Part shown: positions 1 through 64,000 of the stretch, piece after piece | Layout of the letters: each line of letters starts with the position of its first letter | How positions within the stretch are numbered: position 1 is the first letter of the stretch | Assembly (NCBI RefSeq): GCF_013122565.1 | Contig: NZ_CP053258.1 | Strand: one strand, 5' to 3' | DNA: 64,000 nt | DNA from: Escherichia coli | Lineage (GTDB): Bacteria > Pseudomonadota > Gammaproteobacteria > Enterobacterales > Enterobacteriaceae | Translations under genes and position numbers: made by a program | The notes under the pieces: generated by a model | Told to the model about the DNA's origin: nothing | What the model saw: only the letters and a program-made list of their open reading frames with translations | Databases searched by the model: none

Positions 1-220
1 CGACCTGCCGCGTAATACCAAGTCAGGCTTGCGTCACGCCATCGAAGTGCTGGCCGATGTCGAAGAGATCAGCTTTAACTTCTTCCACAGCGAAGACGTG
101 GTTCGTCACCCGGTGGTGGCGCGTATCGTTAACGCTTATGAAGCCTGGGAAGAAGCAGAACAAAAACGTAAAGCGGCGCTGGCAGCAGAACGCAAGCGCG
201 AAGAACAGGAACAAAAATGA
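1..220 (+). CDS. ybeZ: PhoH-like ATPase YbeZ, C-terminal part (gene starts upstream of window)
   Basis: Open frame from window edge to TGA at 218-220; C-terminal sequence recognised; stop overlaps ybeY start (ATGA). Confidence 0.85.
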
Positions 221-684
221 GTCAGGTGATCCTCGATTTACAACTGGCATGTGAAGATAATTCCGGGTTACCGGAAGAGAGCCAGTTTCAGAAATGGCTG
301 AATGCGGTGATCCCGCAGTTTCAGGAAGAGTCGGAAGTGACGATTCGCGTGGTCGATACCGCCGAAAGCCACAGTCTGAATCTGACCTATCGCGGTAAGG
401 ATAAGCCGACCAACGTGCTCTCCTTCCCGTTTGAAGTGCCGCCTGGCATGGAGATGTCGCTACTGGGCGATCTGGTTATCTGCCGTCAGGTGGTTGAGAA
501 GGAAGCACAGGAGCAAGGCAAACCACTGGAGGCGCACTGGGCGCATATGGTGGTGCACGGCAGTCTGCATTTGTTAGGTTACGATCACATCGAAGATGAC
601 GAAGCAGAAGAAATGGAAGCCCTCGAAACAGAGATTATGCTTGCTCTGGGCTATGAGGATCCGTACATTGCCGAGAAAGAATAA
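217..684 (+). CDS. ybeY: Endoribonuclease YbeY (16S rRNA maturation), 155 aa
   Basis: ORF 217..684; zinc-binding [11 protein letters not shown] motif in translation. Confidence 0.95.
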
Positions 685-773
685 TTTGCCAGGCATTTGA
701 CTGGCAGACGTCCCCGCCGTTGGTGATTAACGACGGCGTTTTGATTAACTAACATGAGAACCCATACGACGCC

Positions 774-1652
774 ATGAGCGACGACAATTCACACAGTAGT
801 GACACGATAAGCAACAAGAAGGGATTTTTCTCCCTGTTACTCAGCCAACTTTTCCACGGTGAACCGAAAAACCGTGACGAACTGCTGGCGCTGATCCGTG
901 ATTCCGGGCAGAACGACCTTATCGACGAAGATACGCGCGATATGCTCGAAGGGGTGATGGACATCGCAGACCAACGCGTCCGCGACATCATGATCCCCCG
1001 CTCCCAGATGATTACCCTGAAACGCAACCAGACGCTGGACGAATGCCTTGATGTCATCATCGAGTCCGCCCACTCACGTTTCCCGGTGATTAGCGAAGAC
1101 AAAGATCACATTGAAGGGATTCTGATGGCGAAAGACTTGCTGCCGTTTATGCGCAGCGATGCTGAAGCCTTCAGCATGGACAAAGTGTTACGTCAGGCGG
1201 TTGTCGTTCCTGAAAGTAAGCGCGTAGACCGGATGCTGAAAGAGTTTCGCTCTCAGCGTTACCACATGGCGATCGTTATTGACGAATTCGGTGGGGTTTC
1301 CGGTCTGGTGACCATTGAAGACATCCTGGAACTGATTGTTGGTGAGATTGAAGACGAATATGACGAAGAAGATGATATCGACTTCCGTCAGCTGAGTCGT
1401 CATACCTGGACCGTGCGCGCACTGGCTTCCATTGAAGACTTCAACGAAGCGTTCGGCACCCACTTTAGCGATGAAGAAGTCGACACCATCGGTGGTCTGG
1501 TGATGCAGGCATTTGGGCATCTTCCGGCGCGTGGCGAAACCATCGACATCGACGGTTACCAGTTCAAAGTGGCGATGGCCGATAGTCGGCGTATTATTCA
1601 GGTTCATGTCAAAATCCCGGATGACTCACCCCAGCCGAAGCTGGATGAATAA
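774..1652 (+). CDS. corC: CorC/YbeX CBS-domain Mg/Co transport accessory protein, 292 aa
   Basis: ORF 774..1652; length and sequence match CorC family (CBS pair plus CorC_HlyC C-terminus). Confidence 0.9.
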
Positions 1653-1676
1653 AACCGAAACTGGATAGATAACTAC

Positions 1677-3215
1677 ATGGCTTTTGCCTCATTAATTGAA
1701 CGCCAGCGCATTCGCCTGCTGCTGGCGTTATTATTCGGTGCCTGCGGAACGCTGGCCTTCTCTCCTTACGATGTCTGGCCTGCGGCGATTATTTCGCTGA
1801 TGGGGCTTCAGGCGTTGACCTTTAACCGTCGTCCACTCCAGTCTGCCGCTATTGGCTTTTGCTGGGGATTTGGCCTCTTTGGCAGCGGTATTAACTGGGT
1901 CTATGTCAGCATCGCGACCTTTGGCGGAATGCCTGGCCCGGTTAACATCTTCCTGGTGGTGCTGCTGGCGGCGTATTTGTCGCTGTATACCGGACTGTTT
2001 GCTGGCGTGCTGTCGCGCCTGTGGCCGAAAACCACCTGGCTGCGCGTGGCGATTGCCGCCCCTGCTCTCTGGCAAGTGACCGAGTTTCTGCGCGGTTGGG
2101 TACTGACCGGCTTCCCGTGGTTACAGTTCGGCTATAGCCAGATTGATGGCCCGTTAAAAGGGCTGGCACCGATAATGGGCGTGGAAGCCATTAACTTCCT
2201 GCTGATGATGGTTAGTGGCCTGCTGGCACTGGCGTTGGTCAAACGCAACTGGCGTCCGCTGGTGGTGGCCGTCGTGCTGTTTGCCCTACCCTTCCCGCTG
2301 CGTTACATCCAATGGTTTACCCCGCAACCGGAGAAAACCATTCAGGTTTCGATGGTTCAGGGCGATATTCCGCAATCGCTGAAATGGGACGAAGGCCAGC
2401 TTCTTAATACGCTGAAGATTTACTACAACGCAACGGCACCGCTGATGGGCAAATCATCGTTGATTATCTGGCCGGAGTCGGCGATAACCGATCTGGAAAT
2501 TAATCAGCAACCGTTCCTCAAAGCACTGGACGGTGAGTTGCGCGAGAAAGGGAGCTCGCTGGTAACCGGGATTGTTGACGCGCGTCTCAATAAGCAGAAC
2601 CGCTACGATACCTACAACACCATCATCACGCTGGGTAAAGGTGCACCGTACAGCTACGAATCAGCCGATCGCTATAACAAAAACCATCTGGTGCCGTTTG
2701 GCGAGTTTGTCCCGCTCGAGTCGATTCTGCGTCCGTTAGCACCGTTCTTTGATCTGCCGATGTCGTCGTTCAGCCGTGGGCCATATATCCAGCCGCCGCT
2801 GTCGGCAAATGGTATTGAGCTTACTGCGGCTATTTGCTATGAGATCATTCTTGGCGAGCAAGTGCGTGATAACTTCCGCCCGGATACCGACTACCTGCTG
2901 ACTATCTCCAATGATGCATGGTTTGGTAAGTCTATTGGTCCATGGCAGCACTTCCAGATGGCGCGTATGCGTGCGTTGGAGCTGGCGCGCCCATTGCTGC
3001 GTAGTACCAACAACGGCATTACGGCGGTGATTGGCCCGCAGGGTGAGATTCAGGCGATGATCCCGCAGTTCACCCGCGAGGTGCTAACCACTAATGTGAC
3101 ACCGACCACCGGACTCACACCGTATGCACGTACCGGCAACTGGCCGCTGTGGGTGCTGACGGTGCTATTTGGTTTTGCCGCTGTGTTGATGAGTCTGCGT
3201 CAACGACGTAAATAA
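1677..3215 (+). CDS. lnt: Apolipoprotein N-acyltransferase, 512 aa
   Basis: ORF 1677..3215; N-terminal TM segments; C-terminal CN-hydrolase domain with E (WPESA), K ([10 protein letters not shown]), C (AAICYEI) triad. Confidence 0.95.
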
Positions 3216-3314
3216 TCCCTTCTTATCGTGCCGGAATACATCCCGTATTTCGGCACGCTCACCGGATGCGGCATCAGTGCATTATCCGGATAACAATATT
3301 CTCCTATCCAACTT

Positions 3315-3330
3315 TGGCACATCTATTGCT
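3315..3330 (+). promoter_or_regulatory. Candidate sigma-54 (-24/-12) promoter element TGGCAC-N5-TTGCT upstream of gltI
   Basis: Exact consensus-spaced GG/GC element read at 3315-3330, about 280 nt upstream of gltI ATG. Confidence 0.4.
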
Positions 3331-3611
3331 TTGTTATACAAGGCAAAGCTTGAACCAGCATCAGTACAACCCGGTTGCACCACAGCAATCCACCGGTAGC
3401 ACCAAAAGAGTGCATTTTAAGAATTTTGCTTCGGAATGGTGCGGCGCACCTCGCAAAAACAAACAATAAAACATCAATATCTTTACATTTAGCCAAACTA
3501 AATGTTACCTAACAGGCACAACACTGCACAATAAAGTTGCAGACGATAACAACACAAACACTCACAACGGGTATCCATGCGTTCTTAACGCAGAAGATAA
3601 AGGAGTTGGAT

Positions 3612-4520
3612 ATGCAATTACGTAAACCTGCCACAGCAATCCTGGCCCTGGCGCTTTCCGCAGGACTGGCACAGGCAGATGACGCCGCCCCGGTAGCGGG
3701 CAGTACGCTGGACAAAATCGCCAAAAACGGCGTGATTGTCGTCGGTCACCGTGAATCTTCAGTACCTTTCTCTTATTACGACAATCAGCAAAAAGTGGTG
3801 GGTTACTCGCAGGATTACTCCAACGCCATTGTTGAAGCAGTGAAAAAGAAACTCAACAAACCGGACTTGCAGGTAAAACTGATTCCGATTACCTCACAAA
3901 ACCGTATTCCGCTGCTGCAAAACGGCACTTTTGATTTTGAATGTGGTTCTACCACCAACAACGTCGAACGCCAAAAACAGGCGGCTTTCTCTGACACTAT
4001 TTTCGTGGTCGGTACGCGCCTGTTGACCAAAAAGGGTGGTGATATCAAAGATTTTGCCGATCTGAAAGGCAAAGCCGTAGTCGTTACTTCCGGCACTACC
4101 TCTGAAGTTTTGCTCAACAAACTGAATGAAGAGCAAAAAATGAATATGCGCATCATCAGCGCCAAAGATCACGGAGACTCTTTCCGTACCCTGGAAAGTG
4201 GTCGTGCTGTTGCCTTTATGATGGATGACGCTCTGCTGGCTGGTGAACGTGCGAAAGCGAAGAAACCAGACAACTGGGATATCGTCGGCAAGCCGCAGTC
4301 TCAGGAAGCCTACGGTTGTATGTTGCGTAAAGACGATCCGCAGTTCAAAAAGCTGATGGATGACACCATCGCGCAGGTGCAGACCTCCGGTGAAGCGGAA
4401 AAATGGTTTGATAAATGGTTCAAAAATCCAATTCCGCCGAAAAACCTGAACATGAATTTCGAACTGTCAGACGAAATGAAAGCACTGTTCAAAGAACCGA
4501 ATGACAAGGCACTGAACTAA
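3612..4520 (+). CDS. gltI: Glutamate/aspartate ABC transporter periplasmic binding protein, 302 aa
   Basis: Internal ATG at 3612 preceded by AGGAG (3601-3605); signal peptide MQLRKPATAILALALSAGLAQA; longer ORF from 3537 rejected. Confidence 0.9.
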   Translation: MQLRKPATAILALALSAGLAQADDAAPVAGSTLDKIAKNGVIVVGHRESSVPFSYYDNQQKVVGYSQDYSNAIVEAVKKKLNKPDLQVKLIPITSQNRIPLLQNGTFDFECGSTTNNVERQKQAAFSDTIFVVGTRLLTKKGGDIKDFADLKGKAVVVTSGTTSEVLLNKLNEEQKMNMRIISAKDHGDSFRTLESGRAVAFMMDDALLAGERAKAKKPDNWDIVGKPQSQEAYGCMLRKDDPQFKKLMDDTIAQVQTSGEAEKWFDKWFKNPIPPKNLNMNFELSDEMKALFKEPNDKALN

Positions 4521-4676
4521 TTACAAGAACCAGGGGCGGAAATTCCAGCCCTCTCAATTGTTACGTAGCACGGACAGACTATACGCCTGATGGTCGTTCC
4601 CCATCGGGCCTGAAAACCGCAATACGCTGGGTAACAATCTTCGAGGGTAGCAGTTAACGCTGCTACCCTCTTTTTT
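4514..4676 (+). ncRNA. sroC: SroC-like sRNA derived from gltI-gltJ spacer (3' end at intrinsic terminator)
   Basis: Position between gltI and gltJ matches known SroC locus; 3' end defined by hairpin plus T-tract; 5' end approximate. Confidence 0.5.
4643..4676 (+). terminator. Intrinsic terminator/attenuator between gltI and gltJ
   Basis: GAGGGTAGCAG-TTAAC-GCTGCTACCCTC perfect stem followed by TTTTTT, 14 nt before gltJ ATG. Confidence 0.7.
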
Positions 4677-4689
4677 CTGGAGTAGATTT

Positions 4690-5430
4690 ATGTCTATAGA
4701 CTGGAACTGGGGTATTTTTTTACAACAAGCCCCGTTCGGCAACACCACCTATCTTGGTTGGATCTGGAGTGGTTTTCAGGTGACGATCGCTTTGTCGATC
4801 TGCGCCTGGATTATCGCTTTCCTCGTCGGTTCATTTTTCGGCATTTTACGTACCGTTCCAAACCGTTTTCTCTCCGGTCTGGGTACGTTGTATGTCGAAC
4901 TGTTCCGCAACGTGCCGTTGATTGTGCAATTCTTTACCTGGTATCTGGTGATCCCGGAGCTGCTGCCGGAGAAAATCGGCATGTGGTTTAAGGCCGAGCT
5001 GGATCCCAATATTCAGTTTTTCCTTTCATCCATGCTCTGCCTTGGGCTGTTTACCGCCGCCCGTGTTTGCGAACAGGTACGCGCCGCTATTCAGTCGCTG
5101 CCGCGTGGGCAGAAGAATGCCGCGCTGGCGATGGGTCTGACGCTACCGCAGGCTTACCGCTACGTACTGCTGCCTAATGCTTATCGCGTTATCGTCCCGC
5201 CGATGACCTCAGAGATGATGAACCTGGTGAAAAACTCCGCCATCGCCTCGACCATCGGTCTGGTAGATATGGCAGCGCAGGCAGGTAAATTGCTCGACTA
5301 CTCGGCTCACGCTTGGGAGTCGTTTACCGCCATTACGCTGGCGTATGTATTGATTAACGCTTTTATCATGCTGGTGATGACGCTGGTTGAACGTAAAGTT
5401 CGCCTGCCCGGCAACATGGGGGGCAAATAA
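4690..5430 (+). CDS. gltJ: Glutamate/aspartate ABC transporter permease, 246 aa
   Basis: ORF 4690..5430; polytopic membrane protein; position after gltI. Confidence 0.9.
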
Positions 5431-6104
5431 TGTACGAGTTTGACTGGAGTTCCATTGTTCCTTCCCTGCCATATCTGCTCGACGGGCTGGTGATCACCCT
5501 GAAAATCACCGTCACGGCAGTCGTGATTGGTATTTTGTGGGGCACCATGCTGGCGGTGATGCGCTTGTCCAGCTTTGCGCCCGTAGCATGGTTTGCCAAA
5601 GCCTACGTTAACGTATTCCGCTCGATTCCTTTAGTTATGGTTTTGCTGTGGTTTTACCTGATCGTGCCGGGTTTTCTGCAAAACGTGCTGGGATTATCAC
5701 CAAAAAATGATATCCGTTTAATTTCGGCGATGGTGGCGTTTTCGATGTTTGAAGCGGCCTACTATTCAGAGATTATCCGTGCCGGTATTCAAAGTATTTC
5801 TCGTGGTCAATCGAGCGCCGCGCTGGCGTTGGGGATGACTCACTGGCAGTCGATGAAACTGATTATTCTGCCGCAGGCGTTCCGCGCGATGGTGCCGCTG
5901 CTGCTCACTCAGGGCATCGTACTGTTCCAGGATACCTCACTGGTGTATGTGTTATCTCTGGCCGATTTCTTCCGTACCGCCTCAACCATTGGTGAGCGTG
6001 ATGGTACGCAGGTTGAGATGATCCTGTTTGCCGGATTTGTTTATTTCGTTATTAGCCTTAGCGCGTCGTTGTTGGTCAGCTACTTGAAAAGAAGGACAGC
6101 ATAA
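5430..6104 (+). CDS. gltK: Glutamate/aspartate ABC transporter permease, 224 aa
   Basis: ORF 5430..6104; start overlaps gltJ stop; permease-like hydrophobic sequence. Confidence 0.9.
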
Positions 6105-6829
6105 TGATTACCCTGAAAAATGTTTCAAAATGGTATGGTCACTTTCAGGTGCTGACCGACTGCTCAACCGAAGTGAAAAAAGGCGAAGTGGTGGTGGTTT
6201 GTGGCCCGTCTGGTTCCGGCAAATCAACGCTGATTAAAACCGTCAACGGCCTCGAACCGGTGCAGCAAGGTGAAATCACCGTCGATGGTATCGTGGTTAA
6301 CGACAAGAAAACCGATCTGGCAAAGCTGCGTTCCCGCGTCGGGATGGTGTTCCAGCATTTTGAGTTGTTCCCCCATTTGTCGATTATTGAAAACCTGACT
6401 CTGGCGCAGGTTAAAGTGCTTAAACGCGATAAAGCACCCGCTCGTGAAAAAGCATTGAAATTGCTGGAGCGCGTGGGACTTTCCGCACATGCCAATAAAT
6501 TTCCGGCACAGCTTTCCGGCGGTCAGCAGCAGCGTGTGGCGATCGCTCGCGCATTATGTATGGATCCTATTGCCATGCTGTTCGACGAACCGACATCGGC
6601 GCTGGATCCGGAGATGATCAACGAAGTGCTGGACGTAATGGTCGAACTGGCGAATGAAGGAATGACCATGATGGTGGTGACCCACGAAATGGGCTTTGCC
6701 CGTAAAGTGGCGAATCGGGTGATCTTTATGGATGAGGGTAAAATTGTCGAAGACTCGCCGAAAGATGCGTTCTTCGATGATCCGAAATCGGACCGCGCAA
6801 AAGACTTCCTCGCGAAAATCCTGCATTAA
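6104..6829 (+). CDS. gltL: Glutamate/aspartate ABC transporter ATP-binding protein, 241 aa
   Basis: Walker [10 protein letters not shown] and ABC signature LSGGQQQR in translation; start overlaps gltK stop. Confidence 0.95.
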
Positions 6830-6835
6830 TCATTC

Positions 6836-6875
6836 TGGCGCGCATACCCAAGTGCGCGCCATCTCACGCTTTATC
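6836..6875 (+). terminator. Candidate terminator hairpin after gltL
   Basis: TGGCGCGCA / TGCGCGCCA 9-bp stem 7 nt after gltL stop, followed by moderately T-rich tract. Confidence 0.45.
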
Positions 6876-6946
6876 GTTTCGCTCCTCGTATCTGTTATAT
6901 CCTGGCGTTACCCTTGTCGCAAAGAAGCACACAACAAGGAGCAACA

Positions 6947-7882
6947 ATGGCACTGCCAATTCTGTTAGATTGCGACCCAGGTCATGACGATGCTATCGCA
7001 ATAGTTCTCGCCCTCGCCTCACCAGAGCTTGATGTCAAAGCAATTACGTCTTCCGCCGGAAACCAGACACCAGAAAAAACCTTACGCAATGTTCTGCGTA
7101 TGCTGACCTTGCTTAATCGCACCGATATTCCGGTAGCCGGCGGCGCGGTAAAACCGTTAATGCGTGAGTTGATTATCGCGGACAATGTGCACGGCGAAAG
7201 CGGTCTGGATGGCCCGGCATTACCGGAACCGACGTTTGCACCGCAAAACTGTACGGCGGTGGAGCTGATGGCGAAAACGCTACGTGAAAGTGCGGAACCT
7301 GTCACAATTGTGTCTACCGGACCGCAAACTAACGTTGCCTTGCTGCTCAATAGCCTCCCGGAACTGCATAGCAAAATTGCCCGTATCGTGATTATGGGCG
7401 GCGCAATGGGGCTTGGTAACTGGACGCCTGCGGCTGAATTTAATATTTACGTTGACCCGGAAGCGGCAGAAATTGTCTTCCAGTCAGGGATCCCGGTGGT
7501 GATGGCCGGTCTGGATGTTACTCACAAAGCACAAATCCACGTTGAAGACACCGAGCGTTTCCGCGCGATTGGCAACCCTGTTTCAACCATTGTTGCCGAA
7601 CTGCTGGATTTCTTCCTCGAATATCATAAAGACGAAAAATGGGGTTTTGTCGGCGCACCGCTGCATGACCCATGCACCATCGCCTGGTTGTTGAAACCGG
7701 AGTTGTTTACCACTGTTGAGCGCTGGGTTGGCGTGGAAACACAGGGGAAATATACCCAGGGTATGACGGTTGTTGATTATTATTATCTGACTGGCAATAA
7801 ACCGAATGCCACCGTAATGGTCGATGTTGATCGTCAGGGCTTTGTTGATTTACTGGCTGATCGTCTGAAATTTTACGCTTAA
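6947..7882 (+). CDS. rihA: Pyrimidine-specific ribonucleoside hydrolase, 311 aa
   Basis: ATG at 6947 with AAGGAG upstream; N-terminal DCDPGHDDA nucleoside-hydrolase aspartate motif. Confidence 0.9.
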
Positions 7883-7965
7883 CACACGTCATTGATTAAG
7901 ATCACCACGCGTTACCTGGGTGGTCTTAATCTGTTTATCTCTTTTTCTTTCAAGATATAAATGCA

Positions 7966-9636
7966 ATGGATAATGCAGAACTCGCCATTGGTATCGATCT
8001 CGGTACTACCAATAGTTTAATTGCCGTCTGGAAAGACGGTGCCGCGCAATTAATTCCAAATAAGTTCGGTGAATATTTAACACCATCCATAATTAGCATG
8101 GATGAAAATAATCATATTTTAGTCGGAAAACCGGCTGTATCACGGCGTACTTCGCATCCGGATAAAACGGCAGCGTTATTTAAACGTGCAATGGGCAGTA
8201 ATACCAACTGGCGGTTAGGCAGCGACACATTTAACGCGCCAGAACTGTCCTCTTTGGTATTACGCTCATTAAAAGAAGATGCCGAAGAATTTCTGCAACG
8301 TCCAATTAAAGATGTGGTGATCTCCGTTCCGGCTTATTTCAGCGATGAACAACGCAAGCATACCCGTTTAGCAGCGGAGTTAGCCGGGTTAAATGCGGTA
8401 CGCTTAATTAATGAACCCACAGCAGCTGCAATGGCGTATGGCCTGCATACCCAACAAAATACCCGTTCGCTGGTGTTTGATCTCGGTGGCGGCACGTTTG
8501 ACGTTACGGTGCTTGAGTACGCCACGCCGGTGATTGAAGTTCACGCCTCCGCTGGCGACAACTTTCTTGGTGGCGAAGATTTTACCCATATGCTGGTCGA
8601 TGACGTTTTAAAGCGCGCGGATGTCGCCAGGAACACGCTTAACGAGAGTGAACTGGCAGCCTTGTACGCCTGCGTAGAAGCGGCAAAATGTAGTAATCAA
8701 TCGCCAATGCACATTCGCTGGCAGTACCAGGATGAAACGCGGGAGTGCGAATTTTACGAGAACGAACTGGAAGATTTGTGGTTGCCGCTGCTCAATCGCT
8801 TGCGAGTGCCGATTGAACAGGCGTTGCGCGATGCGCGTCTGAAGCCGAGTCAAATCGACAGTCTGGTGCTGGTTGGCGGCGCGTCACAAATGCCGCTGGT
8901 GCAGCGAATCGCCGTGCGTCTGTTTGGCAAATTACCGTATCAAAGTTACGATCCGAGCACCATTGTCGCGCTGGGCGCAGCAATCCAGGCCGCCTGCCGC
9001 TTACGCAGTGAAGATATTGAAGAAGTGATCCTCACTGATATTTGCCCTTACTCGTTGGGTGTTGAAGTTAACCGTCAGGGCGTATCCGGCATTTTCTCGC
9101 CGATTATTGAACGAAACACCACAGTACCGGTGTCGCGTGTAGAAACGTACTCGACCATGCACCCGGAGCAGGATTCAATTACGGTTAACGTCTATCAGGG
9201 AGAAAACCACAAAGTTAAAAATAACATTCTGGTGGAATCCTTCGATGTGCCGTTGAAGAAAACCGGGGCTTATCAGTCGATTGATATTCGTTTTAGTTAT
9301 GATATCAACGGCTTGCTTGAAGTTGACGTACTTCTGGAAGACGGCAGCGTTAAGTCCAGAGTCATTAATCATAGCCCGGTAACATTGAGCGCGCAGCAGA
9401 TCGAAGAGAGTCGGACGCGGTTATCCGCATTGAAAATTTATCCGCGCGATATGCTCATCAATCGCACCTTTAAAGCCAAACTGGAAGAGTTGTGGGCGCG
9501 AGCGCTGGGTGACGAGCGAGAAGAGATTGGCCGGGTGATCACCGATTTTGATGCGGCGTTGCAGTCAAACGATATGGCCCGCGTCGATGAGGTCAGGCGG
9601 CGGGCGAGCGATTATTTAGCCATTGAGATCCCATAA
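7966..9636 (+). CDS. hscC: Hsp70-family chaperone HscC, 556 aa
   Basis: Hsp70 signatures IDLGTTNS and DLGGGTFD in translation; shorter than DnaK; AT-rich codon usage. Confidence 0.9.
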   Translation: MDNAELAIGIDLGTTNSLIAVWKDGAAQLIPNKFGEYLTPSIISMDENNHILVGKPAVSRRTSHPDKTAALFKRAMGSNTNWRLGSDTFNAPELSSLVLRSLKEDAEEFLQRPIKDVVISVPAYFSDEQRKHTRLAAELAGLNAVRLINEPTAAAMAYGLHTQQNTRSLVFDLGGGTFDVTVLEYATPVIEVHASAGDNFLGGEDFTHMLVDDVLKRADVARNTLNESELAALYACVEAAKCSNQSPMHIRWQYQDETRECEFYENELEDLWLPLLNRLRVPIEQALRDARLKPSQIDSLVLVGGASQMPLVQRIAVRLFGKLPYQSYDPSTIVALGAAIQAACRLRSEDIEEVILTDICPYSLGVEVNRQGVSGIFSPIIERNTTVPVSRVETYSTMHPEQDSITVNVYQGENHKVKNNILVESFDVPLKKTGAYQSIDIRFSYDINGLLEVDVLLEDGSVKSRVINHSPVTLSAQQIEESRTRLSALKIYPRDMLINRTFKAKLEELWARALGDEREEIGRVITDFDAALQSNDMARVDEVRRRASDYLAIEIP

Positions 9637-9644
9637 ACACGGCT

Positions 9645-9676
9645 GCCGGATGCGGCGTAAACGCTGCATCCGGCAT
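9645..9676. repeat. REP-like palindromic unit between convergent hscC and djlC
   Basis: GCCGGATGCGGCGTAAACGCTGCATCCGGC with GCCGGATGC/GCATCCGGC arms. Confidence 0.6.
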
Positions 9677-9694
9677 CGGCGCCAAAACACATCG

Positions 9695-11146
9695 TCAACT
9701 AAACAACATCGCGATTTTGCCGAGAGCATAACCTATCACCAGCACCGTTAAACTGATTTTGATAATGCCGGTAATGCTCTGTGGTTTTTCATCCTCATCA
9801 TTTTTTTCTTCATGGTTTTCAGGTGTTGGCTCATCGACATCTTCATCCTCCGGCTCGAGTTTCACTTTCGTCAACAGCATCCGGGTGATGATGGCCTCTA
9901 ATGGATGAGCATCTCCACCTTCCAGCCTTGTATTAAGACGGGCCAGCATCTCTTGTTTCGGAAACGCTTCAAGTACTACCTGTTCCGCTACCCGATACAA
10001 ATCCAGTAACGGTGAATCTTGCTCTGTCTCGCTACCGACTCTCGATTTCCACCACGCCCATGCTTTGCGCTTGAAAAATAACGATTCAATAAACGATTGA
10101 CCTAACGGCGATAATTTTCCGCTATGTAAAATTTCCGCCCATAACAGCCGCGTCCGGGCGCTCTCACCAGGAACATATTTCAACGGTTTACCTTGCACAT
10201 CAACCATGCTCTGCGCTTCGATAACCATCACTAACAGCGCGAAATAATCCGGGCAATGTTGTGCGCTCCACTGCAACAACAAATTATCGGCTTGTGTAGA
10301 TGGGTAACTCTCCCGGTATGCGCAGAGATCGGCAAGCAGGCTTTCCCCCTCGCCGCAGTACAAACGTTGTGCACACTGGTAATACCGGGCATCTTCGCTT
10401 TCTGGTTCTTCCATTTGCCACTGTTGGGCAACAGGAATGAGTTCCGCCATACCTGTTTGCACCGAGCTGTACCAGCGCAACAGTTTGCGATGTAACTTTG
10501 CATCATCAGGAATGAACCACGGACCTTCCATCGCCAAAAACGCAGTGACATAGTCAGGATGGTAACGGCAGCAACGTTCCAGCGCGAAGTAATACTCAAC
10601 AGTCTGGTTCTGCAACGCAACAGGATATTCCAGAAGGCTAAGGAAATCGAAACAATCACCAGCCTGAATGGCCTCAAGAAAAGCCTCCCTTTCTTCCTCA
10701 TCCATTCCTTCGCTGTCATTAAACGAATGCCAGTTCAAACGCTCTGCCAGCAAAGAAGCACAATTTAATGAAAGATATCGCGCTTCTATAGCGATTGCAC
10801 ACAGCGGCCAGCGTAATTGATCGACATCCTCCATGTTCCAGGTATTTAATTGCTGAATAAATTTCTGCCAGGCGGAGGGCTGAAAACGATCACTTTCTGA
10901 ATCCAGTAATGCCCTGAATGCACATAGTATTTCATGTTCAGCGGCAGCATCTTTTTCTTCATCATCTGCTTCCTCGACAGGATTTACCGCCAATCGCAAG
11001 GCCTCTTCATAGGCCTGGCGTAATGCTTTAAACCCCTGCGGATCGGTTTCGGGATGACACAACGGTAAGCGAGCAAGATAAGCCTGGCGGATAATGTCTA
11101 TTTGCGTCGTGCTTTCAATTTCGAGGATTTGCCAACATGTTTTCAT
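9695..11146 (-). CDS. djlC: J-domain co-chaperone DjlC (HscC partner), 483 aa, C-terminal membrane anchor
   Basis: N-terminal J-like domain (…[18 protein letters not shown]…); hydrophobic C-terminal tail; overlaps ybeU stop by 4 nt. Confidence 0.85.
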
Positions 11147-11850
11147 AGGTCGCTCACATCCTTAAGCGTTACCGGGCATTCAGGCTGGACAGTCAATGGC
11201 TGCCAGGGAAGCGTGGCATAGAAACGATCGCTTCCCGCTGCCAGCTCTTCGAACATCCGACTCCCGGCGCTATCGTATTTGTACAGGGTTAGCGCCTCGC
11301 GTAACGAAGCGTTGTCTTCGCATTGAGAAGATTGCCAGTAGAGACGCCCTAGTGAATAGGCAGAAAAATAGTGCATCCAGCTGTGATAGTAATGGTGTGC
11401 TCGGACGTAGACGCGCGATTGCAGCCATAAACTCTCGTCTTCCGTCAGCCACTTGTTGAGCACACCGACCCGTGACAGAAACCCCATTCGAACATAATCC
11501 CAGGCTTTGATTCCACCTTCTCCACAGCACATAGCGGTTTGGGCAACGAATTGGGTATAAATCAACCCTCTCTCCGAGCCACCAGCAATTAATGCTTTCC
11601 ACTCTTCAGGGGAAGAGCGATGCCATGTCAGATATAAGCCAGCTAAATCATTAGCATGACCATCATCAGTCATCTGATAAATAGTCTGAATTAAATCATC
11701 ACGATTATTTATTCCCCAGGATGATGAGAGATCGAATTCTTTTATCCCAGTATACATTTTCGGCGAGTCATGCGCGGGTTTGCAACCCTGATTAAGTATT
11801 TCCATTGGCGCAGAAAGCGCAAAAAGAAGATATTGTTCTTCCTTATTCAT
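11143..11850 (-). CDS. ybeU: DUF1266-family protein YbeU, 235 aa
   Basis: ORF 11143..11850; paralogous to ybeR in this window; translationally coupled to djlC. Confidence 0.85.
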
Positions 11851-11951
11851 TTGTTAATAATCCCTTAAGTGCATTAACTGACTACTTTTTTATTATTGAT
11901 GAGTATAAACTTGACGCTTTCAAAATAAAAAGAAAATCGAATCATTCACAG

Positions 11952-12506
11952 ATGAATAAAAAATTAATGTATATATTCGCAATATTTATAGTTGCAGCAA
12001 TTACCTGTATTAGCCAACCCAAGAAAACGACGTTGCGTGATAAAGCCATGGCGAATTATGCCTTTGATTATTTAAGCTCACCAGGCAGTCTTCCATTCAC
12101 CACGGCAGCCACGGAGCTTTCCGCGATTCATGGTCACTCAACGTCGCAATATCGCCTTGGCGAATTTTATCTTCATGGTAGCGACGGGAAACCACTGGAT
12201 TATACACAGGCGAGATACTGGTATGAGCAATCAGCAGAACAGGAAAATCCACGCGCGCAAAGTAAACTGGGGTGGATCTACCTCAAAGGTCTGGGGGTCA
12301 AACCCGACACCCGTAAAGCAATTCTCTGGTATAAGGAAGCAGCTGAACAAGGGTATGCTCATGCTCAATATACTTTAGGTTTGATCTACAGAAATGGCTC
12401 AGGTATTAATGTTAACCATTATGAATCTCAAAAATGGTTAAAACTGGCCGCCAAACAACATTACAAAAATGCGGAAAGATTACTTGCCGGGCTTCCCGCA
12501 CATTAA
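11952..12506 (+). CDS. ybeT: Sel1-repeat protein YbeT, 184 aa
   Basis: Internal ATG at 11952 (MNKKLMYIF..., signal/TM-like N-terminus); Sel1-type repeats; longer ORF from 11805 rejected. Confidence 0.75.
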
Positions 12507-12515
12507 CGTCGACGG

Positions 12516-13943
12516 TCACCCGAACAGATGGAGTATTTTCCCTATCAAACCAGCAAAGATAAAAATATAGAAAATAATTTTGATGACGCCCAGACAGCCC
12601 GGCCCACCATCATCAACGGGCATTGGTTGCGGTTGCGGCTCCGGTTCGACGGTTTGCTTCTCGGCAAAATTCGCCGACTGAATTAATAACCGTCGAATAA
12701 TTAATGCCTCCAGAGGACAACGATCTTCTGCATCAAGGCGGCTCACAATCGGCATTAATGATTCTTCTGTAGGTTGGCTGGCCTGCACTAATTGTTTGGC
12801 AACTAGATATAATGGCCATAAGGTATGTTCTGTATCACGCGTGAGTGAGATCCGCGGCTTACGTCCTTTGTGCAAAACCATCTCGACCAGTGAACGCCCC
12901 AGAGCAGAGAGTTTTTCATCGCTGAGTATTTCGTATAAATGAAAACGCGTACGGGCGCTGTCGCCGGGGACATAAAGTAGCGGTTTTCCCTGGTCGTTAA
13001 CCAGTTCACGAGCTTCAATCATCATCACCACTAACGGGTAATAATCGACCCGATGCTGACGACACCATTGCAACATTAAAGCATCCGCCTGGGTGGAGGG
13101 ATACTCGCGCCAGTAGTCACAAAGTTCTGCCAGCAGGCTTTCGCCTTCTCCACAATAGACGCGTTGCGCGTATTCATAATAACGCGCATCTTCATTATCA
13201 GGTTCAGCTTCCCGCCACGACCGGGCGTAATCCAGGAGTTCGGGGATATCCAGGCGACCTGCGCTATACCAGCGGAGTAAATTTCTGTGCAGTTTTGCAT
13301 CATCGGGGATAATCACTGCGCGATGTTGCGATAAATACAATGTCAGCCATTCTGGATGCGATGACCAAATCCGGGCGAACATTTGGTAAAAATCGATGGT
13401 GTCATTTTGCACGGCAACGGGCAGATGCAGAATGGTCTGGAAGTTAAAAACATTTCCCTTCGCAATGGCATATAAAAAGGATTCCAGTTCTTCTTCGTCT
13501 ATTTCCCCGGTGTTTTCCTCCTGCAACCACCGCAATCTTTCTGCTAATAACACCACACACTCGAAGGATAAATGGGCAGTGTTCATGGCGATTGTGCACA
13601 GCGACCAGCGTAATTCATCAATCTCTTCCATTGAGCAATAATTTAATTGCTGAATGAATCGCTGCCAGGCGGAAGGCAGAAAACGTTCGCTATCAGAAGC
13701 AAGTAAAGCACGAAAGGCGAGCAGAATTTCATGTTCTGCTACCTCATATTCTTCTGGTTGCCAAACAGATTTAGCAGGCGACTGCGCAATCCGTAGCGCC
13801 TCCTCATACGCCTGACGAAGTTGTTTAAAACCCTGCGGATCGGTTTCTGGATGAAAGGACGGTAACAGCGCCAGATAAGCGCGGCGGATAATATCGACGT
13901 CAGTCGTTTCCTCTATGTTGAGGATCTTCCAGCAATTTTTCAT
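12516..13943 (-). CDS. djlB: J-domain co-chaperone DjlB, 475 aa, C-terminal membrane anchor
   Basis: Paralog of djlC (N-terminal [39 protein letters not shown]); hydrophobic C-terminus. Confidence 0.85.
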
Positions 13944-14647
13944 AGGTCGCTCATATCCTTAAGCGTTTCAGGGCATGCAGAATAGTAAGCCAATGGTTGC
14001 CAGGACAAGGTAGGGTAATACGCATCATCACTGGCAAATAATTGATAAAACATATCATTGCCGGAATCGTCGTATTCTTTACGCGCTAAGAATTCACGTA
14101 ATAACTGAAGATTATCATCTTCGGGAGACTGCCAATATTGCCGACCAAAGGTATAACCGGCAAAGTATTGCTGCCAGTTACTATAATAACGTAGCGCCCG
14201 TAGATGAATGCGCGACTGGATCCATAGACTTTCTTCTTCGCTCAACCAGTTATTAAGTACGCCCATTCGGCTTAAAAAACCCATCCGGACATAATCCCAG
14301 GCTTTGATTCCCCCTTCGCCACAGCATTCGGCGGTGCTGGCGACAAATTGCGCATAAGCCTGACCTTGCTCATTTAGTTCAGCAAGATAGTCACGCCATT
14401 CACACGGAGAATAACGAAACCAGCGGTGATAAAACCCTGCCAACCGAGCGGCATGACCGTTATCGATCATTCGGTGAATTGTGCGCAGCAGGTCATCACG
14501 GTCATCAATTCCCCATGAGGAAGAAAGGTCAAAAAAGCATGTACCTAAATACATTTTGGGAGATGAATGCGAAGGTAAACAGCATTCATTGCGTATTTCC
14601 ATCGGAGTGGAAAGTGCAAACAATATTTTTTGCGACCCCATGTCCAT
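13940..14647 (-). CDS. ybeR: DUF1266-family protein YbeR, 235 aa
   Basis: ORF 13940..14647; paralog of ybeU; 4-nt overlap with djlB start. Confidence 0.85.
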
Positions 14648-14804
14648 ATAATTTATCCTTAAACATTCATTTAATGAATGTAAACTACATTTCGAGACTC
14701 AGTTATTTATACTTTTCTGACGCAACATAATACGCATAAAATAAGGCTTACGCAAAAATGGAACACATAAAAATATAATATGTTTTATCTACAACCATAA
14801 GGAA

Positions 14805-15788
14805 ATGATAATGATTTTTACGTCAAGTTGCTGCGATAATTTATCAATAGATGAGATTATCGAACGTGCTGAAAAAGGCGATTGCGAGGCTCAATATATT
14901 GTTGGGTTTTATTATAATCGCGATAGCGCAATTGACTCTCCGGACGACGAAAAGGCCTTTTACTGGCTGAAGCTGGCCGCTGAGCAAGGTCATTGTGAAG
15001 CACAATATTCCTTAGGGCAAAAGTATACCGAGGATAAAAGCCGTCATAAAGATAATGAGCAAGCCATCTTTTGGCTGAAAAAAGCTGCCCTACAAGGCCA
15101 TACTTTCGCTTCCAACGCCCTTGGCTGGATACTGGATCGTGGAGAAGACCCCAACTATAAAGAAGCGGTTGCCTGGTATCAGATAGCCGCGGAGAGCGGA
15201 ATGTCTTATGCGCAAAATAATCTTGGGTGGATGTACAGAAATGGCAACGGAGTCGCACAAGACTATACGCTGGCATTTTTCTGGTACAAACAAGCTGCAT
15301 TACAAGGCCATAGTGACGCGCAAAACAATCTGGCCGATCTTTATGAAGACGGAAAAGGCGTTGCTCAAAACGAGACACTCGCCGCATTCTGGTATTTGAA
15401 AAGCGCACAGCAGGGTAATCGGCATGCTCAGTTTCAAATTGCATGGGATTATAACGCTGGCGAAGGGGTGGACCAGGACTATAAGCAAGCGATGTACTGG
15501 TATCTGAAGGCTGCCGCTCAGGGGAGCGTCGGCGCTTACGTCAACATCGGTTATATGTATAAACACGGACAAGGCGTTGAGAAAGATTATCAGGCCGCCT
15601 TTGAATGGTTTACGAAAGCCGCTGAATGCAATGACGCCACAGCCTGGTATAACCTGGCCATTATGTATCACTACGGAGAAGGAAGACCTGTCGATCTCCG
15701 ACAGGCTCTCGACCTGTATCGTAAAGTTCAGTCATCCGGAACCAGAGATGTCAGTCAAGAAATTCGTGAGATTGAAGATTTACTGTAG
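14805..15788 (+). CDS. ybeQ: Sel1-repeat (TPR-like) protein YbeQ, about 325 aa
   Basis: Multiple Sel1 repeats (…A.WY.KAA.QG… pattern) in translation; start may be the ATG at 14811. Confidence 0.85.
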   Translation: MIMIFTSSCCDNLSIDEIIERAEKGDCEAQYIVGFYYNRDSAIDSPDDEKAFYWLKLAAEQGHCEAQYSLGQKYTEDKSRHKDNEQAIFWLKKAALQGHTFASNALGWILDRGEDPNYKEAVAWYQIAAESGMSYAQNNLGWMYRNGNGVAQDYTLAFFWYKQAALQGHSDAQNNLADLYEDGKGVAQNETLAAFWYLKSAQQGNRHAQFQIAWDYNAGEGVDQDYKQAMYWYLKAAAQGSVGAYVNIGYMYKHGQGVEKDYQAAFEWFTKAAECNDATAWYNLAIMYHYGEGRPVDLRQALDLYRKVQSSGTRDVSQEIREIEDLL

Positions 15789-15857
15789 AGATAAAAACAA
15801 GGGCCGGGGAATTTCATTCGGCCCATATTCTATTTATTACTCTGCGTAATCAGACTA

Positions 15858-16340
15858 TTACGGCTCAAACGGGCGTCTCTGGAACTGATCATGACCACAT
15901 TTCGGGCATAGCGTCAGCACTTCCGGTGTGTAGATCGGGAGATGGAAGTGACATTTCTCGCAGACCAGATTCCCCAGCCCTACCACTTCTCCGCTGTGAT
16001 AAACCCCATGATGATTGAGGTCCTGGAAAACTTCGCGCCATTCAAGCTGCGTTTTATCGGTGATGTCTGCCAGCTCCTGCCATAAGCTTTCTTTAATCAC
16101 CCGCATAAAGACGCTGTCAGATTCTTCTTTCAGGCTCTCTTCATAGCTCATGGCGAACTCTTCCAGGTCACGTCTGACAGCTCGCGTCAGCTCATCGACC
16201 TCGGTTCGCGTTAACTCCCCTGTTTTTATTACGCGCTCGCGCGCCTGTTCCACCAGTGCGTCGATATCACGTTCGCCATTGCGCAGACGTTCGCTCAGTG
16301 ACGCGACCAGTTCACGGTAATATTGAGCAACCTTGTTCAT
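15858..16340 (-). CDS. ybeL: Zinc-ribbon DUF1451 protein YbeL, 160 aa
   Basis: ORF 15858..16340; C-terminal CEKCHF…CPKCG zinc-ribbon. Confidence 0.85.
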   Translation of the reverse strand: MNKVAQYYRELVASLSERLRNGERDIDALVEQARERVIKTGELTRTEVDELTRAVRRDLEEFAMSYEESLKEESDSVFMRVIKESLWQELADITDKTQLEWREVFQDLNHHGVYHSGEVVGLGNLVCEKCHFHLPIYTPEVLTLCPKCGHDQFQRRPFEP

Positions 16341-16574
16341 CGTTTCATCTCCCGGGTCGTTAACTGACTATAATAATAGACGTTCTTTGTTCCTTGCTTT
16401 GCTAATACGCCCACAAACTCTGTAAATTAATGTATGAATAATCCGGGCATCATTTCAACGTCGAGTGCGCGAAAGGCTGTTTTGACGCGGACGTTTGGGC
16501 TATGCTATGCGGATCTGAAAAACCACCTCAACGCTACATTTGTAGCCGTATTGAAAACAGGACCACTGGCTGCC

Positions 16575-19157
16575 ATGCAAGAGCAATACCGCCCGGAAGA
16601 GATAGAATCCAAAGTACAGCTTCATTGGGATGAGAAGCGCACATTTGAAGTAACCGAAGACGAGAGCAAAGAGAAGTATTACTGCCTGTCTATGCTTCCC
16701 TATCCTTCTGGTCGACTACACATGGGCCACGTACGTAACTACACCATCGGTGACGTGATCGCCCGCTACCAGCGTATGCTGGGCAAAAACGTCCTGCAGC
16801 CGATCGGCTGGGACGCGTTTGGTCTGCCTGCGGAAGGCGCGGCGGTGAAAAACAACACTGCACCGGCACCGTGGACGTACGACAACATCGCGTATATGAA
16901 AAACCAGCTCAAAATGCTGGGCTTTGGTTATGACTGGAGCCGCGAGCTGGCAACCTGTACGCCGGAATACTACCGTTGGGAACAAAAATTCTTCACCGAG
17001 CTGTATAAAAAAGGCCTGGTATATAAAAAGACTTCTGCGGTCAACTGGTGCCCGAACGACCAGACCGTACTGGCGAACGAACAAGTTATCGACGGCTGCT
17101 GCTGGCGCTGCGATACCAAAGTTGAACGTAAAGAGATCCCGCAGTGGTTTATCAAAATCACCGCTTACGCTGACGAGCTACTCAACGATCTGGATAAACT
17201 GGATCACTGGCCAGACACCGTTAAAACCATGCAGCGTAACTGGATCGGTCGTTCCGAAGGCGTGGAAATCACCTTCAACGTTAACGACTATGACAACACG
17301 CTGACCGTTTACACTACCCGCCCGGACACCTTTATGGGTTGCACCTACCTGGCGGTAGCTGCGGGTCATCCGCTGGCGCAGAAAGCGGCGGAAAATAATC
17401 CTGAACTGGCGGCCTTTATTGACGAATGCCGTAACACCAAAGTTGCTGAAGCTGAAATGGCGACGATGGAGAAAAAAGGCGTCGATACTGGCTTTAAAGC
17501 TGTTCACCCATTAACGGGCGAAGAAATTCCCGTTTGGGCAGCAAACTTCGTATTGATGGAGTACGGCACGGGCGCAGTAATGGCGGTTCCGGGGCACGAC
17601 CAACGCGACTACGAGTTTGCCTCTAAATACGGCCTGAACATCAAACCGGTTATCCTGACGGCTGACGGCTCTGAGCCAGATCTTTCTCAGCAAGCCCTGA
17701 CTGAAAAAGGCGTGCTGTTCAACTCTGGCGAATTCAACGGTCTTGACCATGAAGCGGCCTTCAACGCCATCGCCGATAAACTGACTGCGATGGGCGTTGG
17801 CGAGCGTAAAGTGAACTACCGCCTGCGCGACTGGGGCGTTTCTCGTCAGCGTTACTGGGGCGCGCCAATTCCGATGGTAACGCTGGAAGACGGCACTGTG
17901 ATGCCGACCCCGGACGACCAGCTGCCTGTGATCCTGCCGGAAGATGTGGTGATGGACGGCATTACCAGCCCGATTAAAGCAGATCCTGAGTGGGCAAAAA
18001 CTACCGTTAACGGTATGCCAGCGCTGCGTGAAACCGACACTTTCGACACCTTTATGGAGTCCTCCTGGTACTATGCGCGCTACACTTGCCCGCAGTACAA
18101 AGAAGGTATGCTGGATTCCGAAGCGGCTAACTACTGGCTGCCGGTGGATATCTACATTGGTGGTATCGAACACGCCATTATGCACCTGCTCTACTTCCGC
18201 TTCTTCCACAAACTGATGCGTGATGCAGGCATGGTGAACTCTGACGAACCAGCGAAACAGTTGCTGTGTCAGGGTATGGTGCTGGCAGATGCCTTCTACT
18301 ATGTTGGCGAAAACGGCGAACGTAACTGGGTTTCCCCGGTTGATGCTATCGTTGAACGTGACGAGAAAGGCCGTATCGTGAAAGCGAAAGATGCGGCAGG
18401 CCATGAACTGGTTTATACCGGCATGAGCAAAATGTCCAAGTCGAAGAACAACGGTATCGACCCGCAGGTGATGGTTGAACGTTACGGCGCGGACACCGTT
18501 CGTCTGTTTATGATGTTTGCTTCTCCGGCTGATATGACTCTCGAATGGCAGGAATCCGGCGTAGAAGGGGCTAACCGCTTCCTGAAACGTGTCTGGAAAC
18601 TGGTGTACGAGCATACAGCAAAAGGAGATGTTGCGGCACTGAACGTTGATGCACTGACTGAAGATCAGAAAGCGCTGCGTCGTGATGTGCATAAAACTAT
18701 CGCTAAAGTGACCGATGATATCGGCCGTCGTCAGACCTTCAACACCGCAATTGCGGCGATTATGGAGCTGATGAACAAACTGGCGAAAGCACCGACCGAT
18801 GGCGAGCAGGATCGCGCTCTGATGCAGGAAGCTCTGCTGGCCGTTGTCCGTATGCTTAACCCGTTCACCCCGCACATCTGCTTCACGCTGTGGCAGGAAC
18901 TGAAAGGCGAAGGAGATATCGACAACGCGCCGTGGCCGGTTGCTGACGAAAAAGCGATGGTGGAAGACTCCACGCTGGTTGTGGTGCAGGTTAACGGTAA
19001 AGTCCGTGCCAAAATCACCGTTCCGGTGGACGCAACGGAAGAACAGGTTCGCGAACGTGCTGGCCAGGAACATCTGGTAGCAAAATATCTTGATGGCGTT
19101 ACCGTGCGTAAAGTGATTTACGTACCAGGTAAACTCCTCAATCTGGTCGTTGGCTAA
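16575..19157 (+). CDS. leuS: Leucyl-tRNA synthetase, 860 aa
   Basis: ATG at 16575; HMGH (HIGH) and KMSKS motifs in translation; upstream in-frame extension rejected. Confidence 0.97.
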
Positions 19158-19171
19158 GCGCGGGAGGAAGC

Positions 19172-19753
19172 GTGCGATATCTGGCAACATTGTTGTTATC
19201 TCTGGCGGTGTTAATCACCGCCGGGTGTGGCTGGCATCTGCGTGATACCACGCAGGTTCCTTCCACTATGAAGGTCATGATTCTGGACTCAGGCGATCCG
19301 AACGGGCCATTAAGCCGTGCGGTGCGTAACCAGTTACGTCTGAATGGTGTCGAGTTGCTTGATAAAGAAACCACGCGTAAGGACGTTCCATCCCTGCGTT
19401 TGGGTGCTGTATCAATCTCGCAGGATACCGCGTCGGTTTTCCGTAATGGTCAAACTGCGGAATATCAGATGGTGATGACTGTTAGCGCGTCGGTATTGAT
19501 TCCTGGACGAGATATCTACCCGATTAGCGCCAAAGTCTTCCGTTCGTTCTTCGATAACCCGCAAATGGCGTTAGCGAAAGATAACGAGCAGGAAATGATC
19601 ATTAAAGAGATGTACGACCGTGCTGCCGAACAGCTGATTCGTAAGCTACCAAGCATCCGTGCTGCGGATATTCGTTCCGACGAAGAACAGACGTCGACCA
19701 CAACGGATACTCCGGCAACGCCTGCACGCGTCTCCACCACGCTGGGTAACTGA
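19172..19753 (+). CDS. lptE: LPS assembly lipoprotein LptE, 193 aa
   Basis: GTG start at 19172; lipobox LITAGCG; 14 nt after leuS stop. Confidence 0.9.
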
Positions 19754-20784
19754 TGATTCGGTTGTACCCGGAACAACTCCGCGCGCAGCTCAATGAAGGG
19801 CTGCGCGCGGCGTATCTTTTACTTGGTAACGATCCTCTGTTATTGCAGGAAAGCCAGGACGCTATTCGTCAGGTAGCTGCGGCACAAGGATTCGAAGAAC
19901 ACCACACTTTTTCCATTGATCCCAATACTGACTGGAATGCGATCTTTTCGTTATGCCAGGCTATGAGTCTGTTTGCCAGTCGACAAACGCTATTGCTGTT
20001 GTTACCAGAAAACGGACCAAATGCGGCGATCAATGAACACCTCCTCACGCTCACCGGATTGCTGCATGACGACCTGCTGTTGATCGTCCGCGGTAATAAA
20101 TTAAGCAAAGCGCAAGAAAATGCCGCCTGGTTTACTGCTCTTGCGAATCGAAGCGTGCAGGTGACCTGTCAGACACCGGAGCAGGTTCAGCTTCCCCGCT
20201 GGGTTGCTGCGCGCGCAAAACAGCTCAACTTAGAACTGGATGACGCAGCAAATCAGGTGCTCTGCTACTGTTATGAAGGTAACCTGCTGGCGCTGGCCCA
20301 GGCACTGGAGCGTTTATCGCTGCTCTGGCCAGACGGCAAACTGACATTACCGCGCGTTGAACAGGCGGTGAATGATGCCGCGCATTTCACCCCTTTTCAT
20401 TGGGTTGATGCTTTGTTGATGGGAAAAAGTAAGCGCGCGTTGCATATTCTTCAGCAACTGCGTCTGGAAGGCAGCGAGCCGGTTATTTTGTTGCGCACAT
20501 TACAACGTGAACTGTTGTTACTGGTTAACCTGAAACGCCAGTCTGCCCATACGCCACTGCGTGCGTTGTTTGATAAGCATCGGGTATGGCAGAACCGCCG
20601 GGGCATGATGGGCGAGGCGTTAAATCGCTTAAGCCAGCCGCAGTTACGTCAGGCCGTGCAACTCCTGACACGAACGGAACTCACCCTCAAACAAGATTAC
20701 GGTCAGTCAGTGTGGGCAGAGCTGGAAGGGTTATCTCTTCTGTTGTGCCATAAACCCCTGGCGGACGTATTTATCGACGGTTGA
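19753..20784 (+). CDS. holA: DNA polymerase III delta subunit, 343 aa
   Basis: ORF 19753..20784; start overlaps lptE stop; recognised sequence. Confidence 0.9.
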
Positions 20785-20785
20785 T

Positions 20786-21427
20786 ATGAAATCTTTACAG
20801 GCTCTGTTTGGCGGCACCTTTGATCCGGTGCACTATGGTCATCTTAAACCCGTGGAAACGCTGGCGAATTTGATTGGTCTGACGCGGGTCACAATCATCC
20901 CTAATAATGTTCCTCCGCATCGTCCCCAGCCGGAAGCGAACAGCGTACAGCGTAAACACATGCTTGAACTGGCGATTGCCGACAAGCCATTATTTACTCT
21001 TGATGAACGCGAGCTAAAGCGCAATGCCCCCTCTTACACTGCGCAAACACTGAAAGAGTGGCGGCAGGAACAAGGGCCGGACGTGCCGCTGGCGTTTATT
21101 ATTGGTCAGGATTCATTGCTGACCTTTCCGACCTGGTACGAATACGAAACGATACTCGACAATGCACATTTGATTGTCTGTCGGCGTCCAGGCTACCCAC
21201 TTGAAATGGCGCAACCGCAATACCAACAATGGCTGGAAGATCATTTGACACATAACCCGGAAGATCTTCACCTTCAGCCTGCTGGTAAAATTTATCTGGC
21301 TGAAACGCCGTGGTTTAACATCTCGGCGACCATCATCCGCGAACGTTTGCAAAACGGTGAATCGTGTGAGGATTTATTGCCGGAACCGGTACTCACTTAC
21401 ATTAACCAACAAGGCTTGTATCGCTGA
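20786..21427 (+). CDS. nadD: Nicotinate-nucleotide adenylyltransferase, 213 aa
   Basis: [11 protein letters not shown] nucleotidyltransferase motif. Confidence 0.95.
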
Positions 21428-21450
21428 TACCTGTCGTTACGGAGGGCATC

Positions 21451-22062
21451 ATGCGACTGTGGTTAATTCGTCATGGCGAAACGCAAGCGAATGTCGATGG
21501 TCTGTACAGCGGTCATGCGCCCACTCCCCTGACCGCGCGCGGTATTGAGCAAGCGCAAAATCTGCATACACTGCTACATGATGTTTCCTTTGACCTGGTT
21601 TTATGCAGTGAACTGGAACGGGCACAGCATACCGCGCGACTGGTTCTCAGTGACCGCCAGCTCCCCGTGCAAATCATCCCTGAACTCAACGAAATGTTTT
21701 TTGGCGACTGGGAGATGCGACATCATCGCGACCTCATGCAAGAAGATGCCGAAAACTATAGCGCGTGGTGCAATGACTGGCAGCATGCTATCCCCACGAA
21801 CGGTGAAGGATTTCAGGCATTTTCGCAACGTGTGGAACGCTTTATCGCAAGGCTTAGTGAATATCAGCACTATCAGAATATTTTAATCGTCAGCCATCAG
21901 GGCGTACTGAGTCTGTTAATGGCTCGTTTAATTGGCATGCCTGCCGAGTCTATGTGGCATTTTCGCGTTGACCAGGGGTGTTGGAGCGCCATTGATATCA
22001 ACCAAAAATTCGCGACGCTACGCGTCCTCAATAGCCGTGCCATCGGGGTCGAGAATGCATGA
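21451..22062 (+). CDS. cobC: Alpha-ribazole phosphatase / histidine-phosphatase family protein, 203 aa
   Basis: RHGET catalytic motif (LIRHGETQAN) at N-terminus. Confidence 0.9.
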   Translation: MRLWLIRHGETQANVDGLYSGHAPTPLTARGIEQAQNLHTLLHDVSFDLVLCSELERAQHTARLVLSDRQLPVQIIPELNEMFFGDWEMRHHRDLMQEDAENYSAWCNDWQHAIPTNGEGFQAFSQRVERFIARLSEYQHYQNILIVSHQGVLSLLMARLIGMPAESMWHFRVDQGCWSAIDINQKFATLRVLNSRAIGVENA

Positions 22063-22098
22063 CTTTTCTGTTTTTTTACGGGTAAGCCGCAACGACCA

Positions 22099-22126
22099 TT
22101 GACAGCCCCGGGCAGGCTGATATTCT
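22099..22126 (+). promoter_or_regulatory. Candidate sigma-70 promoter (TTGACA-16-TATTCT) in cobC-rsfS spacer
   Basis: Consensus -35 hexamer at 22099-22104 and -10-like hexamer at 22121-22126. Confidence 0.35.
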
Positions 22127-22303
22127 CCGCAGCCAGACTTTTTCCGCCAGACACGACTTTGTAGAAATTGTTTTACAAAAATGGCGATGCAATCTGCGGC
22201 GCGGGGTGGGATGATAGCCCACTTTCGAAAGCCGATTCGGCGACAATTGTCCCGAAATCGCCTCTGGTTCAGGTATACTGACAGACCATTTTTATCTATT
22301 TGA

Positions 22304-22639
<336 letters not shown>

Positions 22640-22642
22640 TGC

Positions 22643-23110
22643 GTGAAGCTGCAACTTGTCGCCGTGGGAACGAAAATGCCGGACTGGGTACAAACCGGTT
22701 TTACCGAGTACCTGCGTCGTTTTCCGAAAGATATGCCCTTCGAGCTGATTGAAATTCCGGCCGGAAAACGCGGCAAGAATGCGGACATCAAGCGCATACT
22801 CGACAAAGAGGGTGAGCAGATGTTGGCGGCCGCAGGCAAAAACCGCATTGTCACCCTCGATATTCCAGGCAAGCCCTGGGATACGCCGCAGTTAGCCGCT
22901 GAGCTGGAACGCTGGAAGCTGGATGGTCGCGACGTCAGTCTACTGATTGGCGGGCCTGAAGGGTTGTCGCCTGCCTGTAAAGCGGCGGCTGAGCAGAGCT
23001 GGTCGCTGTCGGCGCTTACCCTCCCCCATCCGCTGGTTCGCGTGCTGGTCGCAGAGAGTCTGTACCGGGCGTGGAGCATCACCACCAACCATCCTTATCA
23101 CCGTGAGTGA
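22643..23110 (+). CDS. rlmH: 23S rRNA (pseudouridine1915-N3)-methyltransferase RlmH, 155 aa
   Basis: GTG start 3 nt after rsfS stop; SPOUT-family sequence. Confidence 0.9.
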
Positions 23111-23140
23111 TAAGGGAGCTTTGAGTAGAAAACGCAGCGG

Positions 23141-25042
23141 ATGAAACTACAGAACTCTTTTCGCGACTATACGGCAGAGTCCGCGCTGTTTGTGCGCCGG
23201 GCGCTGGTCGCCTTTTTGGGGATTTTGCTGCTGACCGGCGTGCTTATCGCCAACCTGTATAATCTGCAAATTGTTCGCTTTACCGATTACCAGACCCGCT
23301 CTAATGAAAACCGCATTAAGCTGGTGCCTATCGCGCCCAGCCGCGGCATTATCTATGACCGTAACGGTATCCCTCTGGCCCTCAACCGCACTATCTACCA
23401 GATAGAAATGATGCCGGAGAAAGTCGATAACGTGCAGCAAACGCTGGACGCTTTGCGCAGCGTGGTTGATCTGACCGATGACGATATTGCTGCATTCCGA
23501 AAAGAGCGCGCACGTTCACACCGTTTCACCTCTATTCCGGTGAAAACTAACCTGACCGAAGTACAAGTAGCTCGCTTTGCCGTCAATCAGTACCGTTTTC
23601 CGGGTGTTGAAGTTAAAGGCTATAAACGTCGTTACTATCCTTACGGTTCGGCGTTGACCCACGTCATCGGCTATGTGTCGAAAATCAACGATAAAGACGT
23701 CGAACGCCTGAATAATGACGGCAAACTGGCCAACTATGCGGCAACGCATGATATAGGTAAGCTCGGCATTGAGCGTTACTATGAAGATGTGCTGCACGGT
23801 CAGACTGGTTATGAAGAGGTTGAAGTTAACAACCGTGGGCGTGTTATCCGCCAGTTAAAAGAAGTCCCACCGCAAGCCGGACACGATATTTACCTGACGC
23901 TGGATCTCAAACTCCAGCAATATATTGAAACGCTGCTGGCGGGTAGCCGCGCAGCTGTGGTAGTCACCGATCCGCGTACAGGTGGGGTGCTGGCGCTGGT
24001 TTCCACGCCTAGTTATGACCCAAACCTATTTGTTGACGGTATCTCCAGCAAAGATTATTCCGCCTTGCTGAACGACCCGAATACACCGCTGGTGAACCGC
24101 GCCACACAGGGGGTTTATCCTCCTGCGTCTACAGTTAAACCCTATGTGGCGGTTTCGGCATTGAGCGCCGGGGTGATCACGCGCAATACGACGCTGTTTG
24201 ACCCAGGCTGGTGGCAACTGCCAGGTTCGGAAAAACGTTATCGTGACTGGAAAAAATGGGGCCACGGGCGTCTGAATGTCACAAGATCGCTGGAAGAATC
24301 TGCGGATACCTTCTTCTATCAGGTGGCCTACGATATGGGGATCGATCGCCTCTCCGAATGGATGGGTAAATTCGGTTATGGTCATTATACCGGTATCGAC
24401 CTGGCGGAAGAACGTTCCGGCAACATGCCTACCCGCGAATGGAAACAGAAACGCTTTAAAAAACCGTGGTATCAGGGTGACACCATTCCGGTTGGTATCG
24501 GTCAGGGTTACTGGACAGCGACCCCAATCCAGATGAGTAAGGCACTGATGATCCTGATTAATGACGGTATCGTGAAGGTTCCGCATTTGCTGATGAGCAC
24601 CGCCGAAGACGGCAAACAGGTGCCATGGGTACAGCCGCATGAACCGCCCGTCGGCGATATTCATTCCGGTTACTGGGAGCTGGCGAAAGACGGTATGTAC
24701 GGTGTTGCTAACCGCCCTAACGGTACGGCGCATAAATACTTTGCCAGCGCACCGTACAAAATTGCGGCGAAATCCGGTACCGCTCAGGTCTTCGGTCTGA
24801 AAGCGAACGAAACCTATAATGCGCACAAAATTGCCGAGCGTTTACGTGACCACAAACTGATGACCGCCTTTGCGCCATACAACAATCCGCAAGTGGCTGT
24901 CGCCATGATTCTGGAGAACGGTGGCGCGGGTCCGGCGGTTGGTACGCTGATGCGCCAGATCCTCGACCACATTATGCTGGGTGATAACAACACCGATCTG
25001 CCTGCGGAAAATCCAGCGGTTGCCGCAGCGGAGGACCATTAA
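23141..25042 (+). CDS. mrdA: Penicillin-binding protein 2 (elongasome transpeptidase), 633 aa
   Basis: STVK and KSGT active-site motifs; N-terminal TM anchor. Confidence 0.97.
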
Positions 25043-25044
25043 TC

Positions 25045-26157
25045 ATGACGGATAATCCGAATAAAAAAACATTCTGGGATAAAGTCCATCTCGATCCCAC
25101 AATGCTGCTGATCTTACTGGCATTGCTGGTTTACAGCGCCCTGGTTATCTGGAGCGCCAGCGGTCAGGATATTGGCATGATGGAGCGTAAAATCGGCCAA
25201 ATCGCGATGGGTCTGGTCATCATGGTGGTGATGGCGCAAATTCCTCCACGCGTTTATGAAGGCTGGGCCCCCTATCTCTATATCATCTGTATTATTTTGC
25301 TGGTGGCGGTAGATGCTTTCGGTGCCATCTCTAAAGGCGCTCAACGCTGGCTGGACCTCGGTATTGTTCGTTTTCAGCCGTCGGAAATTGCCAAAATAGC
25401 CGTACCACTGATGGTTGCGCGCTTTATCAACCGCGACGTTTGCCCGCCATCGTTGAAGAACACTGGCATCGCGCTGGTGCTGATATTTATGCCCACGCTG
25501 CTGGTGGCTGCACAGCCTGACCTGGGAACATCAATCCTCGTTGCGCTTTCCGGTCTGTTTGTACTGTTCCTCTCTGGCCTTAGCTGGCGTCTGATTGGCG
25601 TCGCAGTAGTGCTGGTAGCGGCGTTCATTCCGATTCTGTGGTTCTTCCTGATGCATGATTACCAGCGCCAGCGCGTAATGATGCTCCTGGACCCGGAATC
25701 AGACCCACTCGGCGCGGGCTATCACATTATTCAGTCTAAAATTGCTATTGGCTCCGGCGGATTACGCGGCAAAGGCTGGCTGCATGGCACTCAGTCACAG
25801 CTTGAATTTCTACCCGAACGCCATACCGACTTTATCTTCGCGGTACTGGCGGAAGAGCTGGGATTAGTGGGCATTTTGATTCTGCTCGCTCTCTACATTC
25901 TGCTGATCATGCGCGGGCTGTGGATAGCCGCCAGAGCGCAAACCACCTTTGGTCGCGTCATGGCTGGCGGCTTAATGCTGATATTATTCGTTTATGTCTT
26001 CGTAAATATTGGTATGGTAAGCGGTATTCTGCCGGTTGTAGGGGTTCCGCTCCCACTGGTCAGTTATGGAGGATCGGCGCTAATTGTGCTGATGGCTGGG
26101 TTCGGGATTGTAATGTCAATCCACACCCACAGGAAAATGTTGTCGAAAAGCGTGTAA
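25045..26157 (+). CDS. mrdB: SEDS-family peptidoglycan glycosyltransferase RodA, 370 aa
   Basis: Polytopic membrane protein immediately after mrdA. Confidence 0.95.
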
Positions 26158-26167
26158 GAGGTGCGCA

Positions 26168-27256
26168 ATGCGTAAGCAGTGGCTCGGGATCTGCATCGCG
26201 GCAGGAATGCTCGCGGCATGTACAAGCGATGATGGTCAGCAACAGACGGTAAGTGTACCGCAGCCTGCGGTATGTAACGGCCCCATAGTTGAAATTAGCG
26301 GGGCGGACCCGCGTTTCGAACCACTGAACGCGACGGCAAATCAGGATTACCAGCGCGACGGTAAAAGCTACAAAATCGTGCAGGATCCGTCTCGATTTAG
26401 CCAGGCGGGACTGGCGGCAATCTATGATGCCGAACCCGGCAGTAACCTGACGGCCTCTGGCGAAGCTTTCGATCCGACACAGCTGACGGCGGCCCATCCA
26501 ACGCTTCCGATCCCCAGCTACGCCAGAATCACTAACCTGGCTAACGGGCGAATGATCGTGGTGCGCATTAATGATCGCGGTCCTTACGGCAACGACCGCG
26601 TTATTTCGCTTTCTCGCGCAGCAGCTGACCGTCTTAACACATCAAACAACACCAAAGTTCGTATCGATCCGATTATTGTCGCCCAGGATGGTTCGCTTTC
26701 TGGTCCTGGTATGGCTTGTACCACAGTCGCCAAACAGACTTACGCCCTGCCTGCACCTCCCGATTTAAGCGGCGGCGCAGGAACAAGTTCAGTGTCTGGC
26801 CCGCAGGGTGACATTCTTCCGGTCAGTAATTCGACGCTAAAAAGCGAAGATCCGACCGGCGCGCCGGTAACCAGCAGCGGTTTCCTCGGCGCACCAACGA
26901 CCTTAGCGCCTGGTGTTCTGGAAGGCAGCGAACCACCGCCTGCTCCACAGCCCGTTGTTACAGCTCCGTCGACAACGCCTGCAACCTCGCCTGCAATGGT
27001 GACACCGCAAGCCGCCTCGCAAAGCGCCAGCGGCAACTTTATGGTGCAAGTCGGGGCCGTTAGCGATCAGGCTCGTGCGCAACAGTACCAACAGCAACTG
27101 GGACAGAAGTTCGGCGTCCCCGGTCGCGTAACTCAAAATGGCGCGGTCTGGCGGATCCAGCTTGGCCCATTCGCCAGCAAAGCCGAAGCCAGTACCTTGC
27201 AGCAACGTTTGCAAACCGAAGCCCAATTACAGTCATTTATTACCACCGCGCAGTAG
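26168..27256 (+). CDS. rlpA: Septal lytic transglycosylase-like lipoprotein RlpA, 362 aa
   Basis: Lipobox MLAACTS; Pro/Ala/Thr-rich linker; C-terminal SPOR-like domain. Confidence 0.9.
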   Translation: MRKQWLGICIAAGMLAACTSDDGQQQTVSVPQPAVCNGPIVEISGADPRFEPLNATANQDYQRDGKSYKIVQDPSRFSQAGLAAIYDAEPGSNLTASGEAFDPTQLTAAHPTLPIPSYARITNLANGRMIVVRINDRGPYGNDRVISLSRAAADRLNTSNNTKVRIDPIIVAQDGSLSGPGMACTTVAKQTYALPAPPDLSGGAGTSSVSGPQGDILPVSNSTLKSEDPTGAPVTSSGFLGAPTTLAPGVLEGSEPPPAPQPVVTAPSTTPATSPAMVTPQAASQSASGNFMVQVGAVSDQARAQQYQQQLGQKFGVPGRVTQNGAVWRIQLGPFASKAEASTLQQRLQTEAQLQSFITTAQ

Positions 27257-27395
27257 CGTAAAGCAGGCATCTGATGTGTCAATTTCTGTAAATGACGTTA
27301 ACAAAGTCACGCGGAAAGTCAGATGCCTGCCGGTAGTGCATTTGCTATAGTAGGGCACTTTTTTTAATTCCATCACGGATGTCGTAGTTCAGACC

Positions 27396-28607
27396 ATGAA
27401 TACCATTTTTTCCGCTCGTATCATGAAGCGCCTGGCGCTCACCACGGCTCTTTGCACAGCCTTTATCTCTGCTGCACATGCCGATGACCTGAATATCAAA
27501 ACTATGATCCCGGGTGTACCGCAGATCGACGCGGAGTCCTACATCCTGATTGACTATAACTCCGGCAAAGTGCTCGCCGAACAGAACGCAGATGTCCGCC
27601 GCGATCCTGCCAGCCTGACCAAAATGATGACCAGTTACGTTATCGGCCAGGCAATGAAAGCAGGTAAATTTAAAGAAACTGATTTAGTCACTATCGGCAA
27701 CGACGCATGGGCCACCGGTAACCCGGTGTTTAAAGGTTCTTCGCTGATGTTCCTCAAACCGGGCATGCAGGTTCCGGTTTCTCAGCTGATCCGCGGTATT
27801 AACCTGCAATCGGGTAACGATGCTTGTGTCGCCATGGCCGATTTTGCCGCTGGTAGCCAGGACGCTTTTGTTGGCTTGATGAACAGCTACGTTAACGCCC
27901 TGGGCCTGAAAAACACCCACTTCCAGACGGTACATGGTCTGGATGCTGATGGTCAGTACAGCTCCGCGCGCGATATGGCGCTGATCGGCCAGGCGTTGAT
28001 CCGTGACGTACCGAATGAATACTCGATCTATAAAGAAAAAGAATTTACGTTTAACGGTATTCGCCAGCTGAACCGTAACGGCCTGTTATGGGATAACAGC
28101 CTGAATGTCGACGGCATCAAAACCGGACACACTGACAAAGCAGGTTACAACCTTGTTGCTTCTGCGACTGAAGGCCAGATGCGCTTGATTTCTGCGGTGA
28201 TGGGCGGACGTACTTTTAAAGGCCGTGAAGCCGAAAGTAAAAAACTGTTAACCTGGGGCTTCCGTTTCTTCGAAACCGTTAACCCACTGAAAGTAGGTAA
28301 AGAGTTCGCCTCTGAACCGGTTTGGTTTGGTGATTCTGATCGCGCTTCGTTAGGGGTTGATAAAGACGTGTACCTGACCATTCCGCGTGGCCGCATGAAA
28401 GATCTGAAAGCCAGCTATGTGCTGAACAGCAGTGAATTGCATGCGCCGCTGCAAAAGAATCAGGTCGTCGGTACTATCAACTTCCAGCTTGATGGCAAAA
28501 CGATCGAACAACGCCCGCTGGTTGTACTGCAAGAAATCCCGGAAGGTAACTTCTTCGGCAAAATCATTGATTACATTAAATTAATGTTCCATCACTGGTT
28601 TGGTTAA
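27396..28607 (+). CDS. dacA: D-alanyl-D-alanine carboxypeptidase PBP5, 403 aa
   Basis: SLTK, SGN and KTG motifs; signal peptide. Confidence 0.97.
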
Positions 28608-28716
28608 AAATTGAACACTTGAAAGTGTAATTTCCGTCCCCATATACTAAGCATCAGTAAAAAACTCCCGCCTTCTGGCGGGAGTTGCTATTTAATTACG
28701 TTACGCCGGAGCTGAC

Positions 28717-28980
28717 ATGAAAACCAAACTTAACGAACTGCTTGAATTCCCTACTCCTTTTACTTACAAAGTTATGGGGCAGGCGTTACCTGAGCTGGTT
28801 GATCAGGTGGTTGAAGTGGTACAGCGCCATGCGCCAGGTGACTACACCCCAACGGTAAAACCAAGCAGCAAAGGCAACTACCACTCGGTATCTATCACTA
28901 TCAACGCCACTCATATCGAGCAGGTTGAAACACTGTATGAAGAACTGGGCAAAATCGATATTGTCCGCATGGTTCTGTAA
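28717..28980 (+). CDS. ybeD: UPF0250 protein YbeD, 87 aa
   Basis: ORF 28717..28980 upstream of lipB; recognised sequence. Confidence 0.9.
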
Positions 28981-29080
28981 CTCGCGTCTCCGTTACCCGG
29001 CTCCTGGTCGGGTAACTCCCCTCTCCTCGCTGTGATATACTTTTCCCCCACTTTTACTCATTCTCCACGGAGATGCCGTT

Positions 29081-29722
29081 TTGTATCAGGATAAAATTCT
29101 TGTCCGCCAGCTCGGTCTTCAGCCTTACGAGCCAATCTCCCAGGCTATGCATGAATTCACCGATACCCGCGATGATAGTACCCTTGATGAAATCTGGCTG
29201 GTCGAGCACTATCCTGTATTCACCCAAGGGCAGGCAGGAAAAGCGGAGCACATTTTAATGCCGGGTGATATTCCGGTGATCCAGAGCGATCGCGGTGGGC
29301 AGGTGACTTATCACGGGCCGGGACAACAGGTGATGTATGTGTTGCTTAACCTGAAACGCCGTAAACTCGGTGTGCGTGAACTGGTGACCTTGCTTGAGCA
29401 AACAGTGGTGAATACCCTGGCTGAACTGGGTATAGAAGCGCATCCTCGGGCTGACGCGCCTGGTGTCTATGTCGGGGAAAAGAAAATTTGCTCATTGGGT
29501 TTACGTATTCGACGCGGTTGTTCATTCCACGGTCTGGCATTAAACGTCAATATGGATCTTTCACCATTTTTACGTATTAATCCTTGTGGGTATGCCGGAA
29601 TGGAAATGGCTAAAATATCACAATGGCAACCCGAAGCGACGACTAATAATATTGCACCACGTTTACTGGAAAATATTTTAGCGCTACTAAACAATCCTGA
29701 CTTCGAATATATTACCGCTTAA
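29081..29722 (+). CDS. lipB: Octanoyltransferase LipB, 213 aa
   Basis: ORF 29081..29722 with TTG start; recognised sequence. Confidence 0.9.
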
Positions 29723-29981
29723 TTGCATACATCAATGGCCCAATTTACACTGGGTCATTACTCATAATACCTGCTAATGCTTTACATCTCCTTCGCGTTT
29801 GTATATTTTCTTTATCACTTGCAGAAATGCGGTGCTACGCCTTGCTCCGTAACTCACCCCATTGATTAACCTATTGAAATAGTTGATTATGGTGAGCAAA
29901 AGCGTTCCGTTCCAATTAGACATAAGATTATTGTAATTTTTTTAAATATTATTTTTCCATGAATAAAATTGGAGTAAGTGC

Positions 29982-30935
29982 GTGGATAGTAATAATCAAA
30001 TTGAACCCTGTTTAAGCAGAAAGTCGTCAGAAGGTAAACCACAAATATTTACAACCTTACGAAATATTGATCTTAACCTTCTGACTATTTTTGAAGCTGT
30101 ATATGTACATAAAGGGATCGTTAATGCAGCGAAAGTGCTTAATCTGACCCCCTCGGCAATCAGTCAGTCTATACAGAAACTGCGCGTTATATTCCCTGAC
30201 CCATTGTTTATTCGCAAAGGCCAGGGTGTTACTCCTACCGCATTTGCGATGCATCTACATGAGTATATCAGTCAGGGCCTTGAGTCCATTCTTGGCGCAC
30301 TGGATATCGAAGGAAGCTATGATAAGCAACGAACGATAACTATCGCGACCACCCCCTCGGTCGGAGCCCTGGTCCTTCCTGTCATCTATCGGGCGATTAA
30401 AACTCACTATCCGCAGCTTTTACTGCGCAACCCGCCCATCAGCGACGCGGAAAACCAACTCAGTCAGTTTCAAACTGATCTCATCATCGATAACATGTTT
30501 TGCACCAATCGAACGGTGCAACATCATGTTCTGTTCACCGACAATATGGTGTTAATTTGCCGCGAGGGAAATCCACTACTCTCTTTAGAAGATGACAGAG
30601 GGACTATCGACAACGCTGCGCATGTACTCCTGTTACCGGAAGGGCAAAATTTCAGCGGTCTACGGCAGAGAGTTCAAGAGATGTTTCCGGACCGGCAAAT
30701 CAGTTTCACCAGCTACAACATTTTGACAATCGCTGCACTGGTTGCCAACAGTGACATGTTAGCGATTATTCCCAGCCGTTTTTATAACCTGTTTCGCCGT
30801 TGCTGGCCGCTGGAAAAACTGCCTTTTCCGTCCTTAAATGAGGAGCAAATTGATTTCTCTATCCACTACAACAAATTCAGCCTGCGTGATCCCATCCTGC
30901 ACGGAGTAATAGATGTTATCCGTAATGCATTTTGA
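29982..30935 (+). CDS. ybeF: LysR-family transcriptional regulator YbeF, 317 aa
   Basis: GTG start at 29982; N-terminal HTH (…AAKVLNLTPSAISQSIQKLR…); AT-rich gene. Confidence 0.85.
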   Translation: MDSNNQIEPCLSRKSSEGKPQIFTTLRNIDLNLLTIFEAVYVHKGIVNAAKVLNLTPSAISQSIQKLRVIFPDPLFIRKGQGVTPTAFAMHLHEYISQGLESILGALDIEGSYDKQRTITIATTPSVGALVLPVIYRAIKTHYPQLLLRNPPISDAENQLSQFQTDLIIDNMFCTNRTVQHHVLFTDNMVLICREGNPLLSLEDDRGTIDNAAHVLLLPEGQNFSGLRQRVQEMFPDRQISFTSYNILTIAALVANSDMLAIIPSRFYNLFRRCWPLEKLPFPSLNEEQIDFSIHYNKFSLRDPILHGVIDVIRNAF

Positions 30936-31143
30936 AAAAGTATTGTTACAGCCAGATCACAGCGCAGAACGATAAAATGGCACAATCCAACAACAATTTT
31001 ACATTTTCGCGACCGCTTTGGCTGCTTTCAAGTCCGTTTCAATGATATACTGCCAGTCGTTAATTCAAAAATAGTTGATAATTACAACAATCTATTGAAT
31101 TGAAACGCTTTCCTTCGTAATTCGCAACTGGAACACGCACGCT

Positions 31144-32109
31144 ATGAGTAAACCCATTGTGATGGAACGCGGTGTAAAATACCGCGATGCCGATAAGATG
31201 GCCCTTATCCCGGTTAAAAACGTGGCAACAGAGCGCGAAGCCCTGCTGCGCAAGCCGGAATGGATGAAAATCAAGCTTCCAGCGGACTCTACACGTATCC
31301 AGGGCATCAAAGCCGCAATGCGCAAAAATGGCCTGCATTCTGTCTGCGAGGAAGCCTCCTGCCCTAACCTGGCGGAATGCTTCAACCACGGCACAGCAAC
31401 GTTTATGATCCTCGGCGCTATTTGTACCCGCCGTTGTCCGTTCTGTGACGTTGCCCATGGTCGCCCGGTAGCTCCTGATGCCAATGAACCAGTGAAACTG
31501 GCGCAGACCATTGCCGATATGGCGCTGCGTTATGTGGTTATCACCTCCGTTGACCGTGATGACCTGCGCGATGGCGGTGCCCAGCACTTTGCGGATTGCA
31601 TTACTGCCATTCGGGAAAAAAGCCCGCAAATCAAAATTGAAACTCTGGTGCCGGATTTCCGTGGTCGTATGGATCGTGCTCTGGATATTCTGACTGCAAC
31701 GCCACCAGATGTGTTCAACCATAACCTGGAAAACGTACCGCGTATTTACCGTCAGGTACGGCCTGGTGCAGATTACAACTGGTCGCTGAAGCTGCTGGAA
31801 CGCTTTAAAGAAGCACATCCGGAAATCCCGACCAAGTCTGGTCTGATGGTGGGACTGGGTGAAACCAATGAAGAAATTATTGAGGTAATGCGCGACCTGC
31901 GCCGCCATGGTGTGACGATGTTAACGCTGGGGCAATATTTGCAGCCAAGCCGCCATCACCTGCCGGTTCAACGTTACGTTAGCCCGGATGAGTTCGACGA
32001 AATGAAAGCCGAAGCGCTGGCGATGGGCTTTACCCATGCTGCATGCGGTCCGTTTGTCCGCTCTTCTTACCACGCCGATTTGCAGGCGAAAGGGATGGAA
32101 GTTAAGTAA
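31144..32109 (+). CDS. lipA: Lipoyl synthase (radical SAM), 321 aa
   Basis: CTRRCPFC radical-SAM cysteine motif plus second Cys cluster. Confidence 0.97.
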
Positions 32110-32140
32110 TCCTGTAATAATTACTTACATCTGTCTGATA

Positions 32141-32170
32141 AAAAACCCGCTTTTTGAAGCGGGTTTTTTG
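32141..32170. terminator. Bidirectional intrinsic terminator between convergent lipA and tatE
   Basis: AACCCGC-TTTTTGAA-GCGGGTT hairpin flanked by A-run and T-run. Confidence 0.7.
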
Positions 32171-32209
32171 TATCGAACAAGATATTGAGGGAGCGTCCTG
32201 CTCGCCACG

Positions 32210-32413
32210 TCACTCTTTATGAGAGAGCTTTTCAGCCTGAAGATCAACGTCTGCGCCTTTTTTCGCCGCAGCATCATCATCATTCATCGCCTTCTTGAAC
32301 CCTTTAATGGCCGCTCCAAGGTCTCCGCCCAGCGTACGTAACTTCTTAGTCCCAAACAGCAGAACGACCAGCGCCGCAACTACCAGCAGTTTGGTAATAC
32401 TAATCTCACCCAT
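32210..32413 (-). CDS. tatE: Twin-arginine translocase subunit TatE, 67 aa
   Basis: Start at internal ATG ([21 protein letters not shown]…); TatA/E family TM plus amphipathic helix. Confidence 0.9.
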
Positions 32414-32541
32414 AGATACCTTCTTGACATATAACCGGCAACAGAACACGCCTTAAAAACCAGAGAATATTAACGGTCATTCGACGCGCGCACACAATAG
32501 CAATCTGTAACAAGGTGAATCAAGCGCCGAGTAAAAAAACA

Positions 32542-33336
32542 TCATAATAATTGCGGCGGCGCAAAGCGACGGTTGTTTAAGACGGGCAGTTGCGCGCGCA
32601 CCTGACGCACACGTTCGGGCGTCACTTCCGCCATAATGAGTGCAGGCATTTCTGACGCTGCCGCAATGGTGACGCCAAAGGGATCTATAATCCGGCTTTG
32701 CCCGATATTTTTGTTCCCGCACTCCCCCGCCGCCACCATATAACAGGTGGTATCCAGCGCACGAGCGGCAAGCAACGTTGACCAGTGATGCTCTTTGAGC
32801 GGCCCGCGAACCCAGGCGGCAGGAAGTACCAGGATTTCAGCTCCCTGTAATGCCTGTGCCAGCGCCAGCTCTGGAAAGCGTAAGTCATAACAGGTCATCA
32901 GACCGACCTTCATCCCTTCCACCTCCAGTAATGGAGCTATTTCATTACCAGCATCAACATGGCGTGATTCCTGAATGGCAAATGCATCATAGAGATGAAG
33001 TTTGGCATAACGGGCAACGATGTTTCCTGCCTGTAGCGCCACCAGCATATTCCATGCGCGCCCCGGCGTTGAAGGAACATGAATCGTCAGAATTGTCGTC
33101 ATCATGTTACGTTTACTTTCTCGCCGTAAACGTCCGAGGAATTCGCCTTCCAGCAGCTGTGCTGATTTAACCGATAGATCTGCATCATGATCATCGCGCG
33201 CCAGCAATGCTTCCGGCAGGACAAACAGCGATACGTCGTTTTCCGCCGCCTGCGCCATCAACGAGGCACAAATCTCAGCGTTCTTTTCCCACACAGATGT
33301 AACAGCAAACTGTCCTGCAGCAACCAACATTGCCAC
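32542..33336 (-). CDS. ybeM: C-N hydrolase (nitrilase superfamily) amidase YbeM, 264 aa, reading frame intact
   Basis: Uninterrupted ORF; E (LPE), K (YAKLHLYD), C ([10 protein letters not shown]) catalytic-triad contexts present. Confidence 0.8.
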
Positions 33337-33422
33337 CTCCTGTCAGAGTCGTAAAATTCGCCAACGACGATTATTCGGCGTTACACTTATCACTCATACA
33401 AATCAAATAGCAGGATTTTGCA

Positions 33423-33806
33423 GTGTTACAACTTCTTTTAGCAGTTTTTATTGGCGGTGGTACGGGAAGCGTGGCGAGATGGCTGTTAAGTATGCGATTT
33501 AACCCGCTGCATCAGGCGATTCCGTTGGGGACGCTGGCTGCAAACCTGATTGGGGCATTCATCATAGGAATGGGATTCGCCTGGTTCAGCAGGATGACAA
33601 ACATTGATCCCGTGTGGAAAGTATTAATCACCACCGGATTTTGTGGCGGTCTAACAACCTTCTCAACATTTTCGGCAGAAGTGGTGTTTTTGTTACAAGA
33701 GGGTCGCTTTGGCTGGGCATTACTGAACGTTTTCGTCAACCTTCTGGGGTCTTTTGCCATGACCGCACTGGCATTCTGGCTGTTTTCGGCCTCAACCGCA
33801 CACTAA
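33423..33806 (+). CDS. crcB: Fluoride channel CrcB/FluC, 127 aa
   Basis: Small 4-TM protein; recognised sequence. Confidence 0.9.
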
Positions 33807-33811
33807 AGACC

Positions 33812-33840
33812 AAAAAAAACCCGCTGATTAAGCGGGTTTT
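33812..33840. terminator. Bidirectional intrinsic terminator between convergent crcB and cspE
   Basis: A8-CCCGCT-GATTA-AGCGGG-T4; reads as hairpin plus T-run on both strands. Confidence 0.7.
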
Positions 33841-33859
33841 GAATTCTTGCTGACGTATC

Positions 33860-34069
33860 TTACAGAGCGATTACGTTTGCAGCAGAAGGGCCTTTGGCAC
33901 CGTTAGTGATTTCGAACTCTACACGCTGACCTTCAGCAAGAGTTTTAAAACCATTAGTCTGGATTGCAGAGAAGTGTACGAACACGTCTTTGCTGCCGTC
34001 TTCCGGAGTAATGAAACCGAATCCTTTGGACTCATTAAACCACTTAACGTTACCTTTAATCTTAGACAT
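33860..34069 (-). CDS. cspE: Cold-shock-domain protein CspE, 69 aa
   Basis: Start at internal ATG ([20 protein letters not shown]…); RNP1 motif GFGFI. Confidence 0.95.
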
Positions 34070-34243
34070 CAAAATTACCTTTACATGAAAAATAGACACA
34101 AATGCTGTGTCGGTTACCAGTACACCAATTGTGGTACGCTTTGTCCAGTGCAACTTTACTAAAAAGTGATAAAAGTCGCGTTATTTTTGATGTTAATTAT
34201 TTTACTCATTGATTTTAAAGAGTTTACTAAAATTTCATTTGTC

Positions 34244-34804
34244 TCAAAACTGAAAGCGCATCCAGGCAAAGTACACATTGCCATTGTTGTAGGTACCCGG
34301 AATGTAGGTCATCTGAAAAGTCACTGGACCATAACCCACGGAGGCCAATGGCAGTAGAACCGGGAGAGGGATGTAATTCCAGTTATCGCGCGCCGTTACG
34401 CCGGCGGTGAATCCCAGACCTAAATGAAAATTTTCATCCGCCAGCGGTCGCCAGGTACTTTCCCATCCGTATCCGGCAATCGGTTCCCATTTGTTCCACG
34501 AGTCCTTAAATGCCATGGCATACAGGCCATGCCAGTTTCCTTTTTCATCCCAACGCGACTGACCAAAACCGCCACCCCACGGTCGCTCGTTATAGCGATC
34601 GGTTTTTTCTTTGTCGTAAGCGAAACGTGCATGCCAGGTGATGGCAGGAATATATAAATCATAATGTTCAGGCTGTTGCCAGGTTTGTGCAATATTTTCT
34701 CTAAACGTTGTCATCCACTCATCTGCGTTAGCAAAAACTTTACCAACGCTGATTAACTGAATAAAAACAAAGGAAAATATAGCGACATATTTACTCACGT
34801 TCAT
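34244..34804 (-). CDS. pagP: Lipid A palmitoyltransferase PagP, 186 aa
   Basis: Start at internal ATG ([14 protein letters not shown]…); signal peptide plus beta-barrel-like sequence. Confidence 0.9.
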
Positions 34805-35290
34805 TTGTGACCATAAAACATTTATCAAAAATCTACTACTAGCATAGCAAAGCTACAATTAACATAACCTTAATAGCTCCAACATAAAGAATAATCTGAA
34901 TAGCTGCTCTATTTATTTCCGCTTGTTTAAGTTAAATATTTCCGCGCATCGATTTAAAATGATACATCGTTTTCTGCGATGGGAATAGTCATAAAAGAAA
35001 AAGCAAGTTATTACTGATAACAAAATGCAATCAAGAAAAAAATGACTTATTTTTTAATAAGATACAAAAAATTATCTTAACAAAGAATATATTATATATC
35101 GTCAACCCACGCCCATTATAGATTATTTTTTGAGCACACAACCGCAGCTAACACCATTGCAATTAACAAATTTGCATCAATCTACCATCAATTTACACAC
35201 ATTATTATGTGATAATTGCCAACTGTTAAATATGCGTTTTGTTATCTATGTATAAAAACAGCAACTTCAATGTCTTAATGGCAGTTTTTC

Positions 35291-35304
35291 TTGATTTTAA
35301 TCAG
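35291..35304 (+). promoter_or_regulatory. FNR-like site TTGAT-N4-ATCAG upstream of dcuC
   Basis: One mismatch to TTGAT-N4-ATCAA; about 95 nt upstream of dcuC ATG. Confidence 0.45.
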
Positions 35305-35393
35305 CATTCACCGCCAATTTATTGGGCATATTTTTTCCTTAAGTTTTAGGAATTTTTTATTATTTACTTTGGGGCCTGGAGACAGGAAAAATT

Positions 35394-36779
35394 ATGCTGA
35401 CATTCATTGAACTCCTTATTGGGGTTGTGGTTATTGTGGGTGTAGCTCGCTACATCATTAAAGGGTATTCCGCCACTGGTGTGTTATTTGTCGGTGGCCT
35501 GTTATTGCTGATTATCAGTGCCATTATGGGGCACAAAGTGTTACCGTCCAGCCAGGCTTCAACAGGCTACAGCGCCACGGATATCGTTGAATACGTTAAA
35601 ATATTGCTAATGAGCCGCGGCGGCGACCTCGGCATGATGATTATGATGCTGTGTGGCTTTGCCGCTTACATGACCCATATCGGCGCGAATGATATGGTGG
35701 TCAAGCTGGCGTCAAAACCATTGCAGTATATTAACTCCCCTTACCTGCTGATGATTGCCGCCTATTTTGTTGCCTGTCTGATGTCTTTGGCCGTCTCTTC
35801 CGCAACCGGTCTGGGCGTTTTGCTGATGGCTACTCTGTTTCCGGTGATGGTAAACGTTGGTATCAGTCGTGGCGCAGCAGCTGCCATTTGTGCCTCCCCG
35901 GCGGCGATTATTCTCGCACCGACTTCAGGGGATGTGGTGCTGGCGGCACAGGCTTCCGAAATGTCGCTGATTGACTTCGCCTTCAAAACGACGCTGCCTA
36001 TCTCAATTGCTGCAATTATCGGCATGGCGATCGCCCACTTCTTCTGGCAACGTTATCTGGATAAAAAAGAGCACATTTCTCATGAAATGTTAGATGTCAG
36101 TGAAATCACCACCACTGCTCCTGCGTTTTATGCCATTTTGCCGTTCACGCCGATCATCGGTGTACTGATTTTTGACGGTAAATGGGGTCCGCAATTACAC
36201 ATCATCACTATTCTGGTGATTTGTATGCTGATTGCCTCCATTCTGGAGTTTCTCCGCAGCTTTAATACCCAGAAAGTTTTCTCTGGTCTGGAAGTGGCTT
36301 ATCGCGGGATGGCAGATGCGTTTGCTAACGTGGTGATGCTGCTGGTTGCCGCTGGGGTATTCGCTCAGGGGCTTAGCACCATCGGCTTTATTCAAAGTCT
36401 GATTTCTATCGCTACCTCGTTTGGTTCGGCGAGTATCATCCTGATGCTGGTATTGGTGATTCTGACAATGCTGGCGGCAGTCACGACCGGTTCAGGCAAT
36501 GCGCCGTTTTATGCGTTTGTTGAGATGATCCCGAAACTGGCGCACTCTTCCGGCATTAACCCGGCGTATTTGACTATCCCGATGCTGCAGGCGTCAAACC
36601 TGGGCCGTACCCTTTCGCCCGTTTCTGGCGTAGTCGTTGCGGTTGCCGGGATGGCGAAAATCTCACCATTTGAAGTCGTAAAACGCACCTCGGTGCCGGT
36701 GCTTGTTGGGCTGGTGATTGTTATCGTTGCTACAGAGCTGATGGTGCCAGGAACGGCAGCAGCGGTCACAGGCAAGTAA
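35394..36779 (+). CDS. dcuC: Anaerobic C4-dicarboxylate transporter DcuC, 461 aa
   Basis: Polytopic membrane protein; recognised sequence. Confidence 0.9.
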   Translation: MLTFIELLIGVVVIVGVARYIIKGYSATGVLFVGGLLLLIISAIMGHKVLPSSQASTGYSATDIVEYVKILLMSRGGDLGMMIMMLCGFAAYMTHIGANDMVVKLASKPLQYINSPYLLMIAAYFVACLMSLAVSSATGLGVLLMATLFPVMVNVGISRGAAAAICASPAAIILAPTSGDVVLAAQASEMSLIDFAFKTTLPISIAAIIGMAIAHFFWQRYLDKKEHISHEMLDVSEITTTAPAFYAILPFTPIIGVLIFDGKWGPQLHIITILVICMLIASILEFLRSFNTQKVFSGLEVAYRGMADAFANVVMLLVAAGVFAQGLSTIGFIQSLISIATSFGSASIILMLVLVILTMLAAVTTGSGNAPFYAFVEMIPKLAHSSGINPAYLTIPMLQASNLGRTLSPVSGVVVAVAGMAKISPFEVVKRTSVPVLVGLVIVIVATELMVPGTAAAVTGK

Positions 36780-36787
36780 ATAGTAAT

Positions 36788-36815
36788 GCCGGAGGCAAGT
36801 TTCCTCCGGCTTTAT
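36788..36815 (+). terminator. Hairpin after dcuC between convergent dcuC and dpiA
   Basis: GCCGGAGG-N7-CCTCCGGC stem then TTTAT. Confidence 0.45.
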
Positions 36816-36819
36816 CATG

Positions 36820-37500
36820 TCACCCACTGTGGTATATGCGTTGCGGTCTGCCAACTTTGCCGTGAACAATTTCAGCAATAATCAGATGGCGGCTGGCGCA
36901 ATATTCAAGATAACGCCTGGCAGTGGTGCGGCTGATGGTCAATGCCTGCGCCACCGTTTCTGCCGTATGTTGCACACCAGGCTCTTTGAACAATTTTCGC
37001 ACCGCGTTTAGCGTCAAGGGGTCAATGCCGGTCGGCAGTTCGTCTTTGGGTTCACCACGAGCATAGGCATTAAACATCTCATCAATTTGCTTCTGGCTGG
37101 CGCTATCAATACTTTCCAGCATATGTTTACGCTGGCGGAAACGGGTTAGCGTTTGCCCCAGCCGTTCATAGGCAATTGGCTTGATGAGATAATCAAATAC
37201 ACCACAACGTACGGCTTCAGACACCGTTTCCATATCGCTGGCTGCAGTGGTAAACACCACGTCGCCGGGATAATGCGCCTGCACCAGTTCATGCAGTAAA
37301 TTAATCCCTCTACCGTCAGGAAGATAGTTATCGAGCAAGATTAGCCCCGGCTTAAAACGCTCGATCATCATTCGGGCCTGCGCCAGGTTTCCCGCCAGTA
37401 ATATCTGACTGAATCCGGGAATGTGACGAATATATTCCGCATGCATCTCTGCCAGCGGCGTTTCGTCCTCAACGATCAATAGGGTTAATGGAGCTGTCAT
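36820..37500 (-). CDS. dpiA: Two-component response regulator DpiA (CitB), 226 aa
   Basis: Receiver domain (LIVEDE…, LLDNYLPDG) plus C-terminal HTH; overlaps dpiB 3' end. Confidence 0.9.
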   Translation of the reverse strand: MTAPLTLLIVEDETPLAEMHAEYIRHIPGFSQILLAGNLAQARMMIERFKPGLILLDNYLPDGRGINLLHELVQAHYPGDVVFTTAASDMETVSEAVRCGVFDYLIKPIAYERLGQTLTRFRQRKHMLESIDSASQKQIDEMFNAYARGEPKDELPTGIDPLTLNAVRKLFKEPGVQHTAETVAQALTISRTTARRYLEYCASRHLIIAEIVHGKVGRPQRIYHSG

Positions 37501-39127
37501 TAGGTTTCACTTTCGGAATATAGATTGAAAATAAGGTACCGCAGGGATCATTATCTTCGAGAGTGATAACACCACCGCAGCGCGTTACGTAGCTGGCAAT
37601 CAAGTACAACCCAATGCCATGTTCACCGGGCTCGTCAGCACGCGTACTGACCCCCTGCTCAAATATTTTGTCTCGTAGAGACTCTGGAACGCCGCAGCCC
37701 TGATCGGCGACTTCAATCACCACATCATCGCCTTCATCGCTGAGGAATAATTCAACGATCTTGTTTCCTTCATCGCTACGCAGGCTGGCTTCGAAGGCGT
37801 TATCAAGTAAATTGCCCACAATGGCGGCAAACTCGGTGCTATCCAGTCCTGGCGGCAGTTGCGAAAGCTGGCTACCGGGGACGATGATCATTTTTAGCCC
37901 CAGTTCCCGGGCGCGCTGCACTTTACCAAAAAGCAGCCCCGCCACCTGGCGATCGGCAAACGCCTCGCGCAGGCTGTCAATAAGCTGTTGCTGTGCCTGA
38001 GACTCCCCCTGCACCATCGCCAGCACGCGATCATACTCTTTCATCTGCAACAGACCATTGAGCGTCGACATCCAATTGAGATGCTCGTGTCGCAATGTAC
38101 GAAGGCTCTCGACGTATTGTTTTATTTGCGTCAGTTGCGCATTGAGGGTGGAAATTTCGTCTTTACTACGAAAGCTGATAATGGCCCCCAGCAAATCATC
38201 ACCTGAACGAATAGCTTCCCGATTGGCAATAACGCTCAGACCGTTAAAGTTAGCCACCACATCCTGACGTTTTTCATCAATCTGTTCGGTAAAGAAATCG
38301 GCGGGCCTGACCACTTCAGCAATGGGTTTACCCAACCATTGCCGTCCGGGGGAACTCAGCCCCAGCATCTTTCTTGCGTTACGATTGATGGCGGTAATGT
38401 AACCGTGCGGATCCACCGCAATCAGCCCTTCATAAACCGAACTAAATAGCGCCTCTTGCTGACGGACCACGCGTGCGATTTGCTTTGGCTCCATGCCCAT
38501 CATCTGCCGACGGATATGCGCGGCCAGGAACCACGACAGCAACATCAGAATCCCTAACAGCACGACAAACACACCTGCCATTGGTAATAAAAACTCAGCC
38601 CGCCAGCTATCGATTTTACTCACCAGGTAGCCAATCGACACCACGCCGATGACTTTTCCATCGTCATCAAAAATTGGCGTTTTGGCGCGCATCGCCATGC
38701 CCATTGACCCTTTCCCGGTAATGAAGTAGCTCTCCCCTTTCTCCAGCGCGCCCTGTTTGGTGAACTGCATAGGATGACCAATTTTCTCCGGATTAGGATG
38801 GTAAAGGCGGATCGAGTGCCGGTCGCCAATCACCACATAATCAAAATCGGTATCTCTTTGTAATTTGTTAGCGATGGTCGCCAGCCGTTTGTAGTCACGC
38901 GTTTTTACTGCGCTGATGATACTGTCATTAGAAGCAATAATTTTCGCCTGATTCATTGCCATGTCGCGTACATGAAGCGTTAAATAGTCCTCAAAACTGG
39001 CCGTAAAATATTGCGCCAGGGCTGCAATGACAAATATTGAGAACACCAGAATCAGCAAAAAGATACGCAGCGGAAATGCCAGTCTTTGGAAAAATGCAAA
39101 CTGTTTATTCTCGTTAAGCTGCAACAT
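37469..39127 (-). CDS. dpiB: Sensor histidine kinase DpiB (CitA), 552 aa
   Basis: Start at internal ATG 39127; two TM segments flanking periplasmic domain; H-box (RHEHLNWMSTL) and G-box (DQGCGVP). Confidence 0.9.
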   Translation of the reverse strand: MLQLNENKQFAFFQRLAFPLRIFLLILVFSIFVIAALAQYFTASFEDYLTLHVRDMAMNQAKIIASNDSIISAVKTRDYKRLATIANKLQRDTDFDYVVIGDRHSIRLYHPNPEKIGHPMQFTKQGALEKGESYFITGKGSMGMAMRAKTPIFDDDGKVIGVVSIGYLVSKIDSWRAEFLLPMAGVFVVLLGILMLLSWFLAAHIRRQMMGMEPKQIARVVRQQEALFSSVYEGLIAVDPHGYITAINRNARKMLGLSSPGRQWLGKPIAEVVRPADFFTEQIDEKRQDVVANFNGLSVIANREAIRSGDDLLGAIISFRSKDEISTLNAQLTQIKQYVESLRTLRHEHLNWMSTLNGLLQMKEYDRVLAMVQGESQAQQQLIDSLREAFADRQVAGLLFGKVQRARELGLKMIIVPGSQLSQLPPGLDSTEFAAIVGNLLDNAFEASLRSDEGNKIVELFLSDEGDDVVIEVADQGCGVPESLRDKIFEQGVSTRADEPGEHGIGLYLIASYVTRCGGVITLEDNDPCGTLFSIYIPKVKPNDSSINPIDR

Positions 39128-39507
39128 TGTTTTCCTTGCGGGTTGTCCCGAACCTCTTTGACGGATGTAATTAAAATGTTGAATCAAAATACATAGATAT
39201 TAATTATGATCGTGGCAAATTTTATTCATTAAATCAATTAAATCACTTAAACCTGCGGGTCATTTCGCAATTACATTAATTAAAAAACTTAAAACCATTA
39301 AATAAATAAAAAACCACTAACTCTATGTGAAATAAATCAAAATTTCACGCCGAAATACTCCTTAGGATGTATAGCGAAAGGAGAAAAAGATATACCTCGA
39401 TCGCCCTCCCTTTCTCCCAAGTGAAAATAAAAGGTTATCAGTTTGCAACATTGAACAACATTCGTTGCAAATCGATAACAATATGCACCTTCAGGATACT
39501 ATTTATT
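39128..39507. promoter_or_regulatory. Divergent dpiB / citC control region (AT-rich)
   Basis: 380-bp AT-rich spacer between divergent starts; contains palindrome at 39443-39470. Confidence 0.5.
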
Positions 39508-40566
39508 ATGTTCGGCAATGATATTTTCACCCGCGTAAAACGTTCAGAAAATAAAAAAATGGCGGAAATCGCCCAATTCCTGCATGAAAATGATTTGAGC
39601 GTTGACACCACAGTCGAAGTATTTATTACCGTAACCCGCGATGAAAAGCTTATCGCGTGCGGTGGAATTGCCGGAAATATTATTAAATGCGTTGCTATCA
39701 GTGAATCCGTTCGCGGTGAAGGACTGGCGCTAACATTAGCCACTGAATTGATAAACCTCGCCTATGAGCGGCACAGCACGCATCTGTTTATTTATACCAA
39801 AACCGAATACGAGGCGCTGTTCCGCCAGTGCGGTTTTTCCACGCTGACCAGCGTACCTGGCGTGATGGTGCTGATGGAAAACAGCGCCACGCGACTGAAA
39901 CGCTATGCCGAATCGCTGAAAAAATTTCGTCATCCAGGGAACAAGATTGGCTGCATTGTGATGAACGCCAATCCCTTTACGAATGGTCACCGTTATCTGA
40001 TTCAACAGGCTGCGGCACAGTGCGACTGGTTGCATCTGTTTTTAGTCAAAGAAGATTCTTCACGCTTCCCCTATGAAGACCGGCTGGATCTGGTGTTAAA
40101 AGGCACCGCCGATATTCCACGTCTGACTGTGCATCGCGGCTCCGAATACATCATCTCCCGCGCTACGTTCCCTTGCTACTTCATTAAAGAACAGAGCGTC
40201 ATTAACCATTGTTACACCGAAATTGATCTGAAGATTTTCCGTCAGTACCTCGCTCCCGCGCTGGGTGTAACTCACCGCTTTGTCGGTACTGAACCCTTTT
40301 GTCGCGTTACCGCCCAGTACAACCAGGATATGCGCTACTGGCTGGAAACGCCGACTATCTCCGCACCGCCCATCGAACTGGTTGAAATTGAGCGGCTGCG
40401 TTACCAGGAGATGCCGATATCCGCTTCCCGGGTACGTCAACTGCTGGCGAAAAACGATCTCACGGCTATCGCGCCGCTGGTCCCTGCAGTCACGCTGCAT
40501 TATTTGCAGAACCTGCTTGAGCACTCCCGCCAGGACGCGGCAGCTCGTCAAAAGACCCCCGCATGA
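39508..40566 (+). CDS. citC: [Citrate (pro-3S)-lyase] ligase CitC, 352 aa
   Basis: Start at internal ATG 39508; N-terminal GNAT-like plus nucleotidyltransferase-like region; first gene of cit operon. Confidence 0.85.
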   Translation: MFGNDIFTRVKRSENKKMAEIAQFLHENDLSVDTTVEVFITVTRDEKLIACGGIAGNIIKCVAISESVRGEGLALTLATELINLAYERHSTHLFIYTKTEYEALFRQCGFSTLTSVPGVMVLMENSATRLKRYAESLKKFRHPGNKIGCIVMNANPFTNGHRYLIQQAAAQCDWLHLFLVKEDSSRFPYEDRLDLVLKGTADIPRLTVHRGSEYIISRATFPCYFIKEQSVINHCYTEIDLKIFRQYLAPALGVTHRFVGTEPFCRVTAQYNQDMRYWLETPTISAPPIELVEIERLRYQEMPISASRVRQLLAKNDLTAIAPLVPAVTLHYLQNLLEHSRQDAAARQKTPA

Positions 40567-40580
40567 GAAACAGGTGAAAA

Positions 40581-40877
40581 ATGAAAATAAACCAGCCCGC
40601 CGTTGCAGGCACCCTTGAGTCTGGGGATGTGATGATACGCATCGCCCCACTCGATACGCAGGATATCGACCTGCAAATCAACAGCAGCGTTGAGAAACAG
40701 TTTGGCGATGCAATTCGCACCACCATTCTGGACGTTCTCGCCCGCTACAACGTGCGCGGCGTACAGCTGAATGTCGATGACAAAGGCGCACTGGACTGCA
40801 TTTTACGTGCACGACTGGAAGCCCTGCTGGCACGCGCCAGCGGTATCCCGGCTCTGCCATGGGAGGATTGCCAATGA
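40581..40877 (+). CDS. citD: Citrate lyase acyl carrier (gamma) subunit CitD, 98 aa
   Basis: ORF 40581..40877; recognised sequence. Confidence 0.9.
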
Positions 40878-41782
40878 TTTCCGCTTCGCTGCAACAACGT
40901 AAAACTCGCACCCGCCGCAGCATGTTGTTTGTGCCTGGTGCCAATGCCGCGATGGTCAGCAACTCCTTCATCTACCCGGCTGATGCCCTGATGTTTGACC
41001 TCGAAGACTCCGTGGCATTACGTGAAAAAGACACCGCCCGCCGCATGGTTTATCACGCGCTGCAACATCCGCTGTATCGCGATATTGAAACCATTGTGCG
41101 TGTCAACGCGCTGGATTCCGAATGGGGTGTTAACGACCTGGAAGCCGTCGTTCGCGGTGGTGCGGACGTTGTGCGTCTGCCGAAAACCGATACCGCTCAG
41201 GATGTTCTGGATATCGAAAAAGAGATCCTGCGTATCGAAAAAGCCTGTGGTCGTGAACCCGGCAGCACCGGCCTGCTGGCGGCGATTGAATCTCCGCTGG
41301 GCATTACCCGCGCAGTGGAAATCGCTCACGCTTCCGAGCGTTTGATCGGTATCGCCCTCGGTGCAGAAGACTATGTGCGCAACCTGCGTACAGAACGCTC
41401 CCCGGAAGGAACTGAACTGCTGTTCGCTCGCTGCTCCATTTTGCAGGCCGCGCGCTCTGCGGGTATTCAGGCGTTCGATACCGTCTATTCCGACGCTAAC
41501 AACGAAGCCGGATTCCTGCAAGAAGCCGCCCACATCAAACAGCTGGGATTTGACGGCAAATCGCTGATCAACCCGCGTCAGATTGATCTGCTGCACAACC
41601 TCTACGCACCAACCCAGAAAGAAGTGGATCACGCCCGCCGCGTCGTAGAAGCCGCTGAAGCCGCCGCTCGCGAAGGCCTCGGCGTGGTTTCCCTGAACGG
41701 CAAGATGGTGGACGGTCCGGTTATCGATCGCGCCCGTCTGGTGCTCTCCCGTGCAGAACTTTCCGGCATCCGCGAAGAATAA
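40874..41782 (+). CDS. citE: Citrate lyase beta subunit CitE, 302 aa
   Basis: ATG at 40874 overlapping citD stop (ATGA); HpcH/CitE aldolase-family sequence. Confidence 0.9.
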
Positions 41783-41792
41783 GGCAATCAAA

Positions 41793-43325
41793 ATGACGCA
41801 GAAAATTGAACAATCTCAACGACAAGAACGGGTAGCGGCCTGGAATCGTCGCGCTGAATGCGATCTTGCCGCTTTCCAGAACTCGCCAAAGCAAACCTAC
41901 CAGGCTGAAAAAGCGCGCGATCGCAAACTGTGCGCCAACCTGGAAGAAGCGATTCGTCGCTCTGGTTTACAGGACGGCATGACGGTTTCCTTCCATCACG
42001 CTTTCCGTGGCGGTGACCTGACCGTCAATATGGTGATGGACGTCATCGCAAAGATGGGCTTTAAAAACCTGACCCTGGCGTCCAGCTCCCTGAGTGATTG
42101 CCATGCGCCGCTGGTAGAACACATTCGCCAGGGCGTGGTTACCCGCATTTATACCTCCGGCCTGCGTGGTCCACTGGCGGAAGAGATCTCCCGTGGTCTG
42201 CTGGCAGAACCGGTGCAAATCCACTCTCACGGCGGACGTGTGCATCTGGTACAGAGCGGCGAATTGAATATCGACGTGGCTTTCCTCGGCGTCCCGTCCT
42301 GTGATGAATTCGGTAATGCCAACGGCTACACCGGTAAAGCCTGCTGCGGCTCCCTCGGTTATGCAATGGTTGATGCCGACAACGCAAAACAGGTCGTGAT
42401 GCTTACCGAAGAACTGCTGCCTTATCCGCATAATCCGGCAAGCATTGAGCAAGATCAGGTTGATTTGATCGTCAAAGTTGACCGCGTTGGCGATGCCGCG
42501 AAAATCGGCGCTGGCGCGACCCGTATGACCACTAACCCACGCGAACTGCTTATTGCCCGTAGCGCTGCGGATGTGATTGTCAACTCTGGCTACTTCAAAG
42601 AAGGTTTCTCCATGCAAACCGGTACCGGTGGCGCGTCGCTTGCGGTAACCCGTTTCCTGGAAGACAAAATGCGTAGCCGCGATATTCGCGCCGACTTCGC
42701 CCTCGGCGGTATTACCGCGACGATGGTTGATCTGCACGAAAAAGGTCTGATCCGCAAACTGCTGGATGTGCAGAGCTTTGACAGCCATGCTGCGCAATCG
42801 CTGGCCCGTAACCCCAATCACATCGAAATCAGCGCCAACCAGTACGCTAATTGGGGTTCGAAAGGCGCATCGGTTGATCGTCTCGACGTGGTGGTACTGA
42901 GCGCGCTGGAAATTGACACCCAGTTCAACGTTAACGTACTGACCGGCTCTGACGGCGTACTGCGCGGCGCTTCCGGTGGTCACTGCGATACCGCGATTGC
43001 CTCTGCGCTTTCCATCATCGTCGCGCCGCTGGTACGCGGTCGTATTCCGACTCTGGTGGATAACGTGCTGACCTGCATCACCCCGGGCTCCAGTGTCGAT
43101 ATTCTGGTCACAGACCACGGTATCGCAGTTAACCCGGCACGTCCGGAACTAGCAGAACGTCTGCAGGAAGCGGGCATTAAAGTGGTTTCCATTGAGTGGC
43201 TGCGCGAACGTGCGCGTCTGCTGACCGGTGAACCACAGCCGATTGAATTCACCGACCGCGTCGTTGCCGTTGTGCGTTACCGCGATGGCTCGGTGATCGA
43301 TGTTGTGCATCAGGTGAAGGAATAA
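41793..43325 (+). CDS. citF: Citrate lyase alpha subunit CitF, 510 aa
   Basis: ATG at 41793 with AAGG upstream; recognised sequence. Confidence 0.9.
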   Translation: MTQKIEQSQRQERVAAWNRRAECDLAAFQNSPKQTYQAEKARDRKLCANLEEAIRRSGLQDGMTVSFHHAFRGGDLTVNMVMDVIAKMGFKNLTLASSSLSDCHAPLVEHIRQGVVTRIYTSGLRGPLAEEISRGLLAEPVQIHSHGGRVHLVQSGELNIDVAFLGVPSCDEFGNANGYTGKACCGSLGYAMVDADNAKQVVMLTEELLPYPHNPASIEQDQVDLIVKVDRVGDAAKIGAGATRMTTNPRELLIARSAADVIVNSGYFKEGFSMQTGTGGASLAVTRFLEDKMRSRDIRADFALGGITATMVDLHEKGLIRKLLDVQSFDSHAAQSLARNPNHIEISANQYANWGSKGASVDRLDVVVLSALEIDTQFNVNVLTGSDGVLRGASGGHCDTAIASALSIIVAPLVRGRIPTLVDNVLTCITPGSSVDILVTDHGIAVNPARPELAERLQEAGIKVVSIEWLRERARLLTGEPQPIEFTDRVVAVVRYRDGSVIDVVHQVKE

Positions 43326-43328
43326 GCC

Positions 43329-44733
<1,405 letters not shown>

Positions 44734-44783
44734 TTATTTAAGCACTTGATAAATTTGGAAATATTAATTTTCGGAGAACCCGT

Positions 44784-46247
44784 ATGTCTTTAGCAAAAGA
44801 TAATATATGGAAACTATTGGCCCCACTGGTGGTGATGGGTGTCATGTTTCTTATCCCTGTCCCCGACGGTATGCCGCCGCAGGCATGGCATTACTTCGCT
44901 GTGTTTGTGGCAATGATTGTCGGCATGATCCTCGAGCCAATTCCGGCAACAGCGATCAGTTTTATTGCGGTTACTATTTGCGTTATTGGCAGTAATTACC
45001 TGCTCTTTGATGCCAAAGAATTAGCTGACCCAGCGTTTAATGCGCAAAAACAGGCACTGAAATGGGGTCTGGCTGGTTTTTCCAGCACCACGGTATGGCT
45101 GGTATTTGGCGCATTTATTTTTGCATTAGGGTATGAAGTTTCCGGGTTAGGTCGTCGCATTGCCCTTTTCCTGGTGAAATTCATGGGCAAACGCACGCTG
45201 ACGTTGGGTTATGCGATTGTCATTATCGACATTCTGCTGGCACCGTTTACACCGTCCAACACCGCGCGTACCGGGGGTACGGTTTTTCCGGTCATTAAAA
45301 ACCTGCCGCCGCTGTTTAAATCATTCCCGAACGATCCGTCCGCGCGTCGTATTGGCGGCTATTTAATGTGGATGATGGTCATTAGTACCAGTCTGAGTTC
45401 GTCTATGTTTGTCACCGGTGCGGCACCAAACGTGCTGGGTCTGGAGTTCGTCAGCAAAATTGCCGGTATCCAGATTAGCTGGTTGCAGTGGTTCCTCTGC
45501 TTCCTGCCGGTTGGGGTTATCTTGCTTATCATTGCGCCGTGGCTTTCCTACGTGCTGTACAAACCGGAAATCACACACAGTGAAGAAGTGGCAACCTGGG
45601 CGGGTGATGAACTAAAAACCATGGGGGCGCTGACACGCAGAGAGTGGACGCTGATTGGCCTTGTATTGCTCAGCTTAGGTTTGTGGGTATTTGGCAGTGA
45701 AGTCATTAATGCTACTGCGGTTGGTCTGCTGGCAGTTTCGCTAATGCTGGCCCTGCACGTTGTGCCGTGGAAAGACATTACCCGTTATAACAGCGCATGG
45801 AACACGCTGGTCAACCTGGCAACTCTGGTTGTGATGGCTAACGGCCTGACTCGTTCTGGTTTTATTGACTGGTTCGCCGGTACCATGAGTACGCACCTGG
45901 AAGGATTCTCACCAAACGCAACGGTGATTGTACTGGTTCTGGTGTTCTACTTTGCACACTACCTGTTTGCCAGCCTGTCTGCGCACACCGCAACCATGCT
46001 GCCGGTTATTCTGGCCGTCGGTAAAGGTATTCCGGGCGTACCAATGGAACAACTGTGTATCCTGCTGGTGCTGTCTATCGGTATCATGGGCTGTCTGACG
46101 CCGTATGCAACCGGTCCTGGGGTGATTATTTATGGCTGTGGCTATGTGAAATCAAAAGATTACTGGCGTCTTGGCGCAATCTTCGGGGTGATTTACATCT
46201 CTATGTTGCTGTTGGTTGGCTGGCCGATTCTCGCCATGTGGAACTAA
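44784..46247 (+). CDS. citT: Citrate/succinate antiporter CitT, 487 aa
   Basis: Polytopic membrane protein; follows citG. Confidence 0.9.
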   Translation: MSLAKDNIWKLLAPLVVMGVMFLIPVPDGMPPQAWHYFAVFVAMIVGMILEPIPATAISFIAVTICVIGSNYLLFDAKELADPAFNAQKQALKWGLAGFSSTTVWLVFGAFIFALGYEVSGLGRRIALFLVKFMGKRTLTLGYAIVIIDILLAPFTPSNTARTGGTVFPVIKNLPPLFKSFPNDPSARRIGGYLMWMMVISTSLSSSMFVTGAAPNVLGLEFVSKIAGIQISWLQWFLCFLPVGVILLIIAPWLSYVLYKPEITHSEEVATWAGDELKTMGALTRREWTLIGLVLLSLGLWVFGSEVINATAVGLLAVSLMLALHVVPWKDITRYNSAWNTLVNLATLVVMANGLTRSGFIDWFAGTMSTHLEGFSPNATVIVLVLVFYFAHYLFASLSAHTATMLPVILAVGKGIPGVPMEQLCILLVLSIGIMGCLTPYATGPGVIIYGCGYVKSKDYWRLGAIFGVIYISMLLLVGWPILAMWN

Positions 46248-46278
46248 TACGTTCGCCAAACGCTGAATAAATCATCAC

Positions 46279-46312
46279 GCCCGCCAGGTAAGCCCACCTG
46301 GCGGGCTTTTTT
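46279..46312 (+). terminator. Strong intrinsic terminator after citT
   Basis: GCCCGCCAGG-N8-CCTGGCGGGC perfect 10-bp stem followed by TTTTTT. Confidence 0.75.
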
Positions 46313-46360
46313 ATGATTTAATAGATAGTATTCAGTGTATGTATGAGTTCCACACCCATT

Positions 46361-47167
46361 ATGAAAGCATTCTGGCGTAACGCCGCGTTGCTCGCGGTTT
46401 CTCTGCTTCCCTTCTCTTCTGCCAACGCCGTGGCGTTGCAGGCAAAACAGTATGGCGATTTTGATCGCTATGTCCTTGCCCTCTCCTGGCAAACCGGATT
46501 TTGCCAGAGTCAACACGATCGAAATCGTAACGAACGAGATGAATGTCGCCTGCAAACCGAAACGACCAACAAAACTGATTTTCTGACCGTACATGGTCTG
46601 TGGCCAGGATTGCCTAAATCGGTTGCTGCCCGTGGTGTTGATGAACGCCGCTGGATGCGCTTCGGTTGCGCTACTCGCCCAATCCCAAATCTGCCAGAAG
46701 CGCGCGCCAGCCGGATGTGTTCATCGCCGGAAACCGGGTTATCACTGGAAACGGCAGCTAAACTAAGTGAAGTCATGCCAGGAGCTGGCGGACGTTCCTG
46801 CCTGGAACGCTACGAATATGCCAAACACGGTGCCTGCTTTGGTTTTGATCCGGACGCATACTTCGGTACGATGGTACGCCTGAATCAAGAAATTAAAGAG
46901 AGCGAAGCCGGAAAATTCCTTGCGGATAATTACGGTAAAACAGTGAGCCGCCGTGACTTTGACGCCGCCTTTGCCAAAAGCTGGGGAAAAGAGAACGTGA
47001 AAGCAGTTAAGCTAACGTGCCAGGGTAACCCTGCGTATTTGACTGAAATTCAGATCTCGATCAAAGCTGACGCCATCAACGCTCCGCTTTCTGCAAACTC
47101 ATTCTTGCCACAACCACACCCAGGCAACTGTGGCAAAACCTTTGTGATTGATAAAGTGGGTTATTAA
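46361..47167 (+). CDS. rna: Periplasmic RNase I (RNase T2 family), 268 aa
   Basis: Start at internal ATG 46361; signal peptide; CAS motifs (FTVHGLWPG, YAKHGACFG). Confidence 0.9.
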   Translation: MKAFWRNAALLAVSLLPFSSANAVALQAKQYGDFDRYVLALSWQTGFCQSQHDRNRNERDECRLQTETTNKTDFLTVHGLWPGLPKSVAARGVDERRWMRFGCATRPIPNLPEARASRMCSSPETGLSLETAAKLSEVMPGAGGRSCLERYEYAKHGACFGFDPDAYFGTMVRLNQEIKESEAGKFLADNYGKTVSRRDFDAAFAKSWGKENVKAVKLTCQGNPAYLTEIQISIKADAINAPLSANSFLPQPHPGNCGKTFVIDKVGY

Positions 47168-47396
47168 TCATCTGATTTACAAAACACGCTAATTCGTCTC
47201 CCATAAACCATGACGATTAAGATTTATACATAATGCGCTGCATTGAGGAATTCCCTGAATGTGACGCAAATCACTTCAAAGAGTGAGCAACAGTCAGTAT
47301 CATCATGTGAGTTAAACCCTCGCCGCCTGACGGTGAGGGTTTTCTTTTGGGTATGTTTATCTGCGACACTCGCAGTACCGACGACATGGAGTAAAA

Positions 47397-47807
47397 ATGT
47401 CCAGACCAACTATCATCATTAACGACCTGGATGCCGAACGCATCGATATTCTGCTGGAGCAACCCGCCTATGCTGGTTTGCCAATCGCCGACGCGTTAAA
47501 CGCAGAGTTGGATCGCGCCCAAATGTGTTCGCCAGAAGAGATGCCACACGACGTGGTGACAATGAACAGCCGGGTTAAATTCCGCAATCTTAGCGATGGC
47601 GAAGTGCGTGTGCGCACGCTGGTGTATCCGGCAAAAATGACCGATAGCAATACTCAGCTTTCCGTTATGGCTCCGGTAGGTGCCGCACTGCTGGGACTGC
47701 GCGTTGGCGATTCCATTCACTGGGAACTTCCGGGCGGCGTTGCAACCCACCTTGAAGTGCTGGAACTCGAATACCAGCCAGAAGCTGCTGGCGACTACCT
47801 GCTTTAA
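47397..47807 (+). CDS. rnk: Regulator of nucleoside diphosphate kinase Rnk (GreA/B-like), 136 aa
   Basis: ORF 47397..47807; recognised sequence. Confidence 0.9.
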
Positions 47808-47944
47808 TCCCATCTGCACAAGCGATAACTCGCTTTGCCCAGAGGATGCACTCGCATCCTCTTTACGCAAAATCAGCAATTTTTCCTGGTTCTCACTGTT
47901 CACTTTTGCTGCAAAATTATTCCGTTTCGTTTGTGGGAATAACC

Positions 47945-48034
47945 ATGGCAGAAGCATTTTACATCCTGATAGGATTCCTGATTATGGCGGCGATTATCGT
48001 CATGGCTGTCCTTTACCTCGAAAACCACTCCTGA
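47945..48034 (+). CDS. Candidate small membrane peptide ORF (29 aa, MAEAFYILIGFLIMAAIIVMAVLYLENHS)
   Basis: ATG at 47945 with GGGA 6 nt upstream; single hydrophobic helix; stop 3 nt from ybdR stop (tail-to-tail); unverified. Confidence 0.3.
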   Translation: MAEAFYILIGFLIMAAIIVMAVLYLENHS

Positions 48035-48037
48035 CGA

Positions 48038-49276
48038 TCATATTGTTCCCCCCGGCATCGCATTCACCAGACCTGAAACTGCCTTCTGCGCTGCCTCTGC
48101 GCTTTGTGCACCGGGTACCAGAATCACCTTACGGCACTCCTCTTCACGTTTTTCGAAAATCTCATATCCCCGGGCGGCCTCTTCAAACGGCATATAGTGG
48201 GTAACAATTTCTTCTGGTTTCAGTAATCCTTTCTCAATTAACGGTAATAATTCTCCCAGCCATGCGTGAACGTGGGTCTGTCCCATTTTAAACGTCAACC
48301 CTTTATCAAAGGCGTCGCCAAACAGGAAACCGTGAATAAATCCAGCGTAGACGCCCGGCACGCTAACAATGCCGCCACGCCTGACCGCCGCAATACACTG
48401 GCGCAACGCTTTACCGCTGCTGCCCTCCAGTTTCAGGTTAGTCAGCACCGTTTCCGTGGTGCTGCCTTTCGCTTCAAAACCGACGGCGTCTATTACTGCA
48501 TCCACGCCCCGGTGACCTGCCGTTTGTTCAATAATTGACTGTGCCGGATCGCTATCTTCATCAAAATTAATCGGGATCGCGCCGTAGCGGTCAGCGGCGA
48601 AACGCAAGCGGTAGGGATGATGATCAACAACAAAAATCTGTTCCGCACCGAGCAACCGTGCACAGGCGATTGTCAACAATCCCACAGGACCGGCACCATA
48701 GACTGCAACGCTTGAACCTTGTTGGATCTGCGCATTTTTTGCTGCCTGCCATGCCGTTGGCAGAATATCAGAAAGGAAAAGGGCTTTATCATCTGAAAGC
48801 AAAGGCGGTACTTTAAACGGCCCCACATTCCCTTTAGGGACGCGGACATATTCCGCCTGCCCGCCAGGAACGCCACCATACAGGTGACTATAACCAAACA
48901 ATGCCGCGGGAGCTGGTATCTGTTTTTTATTGAGCGCAGCGCCTTTACCCGCATTGGTATTTTCGCAGGCGGCATATTGCTGCAATCGACAGAAAAAACA
49001 GTCGCCACAAGCAATGACGAACGGAATTACCACCCGGTCGCCTTTTTGCAAATTTTTTACGTCCTTTCCGGTTTCAACGACTTCCCCCATAAATTCATGA
49101 CCAAAAATATCGCCATGTTTAACCTGGGGTATTTTGCCTCGATAAAGGTGGAGGTCAGAGCCACAGATCGCCGTTGCCGTAATACGCAGAATTATATCAT
49201 CTGCCTGTTCAATGCCCGGATCGGGAACATTTTCTACCTGAACGTGATGTGGGCCGTGATAAGTCAATGCTTTCAT
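48038..49276 (-). CDS. ybdR: Zn-dependent medium-chain dehydrogenase/reductase YbdR, 412 aa
   Basis: GHEFMGEV zinc motif and GAGPVG Rossmann motif. Confidence 0.9.
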
Positions 49277-49496
49277 GCAACCTCCAGAGACAGTTCAAAA
49301 AAGAGTCAGTCTTTAAGGGTAGCTATCACAGCGGGAAAACGGGCGGTACCGCAGGATTTGGGAGAATTCCTGGTGTTCAGTGAGAATATATTCATCACAG
49401 AAACAGTTCGTAAGGAAAAAGAACCAGACAAATATCAGGGATAAATATTATAATCATGGCGAATGATTTGTTCATGATTAACAGGGAGAAAGGGTT

Positions 49497-49925
49497 ATGT
49501 ATAAGACAATCATTATGCCAGTTGATGTATTTGAAATGGAATTGAGCGACAAAGCTGTTCGCCACGCTGAATTCCTCGCCCAGGATGACGGAGTTATTCA
49601 TCTACTTCACGTACTACCCGGGTCAGCCAGCCTGAGCCTGCACCGTTTTGCCGCTGATGTGCGTCGTTTTGAAGAGCATCTGCAACATGAAGCAGAAGAA
49701 CGTCTGCAAACGATGGTCAGCCACTTCACCATCGATCCTTCCCGCATTAAACAACATGTCCGTTTTGGTAGTGTGCGGGATGAAGTCAATGAGTTGGCAG
49801 AAGAACTGGGTGCTGATGTTGTTGTTATCGGTTCTCGCAACCCATCGATTTCGACCCATCTGTTAGGTTCTAACGCCTCGAGCGTGATCCGCCACGCCAA
49901 TCTGCCGGTGCTGGTTGTGCGTTAA
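49497..49925 (+). CDS. uspG: Universal stress protein UspG, 142 aa
   Basis: Usp-family C-terminal motif (GSRNPS…[18 protein letters not shown]). Confidence 0.9.
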
Positions 49926-49944
49926 TTGCCAGAATAAGTATCCC

Positions 49945-49980
49945 GCCCTGCCCGGAGTCATCCCGGCAGGGCTTTTTATT
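49945..49980 (+). terminator. Intrinsic terminator after uspG
   Basis: GCCCTGCCCGG…CCCGGCAGGGC stem (one mismatch) followed by TTTTTATT. Confidence 0.65.
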
Positions 49981-50045
49981 GCCATAAAAAAGCCGCCAGG
50001 TTTGACCCCGGCGGCTAAACAATTGCAGGTGAATCTTACTTCTTC

Positions 50046-51611
50046 TTATGCAGTTTTGGTGCGAATCAGGTAGTCAAAAGCACTCAGAGAGGCTTTGGCA
50101 CCTTCGCCAGTAGCGATGATGATCTGCTTGTACGGAACCGTCGTACAGTCACCCGCTGCGAACACGCCTTTGACGTTGGTTTCACATTTCGCATCAATGA
50201 TAATCTCACCCATGCGGTTACGCTCGACTGCGCCTTCCAGCCAGTTAGTGTTCGGCAGCAGACCAATCTGGACGAAAATACCGGCCAGTTCGATGTTGTG
50301 AATATCGCCGCTGACACGATCACGATATTCCAGACCAACGACTTTGCTGCCGTCGCCTTTCACTTCCGTAGTTTGCGCATTCAGAATGATGTCGACGTTT
50401 TTCAGGCTGCGCAGTTTGTCCTGCAGAACCTGGTCGGCTTTCATTTCTGGCGCAAATTCCAGCAGAGTAACGTGTTCAACGATACCCGCCAGGTCGATTG
50501 CCGCTTCCACGCCGGAGTTACCGCCGCCGATAACCGCTACGCGTTTGCCTTTAAACAGCGGGCCGTCGCAGTGCGGGCAGTAGGTCACGCCCTTGGTGCG
50601 ATACTGATCTTCGCCAGGAACGTTCATGTTGCGCCATTTTGCACCAGTCGCCACGATAATGCTGCGTGCTTTCAGTACCGCGCCAGAAGCTGTTTCAATC
50701 TGATGCAGGCCACCTTCAACCGCTGCCGGGATCAGTTTGCTGGCGCTCTGGCTGTCGATCACATCAACGTCGTATTCATCAACGTGAACTTTCAGCGCAC
50801 CTGCCAGTTTCTGGCCTTCGGTCTTCGGTACAGAAATGTAGTTTTCGATATCAACGGTATCGAGGATCTGACCACCAAAACGTTCGCCCATCAAACCAGT
50901 ACGGATACCTTTACGTGCGGAGTAAATTGCTGCCGCTGCACCCGCCGGGCCGGAACCGACGATTAATACGTCATAAGCATCACGCTTGTTCAGCTCTTCT
51001 GCCGCACGTTTTTCCGCGCCAGTATCAATTTTGGCGACGATTTCAGTCAACGTCATGCGGCCCTGACCAAACTCTTTCCCGTTTACGAACACTGCCGGAA
51101 CGCCCATCACGTTGCGATCGGTGATTTCGTTCTGGAAGGTGCCGCCGTCAATTGCAGTGTGCTTGATGCGCGGATTCAGTACGCTCATCAGGTTCAGCGC
51201 CTGCACCACGTCCGGGCAATTGTGGCAAGAGAGCGAGTAATAGGTTTCGAATTCAAAATCACCGTCAATATGGCGAATCTGCTCCAGCAGAGACTGCGCT
51301 TCTTTCGACGGATGACCACCGGTCCACAGCAGCGCCAGTACCAGCGAGGTGAACTCGTGGCCCAGCGGGGAGCCTGCAAAACGTGGCCCCTGGTTGGAAC
51401 CTGGGTTGGTGATCAGGAAAGACGGCTTACGCACCGGCAAGCTGTTATCTTCTTTAAAGGTGACTTTGTCTGACAGTTCTGCGATTTCAGCCAACAGTTC
51501 CTTGATTTCTGCCGATTTAGCGCTGTCATCCAGCGTGGCAATTAACTCAACAGGCTTGGTCAATTTCTCAAGGTAAGCCTTGAGTTGAGTTTTCATATTT
51601 GTGTCGAGCAT
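50046..51611 (-). CDS. ahpF: Alkyl hydroperoxide reductase flavoprotein subunit AhpF, 521 aa
   Basis: Start at internal ATG 51611 ([10 protein letters not shown]…); CHNC and CPHC redox centres. Confidence 0.95.
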
Positions 51612-51697
51612 GTTTATCTCCTGGGCTTTAAACATCATCATGCAAGCGGCCTCTGCGGCTACCTGGATGCAGCTTGCATCATGGTGCGGGGAAGAAA

Positions 51698-51719
51698 ATC
51701 GGGTGCCGCAGCACCCGAT
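51698..51719 (-). terminator. Hairpin (partial terminator/attenuator) between ahpC and ahpF
   Basis: ATCGGGTGC-CGCA-GCACCCGAT perfect 9-bp stem; minus-strand downstream tract TTTTCTTCCCC. Confidence 0.5.
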
Positions 51720-51781
51720 TAATTAGGTGAATTTCCGAAGTATTTCGCGCCGGAGTTGGTAGCGCGAAAGACGAAGGAAAT

Positions 51782-52345
51782 TTAGATTTTACCAACCAGG
51801 TCCAGAGACGGAGCCAGAGTTGCTTCACCTTCTTTCCATTTAGCCGGGCAAACTTCACCTGGGTGAGAAGCAACGTACTGGGCTGCTTTGATTTTGCGCA
51901 GCAGGTCAGACGCGTCACGGCCAATGCCTTCAGCGGTAACTTCGATAGCCTGGATGATACCCTGCGGGTCAACTACGAAGGTCGCACGGTCAGCCAGACC
52001 TTCTTCTTCACGCATGTTTTCGAAGTTACGGGTCAGGGCGCCAGTCGGGTCGCCGATCATCGCATATTTGATTTTAGCGATGGTTTCAGAGCTGCTGTGC
52101 CATGCTTTGTGGGTGAAGTGAGTATCAGTAGATACTGCGTATACGTCTACGCCCAGTTTCTGCAGTTCTTCGTAGTGGTCAGCAACGTCACCCAGTTCGG
52201 TCGGGCATACGAAAGTAAAGTCAGCCGGGTAGAAGAAGAAGACGCTCCAGCGGCCTTCGGTATCTTTTTCGGTGATTTCGATGAATTCGCCGTTTTTGAA
52301 TGCCTGGTTTTTAAAAGGTTTGATTTTGGTGTTAATCAAGGACAT
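51782..52345 (-). CDS. ahpC: Alkyl hydroperoxide reductase peroxiredoxin AhpC, 187 aa
   Basis: Peroxidatic Cys in FTFVCPTEL. Confidence 0.97.
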
Positions 52346-52718
52346 CTATACTTCCTCCGTGTTTTCGATGGGATGTAAGGTAACGAATTTTTTTCGATTC
52401 CGCTAATGTGTTTCCATTATCGAATCGATAAGTTTTACCTTACAACCTTCGTAAGACAACTTTGTGAACTTTGCACCGCCGGCGGCGATAAAAAGTAAAA
52501 TGGGCCCCCTTTCCAGGTGACCGTGTAATCTGAACTACCCTTTGGTATCTTCAGCGCCTGTTCAGCAGGCTGCGTTGTTGCCCTTACAAATGCAACAACG
52601 ATAAGGATTACAACACCCTCATAAACAAAGGGCAATCACCTGATCTAAGCTCTTACCTATGACAGTGATAGGTTATGCCTTTTGCCCCATTTTTGCACTG
52701 ACTGAAAAGGATAAATAA
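52346..52718. promoter_or_regulatory. Divergent ahpC / dsbG control region
   Basis: 373-bp spacer between divergent starts; both genes are OxyR-regulated in E. coli per literature; exact site not mapped here. Confidence 0.5.
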
Positions 52719-53465
52719 ATGCTAAAAAAGTCACTTTTAATGACAATGCTACCTGCCATTGCCTTCGCAGAGGAACTTCCTGCTCCAGTAAAAGCGATTG
52801 AAAAACAGGGCATTACAATCATCAAAACGTTCGATGCCCCCGGAGGAATGAAAGGTTATCTCGGAAAGTATCAGGATATGGGCGTCACCATCTACCTGAC
52901 TCCAGATGGTAAGCACGCTATCTCTGGTTACATGTACAACGAGAAAGGTGAAAACCTGAGTAACACACTTATCGAAAAAGAAATTTACGCACCAGCCGGA
53001 CGCGAAATGTGGCAACGGATGGAACAATCCCACTGGCTCCTCGACGGTAAAAAAGACGCGCCGGTCATTGTCTACGTCTTCGCCGATCCGTTCTGCCCAT
53101 ATTGTAAACAGTTCTGGCAGCAGGCGCGCCCGTGGGTAGATTCTGGCAAAGTGCAGTTGAGAACATTGTTGGTTGGGGTTATCAAACCAGAAAGTCCGGC
53201 GACAGCCGCGGCAATTCTTGCCTCCAAAGATCCCGCAAAAACCTGGCAAGAATATGAAGCCTCTGGTGGCAAGCTTAAGCTAAACGTGCCTGCAAACGTA
53301 AGTACAGAGCAAATGAAAGTGTTAAGCGATAACGAGCAACTCATGGACGATCTGGGGGCAAATGTCACACCCGCTATCTATTACATGAGTAAGGAAAATA
53401 CGTTGCAACAAGCCGTGGGGTTGCCCGATCAGAAAACGCTTAATATCATTATGGGAAATAAATAA
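52719..53465 (+). CDS. dsbG: Periplasmic disulfide isomerase DsbG, 248 aa
   Basis: Signal peptide; CPYC thioredoxin-fold active site. Confidence 0.95.
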
Positions 53466-53477
53466 AAGATAATTCAT

Positions 53478-53513
53478 GGATGGTTGAAATATACCCCTGC
53501 TTTTCAACCATCC
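53478..53513 (+). terminator. Stem-loop 12 nt after dsbG stop
   Basis: GGATGGTTGAAA / TTTCAACCATCC perfect 12-bp stem, 12-nt loop; weak T-tract. Confidence 0.45.
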
Positions 53514-53672
53514 TTAAAACGCATGAATTGCTCGCTCTGTGCCAGATGGCTGTGCTATTTTAGAAAAACTTAATCCTGAGTTAAGCAAAAAAACATAATC
53601 AATAAAAATATATACGCAAAAACATTGATTAAGTGAATACTTCATGGAAGAAAAATATAACCGGAGTACTGT

Positions 53673-54575
53673 ATGGCCAATCTCTACGACCTGAAAAAGT
53701 TCGACTTAAATCTTCTTGTCATCTTTGAGTGCATTTATAAACACTTAAGCATAAGCAAGGCTGCTGAGTCATTATATATCACTCCATCAGCAGTGAGTCA
53801 GTCGTTACAACGCTTACGTGCGCAATTTAATGACCCTTTATTCATTCGCTCAGGAAAAGGTATCACGCCAACTACGACAGGGTTAAATTTACACAATCAC
53901 CTTGAGAAAAACCTCAGAGGTCTTGAGCAAACAATCAATCTTGTTAATAAATCGGAAGTAAAGAAAAATTTTATTATCTACGGTCCTCAGCTCATCTCCT
54001 GTTCTCATAACCGCATGCTGATCCGCTGCCTACGGCAAGATACCTCGGTCGAGATTGAGTGCCATGACACACTTATTTCAGCCGAGAATGCTGAAGAACT
54101 GTTGGTTCATCGCAAAGCCGATCTGGTGATCACTCAAATGCCAGTGATCAGTCGTTCCGTCATTTGTATGCCATTGCATACGATTCGTAATACCCTAATT
54201 TGTAGTAATAAACATCCCCGGATTACAGATACCAGTACTTACGAACAAATTATGGAAGAAGAGTTCACCCAATTAATTTCCAAATCATCGGGGCTTGATG
54301 ACATTCAAATGGAAATAGACGAGAGGTTTATAAATCGTAAAATTGCCTTTCGTGGCTCCTCTTTATTGGCGATCATAAATAGCATTGCGATTACAGATTT
54401 GCTAGGAATAGTTCCCTTTGAACTTTATGAATCCCACCAAGAATCTCTTAATTTAAAGGAAATAAAACTAGAGCACCCCCTACCCTTGGTTAAGCTTTAC
54501 ATTTGTTACAACAAGACTTCTCTAAACAACCTGGCATTCTCACGATTCATTGACAGATTGAATGATAATTCTTGA
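53673..54575 (+). CDS. ybdO: LysR-family transcriptional regulator YbdO, 300 aa
   Basis: N-terminal HTH (ISKAAESLYITPSAVSQSLQRLR); AT-rich gene. Confidence 0.85.
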   Translation: MANLYDLKKFDLNLLVIFECIYKHLSISKAAESLYITPSAVSQSLQRLRAQFNDPLFIRSGKGITPTTTGLNLHNHLEKNLRGLEQTINLVNKSEVKKNFIIYGPQLISCSHNRMLIRCLRQDTSVEIECHDTLISAENAEELLVHRKADLVITQMPVISRSVICMPLHTIRNTLICSNKHPRITDTSTYEQIMEEEFTQLISKSSGLDDIQMEIDERFINRKIAFRGSSLLAIINSIAITDLLGIVPFELYESHQESLNLKEIKLEHPLPLVKLYICYNKTSLNNLAFSRFIDRLNDNS

Positions 54576-54720
54576 TATATAGATTCAGAGAGAGGCTACA
54601 TCCTTTCATTTCTATTCATTTCATCAATAAAAAATAAAATACTCTACCTTACAGGACTTACTTTATAATTAACGACCTTATCTCACTGATCACCCTGTAA
54701 CGTTCAGAGAGCGTATTTAG

Positions 54721-55941
54721 ATGTCTATTTATAAAATTCCTCTTCCACTCAATATTCTGGAAGCTGCACGAGAGCGTATTACCTGGACACTCAATACCCT
54801 ACCCCGCGTTTGTGTCTCATTTTCTGGCGGCAAAGACTCTGGTTTAATGCTGCATCTGACAGCCGACCTTGCCCGACAAATGGGCAAAAAAATCTGCGTT
54901 TTGTTTATCGACTGGGAAGCGCAGTTCTCATGCACTATCAACTATGTTCAGTCACTACGCGAGTTTTACGCCGATGTCATCGAAGAGTTTTACTGGGTTG
55001 CGCTCCCGCTTACGACGCAAAATTCCCTTTCACAATACCAACCCGAATGGCAGTGCTGGGAACCTGATGTCGAATGGGTGCGTCAGCCCCCGCAAGATGC
55101 GATAACCGATCCTGACTTTTTCTCCTTTTACCAGCCAGGCATGACCTTCGAACAATTTGTACGTGAGTTTGCCGAATGGTTTTCACAAAAACGTCCGGCG
55201 GCGATGATGATCGGCATCCGTGCGGATGAGTCCTACAATCGTTTTGTCGCCATCGCCAGTTTAAATAAACAACGTTTTGCCGACGATAAACCCTGGACTA
55301 CGGCCGCGCCAGGCGGTCATAGCTGGTACATATACCCCATCTACGACTGGAAAGTCGCCGATATCTGGACCTGGTATGCTAAAAACCAAAGCCTCTGTAA
55401 CCCACTGTATAATCTGATGTATCAGGCAGGTGTCCCTCTGCGTCATATGCGAATTTGCGAACCTTTTGGCCCGGAGCAACGGCAAGGATTATGGCTCTAT
55501 CACGTCATCGAACCGGATCGCTGGGCGGCCATGTGCGCACGAGTCAGCGGAGTAAAAAGTGGCGGCATTTACGCCGGACATGACAACCATTTTTATGGTC
55601 ATCGTAAAATCCTCAAGCCGGAACATTTAGACTGGCAGGAGTATGCATTATTGCTACTCAGCAGCATGCCGGTGAAAACAGCTGAACATTACCGTAATAA
55701 AATCGCCATTTATTTGCACTGGTATCAGAAAAAAGGCATCGAGGTTCCACAAACCCAACAAGGGGACATTGGCGCGAAAGATATCCCCTCCTGGCGGCGA
55801 ATATGCAAAGTTTTACTCAACAACGATTACTGGTGCCGGGCATTATCATTTAGCCCCACAAAAGCGAAGAATTATCAGCGTTATAACGAACGGATAAAAG
55901 GAAAACGTCAGGAATGGGGGATACTATGCAACAACGATTAA
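54721..55941 (+). CDS. ybdN: PP-loop / PAPS-reductase-like protein YbdN, 406 aa
   Basis: N-terminal PP-loop SFSGGKDS; ORF 54721..55941. Confidence 0.85.
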   Translation: MSIYKIPLPLNILEAARERITWTLNTLPRVCVSFSGGKDSGLMLHLTADLARQMGKKICVLFIDWEAQFSCTINYVQSLREFYADVIEEFYWVALPLTTQNSLSQYQPEWQCWEPDVEWVRQPPQDAITDPDFFSFYQPGMTFEQFVREFAEWFSQKRPAAMMIGIRADESYNRFVAIASLNKQRFADDKPWTTAAPGGHSWYIYPIYDWKVADIWTWYAKNQSLCNPLYNLMYQAGVPLRHMRICEPFGPEQRQGLWLYHVIEPDRWAAMCARVSGVKSGGIYAGHDNHFYGHRKILKPEHLDWQEYALLLLSSMPVKTAEHYRNKIAIYLHWYQKKGIEVPQTQQGDIGAKDIPSWRRICKVLLNNDYWCRALSFSPTKAKNYQRYNERIKGKRQEWGILCNND

Positions 55942-56543
55942 CGCAGGATTTAACGCAATTTCTCGCCAGCTTGCCGGAAGACGATCGCATCAAAGCGATT
56001 AATGAAATCCGCATGGCGATCCATCAGGTAAGTCCTTTTCGGGAAGAGCCGGTGGATTGTGTTTTGTGGGTCAAAAATGATCAGCTTGTGCCAAATGATT
56101 ACAACCCAAACAACGTGGCACCGCCCGAGAAAAAATTGCTGAAAAAATCCATTGAAACTGATGGTTTTACCCAACCCATTGTGGTGACCAACACGACAGC
56201 CAATTCACTTGAAATCGTTGATGGTTTTCACCGCCATGAAATCGGTAAAGGATCATCATCATTAAAACTACGCTTAAAAGGTTATTTACCGGTGACCTGC
56301 CTGGAGGGGACGCGTAATCAGCGCATCGCCGCGACTATTCGTCATAATCGCGCTCGTGGACGCCATCAAATCACCGCCATGTCGGAAATCGTCCGTGAAC
56401 TTAGCCTGTTGGGATGGGACGATAATAAAATTGGCAAAGAGCTGGGAATGGACAGCGACGAAGTGCTGCGCCTGAAGCAAATTAACGGCCTGCAAGAGTT
56501 GTTTGCCGACCGTCAATATTCCCGCGCCTGGACTGTCAAATAA
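55914..56543 (+). CDS. ybdM: ParB/sulfiredoxin-like domain protein YbdM, 209 aa
   Basis: DGFHR motif; 28-nt overlap with ybdN. Confidence 0.85.
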   Translation: MGDTMQQRLTQDLTQFLASLPEDDRIKAINEIRMAIHQVSPFREEPVDCVLWVKNDQLVPNDYNPNNVAPPEKKLLKKSIETDGFTQPIVVTNTTANSLEIVDGFHRHEIGKGSSSLKLRLKGYLPVTCLEGTRNQRIAATIRHNRARGRHQITAMSEIVRELSLLGWDDNKIGKELGMDSDEVLRLKQINGLQELFADRQYSRAWTVK

Positions 56544-57704
56544 CTACAGCTGGCGCAGGCGTTCAGCTGCTGCCAGCAACGTCGATTCCTTCTTGGCAAA
56601 ACAGAGACGAATCAGTTTATGTGGGAAGGGATCGGCGCAAAACACCGATAGCGGAATCGCCGCTACGCCGTGCTCCTGCGTCAGCCACTGGCAAAACTCA
56701 ACATCATCCAGGGTAGATACGGCGCTGTAATCCACCAGCAAAAAGTATGTGCCTTCGCACGGTAAAATCTCCAGCCGACTTTCATTTAAGGCGTTAACCA
56801 GAATATCGCGCTTCTGGCGATAAAAGTCCGGTAACGCAAGATAATGCTCAGGTTCTGCACGTAGCATATCGGCAAGCGCCAGCTGTGCCGGGGTATTTAC
56901 CGAAAAGGTCAGATACTGATGTACCTTGCGAATTTCGGCACTGATGGGCGCTGGCGCAACGCAATAACCCACTTTCCAGCCGGTCATATGATAGGTCTTG
57001 CCAAACGATGACACCGCCACCGCCCGCTCACGCAACTGCGGATGCGCCAGCACACTGGCATGGCCCTGTTGTGAAAAGTTGATGTGCTCGTAGACTTCAT
57101 CGCTAATGACAAAAATCTCGTGCCCGGCGATCGCCTGCCACAAAGCGGCGAAATCAGCCTGCTGCCAGACAGTTGCACTGGGGTTATGCGGAGTGTTGAG
57201 GATCACCAGTCGGGTGCGCTCGCTTAACAATGCGGCAAATTCCTGCCAGTCAACGCGAAAATGCGGTGGTTGCAGTGCCATACGCTTCACTATTCCCCCA
57301 GAAAGCGCGATGGCGGGGGCGTAACTGTCATAGCTGGGATCAAAACAAATCACTTCATCGCCATTGCGCACCAATGCGGTAATCGCCGCGTATAACGCCT
57401 CCGTCGCCCCTGCCGTTACGGTGATATCGCTGTCGGCATCCGGTTGATAGCCATACAGACGTTCCGTTTTCTGAGCAATCGCCTCGCGCAAGGCCTGCAC
57501 GCCGCTCATGGGCGCGTATTGGTTTGCCCCCTGGGCAACGTGGTACGCCAGTCGCTCTTGTAAATAGCGCGGACCATCAAAATCAGGAAAGCCTTGCGAA
57601 AGGTTAATCGCCTGGTGTTGCTGCGCCAGCGCGCTCATCTGGGTGAAAATAGTGGTGCCAAGTTGTGGAAGTTTGCTTTGTGGAATCAGAGGGTTATTTG
57701 TCAT
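56544..57704 (-). CDS. ybdL: PLP-dependent methionine aminotransferase YbdL, 386 aa
   Basis: Class I aminotransferase; PLP lysine in SFGKTYHMTGWKVGY. Confidence 0.9.
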   Translation of the reverse strand: MTNNPLIPQSKLPQLGTTIFTQMSALAQQHQAINLSQGFPDFDGPRYLQERLAYHVAQGANQYAPMSGVQALREAIAQKTERLYGYQPDADSDITVTAGATEALYAAITALVRNGDEVICFDPSYDSYAPAIALSGGIVKRMALQPPHFRVDWQEFAALLSERTRLVILNTPHNPSATVWQQADFAALWQAIAGHEIFVISDEVYEHINFSQQGHASVLAHPQLRERAVAVSSFGKTYHMTGWKVGYCVAPAPISAEIRKVHQYLTFSVNTPAQLALADMLRAEPEHYLALPDFYRQKRDILVNALNESRLEILPCEGTYFLLVDYSAVSTLDDVEFCQWLTQEHGVAAIPLSVFCADPFPHKLIRLCFAKKESTLLAAAERLRQL

Positions 57705-57812
57705 TTTTATTGTACCTGACGAAGTTGCGTGTTGAAGGCACTATAACACGATGCTAGTATTTGGCAATCAAGACGTTTAGATGTCTAAATAAAACAATAA
57801 GGACAACACAAC

Positions 57813-58901
57813 ATGCCTCACAATCCTATCCGCGTGGTCGTCGGCCCGGCTAACTACTTTTCACATCCAGGAAGTTTCAATCACCTGCACGATTTTTTCA
57901 CTGATGAACAGCTTTCTCGCGCGGTGTGGATCTACGGCGAACGCGCCATTGCTGCGGCGCAAACCAAACTTCCGCCAGCGTTTGAACTGCCAGGGGCAAA
58001 GCATATTTTGTTTCGCGGTCATTGCAGCGAAAGCGATGTACAACAACTGGCGGCTGAGTCCGGTGACGATCGCAGCGTGGTGATTGGCATCGGCGGCGGC
58101 GCACTGCTCGACACCGCGAAAGCCCTCGCCCGCCGTCTCGGTCTGCCGTTTGTTGCCGTTCCGACGATCGCCGCCACCTGCGCCGCCTGGACACCGCTCT
58201 CCGTCTGGTATAACGATGCCGGACAGGCGCTGCATTATGAGATTTTCGACGACGCCAATTTTATGGTGCTGGTGGAGCCAGAGATTATCCTCAATGCGCC
58301 GCAACGATATCTGCTGGCGGGGATCGGTGACACGCTGGCGAAATGGTATGAAGCGGTGGTGCTGGCCCCGCAACCAGAAACGTTGCCGCTAACCGTGCGG
58401 CTAGGGATCAATAATGCGCTGGCTATTCGCGACGTCTTGTTAAACAGTAGCGAACAGGCGCTTGCCGATCAGCAAAATCACCAGTTAACGCAATCATTTT
58501 GCGATGTGGTGGATGCCATTATTGCTGGTGGTGGGATGGTTGGTGGTCTGGGCGATCGTTTTACGCGTGTGGCGGCAGCTCATGCCGTGCATAACGGTCT
58601 GACCGTGCTGCCGCAAACCGAGAAGTTTCTCCACGGCACCAAAGTCGCCTACGGAATTCTGGTGCAAAGCGCCTTGCTGGGTCAGGATGATGTGCTGGCG
58701 CAATTAACTGGAGCGTATCAGCGTTTTCATCTGCCGACTACGCTGGCGGAGCTGGAAGTGGATATCAATAATCAGGCGGAGATCGACAAAGTGATTGCCC
58801 ACACCTTGCGCCCGGTGGAATCCATTCATTACCTGCCGGTCACGCTGACACCGGATACGTTGCGTGCAGCGTTCGAAAAAGTGGAATCGTTTAAAGCCTG
58901 A
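57813..58901 (+). CDS. ybdH: Iron-type (glycerol-dehydrogenase-like) hydroxycarboxylate dehydrogenase YbdH, 362 aa
   Basis: GGGALLDTAK NAD-binding motif; family III ADH-like. Confidence 0.9.
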   Translation: MPHNPIRVVVGPANYFSHPGSFNHLHDFFTDEQLSRAVWIYGERAIAAAQTKLPPAFELPGAKHILFRGHCSESDVQQLAAESGDDRSVVIGIGGGALLDTAKALARRLGLPFVAVPTIAATCAAWTPLSVWYNDAGQALHYEIFDDANFMVLVEPEIILNAPQRYLLAGIGDTLAKWYEAVVLAPQPETLPLTVRLGINNALAIRDVLLNSSEQALADQQNHQLTQSFCDVVDAIIAGGGMVGGLGDRFTRVAAAHAVHNGLTVLPQTEKFLHGTKVAYGILVQSALLGQDDVLAQLTGAYQRFHLPTTLAELEVDINNQAEIDKVIAHTLRPVESIHYLPVTLTPDTLRAAFEKVESFKA

Positions 58902-58910
58902 CGTACACAT

Positions 58911-59108
58911 TTAGCAGCAGCGCGCGCCGCCTTTTCCACCGTAGCGCGCGTCCTGCCGCTCACGGAAAAACTCCTCGTAGGTCATCGGCGTCTGATCGGG
59001 ATGGTTAACCCGCATATGTTCGACATAGTTGTCGTAATCAGGCATACCAATCATCAGTTTCGCCGCCTGACCTAAATATTTTCCGGCTTTTGCCAGTGAA
59101 TCAAACAT
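58911..59108 (-). CDS. ybdD: DUF466 small protein YbdD (CstA partner), 65 aa
   Basis: ORF 58911..59108 downstream of cstA on same strand. Confidence 0.85.
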
Positions 59109-59141
59109 TAATACCTCCGGTAATCAGGTTGCCAGGAGAGT

Positions 59142-59175
59142 GCCGGATGCGGCGTGAACGCCTTATCCGGCCTAC
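59142..59175. repeat. REP palindromic unit in cstA-ybdD spacer
   Basis: GCCGGATGCGGCGTGAACGCCTTATCCGGCCTAC, canonical REP-like sequence. Confidence 0.7.
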
Positions 59176-59201
59176 AAATGCTATCAACGTGCTCGGTCAG
59201 T

Positions 59202-59246
59202 CCCCTCGCCCCACCGGGGAGAGGGTTAGGGTGAGGGGAAACCCTC
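59202..59246. repeat. G/C-rich palindromic repeat adjacent to REP
   Basis: CCCCTCGCCCCACCGGGGAGAGGGTTAGGGTGAGGGGAAACCCTC with internal inverted symmetry. Confidence 0.5.
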
Positions 59247-59289
59247 GGCGCCATGCCAACATTCGCCAACATTCCCCCTCACTCTGACT

Positions 59290-61395
59290 TTAGTGCGCGC
59301 CTTTTGCCTGCGCCACGATCTCCTCGACATTTTCCGGCATCGGCTCATACGGCGTTTCTTTCGCCGTTGGCTTCGGATCTTTCAATGCCGCAAGTGCCGT
59401 CTTAATCGAGAACAGTGCCAGAACCACCACGACCACCATAAAGAAGATGGTTAACCCGGCATCCAGACGGTTGTTGAACACCAGTTGCGCCAGCTGTGAC
59501 TCAGTATACTGCGACGGAATATTGCCGCTGTCGATCATTGCCTGGAACTTGTTAGCAATCGCCAGGAAGCCGACTTTCGCATCCGGGCTAAACGCTTTCT
59601 GCCAGCCTGCGGTCAGGGTACAAATCAGCAGCCAGGCCGTTGGTACCAGCGCCACCCAGGCGTAACGTTGACGTTTCATTTTGAACAGCACTACGGCACA
59701 GAGCATCAGCGCCATCCCTGCCAGCATCTGGTTGGCAATACCAAACAGCGGCCACAGAGTGTTAATACCGCCCAGCGGATCGACCACGCCCTGATGGAGG
59801 AAGTAGCCCCACGCCAGTACGCACAGCGCCGTTGCCAGCAGGTTAGCAGGCAGTGAATCGGTCCGTTTCAGACCCGGAGACACCACGCCCAGCAGATCCT
59901 GCAACATAAAGCGCGCAGCACGCGTACCTGCATCCACCGCCGTCAGAATAAACAGTGCTTCAAACAAAATGGCGAAGTGATACCAGAACGCCACATCCAT
60001 CATGCCGCCCAGCGCGCCGTGCAGAATGTAGGCCATCCCCACCGCCAGCGTCGGCGCACCGCCCGCACGGGAAATGATCGACTGTTCACCCACTTCGCTG
60101 GCAATCTGGTTTAGCGTATCCGGGGTAATCGCAAAGCCCCAGCTACTCACCACCTGCGCGGCAGAAGCGACCACATCCGCCGTCCCTGCCGGAGCCAGCA
60201 CCGCCATCGGGCTGTTCATGGCGAAGTACACACCCGGATCGATGATACAGGCGGAAACCAGCGCCATAATCGCTACGAAGGATTCCATCAACATCCCGCC
60301 GTAGCCGATAAAGCACGCCTGCCCTTCGTTCGCCAGCATCTTCGGCGTGGTGCCGGAAGAGATCAGCGCATGGAAGCCAGACACCGCGCCACAGGCGATG
60401 GTGATAAACAGGAACGGGAACAGGTTACCGGTCCATACCGGGCCAGTGCCATCGACAAATTTGGTCAGCGCAGGCATGGTCAGCGTCGGGCGCATAATCA
60501 AAATGCCTACCGCCAGACCGACGATAGTCCCGATTTTCAGGAAGGTAGAAAGGTAGTCACGCGGAGCCAGCAGCAACCACACCGGCAGCACCGCCGCCAC
60601 AAAACCGTAACCCACCAGCATCCAGGTCAGCTGCACGCCGGTAAAGTCAAAGTACGGTGCCCAGGTCGGGCTTTCTGCCACCCAGCCGCCAGAGATAATG
60701 GCGAAAATCAGGAATACCAGACCGATGACCGACACTTCACCAATACGCCCCGGACGCAGATAGCGCAGGTAGATCCCCATAAACAGCGCCAGCGGAATGG
60801 TGAACGCAACGGTATACGTTCCCCACGGGCTATGAGTCAGGGCTTTCACCACGATCATCGCCAGTACTGCAAGGATAATGACCATGATCATAAAGCAGGC
60901 CACCAGCGCTATCACCCCGGCGGTTGGCCCCATCTCTTCTTTGACCAGCTCACCCAGCGATCGACCGTCACGGCGCGTAGAAACAAACAGCACCATGAAA
61001 TCCTGCACCGCACCGGCGAGAACCACCCCGGCGAGCAGCCAGATCATCCCTGGCAGGTAACCCATTTGCGCCGCCAGTACCGGCCCAACCAACGGACCTG
61101 CTCCGGCAATGGCCGCAAAATGGTGACCGAACAGCACTTTCTTGTCCGTCGGCACATAGTCCAGCCCGTCGTTATGCCGCACCGCTGGCGTCATACGCGT
61201 CGGGTCAACCGCCAGCACATTTTTGGCGATATACAGACCATAAAAACGGTAAGCGATCAGATAGATACAGACCGACGCCACCACAATCCACAGTGCGTTG
61301 ATCTGTTCCCCACGATTTAAAGCAATGTATCCCAGAGCAAATGCTCCCATTACAGAGAGCACTGTCCAGACGAGGTATTTCCCTGATTTGTTCAT
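59290..61395 (-). CDS. cstA: Carbon-starvation / pyruvate-peptide transporter CstA, 701 aa
   Basis: Large polytopic membrane protein; recognised sequence. Confidence 0.9.
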   Translation of the reverse strand: MNKSGKYLVWTVLSVMGAFALGYIALNRGEQINALWIVVASVCIYLIAYRFYGLYIAKNVLAVDPTRMTPAVRHNDGLDYVPTDKKVLFGHHFAAIAGAGPLVGPVLAAQMGYLPGMIWLLAGVVLAGAVQDFMVLFVSTRRDGRSLGELVKEEMGPTAGVIALVACFMIMVIILAVLAMIVVKALTHSPWGTYTVAFTIPLALFMGIYLRYLRPGRIGEVSVIGLVFLIFAIISGGWVAESPTWAPYFDFTGVQLTWMLVGYGFVAAVLPVWLLLAPRDYLSTFLKIGTIVGLAVGILIMRPTLTMPALTKFVDGTGPVWTGNLFPFLFITIACGAVSGFHALISSGTTPKMLANEGQACFIGYGGMLMESFVAIMALVSACIIDPGVYFAMNSPMAVLAPAGTADVVASAAQVVSSWGFAITPDTLNQIASEVGEQSIISRAGGAPTLAVGMAYILHGALGGMMDVAFWYHFAILFEALFILTAVDAGTRAARFMLQDLLGVVSPGLKRTDSLPANLLATALCVLAWGYFLHQGVVDPLGGINTLWPLFGIANQMLAGMALMLCAVVLFKMKRQRYAWVALVPTAWLLICTLTAGWQKAFSPDAKVGFLAIANKFQAMIDSGNIPSQYTESQLAQLVFNNRLDAGLTIFFMVVVVVLALFSIKTALAALKDPKPTAKETPYEPMPENVEEIVAQAKGAH

Positions 61396-61575
61396 AGTTG
61401 TTATCCGTGTGCGTGTCCATAGAGATGTTACATTTTGTTTCTATAACATCTTTGTACGATTTAACAACACGGCAACCATGTAAATCGGAGTTGAAACCAA
61501 TATTTAACTTAACAATGTTAACTCGATCACTCCGTTAACCGAGTTTTCCTGCAATCTCATTTAATTCTGTCGGGC

Positions 61576-62737
<1,162 letters not shown>

Positions 62738-62738
<1 letters not shown>

Positions 62739-63595
62739 TATTTCACCTCGCGGGAGAGTAGCTTCCACCAGGCGTCGATGGTCGGGTTTTTCGCCAGCAT
62801 GACAAAGTCGATATCGCCATGCACTTTGCGCCAGCGCGCCGCCAGCGCCATCATGCGCACCGAATCCAGACCGTAGTCGATCAGGTTGTCGTCATCGAAC
62901 GGTTCATCGGACTCGTCCAGCAACGGCAGGATAACCTCACGCAGCGCCGCTTTGCTGGCGGGGACAGGTGCTGGCAGTAATTCTTCAGTCATCACCACCC
63001 GGCCAGACCGTCCGGCCACATATTTCAGCGACATCAAATGCTCGTCACGGCTGAAATCGGCCAGCGCATCCGCCACCATAAACGGTTTAATATCGCGCAT
63101 AAATGCGTCGGTTGCGGTAGTCATACAGCCAATGTGGGCATATACCCCGGTAATAATCAGCTGGTTACGTCCACTCTCTTTGAGCATTTGCTCCAGCGGA
63201 GAACGATGAAACGCGCTGTAGCGCCACTTCACCAGCACCGTGTCGTCGGCATCTGGCGTCAGGCGATCCACCACCTTTTGCTGTTCCGGCGAACGGGTCA
63301 GGCCCGGCCCCCACATATCATTCAACAGCGCCCGATCTTCATCGCTCTGCTCTTTCGGCTGGGCGGTGTAATAAACCGGAATATTGTGCTGTTTGCAGTA
63401 GTCGCGCAGCGCAGCAATATTCGCGATCACCTGCTCCATCATCGGGCAGTTCTCGCCCCAGAAGCTGACAAAATAGTCCTGCATATCATGGATTAACAAC
63501 GCGGCACGTTGCGGTTCAAAGGCCCAGTCGACTTTATTCTTAGGGATATCGTGAGACTCCGGCAGTGCGTAAGCCTGTAATTTTGGAATAGCCAT
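62738..63595 (-). CDS. entB: Isochorismatase / aryl carrier protein EntB, 285 aa
   Basis: Isochorismatase N-domain plus C-terminal carrier domain with GLDSVR serine motif. Confidence 0.95.
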
Positions 63596-63608
63596 CGTGT
63601 TCTCTCCT

Positions 63609-64000
63609 TCAGGCTGATGCGCGTGACGCCAGCCACTGACGTAATTGTTTTTTATCGACTTTCCCGACCGCCGTCAGCGGAAGTGAATCCACACACTCCA
63701 CGCGATCCGGTAATTTAAATTCGGCAATACCCTGTTCACGCAGGAAACGACGCACCTGCACCGCGCGCAGCGGCTCTTTTACCACCAGATAAGCACAGCT
63801 TTTTTCGCCCATCAGCTCATCTTCCATACTGACCAGTGCGGCGTAGATCACCGCCGGATGGCGCAGCAGCAGGTTTTCGATCTCTTCGGCAGCGATCTTC
63901 TCACCGCCACGGTTGATCTGATCTTTCTCGCGCCCCTGCACGGTGATGTACCCCTCTGGATCAATAGAGATCAGATCGCCGGAACAGTAAAAACCGTTGG
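63609..64000 (-). CDS. entE: 2,3-dihydroxybenzoate-AMP ligase EntE, C-terminal part (gene continues beyond window)
   Basis: Open frame to window edge; adenylation-enzyme C-terminal sequence; stop at 63609. Confidence 0.9.

Follow-up and report, generated by a model that had tools for sequence, protein, structure and literature searches.

Three RNA hairpins of different origin in the ahpC-ahpF spacer of Escherichia coli: a conserved candidate terminator, an RNase III site and an ERIC remnant

The spacer between ahpC and ahpF of the E. coli operon (170 nt, 51612-51781, minus strand) probably holds three stacked RNA elements that differ in origin and in function. These are a hairpin that would act as a leaky terminator and 3' protector (H2), a long hairpin in which RNase III cuts (H3), and a hairpin next to ahpC that would be carried as a passenger (H1). 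All positions refer to the window, i.e. the whole stretch of 64 kb that was analysed. Coordinates of the features are given in the table.

AhpC is among the most abundant E. coli proteins, and far less of the reductase AhpF is needed. The locus would be a clean example of one promoter serving unequal partners, by leaky termination, hairpin protection and RNase III cleavage. What is added here is modest: H2 is ancient and covaries across Enterobacterales, H1 is a decayed mobile repeat, and the repeat site is polymorphic with three alleles. These three forms within E. coli provide natural alleles for testing the effects of ERIC elements on flanking genes.

Features of the ahpC-ahpF locus in the window
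Feature	Position	Strand	Evidence
ahpC CDS (187 aa), upstream gene	51782-52345	-	ORF and annotation
H1, imperfect hairpin made of two ERIC/IRU termini, 74-bp centre missing	51730-51782	-	comparison with K-12, ERIC copies
H2, perfect 10-bp stem with loop UGCG	51697-51720	-	structure, covariation
H2 tail, U-rich pyrimidine tract, UUCUUCCCCGC	51686-51696	-	K-12 Term-seq 3' ends at ~51696 and ~51694
H3, long imperfect hairpin immediately 5' of the ribosome-binding site of ahpF	51633-51686	-	fold; published RNase III site (~51669); 3' foot (51633/51632) with processed 5' ends
ahpF translation-initiation region (UUUAAAGCCCAGGAGAUAAAC, Shine-Dalgarno AGGAG)	51612-51632	-	AGGAG conserved in alignment
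ahpF CDS (521 aa), downstream gene	50046-51611, ATG at 51611	-	ORF and annotation
Terminator-like hairpin at the operon end, 3' of ahpF	50016-49991	-	terminator scan

The locus and the hairpin nearer ahpF

A 281-nt stretch across the spacer was matched in 5,422 of 5,426 complete E. coli genomes, with flanking genes annotated as ahpC and ahpF. Compared with shuffled sequences, the fold of the whole spacer had z = -4.55. Sequence scans of the window and K-12 spacers yielded no promoter-like sites. Rfam searches of the same two spacers with permissive E-values gave no family at gathering score. Comparisons between genera were based on at least 80 spacer loci among the matches listed, a set without Salmonella.

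Both hairpins that the first-pass annotation had placed in the spacer are present where it put them, on the minus (coding) strand. H2 had been described there as a perfect 9-bp stem with a 4-nt loop. The stem is indeed perfect and the loop has 4 nt, but the arms extend over 10 bp (51711-51720 and 51697-51706, AAUCGGGUGC/GCACCCGAUU; six G-C pairs). The tail quoted for the 9-bp version, TTTTCTTCCCC, is exactly the sequence found after it. Folded alone, H2 has -17.8 kcal/mol, and its GC-rich stem and 4-nt loop are within the ranges for intrinsic terminators (about 5-14 bp and 3-8 nt). Perfect 10-bp hairpins with loops of 3-8 nt are expected 0.3 times per 64 kb (dinucleotide shuffles), so that the occurrence of H2 inside a 170-nt spacer is far above chance.

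H2, together with H3, was found in about 5,420 of the 5,426 E. coli genomes. For covariation analysis, H2 was aligned across 27 Enterobacterales. 90.7% of the alignment cells were paired, as against 28-43% when the partner column was slid. Compensatory changes occurred in five of the ten pairs, and none of 500 shuffles reached the observed values. The fourth pair is UA or AU at a ratio of 13:11, and another pair changes from GC to CG or AU. Compensatory variants include GGCUGC/GCAGCC, GGAUGC/GCAUCC and GGGCGC/GCGCCC. All 27 taxa have a T-rich tail 3' of the stem (mean of 6.1 T in 9 nt). Among the matches listed, a CGGGUGC-loop-GCACCCG hairpin followed by a T-run was located just 3' of ahpC in Escherichia, Citrobacter, Kluyvera, Leclercia, Siccibacter, Mangrovibacter, Providencia, Proteus, Pantoea, Pectobacterium, Brenneria, Rosenbergiella and Arsenophonus. 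Likewise among the matches listed, Pseudomonas, Halopseudomonas, Polaromonas and Comamonadaceae carry non-homologous GC hairpins with T6-T8 at the position of H2.

The U-tract of H2 is weak (four U, then C). The K-12 allele, which has an 8-bp stem with six G-C pairs and the tail TTTTCTTCCC, was called terminator-like by the terminator scan. The window allele received no call, because two of its tail U pair with upstream A and thereby absorb part of the T-tract, leaving TTCTTCCC. A pairing between the tail (UCUUC, 51691-51695) and the Shine-Dalgarno sequence of ahpF (GGAGA, 51617-51621) appeared in the MFE fold and was absent from the centroid. It was 77% paired across 14 genera with zero compensatory changes, as expected for any pyrimidine tract set against a purine tract, and was rejected as unsupported.

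Several further observations were made at the locus and in the window. An N-terminal extension of AhpF from the in-frame upstream AUGAUGAUG was ruled out by a stop codon in between in Enterobacter sp. Bisph1; the RefSeq annotation, which gives the 521-aa form, also speaks against it. In E. coli DH5alpha (NZ_CP045741.1, L004 341-540), a deletion or rearrangement extends from the 3' arm of H2 to the start of ahpF, and ahpF is annotated there as a shorter protein with a separate accession. This could be a laboratory mutation or an assembly error. Upstream of ahpC, 52490-52585 (minus strand) matched the enterobacterial sRNA STnc70 of Rfam below threshold (33.4 bits, gathering score 40). A published Term-seq 3' end at K-12 638796, 149 nt upstream of ahpC, corresponds to about position 52494, the end of this match, which suggests a short transcript or an attenuated 5' leader in the dsbG-ahpC region. 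The window contains five more perfect hairpins with a stem of 10 bp or longer, at 4643-4670, 28663-28686, 32141-32168, 33816-33840 and 46279-46306 (0.3 expected in shuffles). These are probably terminators or repeats.

The RNase III hairpin and published RNA ends

H3 lies just outside the interval covered by the first-pass annotation and was missed there. It consists of about 15-17 pairs (-21 kcal/mol). RNase III substrates have an extended double-stranded region of about two helical turns; that of H3 is likewise extended, and the published cleavage site 639695 lies inside it (in vitro cleavage, Gordon et al. 2017). In 14 Enterobacteriaceae H3 was 96.7% paired. Its arms (CCAUGAUGCAAG... / ...GCUUGCAUGAUGAUG) are almost invariant across these 14 genera, and therefore no compensatory change was there to be counted. 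A purely structural role as an RNase III site would not need arms conserved this tightly. Among the matches listed, H3 is missing from taxa such as Proteus, Providencia, Pantoea, Erwinia and Brenneria, all of which carry H2. A local alternative hairpin within the 5' arm (ACCAUGAUGCA-AGC-UGCAUCCAGGU) was 83% paired with one compensatory cell; it was indistinguishable from shuffles and was not adopted.

All experimental data used here were obtained with K-12, the spacer of which carries a full ERIC and the 8-bp H2, unlike the window with its stump and 10-bp H2. Term-seq of K-12 revealed a strong 3' signal in three growth conditions, with curated ends at 639668 (LB OD 0.4, score 17950; M63) and 639670 (LB OD 2.0) (Adams et al. 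2021, supplementary file 1). Both lie 2-4 nt past the H2 stem, where the flank reads ...GGCACCCGAUU up to the mapped end, followed by U. The 3' end after H2 was classed only as 'orphan' in that study, its table of Rho termination regions contains no coordinate in 63965x-63969x, and its Term-seq data show no 3' end at the position of the K-12 ERIC/H1. Term-seq does not separate a termination site from a 3' end trimmed back to a stable hairpin. The searchable literature yielded no in vitro termination assay or read-through measurement for H2, and text searches on Term-seq and Rend-seq brought up nothing specific to this site.

Gordon et al. (2017, PMC5371410) placed the RNase III site at K-12 639695, which is 58 nt 5' of the ATG of ahpF, and confirmed it by in vitro cleavage with the purified enzyme. 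The half-life of ahpC mRNA was ~14 min in the wild type and ~6 min in the rnc mutant, and the stability of ahpF was unchanged. It was proposed there that hairpins 3' of ahpC block exonucleases. By tagRNA-seq, the K-12 spacer contained only processed 5' ends (5'-monophosphate; 639731/639732), and transcription started solely upstream of ahpC. Since all 5' ends mapped in the spacer are processed and no promoter-like site was found, ahpF would be made by read-through.

The ERIC-derived hairpin and its alleles

The second stem of the first-pass annotation, 8 bp long and nearer to ahpC, was recovered as the core of the longer imperfect H1 (TTTCGCGC, 51762-51769, and GCGCGAAA, 51743-51750; 11-nt loop). 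The full hairpin, with 21-nt arms of 81% complementarity, folds at -19.1 kcal/mol; its start lies within the stop codon of ahpC. In K-12 MG1655 the spacer measures 244 nt, and the 74 extra bp are located within the H1 loop. H1 and the K-12 insert together make 128 bp, which fold into one long hairpin. The standard ERIC-PCR primers (ERIC1R/ERIC2) match the insert at adjacent positions on opposite strands, with 2 and 1 mismatches; the two primer sequences co-occur in 233 papers. The K-12 element is repeated within E. coli genomes, where it is detectable at a median of 9 places and at most 15; the listed hits overlap no annotated feature. ERIC copies at rpsB, ybiT, mobH and ybhI-ybhJ align end to end with the K-12 element, and their termini match both H1 arms. 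BLAST homology of these copies spans query positions 5-121 of the K-12 element, both arms included.

The ERIC/IRU repeats of enterobacteria are described as 127 bp long and bounded by terminal inverted repeats (PMC2229807). The ERIC core is absent from the whole 64-kb window and H1 comprises only about 52 bp. It was therefore filed as an ERIC remnant and not as an intact ERIC. Judged from sequence comparison, H1 is the two ends of the 127-bp element after loss of its centre, and not a dedicated regulator. The literature searched contained no mention of ERIC together with ahpC. The ahp locus is said to be one of those listed in the 1991 ERIC paper. The K-12 ERIC (L001 813-934, minus strand) gave a weak full-length Rfam match to V_AS5 (Vibrio RNA AS5; model 1-129 of 129, 22.8 bits, E = 0.011), and an ERIC-like repeat may underlie this family.

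Three alleles of the site were distinguished in 5,426 complete E. coli genomes. The stump as in the window was found in 2,544 (47%), the full ERIC as in K-12 in 1,764 (33%), and a form without ERIC, as in O157:H7 and with a 128-nt spacer, in 1,115 (20%). A fifth of the species thus lacks H1 and a third has a much larger hairpin in its place, so H1 is not a required regulator. E. albertii has a stump identical in type to that of the window. Among the matches listed, a full ERIC occupies the same site in Enterobacter sp. Bisph1, Citrobacter werkmanii, Kluyvera, Siccibacter and Superficieibacter. Other truncations at this site were found in a soil MAG and in Citrobacter sp. FP75. In Pseudocitrobacter, Leclercia and strain RIT691, the place that ERIC takes in other genera, between the stop codon of ahpC and H2, is filled by REP/BIME-like palindromes (GCCGGATG...CTTATCCGGCCTAC). 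This short interval has repeatedly received repeats of different families.

On the simplest reading of the site history, ERIC was inserted long ago and has since undergone internal deletion repeatedly. The K-12 ERIC at ahpC-ahpF (L001 810-937) and the copy at the same site in Superficieibacter electus differ, as counted by eye, at ~6 of 127 positions; Kluyvera was also compared. This near-identity, despite the stump in E. albertii and in half of E. coli, could reflect a long-lived polymorphism or re-acquisition by recombination.

Mechanism, alternatives and known systems

In the mechanism proposed here, the functional core would be H2 with its U-rich tail, acting as a Rho-independent terminator that leaks. 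The OxyR-controlled ahpC promoter would yield mostly monocistronic ahpC mRNA that stops at H2, and a minority of transcripts would read through into ahpF, which has no promoter in the spacer. H2 would then shield the ahpC 3' end from 3' exonucleases. Read-through RNA would be cut in H3 by RNase III, which parts the cistrons and leaves an ahpC half capped, and so stabilised, by H2. In this way one promoter would supply far more message for ahpC than for ahpF, with H1 as a dispensable passenger, one extra stem after the stop codon. The spacer elements are thus proposed to set the AhpC:AhpF ratio; at the protein level, this ratio depends on translation efficiency too.

The mapped 3' end after H2 would arise from termination rather than from trimming. 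A reading that does without termination is considered unlikely. According to it, the whole operon is transcribed by read-through, RNase III (in H3) and other nucleases cut the RNA, exonucleases trim it back to H2, and differential decay alone makes the difference between ahpC and ahpF. It has been shown experimentally that RNase III cuts downstream of H2 and that ahpC mRNA is stabilised as a result (Gordon et al. 2017), processed 5' ends map to the foot of H3, the U-tract of H2 is short and interrupted, and Term-seq is blind to whether the 3' end stems from termination or trimming. This reading is weakened by the conserved U-tract and by the taxa with H2 but no H3. A U-tract is needed to terminate and not to block exonucleases, so its presence as a T-rich tail in 27 of 27 Enterobacterales favours termination. 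Proteus, Providencia, Pantoea, Erwinia and Brenneria retain H2 without H3, and distant Proteobacteria without H3 carry canonical T6-T8 terminators at the same site. In addition, the ahpC mRNA half-life is still ~6 min when RNase III is missing (Gordon et al. 2017).

The first-pass annotation had suggested that the two hairpins together set the ahpC:ahpF expression ratio by partial termination or mRNA stabilisation. For H2 this gained support from the K-12 Term-seq 3' end, the covariation, the T-rich tail and the K-12 terminator call. It did not extend to H1, an ERIC stump that is polymorphic and without mapped 3' end. The stabilisation itself is documented (ahpC half-life raised from ~6 to ~14 min by RNase III cleavage, Gordon et al. 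2017), but the cut is in H3, which that annotation had not listed. A dedicated two-hairpin unit, in which H1 helps to set the ratio, e.g. by slower ribosome release at the ahpC stop codon or by added 3' stability, appears very improbable. The stability of H1 and its start inside the stop codon would fit such a role, as would its retention in E. albertii and in the 2,544 E. coli genomes with the stump. In Yersinia, ERIC is also reported to affect how stable the flanking mRNA is (De Gregorio 2005, cited in PMC2229807). H1 is built from ERIC termini, however. It is absent from the 1,115 E. coli genomes of the O157:H7 type and replaced by the full 127-bp ERIC in the 1,764 of the K-12 type, other genera have REP-like repeats or nothing in its place, and no RNA 3' end maps to the ERIC/H1 position in K-12. 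That the spacer hairpins are chance palindromes with no role is practically untenable. The sole point in favour is that short inverted repeats are generally common in intergenic DNA, and for H2 and H3 the idea is refuted by their rarity in shuffles, the z-score of the spacer, the covariation and the mapped RNA ends.

Beyond the reading of H2 as terminator and protector, H3 as cleavage site and H1 as passenger, a more speculative extension is rather doubtful. The three ERIC alleles and the 8- and 10-bp variants of H2 might cause heritable differences in termination efficiency or ahpC mRNA stability, and with them lineage-specific AhpC:AhpF set-points and differences in peroxide scavenging; in the same proposal, and in view of its near-invariant arms, H3 might be read by a factor more sequence-specific than RNase III, or might switch with the local alternative hairpin to gate ahpF translation.

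The arrangement is that of an ordinary intra-operon terminator combined with a stabiliser, and the facts of the locus are mostly known (Term-seq end, RNase III site, ERIC family). Pairs of ahpC and ahpCF transcripts in B. subtilis and P. aeruginosa are examples of leaky terminators. The E. coli spacer resembles intra-operon leaky Rho-independent terminators in its GC-rich hairpin with a U-rich tail right after an abundant first gene, its mapped 3' end and its promoterless downstream gene, and ahpCF operons across Proteobacteria show this arrangement again in the corresponding position. It differs in that the U-tract of H2 is short and interrupted, and in the RNase III cut 30 nt further downstream.

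The site described by Gordon, Cameron and Pfleger (2017, mBio, PMC5371410) is at the same locus, as 639695 falls inside the H3 of the window (~51669), and the idea of a protective hairpin fits the role proposed for H2. The available text of that paper differs in placing the cut in the spacer and neither names H2 nor treats it as a terminator. The cleavage site is downstream of H1 and H2. Neither is the RNase III substrate, and in the same available text neither is reported as an RNase III site.

With ERIC/IRU/RU-1 (enterobacterial repetitive intergenic consensus), a miniature repeat in the form of an imperfect palindrome, the locus shares the full K-12 copy between the ahpC stop codon and H2, and the arms of H1 align with ERIC termini. 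Unlike an ERIC, the window copy is without the 74-bp centre including the core inverted repeat and would not prime in ERIC-PCR; it is a relic. In REP/BIME 3' stabilisers (e.g. malE-malF), an intercistronic stem-loop guards the upstream cistron from 3' exonucleases and raises its expression over that of the downstream gene. H2 is similar in being a stable intercistronic stem-loop with a proposed role in protection of the upstream cistron. It differs from REP/BIME in being single-copy, locus-specific and conserved, and the REP-like sequences in the spacers of Pseudocitrobacter, Leclercia and RIT691 are located upstream of H2.

Follow-up and report, generated by a model that had tools for sequence, protein, structure and literature searches.

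The ybdNM locus of Escherichia coli raises the question of what its two products do together, for they form one of the remaining uncharacterised enzyme modules of E. coli K-12, core across Enterobacteriaceae and widespread on phages. The genes and their family are already known, whereas the chemistry of the pair is not; the original prediction, which described the locus from its letters alone, had stated that no biochemical function was established, and the full-text literature searched, up to mid-2026, on ybdN/ybdM, IbrA/IbrB, DUF3440 and PAPS reductase with ParB indeed yielded no biochemical study. The locus was analysed within a window of 64,000 nucleotides, the whole stretch of DNA under study, and the three genes of the locus are on its + strand. 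The list of open reading frames places ybdO (now citR, a LysR-type repressor gene) at 53673-54575 (300 aa), ybdN at 54721-55941 (406 aa) and ybdM at 55914-56543 (209 aa), as had been predicted. The 28-nt overlap claimed for the last two genes is present at 55914-55941 (ATGGGGGATACTATGCAACAACGATTAA). An alternative in-frame ATG at 55926, which is the ybdM start in Citrobacter annotations (205 aa, MQQRL...), gives an overlap of 16 nt, and ybdN and ybdM therefore overlap with either start. The two motifs that had drawn attention to the pair are also in place, SGGKDS at residues 35-40 of YbdN (nt 54823-54840) and DGFHR at residues 103-107 of YbdM (nt 56220-56234).

The locus was further said to have AT-rich surroundings, which holds for ybdO (GC 0.39) and for the two spacers upstream of ybdN, between dsbG and ybdO (53466-53672; GC 0.33) and between ybdO and ybdN (54576-54720; GC 0.32), to which the AT-richness is limited (ybdN 0.48, ybdM 0.48, window 0.505). 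It does not hold downstream of ybdM, where there is no spacer because the convergent ybdL starts at 56544. An inverted repeat at 53473-53518, directly 3' of the dsbG stop codon, probably terminates dsbG transcription. The ybdO-ybdN spacer carries a weak terminator-like hairpin (54590-54607) and a TATAAT (54664-54669), and its last approximately 80 nt 5' of the ybdN start (54643-54720) are conserved in a comparison of three E. coli alleles, but not across genera; we infer that this spacer holds a candidate promoter of ybdN itself. A promoter and terminator scan performed no better than on shuffled sequence, Rfam gave no match at E<=1 over 53300-56800, and a search of the locus for parS-like inverted repeats or a conserved site returned only the hairpin 3' of dsbG. 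No shared operator can be read from the ybdO-ybdN spacer, given its lack of conservation across genera.

YbdN was correctly recognised as a PP-loop, PAPS-reductase-like enzyme. Its SGGxDS-type PP-loop stands at the N terminus of a Rossmann-like alpha/beta domain of the PF01507 branch (aa 30-234, nt 54808-55422), which is followed by a basic helical DUF3440 domain (PF11922; aa 237-383, nt 55429-55869). The match of PF11922 to YbdN 3' of the PP-loop domain (E 1.6e-22 and 2.2e-6) places the protein in the IbrA family, and YbdN matches PHROG 2302 at 5.7e-76 and PHROG 15645 at 3.3e-86 and shares 35.5% identity with a Streptococcus phage protein that is annotated as IbrA, the alignment covering 94% of the query. 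Single-sequence PDB searches were weak, and profile and fold searches were needed to find structural relatives; in the fold search, the nearest structures to YbdN were those of FAD synthase and CysD, which transfer adenylyl groups, and of APS reductase, whereas no solved structure matched the DUF3440 half, which has a pI of 9.5. Across 51 homologues, down to 26% identity, SGGKDS and the motifs of PAPS-reductase type (D64/E66, G165-R167-E170-S171-R174 and P206-D209-W210) are invariant or nearly so. The same 51 homologues have no conserved cysteine, the commonest Cys column being Ala in E. coli. YbdN is thus not CysH, whose catalytic Cys is missing (TIGR02057, 33 bits against a cut-off of 254; PRK02090, 33 against 154), nor is it DndC (TIGR03183, 22 bits against 290; a partial PADLOC DndC match at E 2e-5), and DndC-type sulfur chemistry is unlikely because the family lacks a conserved cysteine.

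YbdM, predicted to be ParB/Srx-like, has the ParB N-domain fold with Box I, a G-x-x-R at the Box II position and Box III, and all three boxes are conserved. An N-terminal helical hairpin (aa 1-40) precedes the ParB/Srx domain (aa ~46-150, nt 56049-56363), which contains DGFHR and RHNRARG (nt 56340-56360), and a C-terminal helix-turn-helix (HTH) follows (aa ~153-196, nt 56370-56501). The best structural match of the YbdM model is KorB, and its C terminus matches operator-bound HTH domains; RefSeq names the protein 'IbrB-like domain-containing protein', and PHROG 498 is matched at 1e-11. A partition ParB was rejected, as DGFHR replaces GERR, the TIGR00180 score of 15.7 bits is below the cut-off of 58, and there is neither a ParA neighbour nor a parS-like repeat; judging from the model, the protein also appears to lack the length for a C-terminal dimerisation domain of the ParB type. 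A sulfiredoxin was rejected as well, Phe105 occupying the position of the Cys in GGCHR and being near-invariant in an 11-sequence alignment and the consensus in a 77-sequence alignment.

The suggestion that the two genes form a coupled functional pair is well borne out by their distribution. Of 164 loci drawn from phages, viral contigs and more than ten phyla, 136 have the ybdM homologue next to the ybdN homologue (121 downstream, 15 upstream) and 19 others encode it on the same strand but not adjacently, which makes about 95% of the loci in all; only 5 loci lack it, and 4 more end at a contig boundary. Where it lies downstream, a candidate start falls between -30 and +20 nt from the ybdN stop in 117 of 132 loci, with an ATGA-type 4-nt overlap in 42. 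No natural YbdN-YbdM fusion was found among long homologues, in which the domains seen were only DUF3440, PAPS_reduct, one ABC and one weak GNAT. The company kept by the pair is often that of DNA transactions. For example, an SNF2-like helicase is encoded upstream on the same strand in 46 loci, usually immediately so, some phages carry IbrB as a fusion with either an HNH endonuclease or an EctC-like cupin, and the neighbours of homologous pairs include DnaB, a primosomal protein, NinG, an integrase, a terminase and a methyltransferase; in Arthrobacter phage LiSara, genes for ParB, PAPS reductase, ParB, a methyltransferase and terminase stand in a row. Phage homologues carry the IbrA/IbrB annotation, PHROG families are matched at 1e-69 to 1e-86, and 80 loci were found in IMG/VR. 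A homologue is also present in 854 plasmid records. A pair of 58% identity occurs on approximately 850 plasmids, among them Klebsiella virulence plasmids, in which it adjoins salmochelin genes; the copies on plasmids and prophages share some 57-58% identity with YbdN. No confident family was found for the extra C-terminal domain of the IbrB proteins of ~380-400 aa, for a 135-aa Bacteroidales upstream gene or for a cupin-like upstream ORF.

In E. coli, on the other hand, the locus occupies one fixed position among housekeeping genes in 5422 of 5426 genomes, and its neighbours in the window are dsbG, ahpCF and ybdL. It is syntenic across Enterobacteriaceae, to which the adjacency to ahpCF is confined, and dN/dS values of 0.04-0.10 indicate purifying selection, which fits a function kept in the host. 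The survey of genomic context therefore gave no association with defence islands, which had been raised as a possibility: the pair is core and lies in no variable island, and PADLOC-DB 2.0 returned only partial, noise-level matches (DndC at 2e-5, BrxP at 2e-4, MTase_II at 1e-4). A universally core pair with a defined housekeeping role had been named as evidence against the original prediction; the pair is indeed core, but no defined role emerged.

The regulator gene upstream encodes a LysR protein, as predicted, now named CitR (NCBIfam NF047710, 456 bits against a cut-off of 400); RefSeq annotates citR in the matching genomes, and synteny upstream of ybdNM agrees. Its alleles are hyperdivergent, yet their dN/dS is 0.03-0.07, and the dsbG-ybdO spacer diverges more than any other part of the locus. 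The ybdO transcription start was mapped 107 nt upstream of the gene, with H-NS upstream and downstream elements, in K-12, SE11 and SE15 (PMC4720273); carried over by homology, these positions would place the promoter region of ybdO, and with it the upstream element bound by H-NS, in the dsbG-ybdO spacer of the window. H-NS represses or silences ybdO (PMC4720273, PMC9141747), and CitR gives a ChIP-exo peak upstream of its own gene (PMC9068703). Deletion of citR raises ybdN by 5.5 log2 (~45-fold) and ybdM by 2.5 log2 and alters 86 genes, with flagella and the cys regulon up and lrhA down (PMC9068703). The regulatory link, i.e. repression of ybdNM by CitR and silencing of ybdO by H-NS, is thus already published (PMC9068703, PMC4720273). 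The binding of CitR at its own locus, the 86-gene response and the rise of ybdN fit YbdNM as an effector, although read-through from the deletion construct, instead of lost repression, could account for the higher ybdNM expression when citR is deleted.

From the observed domain make-up, conserved residues, pairing, contexts and purifying selection, we tentatively put forward as the overall best explanation that ybdNM is a module of mobile elements that has been domesticated, with YbdM bringing an adenylating YbdN to DNA. The locus would be a chromosomally fixed copy of an IbrA/IbrB-family two-gene cassette otherwise carried by phages, prophages and plasmids, and the two proteins, made by coupled translation, would act as a complex. 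YbdM may contact DNA through its C-terminal HTH and bind a nucleotide in the ParB/Srx pocket formed with DGFHR and RHNRARG, while YbdN would be an active PP-loop ATP pyrophosphatase. Because FAD synthase and CysD move AMP onto a phosphate or sulfate oxygen, YbdN probably transfers AMP to a chemical group in the nucleic acid presented by YbdM, its basic DUF3440 domain presumably holding this substrate, and the outcome would be a covalent, non-sulfur mark or a processing step on DNA; RNA, a nucleotide or a protein is just as plausible a substrate. For a phage or plasmid, such an activity may aid the establishment or expression of the element's DNA, and in the host it may alter how silenced or foreign genes are transcribed, as IbrAB is reported to do for prophage eib genes. 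The E. coli module would normally be off, with H-NS on the AT-rich ybdO region and CitR repressing ybdNM. To our knowledge, no unexplained mark has been reported in the intensively studied DNA of E. coli K-12, but this argument is weak because the locus is silenced in the laboratory. The lack of any parS-like repeat or conserved site at the locus likewise speaks against the explanation. A bolder version of this reading, which we regard as doubtful, is that YbdNM/IbrAB represent a new class of ATP-dependent DNA-marking or DNA-end-adenylylating machinery, combining a ParB/Srx targeting subunit with a cysteine-free PP-loop adenylyltransferase and often an SNF2 motor, which phages and plasmids, including the Klebsiella virulence plasmids, would use for DNA establishment or expression and which Enterobacteriaceae would have domesticated into an epigenetic switch, as a rule kept silent, that acts on horizontally acquired genes.

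Other explanations have to be weighed against a DNA-adenylating module. Transcription could be controlled without covalent DNA chemistry if YbdM were a KorB/VirB-like NTP-gated clamp that counters H-NS or recruits RNA polymerase, with YbdN in the partner role that KorA plays for KorB and perhaps involved in nucleotide loading or recycling. The match of YbdM to KorB, a CTP-dependent regulator, and the presence of the HTH speak for such a regulatory nucleoprotein switch, as do the naming of the family for the co-activation of prophage genes, the location of the E. coli locus within H-NS-bound DNA (PMC4720273) and the broad indirect transcriptional effects of citR deletion (PMC9068703). We nevertheless consider it unlikely, as the invariance of the YbdN PP-loop motif across phyla points to real ATP-pyrophosphatase chemistry and not to a scaffold, a protein of 209 aa is too short for the C-terminal dimerisation domain of a ParB clamp, DGFHR is of the Srx/DndB type and not GERRxR, and the SNF2 helicase, HNH and cupin associations suggest DNA processing. 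Rather less probable is a role of the pair in RNA or tRNA modification, or in the synthesis or consumption of a small molecule derived from a nucleotide, with YbdM kinase-like (as SerK, SbnI and sulfiredoxin) and YbdN an adenylyl-transferase; the HTH conserved in YbdM and the DNA-centred company of SNF2, HNH, replication and packaging genes argue against this, and no recurrent transporter or biosynthetic neighbours were seen. The RefSeq name of YbdN and the viral 'cysH' annotation would suggest sulfur or redox metabolism, YbdN being a CysH-like PAPS reductase and YbdM a sulfiredoxin for the neighbouring AhpC. An intact SGGKDS, however, suggests ATP cleavage rather than PAPS reduction, and the missing catalytic Cys with the low TIGR02057 score, the near-invariant Phe of DGFHR at the sulfiredoxin Cys position and the restriction of ahpCF adjacency to Enterobacteriaceae, when phage pairs adjoin helicases and terminases, make this explanation improbable.

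Anti-phage defence resembling Dnd, Ssp or BREX type 4, in which a DndC/BrxP-like enzyme and a DndB-like ParB partner would place a phosphorothioate or another self-mark, is still less probable. The pairing of a PP-loop with a DGxHR ParB does recall DndC/DndB (PMC10853773), and PADLOC gave the weak DndC and BrxP matches noted above, but these lie far below family level, as the TIGR03183 score illustrates, the three 4Fe-4S cysteines and the Cys dyad of DndC are absent from YbdN, and no DndA, DndD, DndE, restriction or PglZ partner is nearby; moreover, the locus has a fixed core position rather than one in a variable island, and the majority of family members are on phages and plasmids. We give least credence to a toxin-antitoxin system, which would consist of a ParB-like antitoxin and a DUF3440 toxin and was proposed by guilt-by-association for Listeria lmo1309/lmo1310 in a TASmania-based listing (PMC7020466). 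An overlapping two-gene layout on mobile elements and the 10% lower growth rate upon YbdM overexpression (PMC8764527) agree with it. However, both proteins retain enzyme-type invariant motifs, the putative toxin would be a 406-aa PP-loop enzyme, deletion of ybdM alone gives a 1-2% fitness gain and not toxicity (PMC8764527), and the Listeria proposal is based on gene adjacency only.

The ybdNM module is a defined candidate for a new nucleic-acid chemistry or for a new ParB-type gene switch. The analysis also bears on existing annotation and genetics: both the RefSeq name 'phosphoadenosine phosphosulfate reductase' and the assignment of the DUF3440 clade to viral cysH genes of sulfur metabolism are probably wrong because the family lacks the catalytic cysteine, and the phenotypes ascribed to YbdO/CitR in K-12, K1 and APEC strains are so far bound up with the ~45-fold derepression of ybdN that follows citR deletion.

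Among known systems, CysD, the small subunit of ATP sulfurylase, and eukaryotic FAD synthase align with YbdN over ~165-180 residues at 18-21% identity, but YbdN adds DUF3440 and a ParB partner, and neither a CysN-like GTPase nor FMN-binding features were seen. BrxP of BREX type 4 likewise combines a PAPS-reductase-like domain with a mobile or defence setting directed at DNA and also lacks the DndC Cys dyad (PMC12839542), whereas its length of ~780 aa, its DUF4007, Mog1/PsbP-like domain and Cys-rich region and its PglZ, BrxC and BrxL partners have no counterpart at ybdNM. DndC/DndB and SspD/SspE share with the pair a PAPS-reductase-like PP-loop ATP pyrophosphatase encoded with a DGxHR ParB-superfamily protein. 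DndC carries a 4Fe-4S centre on three cysteines and a distinct Cys dyad, and DndB is a DGxHR protein binding DNA and ATP (PMC10853773); YbdN, in contrast, has neither the Fe-S cysteines nor the dyad, DUF3440 replaces the DndC C terminus, and DndA, DndD and DndE are lacking. The ParB-domain DNA methyltransferases of phages and plasmids, often next to terminase genes, also couple a ParB N-domain to a DNA-modifying enzyme, but the ybdNM enzyme is a separate PP-loop ATPase polypeptide and not a SAM-dependent methyltransferase. KorB-KorA of RK2 and VirB of Shigella are ParB-family CTP-dependent regulators, from which YbdM differs in having DGFHR instead of GERRxR and in its 209-aa length, and its partner is an enzyme and not, as for KorB, a small repressor. 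IbrA and IbrB together are reported to activate prophage eib genes in trans in ECOR-9 (Sandt et al. 2002, J Bacteriol 184:3640), and this eib activation, the only reported phenotype, belongs to IbrAB; for YbdNM, the broad indirect expression changes upon derepression (PMC9068703) give no more than an indirect hint of a similar activity. Whereas IbrAB lie on a prophage-like island and ybdNM is fixed in the chromosome, core and under its own LysR repressor, the two share the same families, PAPS_reduct with DUF3440 and then an IbrB-like ParB, in the same order and with the same overlap.

The three genes of the locus were recovered as ORFs on the + strand at the positions predicted for them, namely ybdO (citR; 53673-54575, 300 aa), ybdN (54721-55941, 406 aa), and ybdM (55914-56543, 209 aa), with ahpF, ahpC, and dsbG upstream and ybdL, ybdH (hcxA), ybdD, and cstA downstream. 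The LysR regulator expected next to the pair is assigned to CitR by NCBIfam (456 bits; cut-off 400), and both expected signatures were located, SGGKDS at YbdN residues 35-40 (nt 54823-54840, + strand) and DGFHR at YbdM residues 103-107 (nt 56220-56234, + strand). As originally predicted, ybdN and ybdM overlap by 28 nt when ybdM is read from the ATG at 55914; the overlap is 16 nt from a second in-frame ATG at 55926, which follows GGGGGA and serves as the annotated start in Citrobacter orthologues (205 aa). The regulator gene and its spacers are indeed AT-rich, with a GC content of 0.39 in ybdO, 0.33 in the dsbG-ybdO spacer, and 0.32 in the ybdO-ybdN spacer versus 0.505 window-wide, ybdN and ybdM having 0.48 each.

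Our bioinformatics analyses place the locus in the PP-loop (PAPS reductase-like) and ParB/Srx superfamilies, as proposed, and in the IbrA/IbrB family with which comparison had been suggested. Across a 51-sequence alignment of the YbdN family, G37, K38, S40, D64, E66, W113, W119, D214, and Y230 are invariant and S35, G36, D39, R121, G165, R167, E170, S171, R174, P206, D209, and W210 nearly so; the predicted ATP-pyrophosphatase site is intact and universally conserved. The same alignment contains no conserved Cys column, the commonest having Cys in 40/51 sequences and Ala in E. coli. YbdN joins an acidic PP-loop half (pI 5.0) to a basic DUF3440 half (pI 9.5). YbdM combines a ParB/Srx domain of the nucleotide-pocket type with an HTH and failed the membership test for partition ParB. 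The RefSeq product name "PAPS reductase" is probably a misassignment for this family, as is, in all probability, the viral "cysH" auxiliary-gene label of the DUF3440 clade, which is doubtful because of the lack of a conserved Cys and the pairing with a ParB-like gene. This clade of viral "CysH" has been tallied as a sulfur-assimilation auxiliary metabolic gene (bioRxiv 10.1101/2021.01.05.425418), and Streptococcus thermophilus phages CHPC877 and D4276 occur both in viral "cysH" calls and among the YbdN homologues found here.

The YbdN family is of modest size (215 clusters at 50% identity, E<=1e-30). We surveyed 164 loci (79 one-genome-per-species contigs, 80 IMG/VR viral contigs, and 5 cultured phages), with ORFs called from the most upstream start codon; the bacterial ones come from Enterobacterales, Bacteroidales, Flavobacteriia, Clostridia, Bacilli, Mollicutes, Alphaproteobacteria, Verrucomicrobia, Helicobacter, Lentisphaeria, and others. 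The ybdM-type gene lies directly downstream of the ybdN-type gene in 121/164 loci and directly upstream in 15, elsewhere on the same strand in 19, and is missing in 5, a contig end cutting the remaining 4. The coupling proposed for the pair is general, the two genes adjoining in 136/164 loci, and where the ybdM-type gene is downstream a candidate start falls -30 to +20 nt from the preceding stop in 117/132 loci, with an ATGA overlap in 42/132; the genetic coupling is obligate. A gene for a SNF2-like SF2 helicase, in some cases broken into two, precedes the pair on the same strand in 46/164 loci, mostly directly (e.g. L033, 2223-4833; L060, 4757-6004; and gp26 of Streptococcus phage CHPC1148, L004, 3758-4996), suggesting a three-gene phage module of helicase, IbrA, and IbrB that is absent from the E. 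coli locus. One viral contig encodes an IbrB-HNH endonuclease fusion (L124, 7271-8275); IbrB is also joined to an ectoine synthase-like cupin (NF009806, 131.7 bits; cut-off 128) in mycobacteriophage Gaia (gp104; L005, 5290-6189) and a relative (L142, 7272-8159), and, in reversed-order loci, to an unassigned C-terminal domain of ~170 aa with conserved Cys, His, and Trp (L028, 4796-5983), which is also a stand-alone ORF in L142 (8092-8577). Other neighbors include DnaB, a primosomal protein, NinG, integrase, terminase, and methyltransferase, so that the company kept by the pair on mobile elements is that of DNA metabolism. The upstream LysR gene is restricted to Escherichia, Citrobacter, Enterobacter, and Kluyvera, invariably between dsbG/ahpCF and ybdL. 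Its slot, or that of the helicase, is held in 17 loci, mostly Bacteroidales (L043-L055, L063, L070, L075, L078, and L087; e.g. L047, 5568-5984), by a conserved ORF of ~135 aa directly upstream of the pair (21 loci including those where it lies elsewhere), for which no family match was found.

The pair is also common on clinically important plasmids. A homologue was found in 854 plasmid records, 702 of them full-length at about 58% identity, from Klebsiella (323), Escherichia (204), Ralstonia (129), Shigella (123), and Salmonella (34) hosts; among the matches listed, every full-length copy is followed by a ParB-N gene, and the Shigella examples are fragments only. Pairs occur, for example, on an E. 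coli IncF plasmid (L169, 8992-10841) and on K. pneumoniae pC16KP0098-2 (L170, 8989-10850). In K. pneumoniae, a pair on an IncFIB plasmid lies directly upstream of iroBCDN with IS remnants on either side.

Of 5426 complete E. coli genomes, 5422 carry the locus (5317 with at least 80% coverage; ~2% of genomes fall below 80%). Of the possibility that the pair is universally core with a defined housekeeping role, the first part holds; as to the second, no such role was found. Strain ET120 (NZ_CP101001.1; L168, 6175-7760) carries an IS5-family element that cuts ybdO short, and everything from ybdO through ybdNM to entF is gone; at least this strain can therefore do without the locus. The window allele is rare (9/5422 genomes at >=99% identity); its locus is 99.5% identical to that of VE-T9, and K-12-like and UPEC genomes match the flanks at 97-98% identity. 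Between alleles, nucleotide identity is 96-99.6% in ahpF, ahpC, ybdL, ybdH, ybdD, and cstA (dS 0.02-0.18), intermediate in dsbG, which adjoins ybdO (95-96%, dS 0.15-0.21), 77-85% in ybdO (dS 0.8-3.1), 93-95% in ybdN (dS 0.23-0.31), and 91-97% in ybdM (dS 0.09-0.41). Divergence peaks at 53380-54680, across ybdO and both its spacers, which fits the H-NS-linked diversification described previously, ybdO being bound and repressed by H-NS and singled out there for its exceptionally high sequence diversity (PMC4720273); ancient allele exchange is a possible alternative. A second mosaic patch in ybdM (55980-56280), where the window is 85-89% identical to K-12-like and UPEC alleles that are themselves 97-99% alike, suggests a separate recombination import. 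With dN/dS at 0.03-0.10 across the three genes (0.03-0.07 in ybdO), purifying selection in the host is apparent at the sequence level, and near-universal presence, allele divergence, and low dN/dS together mark ybdO-ybdN-ybdM as old, recombining, functional genes, not a variable defense island.

The genes, family name, repressor, and H-NS link are all published; in agreement with the original prediction, our literature search found no biochemical study of YbdN/YbdM, the IbrA/IbrB family, DUF3440, or the combination of a PAPS reductase with ParB. ChIP-exo places CitR only at its own locus, upstream of citR-ybdNM, and citR deletion raises ybdN by 5.5 log2 and ybdM by 2.5 log2; expression of the flagellar regulon and of the cysteine regulon (the latter 4- to 7-fold) also increases and that of lrhA drops, with no CitR peak at those genes (PMC9068703). 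These indirect shifts are consistent with YbdNM as effector, read-through from the deletion allele being a possible alternative. H-NS repression of ybdO is relieved at acid pH in E. coli K1 (PMC9141747); neither this study nor those of ybdO in APEC mention ybdN or ybdM, and published ybdO phenotypes, including these, may stem from derepressed YbdNM. In E. coli bearing pUUH239.2, YbdM, termed "completely uncharacterized" by the authors, was 29-fold up, linked to blaCTX-M-15, and its overexpression cost 10% in growth rate (PMC8764527).

A role in sulfur or redox metabolism is very unlikely; YbdN scored 33 bits against the CysH cut-off of 254, YbdM failed the sulfiredoxin test, and the family-wide lack of a conserved Cys excludes the catalytic Cys of CysH. 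It likewise excludes the three Fe-S cysteines plus Cys dyad that define DndC (PMC10853773), the likeness to which did not hold (22 bits; cut-off 290); the locus also failed the test for known defense systems, and Dnd/BREX-like defense, at odds with a locus that is not a variable island, is marginally more improbable still. The Listeria monocytogenes core pair lmo1309/lmo1310 has been called a putative toxin-antitoxin on adjacency alone (PMC7020466), a reading that we consider scarcely credible for the family; the Listeria pair (e.g. Listeria ilorinensis, L066, 6001-7836) may be a second chromosomal fixation, outside Enterobacteriaceae.

The HTH of YbdM could also serve a purely regulatory switch of the KorB/VirB type, which is unlikely beside the predicted ATP-pyrophosphatase site of its partner, and it is rather doubtful that the substrate is RNA, a nucleotide, or a small molecule, the neighbors of the pair being those of DNA metabolism. 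We tentatively favor a possible scheme in which YbdM would bind DNA and a nucleotide and present a substrate to YbdN, which would adenylylate it, as its nearest relatives do on phosphate or sulfate oxygens. The product would be a covalent non-sulfur mark or a processing step altering the expression or acceptance of DNA, in a locus whose silencing by H-NS and CitR rests on published work. The only functional precedent is the activation of prophage eib genes, which ibrA and ibrB, according to what Sandt reportedly described in 2002, bring about jointly.

Follow-up and report, generated by a model that had tools for sequence, protein, structure and literature searches.

A single REP unit and a BoxC element lie beside an older hairpin in the cstA-ybdD spacer of Escherichia coli

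Results

Gene setting of the cstA-ybdD spacer

The window is a stretch of 64,000 nt from Escherichia coli contig NZ_CP053258.1 (assembly GCF_013122565.1), and the closest of 5,426 complete E. coli genomes is 98.5% identical to it over 6 kb. Two genes on the minus strand are separated by a spacer of 181 nt (59109–59289). The upstream gene (59290–61395, minus strand) is a 701-residue open reading frame whose K-12 ortholog is annotated as cstA, the pyruvate/proton symporter, and its stop codon occupies 59290–59292. The downstream gene, called from its open reading frame and annotation, is ybdD (58911–59108, minus strand), which encodes a 65-residue protein of the YbdD/YjiX family. The ybdD Shine-Dalgarno sequence GGAGG was read from the sequence at 59114–59118 (minus strand), 5 nt before the ATG at 59106–59108, and its GGAG is kept in all of the E. 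coli alleles that were aligned. A hairpin upstream of ybdD that would sequester this site (59100–59141) was considered and rejected; its predicted fold is −6.1 kcal/mol with a z-score of 0.07, and K-12 has other bases at the paired positions. hcxA (ybdH; 57813–58901, plus strand) was also called from its open reading frame and annotation. It converges on ybdD across a 9 nt gap, and the ybdD-hcxA pair has been listed as a convergent excludon.

A preliminary description of this DNA placed a composite of two repeats between cstA and ybdD, and both the placement and the gene calls are correct. The same description treated the two genes as an operon. This was an assumption, and RegulonDB, as used by Kaplan 2016 (PMC5100583), lists cstA and ybdD each as 1/1, that is, as separate units. 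Scans of 58850–59450 on both strands found no sigma-70-like promoter and no intrinsic terminator, sought as a GC stem-loop followed by a U run, so the composite does not qualify as a classical terminator or as an obvious promoter for ybdD. Co-transcription of cstA and ybdD is still plausible because no sigma-70-like promoter was found in the spacer and the spacers of some genera are only 14–20 nt long. A literature search outside the supplements of Dar and Sorek found no co-transcription or 3'-end data for cstA-ybdD. Constitutive pyruvate uptake is known to need YbdD together with CstA.

A single REP unit in the spacer

The ybdD-proximal element is a single REP (PU) unit, GCCGGATGCGGCGTGAACGCCTTATCCGGCCTAC, at 59142–59175. 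It was identified as an inverted repeat and by an exact pattern match, for which the expectation in shuffled sequence is 0.00. The two arms are 14 nt long and 86% complementary (59142–59171), and the head reads CTAC at 59172–59175 on the plus strand, which is GTAG on the minus strand. A GTAG tetranucleotide 5' of the REP palindrome is the feature recognized by RAYT. The unit is probably of the Y type in the Bachellier/Gilson classification. Its extragenic position between the cstA stop and the ybdD start, its GTAG head, and its 34 nt imperfect palindrome are those of REP/PU elements, although some E. coli lack the element at this site. The unit folds as RNA into a hairpin of −21.1 kcal/mol (z −4.5). 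It is the only PU in the spacer and a BIME consists of at least two alternating PUs with linkers, and a BIME assignment was rejected on this ground. The nearest other REP-like sequence in the window is at 9645–9674.

The REP unit is a dispersed repeat. All 5,425 E. coli genomes matched by a 41 nt query (5,427 records) have hits to it at 40 or more places per chromosome, and 41-mers that are 100% identical to it are present in many genomes. An Rfam scan of 58700–59600 with E values up to 10 gave one relevant match, naRNA4, a family derived from REP325; it falls on the REP unit below threshold (39.2 bits compared to a gathering score of 59.5), and the remaining matches are attributable to chance. 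The unit aligns base for base with K-12, where it occupies 632116–632149. Harris et al. 2026 (preprint) catalogue these coordinates in their supplement as REP55, class 'Tandem', cstA/ybdD; K-12 REP55 therefore occupies the orthologous position between the same two genes. The REP-like unit of the preliminary description is thus a canonical single REP, and the coordinates given for it were accurate.

A BoxC element next to the REP unit

The second element is a copy of BoxC, the repeat that is also called PIT, TMECO (here type A-mm), and HPG1. Holder 2015 (PMC4666352) equates TMECO with the BoxC of the 1990s and with the PIT elements of Hoyne and Maher. HPG1 in Kaplan 2016 is another name for, and structural reading of, the same repeat, and a function was not shown in that study. 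The core lies at 59203–59238, is G-rich on the plus strand, and has the structure CCCTCGCCC-CACCG-GGGAGAGGG-TTA-GGGTGAGGG-G. It matches the TMECO consensus CCCTCNCCC-N3-6-GGGNGAGGG-N3-GGGNGAGGG exactly, also with the terminal [GTC-]. The TTA second loop defines type A, and one mismatched triplet gives the suffix 'mm'. The segment GGGGAGAGGGTTAGGGTGAGGGG at 59216–59238 has an expectation of 0.00 in shuffled sequence. Ten independent K-12 copies have in common a 14 nt left flank (gYGCNCRRWCRGTC; here ...GYGCNCRRWCRGTC) and an A-run on the right. These shared flanks show that the element in the window is longer than its core and spans approximately 59189–59241. The REP unit is 13 nt away from the element and 27 nt away from the core. 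The preliminary description was right that a G/C-rich element follows the REP, and its spacing of about 25 nt is replaced by these two values.

Within the element, four G tracts with the loops AGA, TTA, and TGA (GGGG-AGA-GGG-TTA-GGG-TGA-GGGG) follow a C block, CCCCTCGCCCC, at 59202–59212. The G blocks are direct repeats of one another, and their inverted partner is the C block. Internal inverted symmetry had been attributed to the element on the basis of two quoted G blocks; the symmetry is real, but it is provided by the C block and not by that pair. On the cstA/ybdD mRNA the element reads as C-rich. The strand that carries the G tracts is the template of cstA and ybdD, which makes a G4 or a purine triplex impossible in the mRNA, and any G4 at BoxC would have to be in DNA or in antisense RNA.

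BoxC is also dispersed, and the window copy, like the family, is intergenic. Genome searches with a 59 nt query located a median of 19 places per genome, so the second element is not unique; this was the check that the preliminary description had proposed for it. In 5,407 of 5,426 genomes at least one match spans 80% or more of the query. No known RNA family in the Rfam scan (58700–59600, E up to 10) covers BoxC.

This particular copy has been recorded before. Table S8 of Holder 2015 lists the identical 36-mer at this locus in LF82 (604718–604683) and in NRG 857C (600518–600483), positions that coincide with matches in our BoxC genome search, and its entry for O157 Sakai is a CATC-loop variant that corresponds to the O157 spacer allele. 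Kaplan 2016 lists the K-12 ortholog as HPGQ no. 19, group HPG1, on the opposite strand from the two genes; its midpoint is 632058, with distances of 51 nt to cstA and 108 nt to ybdD. The third block of the K-12 ortholog is degenerate (GGGTGAGAG) and fails the TMECO pattern, which explains why K-12 is missing this locus in Table 1 of Holder 2015. The window copy differs by one loop base from K-12 TMECO no. 23. Its first loop is CACCG compared to TTTG, TCTG, or TCCG in K-12 copies of BoxC, and loop 1 is the only difference from the family members that were tested in vitro. The second element and its presence at this locus are therefore already known, as HPGQ no. 19 and in the TMECO Table S8, as is the REP unit as REP55.

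The structures and activities of the family have been studied elsewhere. TMECO family members form an intrastrand purine-motif triplex in vitro, as judged by CD and NMR (Holder 2015), and both G4 and triplex formation have been shown in vitro for members of the BoxC/HPG1 family. In vivo DMS footprinting gave no support for a stable triplex, and earlier tests of PIT elements detected neither promoter nor terminator activity, nor any effect on RNA polymerase (both summarized by Holder 2015). Holder 2015 also ties TMECO loci to intergenic variability.

A third hairpin and the folding of the spacer

A third stem-loop, hairpin 1, lies at 59229–59288 (minus strand) with arms GUGAGGGGGAAU and GUUUCCCCUCAC, and was identified as an inverted repeat and by RNA folding. 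It adjoins the cstA stop codon. Its 3' arm is the terminal BoxC block (59229–59240), the partner arm, TTCCCCCTCAC, lies at 59272–59283, and its loop contains a small inner hairpin. The terminal block of the window copy is also recruited into this adjoining hairpin, which sets it apart from the described BoxC/PIT/TMECO elements. Hairpin 1 is the older feature; it is Escherichia-wide and occurs in E. albertii, E. whittamii, and other Escherichia in spacers that lack BoxC. Its fold is −30.8 kcal/mol (z −3.8). A tandem duplication of GCCAACATTC (two copies, 59255–59274) is located in the loop and is polymorphic; the unit is single in the 172 nt APEC allele and the 127 nt 32A22 allele, and it is mostly absent from NE88. 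Hairpin 1 was missed in the preliminary description. The composite extends to 59288, and the whole 181 nt spacer is occupied by three stem-loops.

The isolated 53 nt BoxC segment folds at −24.4 kcal/mol using its outer C block. In the fold of the full spacer, unlike the isolated fold, the outer C block pairs within hairpin 1. The whole spacer folds at −84.7 kcal/mol (z −3.1) on the minus strand, which corresponds to the mRNA, and gives three consecutive hairpins: hairpin 1, an inner BoxC hairpin, and REP. An equivalent fold of −78.2 kcal/mol (z −3.95) is predicted for the plus strand.

A C-rich tract on the opposite strand

The plus strand contains a C-rich, G-poor tract at 59243–59346, which is antisense to the 3' end of cstA and has 43 C and 19 G in 104 nt (C/G 2.3). 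The tract lies directly downstream of BoxC in plus-strand RNA, and the order is REP, BoxC, tract. A tract with more C than G was not found in the sense mRNA. The C-rich tract was matched, by coordinate arithmetic from the K-12 alignment, to an in vitro Rho-binding peak in K-12 (631943–632047, strand '−') that lies 69–74 bp from REP55 and carries no flag for bicyclomycin sensitivity (Harris et al. 2026 preprint). Dar and Sorek described Rho-dependent 3' ends that closely follow stable stem-loops and are themselves followed at once by rut sites. hcxA has no terminator in the 549 nt past its stop codon, so RNA reading through from hcxA would meet the REP unit, then BoxC, and then the C-rich tract.

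Spacer alleles within E. coli

A 590 nt query comprising ybdD, the spacer, and the 3' end of cstA was used to sort genomes by coverage class, and one example of each class was aligned. Spacers of 182, 181, 172, 153, 143, 127, and 112 nt were found, and all four presence/absence combinations of the two repeats are seen among them. The 181–182 nt spacers (window, K-12, and O157) contain BoxC and REP, as does the 172 nt spacer of APEC, which has one 10-mer fewer. The 153 and 143 nt spacers (MS14387 and 1532WA, respectively) contain BoxC only, and the 127 nt spacer (32A22) contains REP only. The 112 nt spacer (NE88) contains neither repeat and has another small hairpin, GCCCTCTTAATTCAGGAGGGC, that resembles the one in Citrobacter and Salmonella. 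Sampling of 40 evenly spaced records of 5,469 gave both repeats in ~68%, BoxC only in ~8%, REP only in ~2–3%, and neither in ~20%. These shares agree with the 1,195 of 5,425 genomes in which the 590 nt query gave less than 80% coverage. A count of 2,725 genomes obtained with a 181 nt query is unreliable for BoxC + REP alleles because divergence near ybdD drops the coverage to the cut-off of about 80%.

In six RefSeq alleles, cstA is annotated as an intact coding sequence and the YbdD protein accession is identical. Alleles without one or both repeats thus keep intact cstA and ybdD, which shows that REP and BoxC are dispensable here. They are not a required device at cstA-ybdD. Several small indels separate the filled from the empty alleles, and comparison of the two revealed no clean BoxC insertion footprint or target-site duplication.

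Spacers in other Enterobacteriaceae

A scan for YbdD with one genome per species yielded 80 loci, and the cstA-ybdD spacer was extracted from 76 of them. Most of these spacers are 53–63 nt long with a single GC hairpin right after the cstA stop. A two-block CCCTC...GAGGG hairpin is present in 19 species (Citrobacter and Salmonella), and REP-like hairpins of three sequence types occur in ~17 species. One or two full TMECO elements are found in this spacer in 11 of the 76 species, and the genera concerned include Enterobacter, Lelliottia, Leclercia, Pluralibacter, Phytobacter, Cedecea, and Pseudocitrobacter. All of the strict TMECOs (17/17) in the 246 kb that were fetched are inside the cstA-ybdD spacer, a control that is weak because most of the remaining fetched sequence is coding. 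Hairpin 1 and REP occur without BoxC in E. albertii, E. whittamii, Escherichia sp. MOD1, and the E. coli species representative. The identity of the hairpin at cstA-ybdD therefore varies both between and within genera.

Folding of the 74 spacers that reach 40 nt (the window and 73 other species) gave a median z-score of −3.3, and 85% of the values are below −2. A stem-loop is not obligatory, since three species have hairpin-free spacers of 14–20 nt. In K-12, the 49 nt spacer of the paralogous btsT-yjiX pair contains GCCCCGC-ttcg-GCGGGGC followed by a T-run, TTTGTTCTT. These data identify the cstA-ybdD spacer as a turnover hot-spot for GC-rich hairpins. A stem-loop is usually present, its identity is free to change, and it is often supplied by dispersed palindromic repeats.

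Discussion

The feature in the spacer is almost certainly two independent, already catalogued, dispersed noncoding repeats, REP and BoxC, beside an older hairpin. The best explanation of the whole, which we consider very probable, combines this identity with an effect of the stem-loops on the RNA that crosses the spacer. We infer that the repeats have no sequence-specific role at this site; the effect would come from three stable stem-loops in any RNA that traverses them. In the sense direction, the stem-loops would block 3'-to-5' exonucleases on a cstA-ybdD transcript. They may also mildly dampen read-through and so favor cstA over ybdD mRNA, and they would do so without acting as an intrinsic terminator. 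In the antisense direction, the stem-loops and the C-rich Rho-binding tract beyond BoxC would constitute the layout of a Rho-dependent end for RNA reading through from hcxA.

The closest precedent is REP325, which likewise lies between tandem genes (yjdM-yjdN) and lacks a poly-U tail. REP325 stabilizes the mRNA of yjdM, the upstream gene, and attenuates yjdN, the downstream one, partly through Rho (Harris et al. 2026 preprint). Tandem gene pairs with a REP between them are upstream-biased in expression, with a median log ratio of 0.96 compared to −0.09 in controls. REP effects depend on context, and mRNA half-lives are not generally lengthened by REPs. REP325 consists of 12 PUs compared to one PU and one BoxC at cstA-ybdD, and REP325 fragments of 2–4 hairpins have no detectable Rho dependence (Harris et al. 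2026 preprint). This last result, the lack of a C>G tract in the sense mRNA, and the inactivity of PIT elements in promoter and terminator tests speak against a strong effect in the sense direction. A role as an mRNA stabilizer or attenuator, which the preliminary description proposed for the composite, is a reasonable analogy for the REP unit, and the interpretation given in that description is partly supported overall. We put a measurable RNA-level effect of the stem-loop kind at slightly under an even chance.

Several other readings of the spacer were weighed against the combination of catalogued repeats and a stem-loop effect. The proposal of the preliminary description, taken to its full extent, makes REP and BoxC a selected, dedicated intercistronic regulator, a stabilizer or attenuator that sets the CstA:YbdD ratio in a two-gene operon. 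The stable hairpin in ~85% of the 74 spacers analyzed, the terminator-like hairpin of the paralogous btsT-yjiX spacer, the joint action of CstA and YbdD, the lack of a promoter-like site in the spacer, and the upstream-biased expression of REP tandem pairs are all consistent with such a device. We nevertheless consider it quite unlikely. The four presence/absence combinations occur with intact genes, ~20% of genomes have neither repeat, the third block of K-12 BoxC is degenerate, and PIT elements are without terminator activity. Hairpin identity also changes between and within genera, which means that at most 'a hairpin' is under selection and not the REP and BoxC composite. A very different proposal is that the elements act in the DNA only, with a BoxC triplex, G4, or hairpin promoting indels, the REP unit persisting as a selfish RAYT-mobilized sequence, and no consequence for RNA. 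The link between TMECO loci and intergenic variability (Holder 2015), the at least seven spacer length alleles in one species with heavy turnover across genera, and the G4 and triplex structures formed in vitro by family members point this way. The proposal is doubtful, since DMS footprinting in vivo did not support a stable triplex, the variability fits relaxed constraint equally well, and the hairpins are inevitable in any transcript that crosses them.

The spacer may instead serve the other strand, where the REP and BoxC stem-loops with the Rho tract would end hcxA read-through, protecting the hcxA 3' end and shielding cstA. hcxA stops 9 nt short of ybdD, no intrinsic terminator was found up to 59450, the ybdD-hcxA pair is a reported convergent excludon, and the plus-strand order of REP, BoxC, and a tract with a C/G of 2.3 resembles the layout of Rho-dependent 3' ends. 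The strand also has the in vitro Rho-binding peak of K-12 and the predicted RNA fold of −78.2 kcal/mol (z −3.95). Set against these points are the purely in vitro nature of the peak, which is not flagged as bicyclomycin-sensitive, and the existence of alleles without REP or BoxC, and we judge the other-strand role unlikely. It is compatible with, and not exclusive of, the explanation by catalogued repeats and a stem-loop effect. A small protein was also considered. The window contains a 54-codon open reading frame at 59108–59272 (minus strand) whose final TAATG overlaps the ybdD start codon, a stop-start arrangement that would couple its translation to that of ybdD. The frame runs straight through BoxC and REP. 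K-12, O157, and APEC do not share its stop, frame, or start, it is absent from the shorter alleles, and the TAATG overlap is specific to the window allele. The small-protein reading was rejected on this lack of conservation among alleles and is extremely improbable.

Both repeats and this very copy are already in the literature, and the finding carries little weight as a discovery. The modest value of the locus is experimental. Spacers of 181, 153/143, 127, and 112 nt form a natural allelic series with both repeats, BoxC only, REP only, and neither, between the same flanking genes. CstA and YbdD have an easily scored joint phenotype in pyruvate uptake and 3-fluoropyruvate sensitivity. These properties make the spacer convenient for testing the RNA-level function of BoxC and the effect of a single REP on a tandem gene pair.

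A wider interpretation is that the spacer is a modular, bidirectional hairpin cassette, made up of the old hairpin, BoxC, and REP and with the Rho-binding tract on its antisense strand, that insulates the convergent cstA-ybdD and hcxA units, and that its alleles tune the CstA:YbdD ratio and the ybdD-hcxA overlap. We offer this as a speculation with a low probability of being correct. If it is true, the TMECO/BoxC elements in 11 of the 76 spacers would point to insertion or gene conversion at pre-existing CCCTC...GAGGG hairpins, and BoxC, a repeat known since the 1990s, would gain a first demonstrated role, as a stem-loop that protects RNA 3' ends.

Allelic variation in the cstA-ybdD spacer

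The loop of hairpin 1, the older hairpin of the cstA-ybdD spacer, carries a 10-nt tandem duplication (GCCAACATTC x 2, window 59255–59274), and the copy number of this unit is strain-variable in E. coli. Two copies are found in the window, K-12, and O157, a single copy is found in E. coli APEC 102026 and 32A22CPO009, and the unit is mostly missing from E. coli NE88. The NE88 allele has a 112-nt spacer (219–330 of the fetched locus L002) that lacks both REP and BoxC but retains a short hairpin, GCCCTCTTAATTCAGGAGGGC, with ATTTGTA after it. The hairpin of Citrobacter and Salmonella is similar, GCCCTCTCC...GGAGGGC followed by GTTTGTA, and the likeness between the two sequences suggests that NE88 preserves the ancestral form of the half of the spacer nearer to ybdD.

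A 54-codon ORF on the minus strand (window 59108–59272) crosses BoxC and REP, and its terminal TAATG overlaps the start codon of ybdD. A coding reading was rejected; frame, stop, and start are not kept in other alleles, and the ORF is therefore most likely a chance ORF within GC-rich repeats.

Convergent hcxA and an antisense C-rich tract

The stop codons of the convergent genes hcxA (plus strand) and ybdD (minus strand) are just 9 nt apart (window 58902–58910; gene pair 57813–59108), and no terminator-like site was found near this convergence. ExcludonFinder classes the pair as a convergent excludon (PMC12288877). A C-rich, G-poor plus-strand tract (window 59243–59346; 43 C and 19 G in 104 nt) lies antisense to the cstA 3' end. 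It is the counterpart of an in vitro Rho-binding peak on the antisense strand of K-12 (631943–632047).

Recurrence of stem-loops and BoxC

The K-12 btsT-yjiX genes are a transporter/small-protein pair paralogous to cstA-ybdD. Their 49-nt spacer (581–629 of L098) holds a hairpin that resembles a terminator, GCCCCGC-ttcg-GCGGGGC with TTTGTTCTT after it; thus, an intercistronic stem-loop seems to be a trait common to CstA-family/YbdD-family gene pairs.

One or two full TMECO/BoxC elements, frequently an inverted pair, occupy the cstA-ybdD spacer in 11 of 76 other Enterobacteriaceae species (L018, L021, L038, L041, L047, L060, L064, L067, L068, L073, and L074; spacer at about 1350–1500 in each). 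Near relatives of these species have a REP-like or plain CCCTC...GAGGG hairpin there. This recurrence may mean that the spacer is a hot-spot, that the elements are targeted to hairpins already present, or that they were inherited from a common ancestor. YbdD is 98% identical to the E. coli protein in L012 (Streptomyces sp. DH24, 465-bp contig) and 89% identical in L038 (a MAG labelled Bacillota). Both records have Enterobacter-like flanks, and contamination or mis-binning of the public assemblies almost certainly accounts for them.

The sole further REP-like palindrome within the 64-kb window is GCCGGATGCGGCGTAAACGCTGCATCCGGC (9645–9674). Other K-12 copies of BoxC, in the pstB-pstA spacer (L094) and downstream of phnP (L095), likewise occupy spacers within operons or at operon ends, and these two would be helpful comparison loci for functional tests.

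Follow-up and report, generated by a model that had tools for sequence, protein, structure and literature searches.

A cAMP-CRP site upstream of cstA and an inverted repeat overlapping it in the entH-cstA spacer of Escherichia coli

Within the 64,000-nucleotide stretch of E. coli DNA analysed here (the window), positions 61516-61531 constitute, with high confidence, the cAMP-CRP activator site of the cstA promoter. This assignment is carried by the demonstrated occupancy of the motif by CRP in vivo, by a promoter that depends on CRP, by a mapped transcription start site (TSS), and by the conservation of the site together with its spacing to the promoter. The site is already known from E. coli itself (Haycocks et al. 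2015), where the gene, the spacer and the 16 bases are the same as in the window and no difference of substance is seen; the finding is therefore an ordinary one. The site overlaps an inverted repeat that could fold as RNA, and most of the alternatives considered below concern that repeat. The features of the locus are as follows.

59290-61395, minus strand: cstA, a carbon-starvation gene encoding a pyruvate/H+ symporter; the gene controlled by the CRP site
61431, minus strand: TSS of cstA (G, 36 nt before the ATG), from genome-wide TSS profiling (PMC3415461)
61438-61467, minus strand: probable cstA core promoter, with -35 TTGTTA at 61467-61462, an 18-bp spacer and -10 TAGAAA at 61443-61438
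61490-61510, minus strand: predicted ArcA~P box AAGTTAAATATTGGTTTCAAC (PMC3798270), directly downstream of the CRP site
61516-61531, minus strand: CRP binding site, AGTGATCGAGTTAACA on the cstA-sense strand, from ChIP-seq motif identity, position weight matrix (PWM), conservation and fixed spacing
61520-61545, minus strand: inverted repeat and potential RNA hairpin, with 5' arm AACUCGGUUA at 61545-61536, loop ACGGAG at 61535-61530 and 3' arm UGAUCGAGUU at 61529-61520
61548-61534 (-153 to -139) and 61539-61525 (-144 to -130), no strand assigned: two overlapping Fis-like motifs GNNNRNNNNNYNNNC, predicted from motif matches
61576-61989, minus strand: entH, last gene of entCEBAH, its stop 28 nt upstream of the near edge of the element

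The spacer between entH and cstA spans 61396-61575 (180 bp), and both flanking genes lie on the minus strand. An earlier note, made from the sequence alone, had described a palindrome in this spacer at 61516-61548 (plus strand, TGTTAACTCGATCACTCCGTTAACCGAGTTTTC), and its coordinates and letters agree with those found here. The element lies 28-60 nt past the entH stop and at -153 to -121 relative to the cstA ATG, that is, downstream of the ent operon and 121-153 bp upstream of the cstA start, close to the 120-150 bp first given; the distance from the entH stop to the 5' arm of the hairpin is 30 nt. As described, TGTTA (61516-61520) and TCACT (61527-61531), separated by N6, differ at two positions from the CRP core TGTGA-N6-TCACA, and the overlapping inverted repeat, AACTCG (61520-61525) with CGAGTT (61540-61545), is perfect over 6 nt with a gap of 14 nt. 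The layout in K-12 is identical (entH end at 629713, cstA start at 629894; MG1655 coordinates equal 691289 minus the window position), and the window differs from K-12 by four SNPs in the spacer, none of which falls within the element. Of 5426 complete E. coli genomes, 5418 match the stretch of 401 bp around the element with an identity of 95-99.5% and annotate it as entH and cstA, and the 48 bp around the CRP site are unchanged in 4673 of 5384 complete E. coli genomes.

The most direct evidence for CRP binding comes from the ChIP-seq study of Haycocks et al. 2015 (PMC4287617), in which cstA is among the 111 high-confidence CRP targets of ETEC H10407. The MEME motif given in Table 1 of that study under the cstA CRP peak is AGTGATCGAGTTAACA, which is the exact reverse complement of window positions 61516-61531. 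In the H10407 genome, the motif is located at 683388-683403, 136-121 bp before cstA, and the tabulated centre of the cstA peak is 208 bp lower than the motif. When three entries of the table were compared with NC_017633.1 (L082, L083), the offsets were 208 bp for cstA and 185 and 175 bp for the next two entries, rnk and rihA. Since neighbouring entries carry the same offset, it reflects a coordinate convention rather than a misplaced peak, and the cstA peak fits the motif. Those who reuse this table need to be aware of the systematic offset, the tabulated centres being 175-208 bp lower than the motifs. A side observation is that cstA in H10407 (L082 825-1001) carries an internal stop and is annotated as a pseudogene, yet its promoter is occupied by CRP.

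CRP dependence of the promoter was reported by Gasperotti et al. 2020 (PMC7730263), where deletion of crp abolishes PcstA-lux activity; dependence of cstA on cAMP-CRP had also been stated in the earlier note. In PMC7730263, the CRP site of Schultz & Matin 1991 is cited as lying within -200 to -120 of the start codon and approximately 80 nt upstream of the TSS. This "putative CRP site" may be the present 16-mer or the weaker TGAGA-N6-GAAAA at -164 to -149. In the literature searched, no CRP footprint or half-site mutagenesis at cstA was found, and searching full texts for the 16-mer or for the alternative TGAGATTGCAGGAAAA led to Haycocks et al. 2015 only. The CRP-like site that had been suggested for cstA thus stands, being the same 16-mer as that under the CRP ChIP-seq peak and being conserved at a fixed distance from the promoter.

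Taken alone, the core motif is no better than chance at the scale of the window. The cstA site matches the CRP core at 8 of 10 positions, and matches to TGTGA-N6-TCACA with two mismatches or fewer occur 17 times in the window, against 26.6 expected. A PWM was built from the 106 other ChIP-seq CRP sites of PMC4287617; the cstA site scores 11.5 bits, which places it in the lower third of the validated sites (quartiles 10.6, 12.9 and 15.0 bits), and 5 window positions score at least as high, against 3.2 expected. Within the 180-bp spacer, on the other hand, it is the sole candidate, the runner-up scoring 3.0 bits, and the chance of such a score in a region of this size is approximately 1%. The alternative TGAGA-N6-GAAAA at -164 to -149 was rejected as a functional CRP site, with a score of only 1.0 bit and no conservation beyond close relatives. 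Stronger CRP-like matches are present elsewhere in the window, at 47260-47275 (TGTGACGCAAATCACT, 15.6 bits), 39326-39341 (TGTGAAATAAATCAAA, 13.3 bits) and 953-968 (GGTGATGGACATCGCA, 13.1 bits).

To place the site in a wider context, 80 cstA loci of Enterobacteriaceae, one per species, were aligned with MAFFT. A CRP site is present upstream of the cstA ATG in all 80 loci, approximately 135 bp from it in most and approximately 203 bp in a few with a longer leader. Across the 80 species, the blocks AGTGATC and TTAACA are 80-99% conserved, the four central positions of the CRP spacer 40-57%, and the sequence farther upstream 20-40%. The centre of the CRP site and the conserved block TTGTTAAA are 56.5 bp apart in 38 loci and 55.5 bp apart in 9, a distance constant within 1 bp (47 loci) even where the length of the leader differs. 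A homologue of entH is found upstream of cstA in 56 of the 80 loci. In the other 24-25 loci, none is found within the available upstream flank, which is shorter than 330 bp in three cases (L016, L023, L027), and the CRP site is nevertheless retained. Because the site is kept where entH is not a neighbour, it belongs to cstA and not to entH.

With the mapped TSS, the CRP site stands at a distance typical of class I promoters. The supplement of PMC3415461 (Kim 2012) gives a cstA TSS at 629081 (U00096.2), with a 5' UTR of 36 nt and 43 reads, and the hexamers TTGTTA and TAGAAA were assigned as the core promoter because of their position relative to this TSS. The -35 and -10 blocks are at least 90% conserved, and the spacer between them is 17 bp in most species. 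The centre of the CRP site falls at 61523.5, which corresponds to -92.5 when counted from the mapped TSS and to -128.5 when counted from the cstA ATG; the proximal edge of the site is approximately 85 nt from this TSS. Given the TSS of PMC3415461, -92.5 is one of the class I/II distances (-41.5, -61.5, -71.5, -82.5 and -92.5), and according to PMC4287617 it is among the two commonest CRP positions.

Based on the results presented above, a mechanism may be proposed. CRP would bind AGTGA-N6-TAACA, with the centre of the site 92.5 bp before the point where cstA transcription begins, and would most likely activate cstA from a class I site through the C-terminal domain of the RNA polymerase alpha subunit, so that the gene would be switched on by CRP once glucose runs out. 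The promoter so activated would be TTGTTA-N18-TAGAAA, with transcription starting 36 nt before the ATG. With class I CRP promoters near -92.5, cstA shares an imperfect TGTGA-N6-TCACA palindrome upstream of the -35 element and on the correct helical face, and at cstA this spacing is held constant across species. It differs from them in that an ArcA box lies between the CRP site and the -35 element and in that a further factor has been postulated.

Different start sites of cstA are in use in the literature: -36 (61431, Kim 2012), -71 (61466, Park 2013 Table S6) and -102 (61497, Potts 2017). Of these, the -71 site is implied by Park 2013, and the -102 site is taken from the 5' UTR column of the CLIP table of Potts 2017. 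A fourth start is added by a promoter predicted from SELEX, TTTACA-15-TAAATT (Shimada 2014). The -36 TSS fits the conserved promoter blocks and the start of the CsrA CLIP peak at -38; with a TSS at -71 or -102, the CRP site would stand at non-canonical distances.

This disagreement alters how the neighbouring ArcA box should be read. The supplement of PMC3798270 reports an ArcA ChIP-seq peak in one replicate, a box of 12.5 bits, and a 21.5-fold increase in cstA expression in the arcA mutant, and the TGTAAAT..GGT block of the box is conserved across species and genera. The box occupies -44 to -24 according to Park 2013 (TSS at -71), versus -79 to -59 with the Kim 2012 TSS (-36). With the latter, it lies between the CRP site and the -35 element, which suggests anti-activation rather than promoter occlusion. 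The GTTAAC copies in the repeat were also considered as ArcA direct repeats and rejected: the distances involved (17 and 9 bp) depart from the 11-bp rule, and the ArcA box described in the literature is the block next to them.

The inverted repeat was then considered as RNA. Read in the sense of the genes, it would form a 10-bp stem (3 G-C, 5 A-U and 2 G-U pairs) with a 6-nt loop, and its 3' arm falls inside the CRP site. The calculated energy is -10.6 kcal/mol for the hairpin alone and -12.2 kcal/mol with a short outer stem; compared with shuffled sequences, z is -2.96 in a 46-nt frame and -1.0 in an 81-nt frame. The minus-strand tail after the hairpin, AACAUUGUUAAG, contains no U run, and a terminator consensus scan of both strands over 61200-61800 gave no terminator-like site. 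The plus-strand version, in which the repeat is followed by TTTT, was rejected: its fold is weak (-5.1 kcal/mol, z -1.1), and none of the genes is read into the repeat in that direction. An Rfam scan of 61250-61750 returned only a meaningless eukaryotic lncRNA match (E 0.63).

The earlier note had proposed a dual role for the palindrome, as a CRP site and as an entH terminator. The CRP part is upheld by the ChIP-seq motif and by conservation; the terminator part is not, since the repeat had been described on the plus strand, where TTTT follows it, and entH is read from the minus strand, and since the minus-strand tail has no U run and the scan was negative. Nor do ent transcripts visibly end at the palindrome: the interval between entH and cstA (MG1655 6296xx-6298xx) has no 3' end in the Term-seq tables of PMC7815308, obtained in media without iron starvation, where ent is probably poorly expressed. 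The literature search on the entH-cstA intergenic region gave nothing on termination. Altogether, a terminator role of the hairpin is unsupported. The nearest Term-seq 3' ends, 629914 and 629954, are 20 and 60 nt inside the cstA ORF (window approximately 61375 and 61335, minus strand). They lie just past the leader bound by CsrA and may represent premature termination or decay products linked to translational repression.

Comparison among species shows where folding is retained. Folding of the equivalent 46-nt frame beats that of shuffled sequences in Escherichia, in most Citrobacter and in S. arizonae (z -2 to -4.8) and nowhere else, z being approximately 0 in the remaining species. In the hairpin-forming clade, the entH-cstA spacer is approximately 180 bp and has no canonical terminator. 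The pairings differ, being AACUCGGUUA/UGAUCGAGUU in Escherichia, whereas Citrobacter and Salmonella pair GUUAAC/GUUAAC together with UUGCA/UGCAA. With RNAalifold, no shared structure is predicted across species (0 pairs), and a two-sided change is seen in one pair only. Strain 2017-02-2CC of E. coli carries two neighbouring mismatches in the centre of the stem and has GGA changed to GAA; its fold is reduced to -5.7 kcal/mol (z -0.14), and the half-sites AGTGA and TAACA remain intact despite the broken hairpin.

In some lineages, classical terminators consisting of a G+C-rich hairpin and a U run stand directly after entH, upstream of the CRP site, at the following positions relative to the cstA ATG.

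L052: approximately -197
L066: approximately -198
L074: approximately -257
L021: approximately -149
L036: approximately -179

A clear terminator of the enterobactin operon is thus present in some lineages and absent from Escherichia, Citrobacter and Salmonella. The genuine terminators (in L052, GCCCCGCUUUCCAGCGGGGC followed by UUUUU) are quite unlike the present hairpin. Like intrinsic terminators in general, the hairpin is a stem-loop that follows closely on the final gene of an operon; unlike them, it has only 3 G-C and 2 G-U pairs, no U tract and no mapped 3' end. The protective 3' hairpins of Rho-terminated transcripts (Dar & Sorek 2018) likewise lie in 3' untranslated regions and lack a U tract; no 3' end has been observed here, nor any sign of Rho, and this is a resemblance only.

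In the preferred explanation, the repeat would be no separate functional device. Its downstream arm would simply be the inside of the CRP site (the spacer and the right half-site), and its upstream arm carries two Fis-like motifs, at which Fis may compete with CRP in fast growth. Several readings of the repeat can be set beside each other here. We incline, without firmness, to the view that it is a functionless by-product of two GTTAAC copies and a CTCG/CGAG pair next to the palindromic CRP site, arisen by chance or by neutral quasi-palindrome correction. The self-complementary GTTAAC occurs at 61517-61522 and 61534-61539, and in Citrobacter and Salmonella the upstream copy is 8 bp farther away, in a different register; there is essentially no covariation, and the repeat is missing from all other genera and is lost in natural E. 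coli variants. That most members of three genera reach a z below -2.5 in spite of their sequence differences is more than one accident would be expected to give, although these hairpin-capable sequences are related to each other and their 3' arm is fixed by CRP. Another reading, possible but held only tentatively, is that the upstream arm is protein-binding DNA, where Fis at 61525-61548 hinders CRP during exponential growth and the dyad consists of overlapping operators. In PMC7730263, Fis was captured on the cstA promoter fragment, a fis mutant showed approximately 2-fold derepression, and two Fis sites were predicted beside or overlapping the CRP site. Both GNNNRNNNNNYNNNC motifs fall here, in agreement with that prediction; they span the left half-site of CRP as well as the repeat's upstream arm, and they are the only two such matches in the 300 bp upstream of the K-12 (L001) cstA ATG, where the stretch is identical to the window. 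The motif is very degenerate, however, and one of the sites has the disfavoured -4A/+4T; moreover, the region is not conserved outside Escherichia, and no footprint was found in the literature.

The remaining readings assign the repeat a function in RNA. That AACUCGGUUA-ACGGAG-UGAUCGAGUU also ends or protects the 3' end of the entCEBAH mRNA, either as a weak terminator without a U tract or as an exonuclease barrier after Rho-dependent termination further downstream, appears unlikely. The hairpin is moderately stable and folds better than shuffled sequences in the 46-nt frame, Escherichia, most Citrobacter and S. arizonae are all hairpin-capable at this place without a canonical terminator, and in some genera whose spacers are longer a classical terminator follows entH instead; the silence of Term-seq also counts for little where ent is probably poorly expressed. 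Against this stand the tail without a U tract, the empty terminator scan and Term-seq interval, the lack of a shared structure with only one pair changed on both sides, and the E. coli lineage that breaks the hairpin and keeps the CRP half-sites, and the 3' arm is already constrained by CRP. The broader proposal, that in Escherichia, Citrobacter and Salmonella the CRP site doubles as the 3' arm of a hairpin that defines or stabilises the ent 3' end under iron starvation, is quite improbable; if true, the same bases would act as DNA in carbon-starvation activation and as RNA in forming the ent mRNA 3' end. Finally, on read-through RNA or on the ent 3' UTR, the hairpin could present its GGA loop to CsrA and serve as a binding element, which we find hardly credible. 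The ACGGAG loop on a 10-bp stem does resemble the preferred shape of a CsrA target, and the expression of ent and cstA is affected by CsrA, but the CLIP-seq peak at the locus covers only -38 to +49 of cstA and none lies on the hairpin, the mapped TSS is downstream of the hairpin, the GGA is gone in the E. coli variant, and the ent effects are described as mostly indirect.

In general, the CRP site at 61516-61531 is of little significance beyond bookkeeping: the carbon-starvation gene is well studied, and its CRP input here is on record already. What the comparative data add is that Enterobacteriaceae keep the site at a constant distance from the promoter, and that CRP stands at -92.5 if the genome-wide TSS is used.

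Two further symmetric elements were seen near the promoter. An inverted repeat at 61423-61451, perfect over 8 nt (AGATGTTA-N13-TAACATCT), covers both the -10 hexamer and the start site and is part of the block with the highest conservation in the spacer (at least 90% in the 80 species). Its folding energy is -16.5 kcal/mol (z -2.97), and it could serve as an operator or, on a longer transcript, as a leader hairpin. The other is a perfect TGGT-N3-ACCA palindrome in Enterobacter, Lelliottia and Buttiauxella (loci L042, L045, L046, L057, L058, L062, L063, L067, L068, L072, L076 and L078-L081), centred 29.5 bp downstream of the CRP centre (approximately 22-32 bp after the site), of which the E. 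coli counterpart is only TGGTTTCAAC. It has the shape of a GntR/PdhR-type operator, which is intriguing in front of a gene for a pyruvate transporter.
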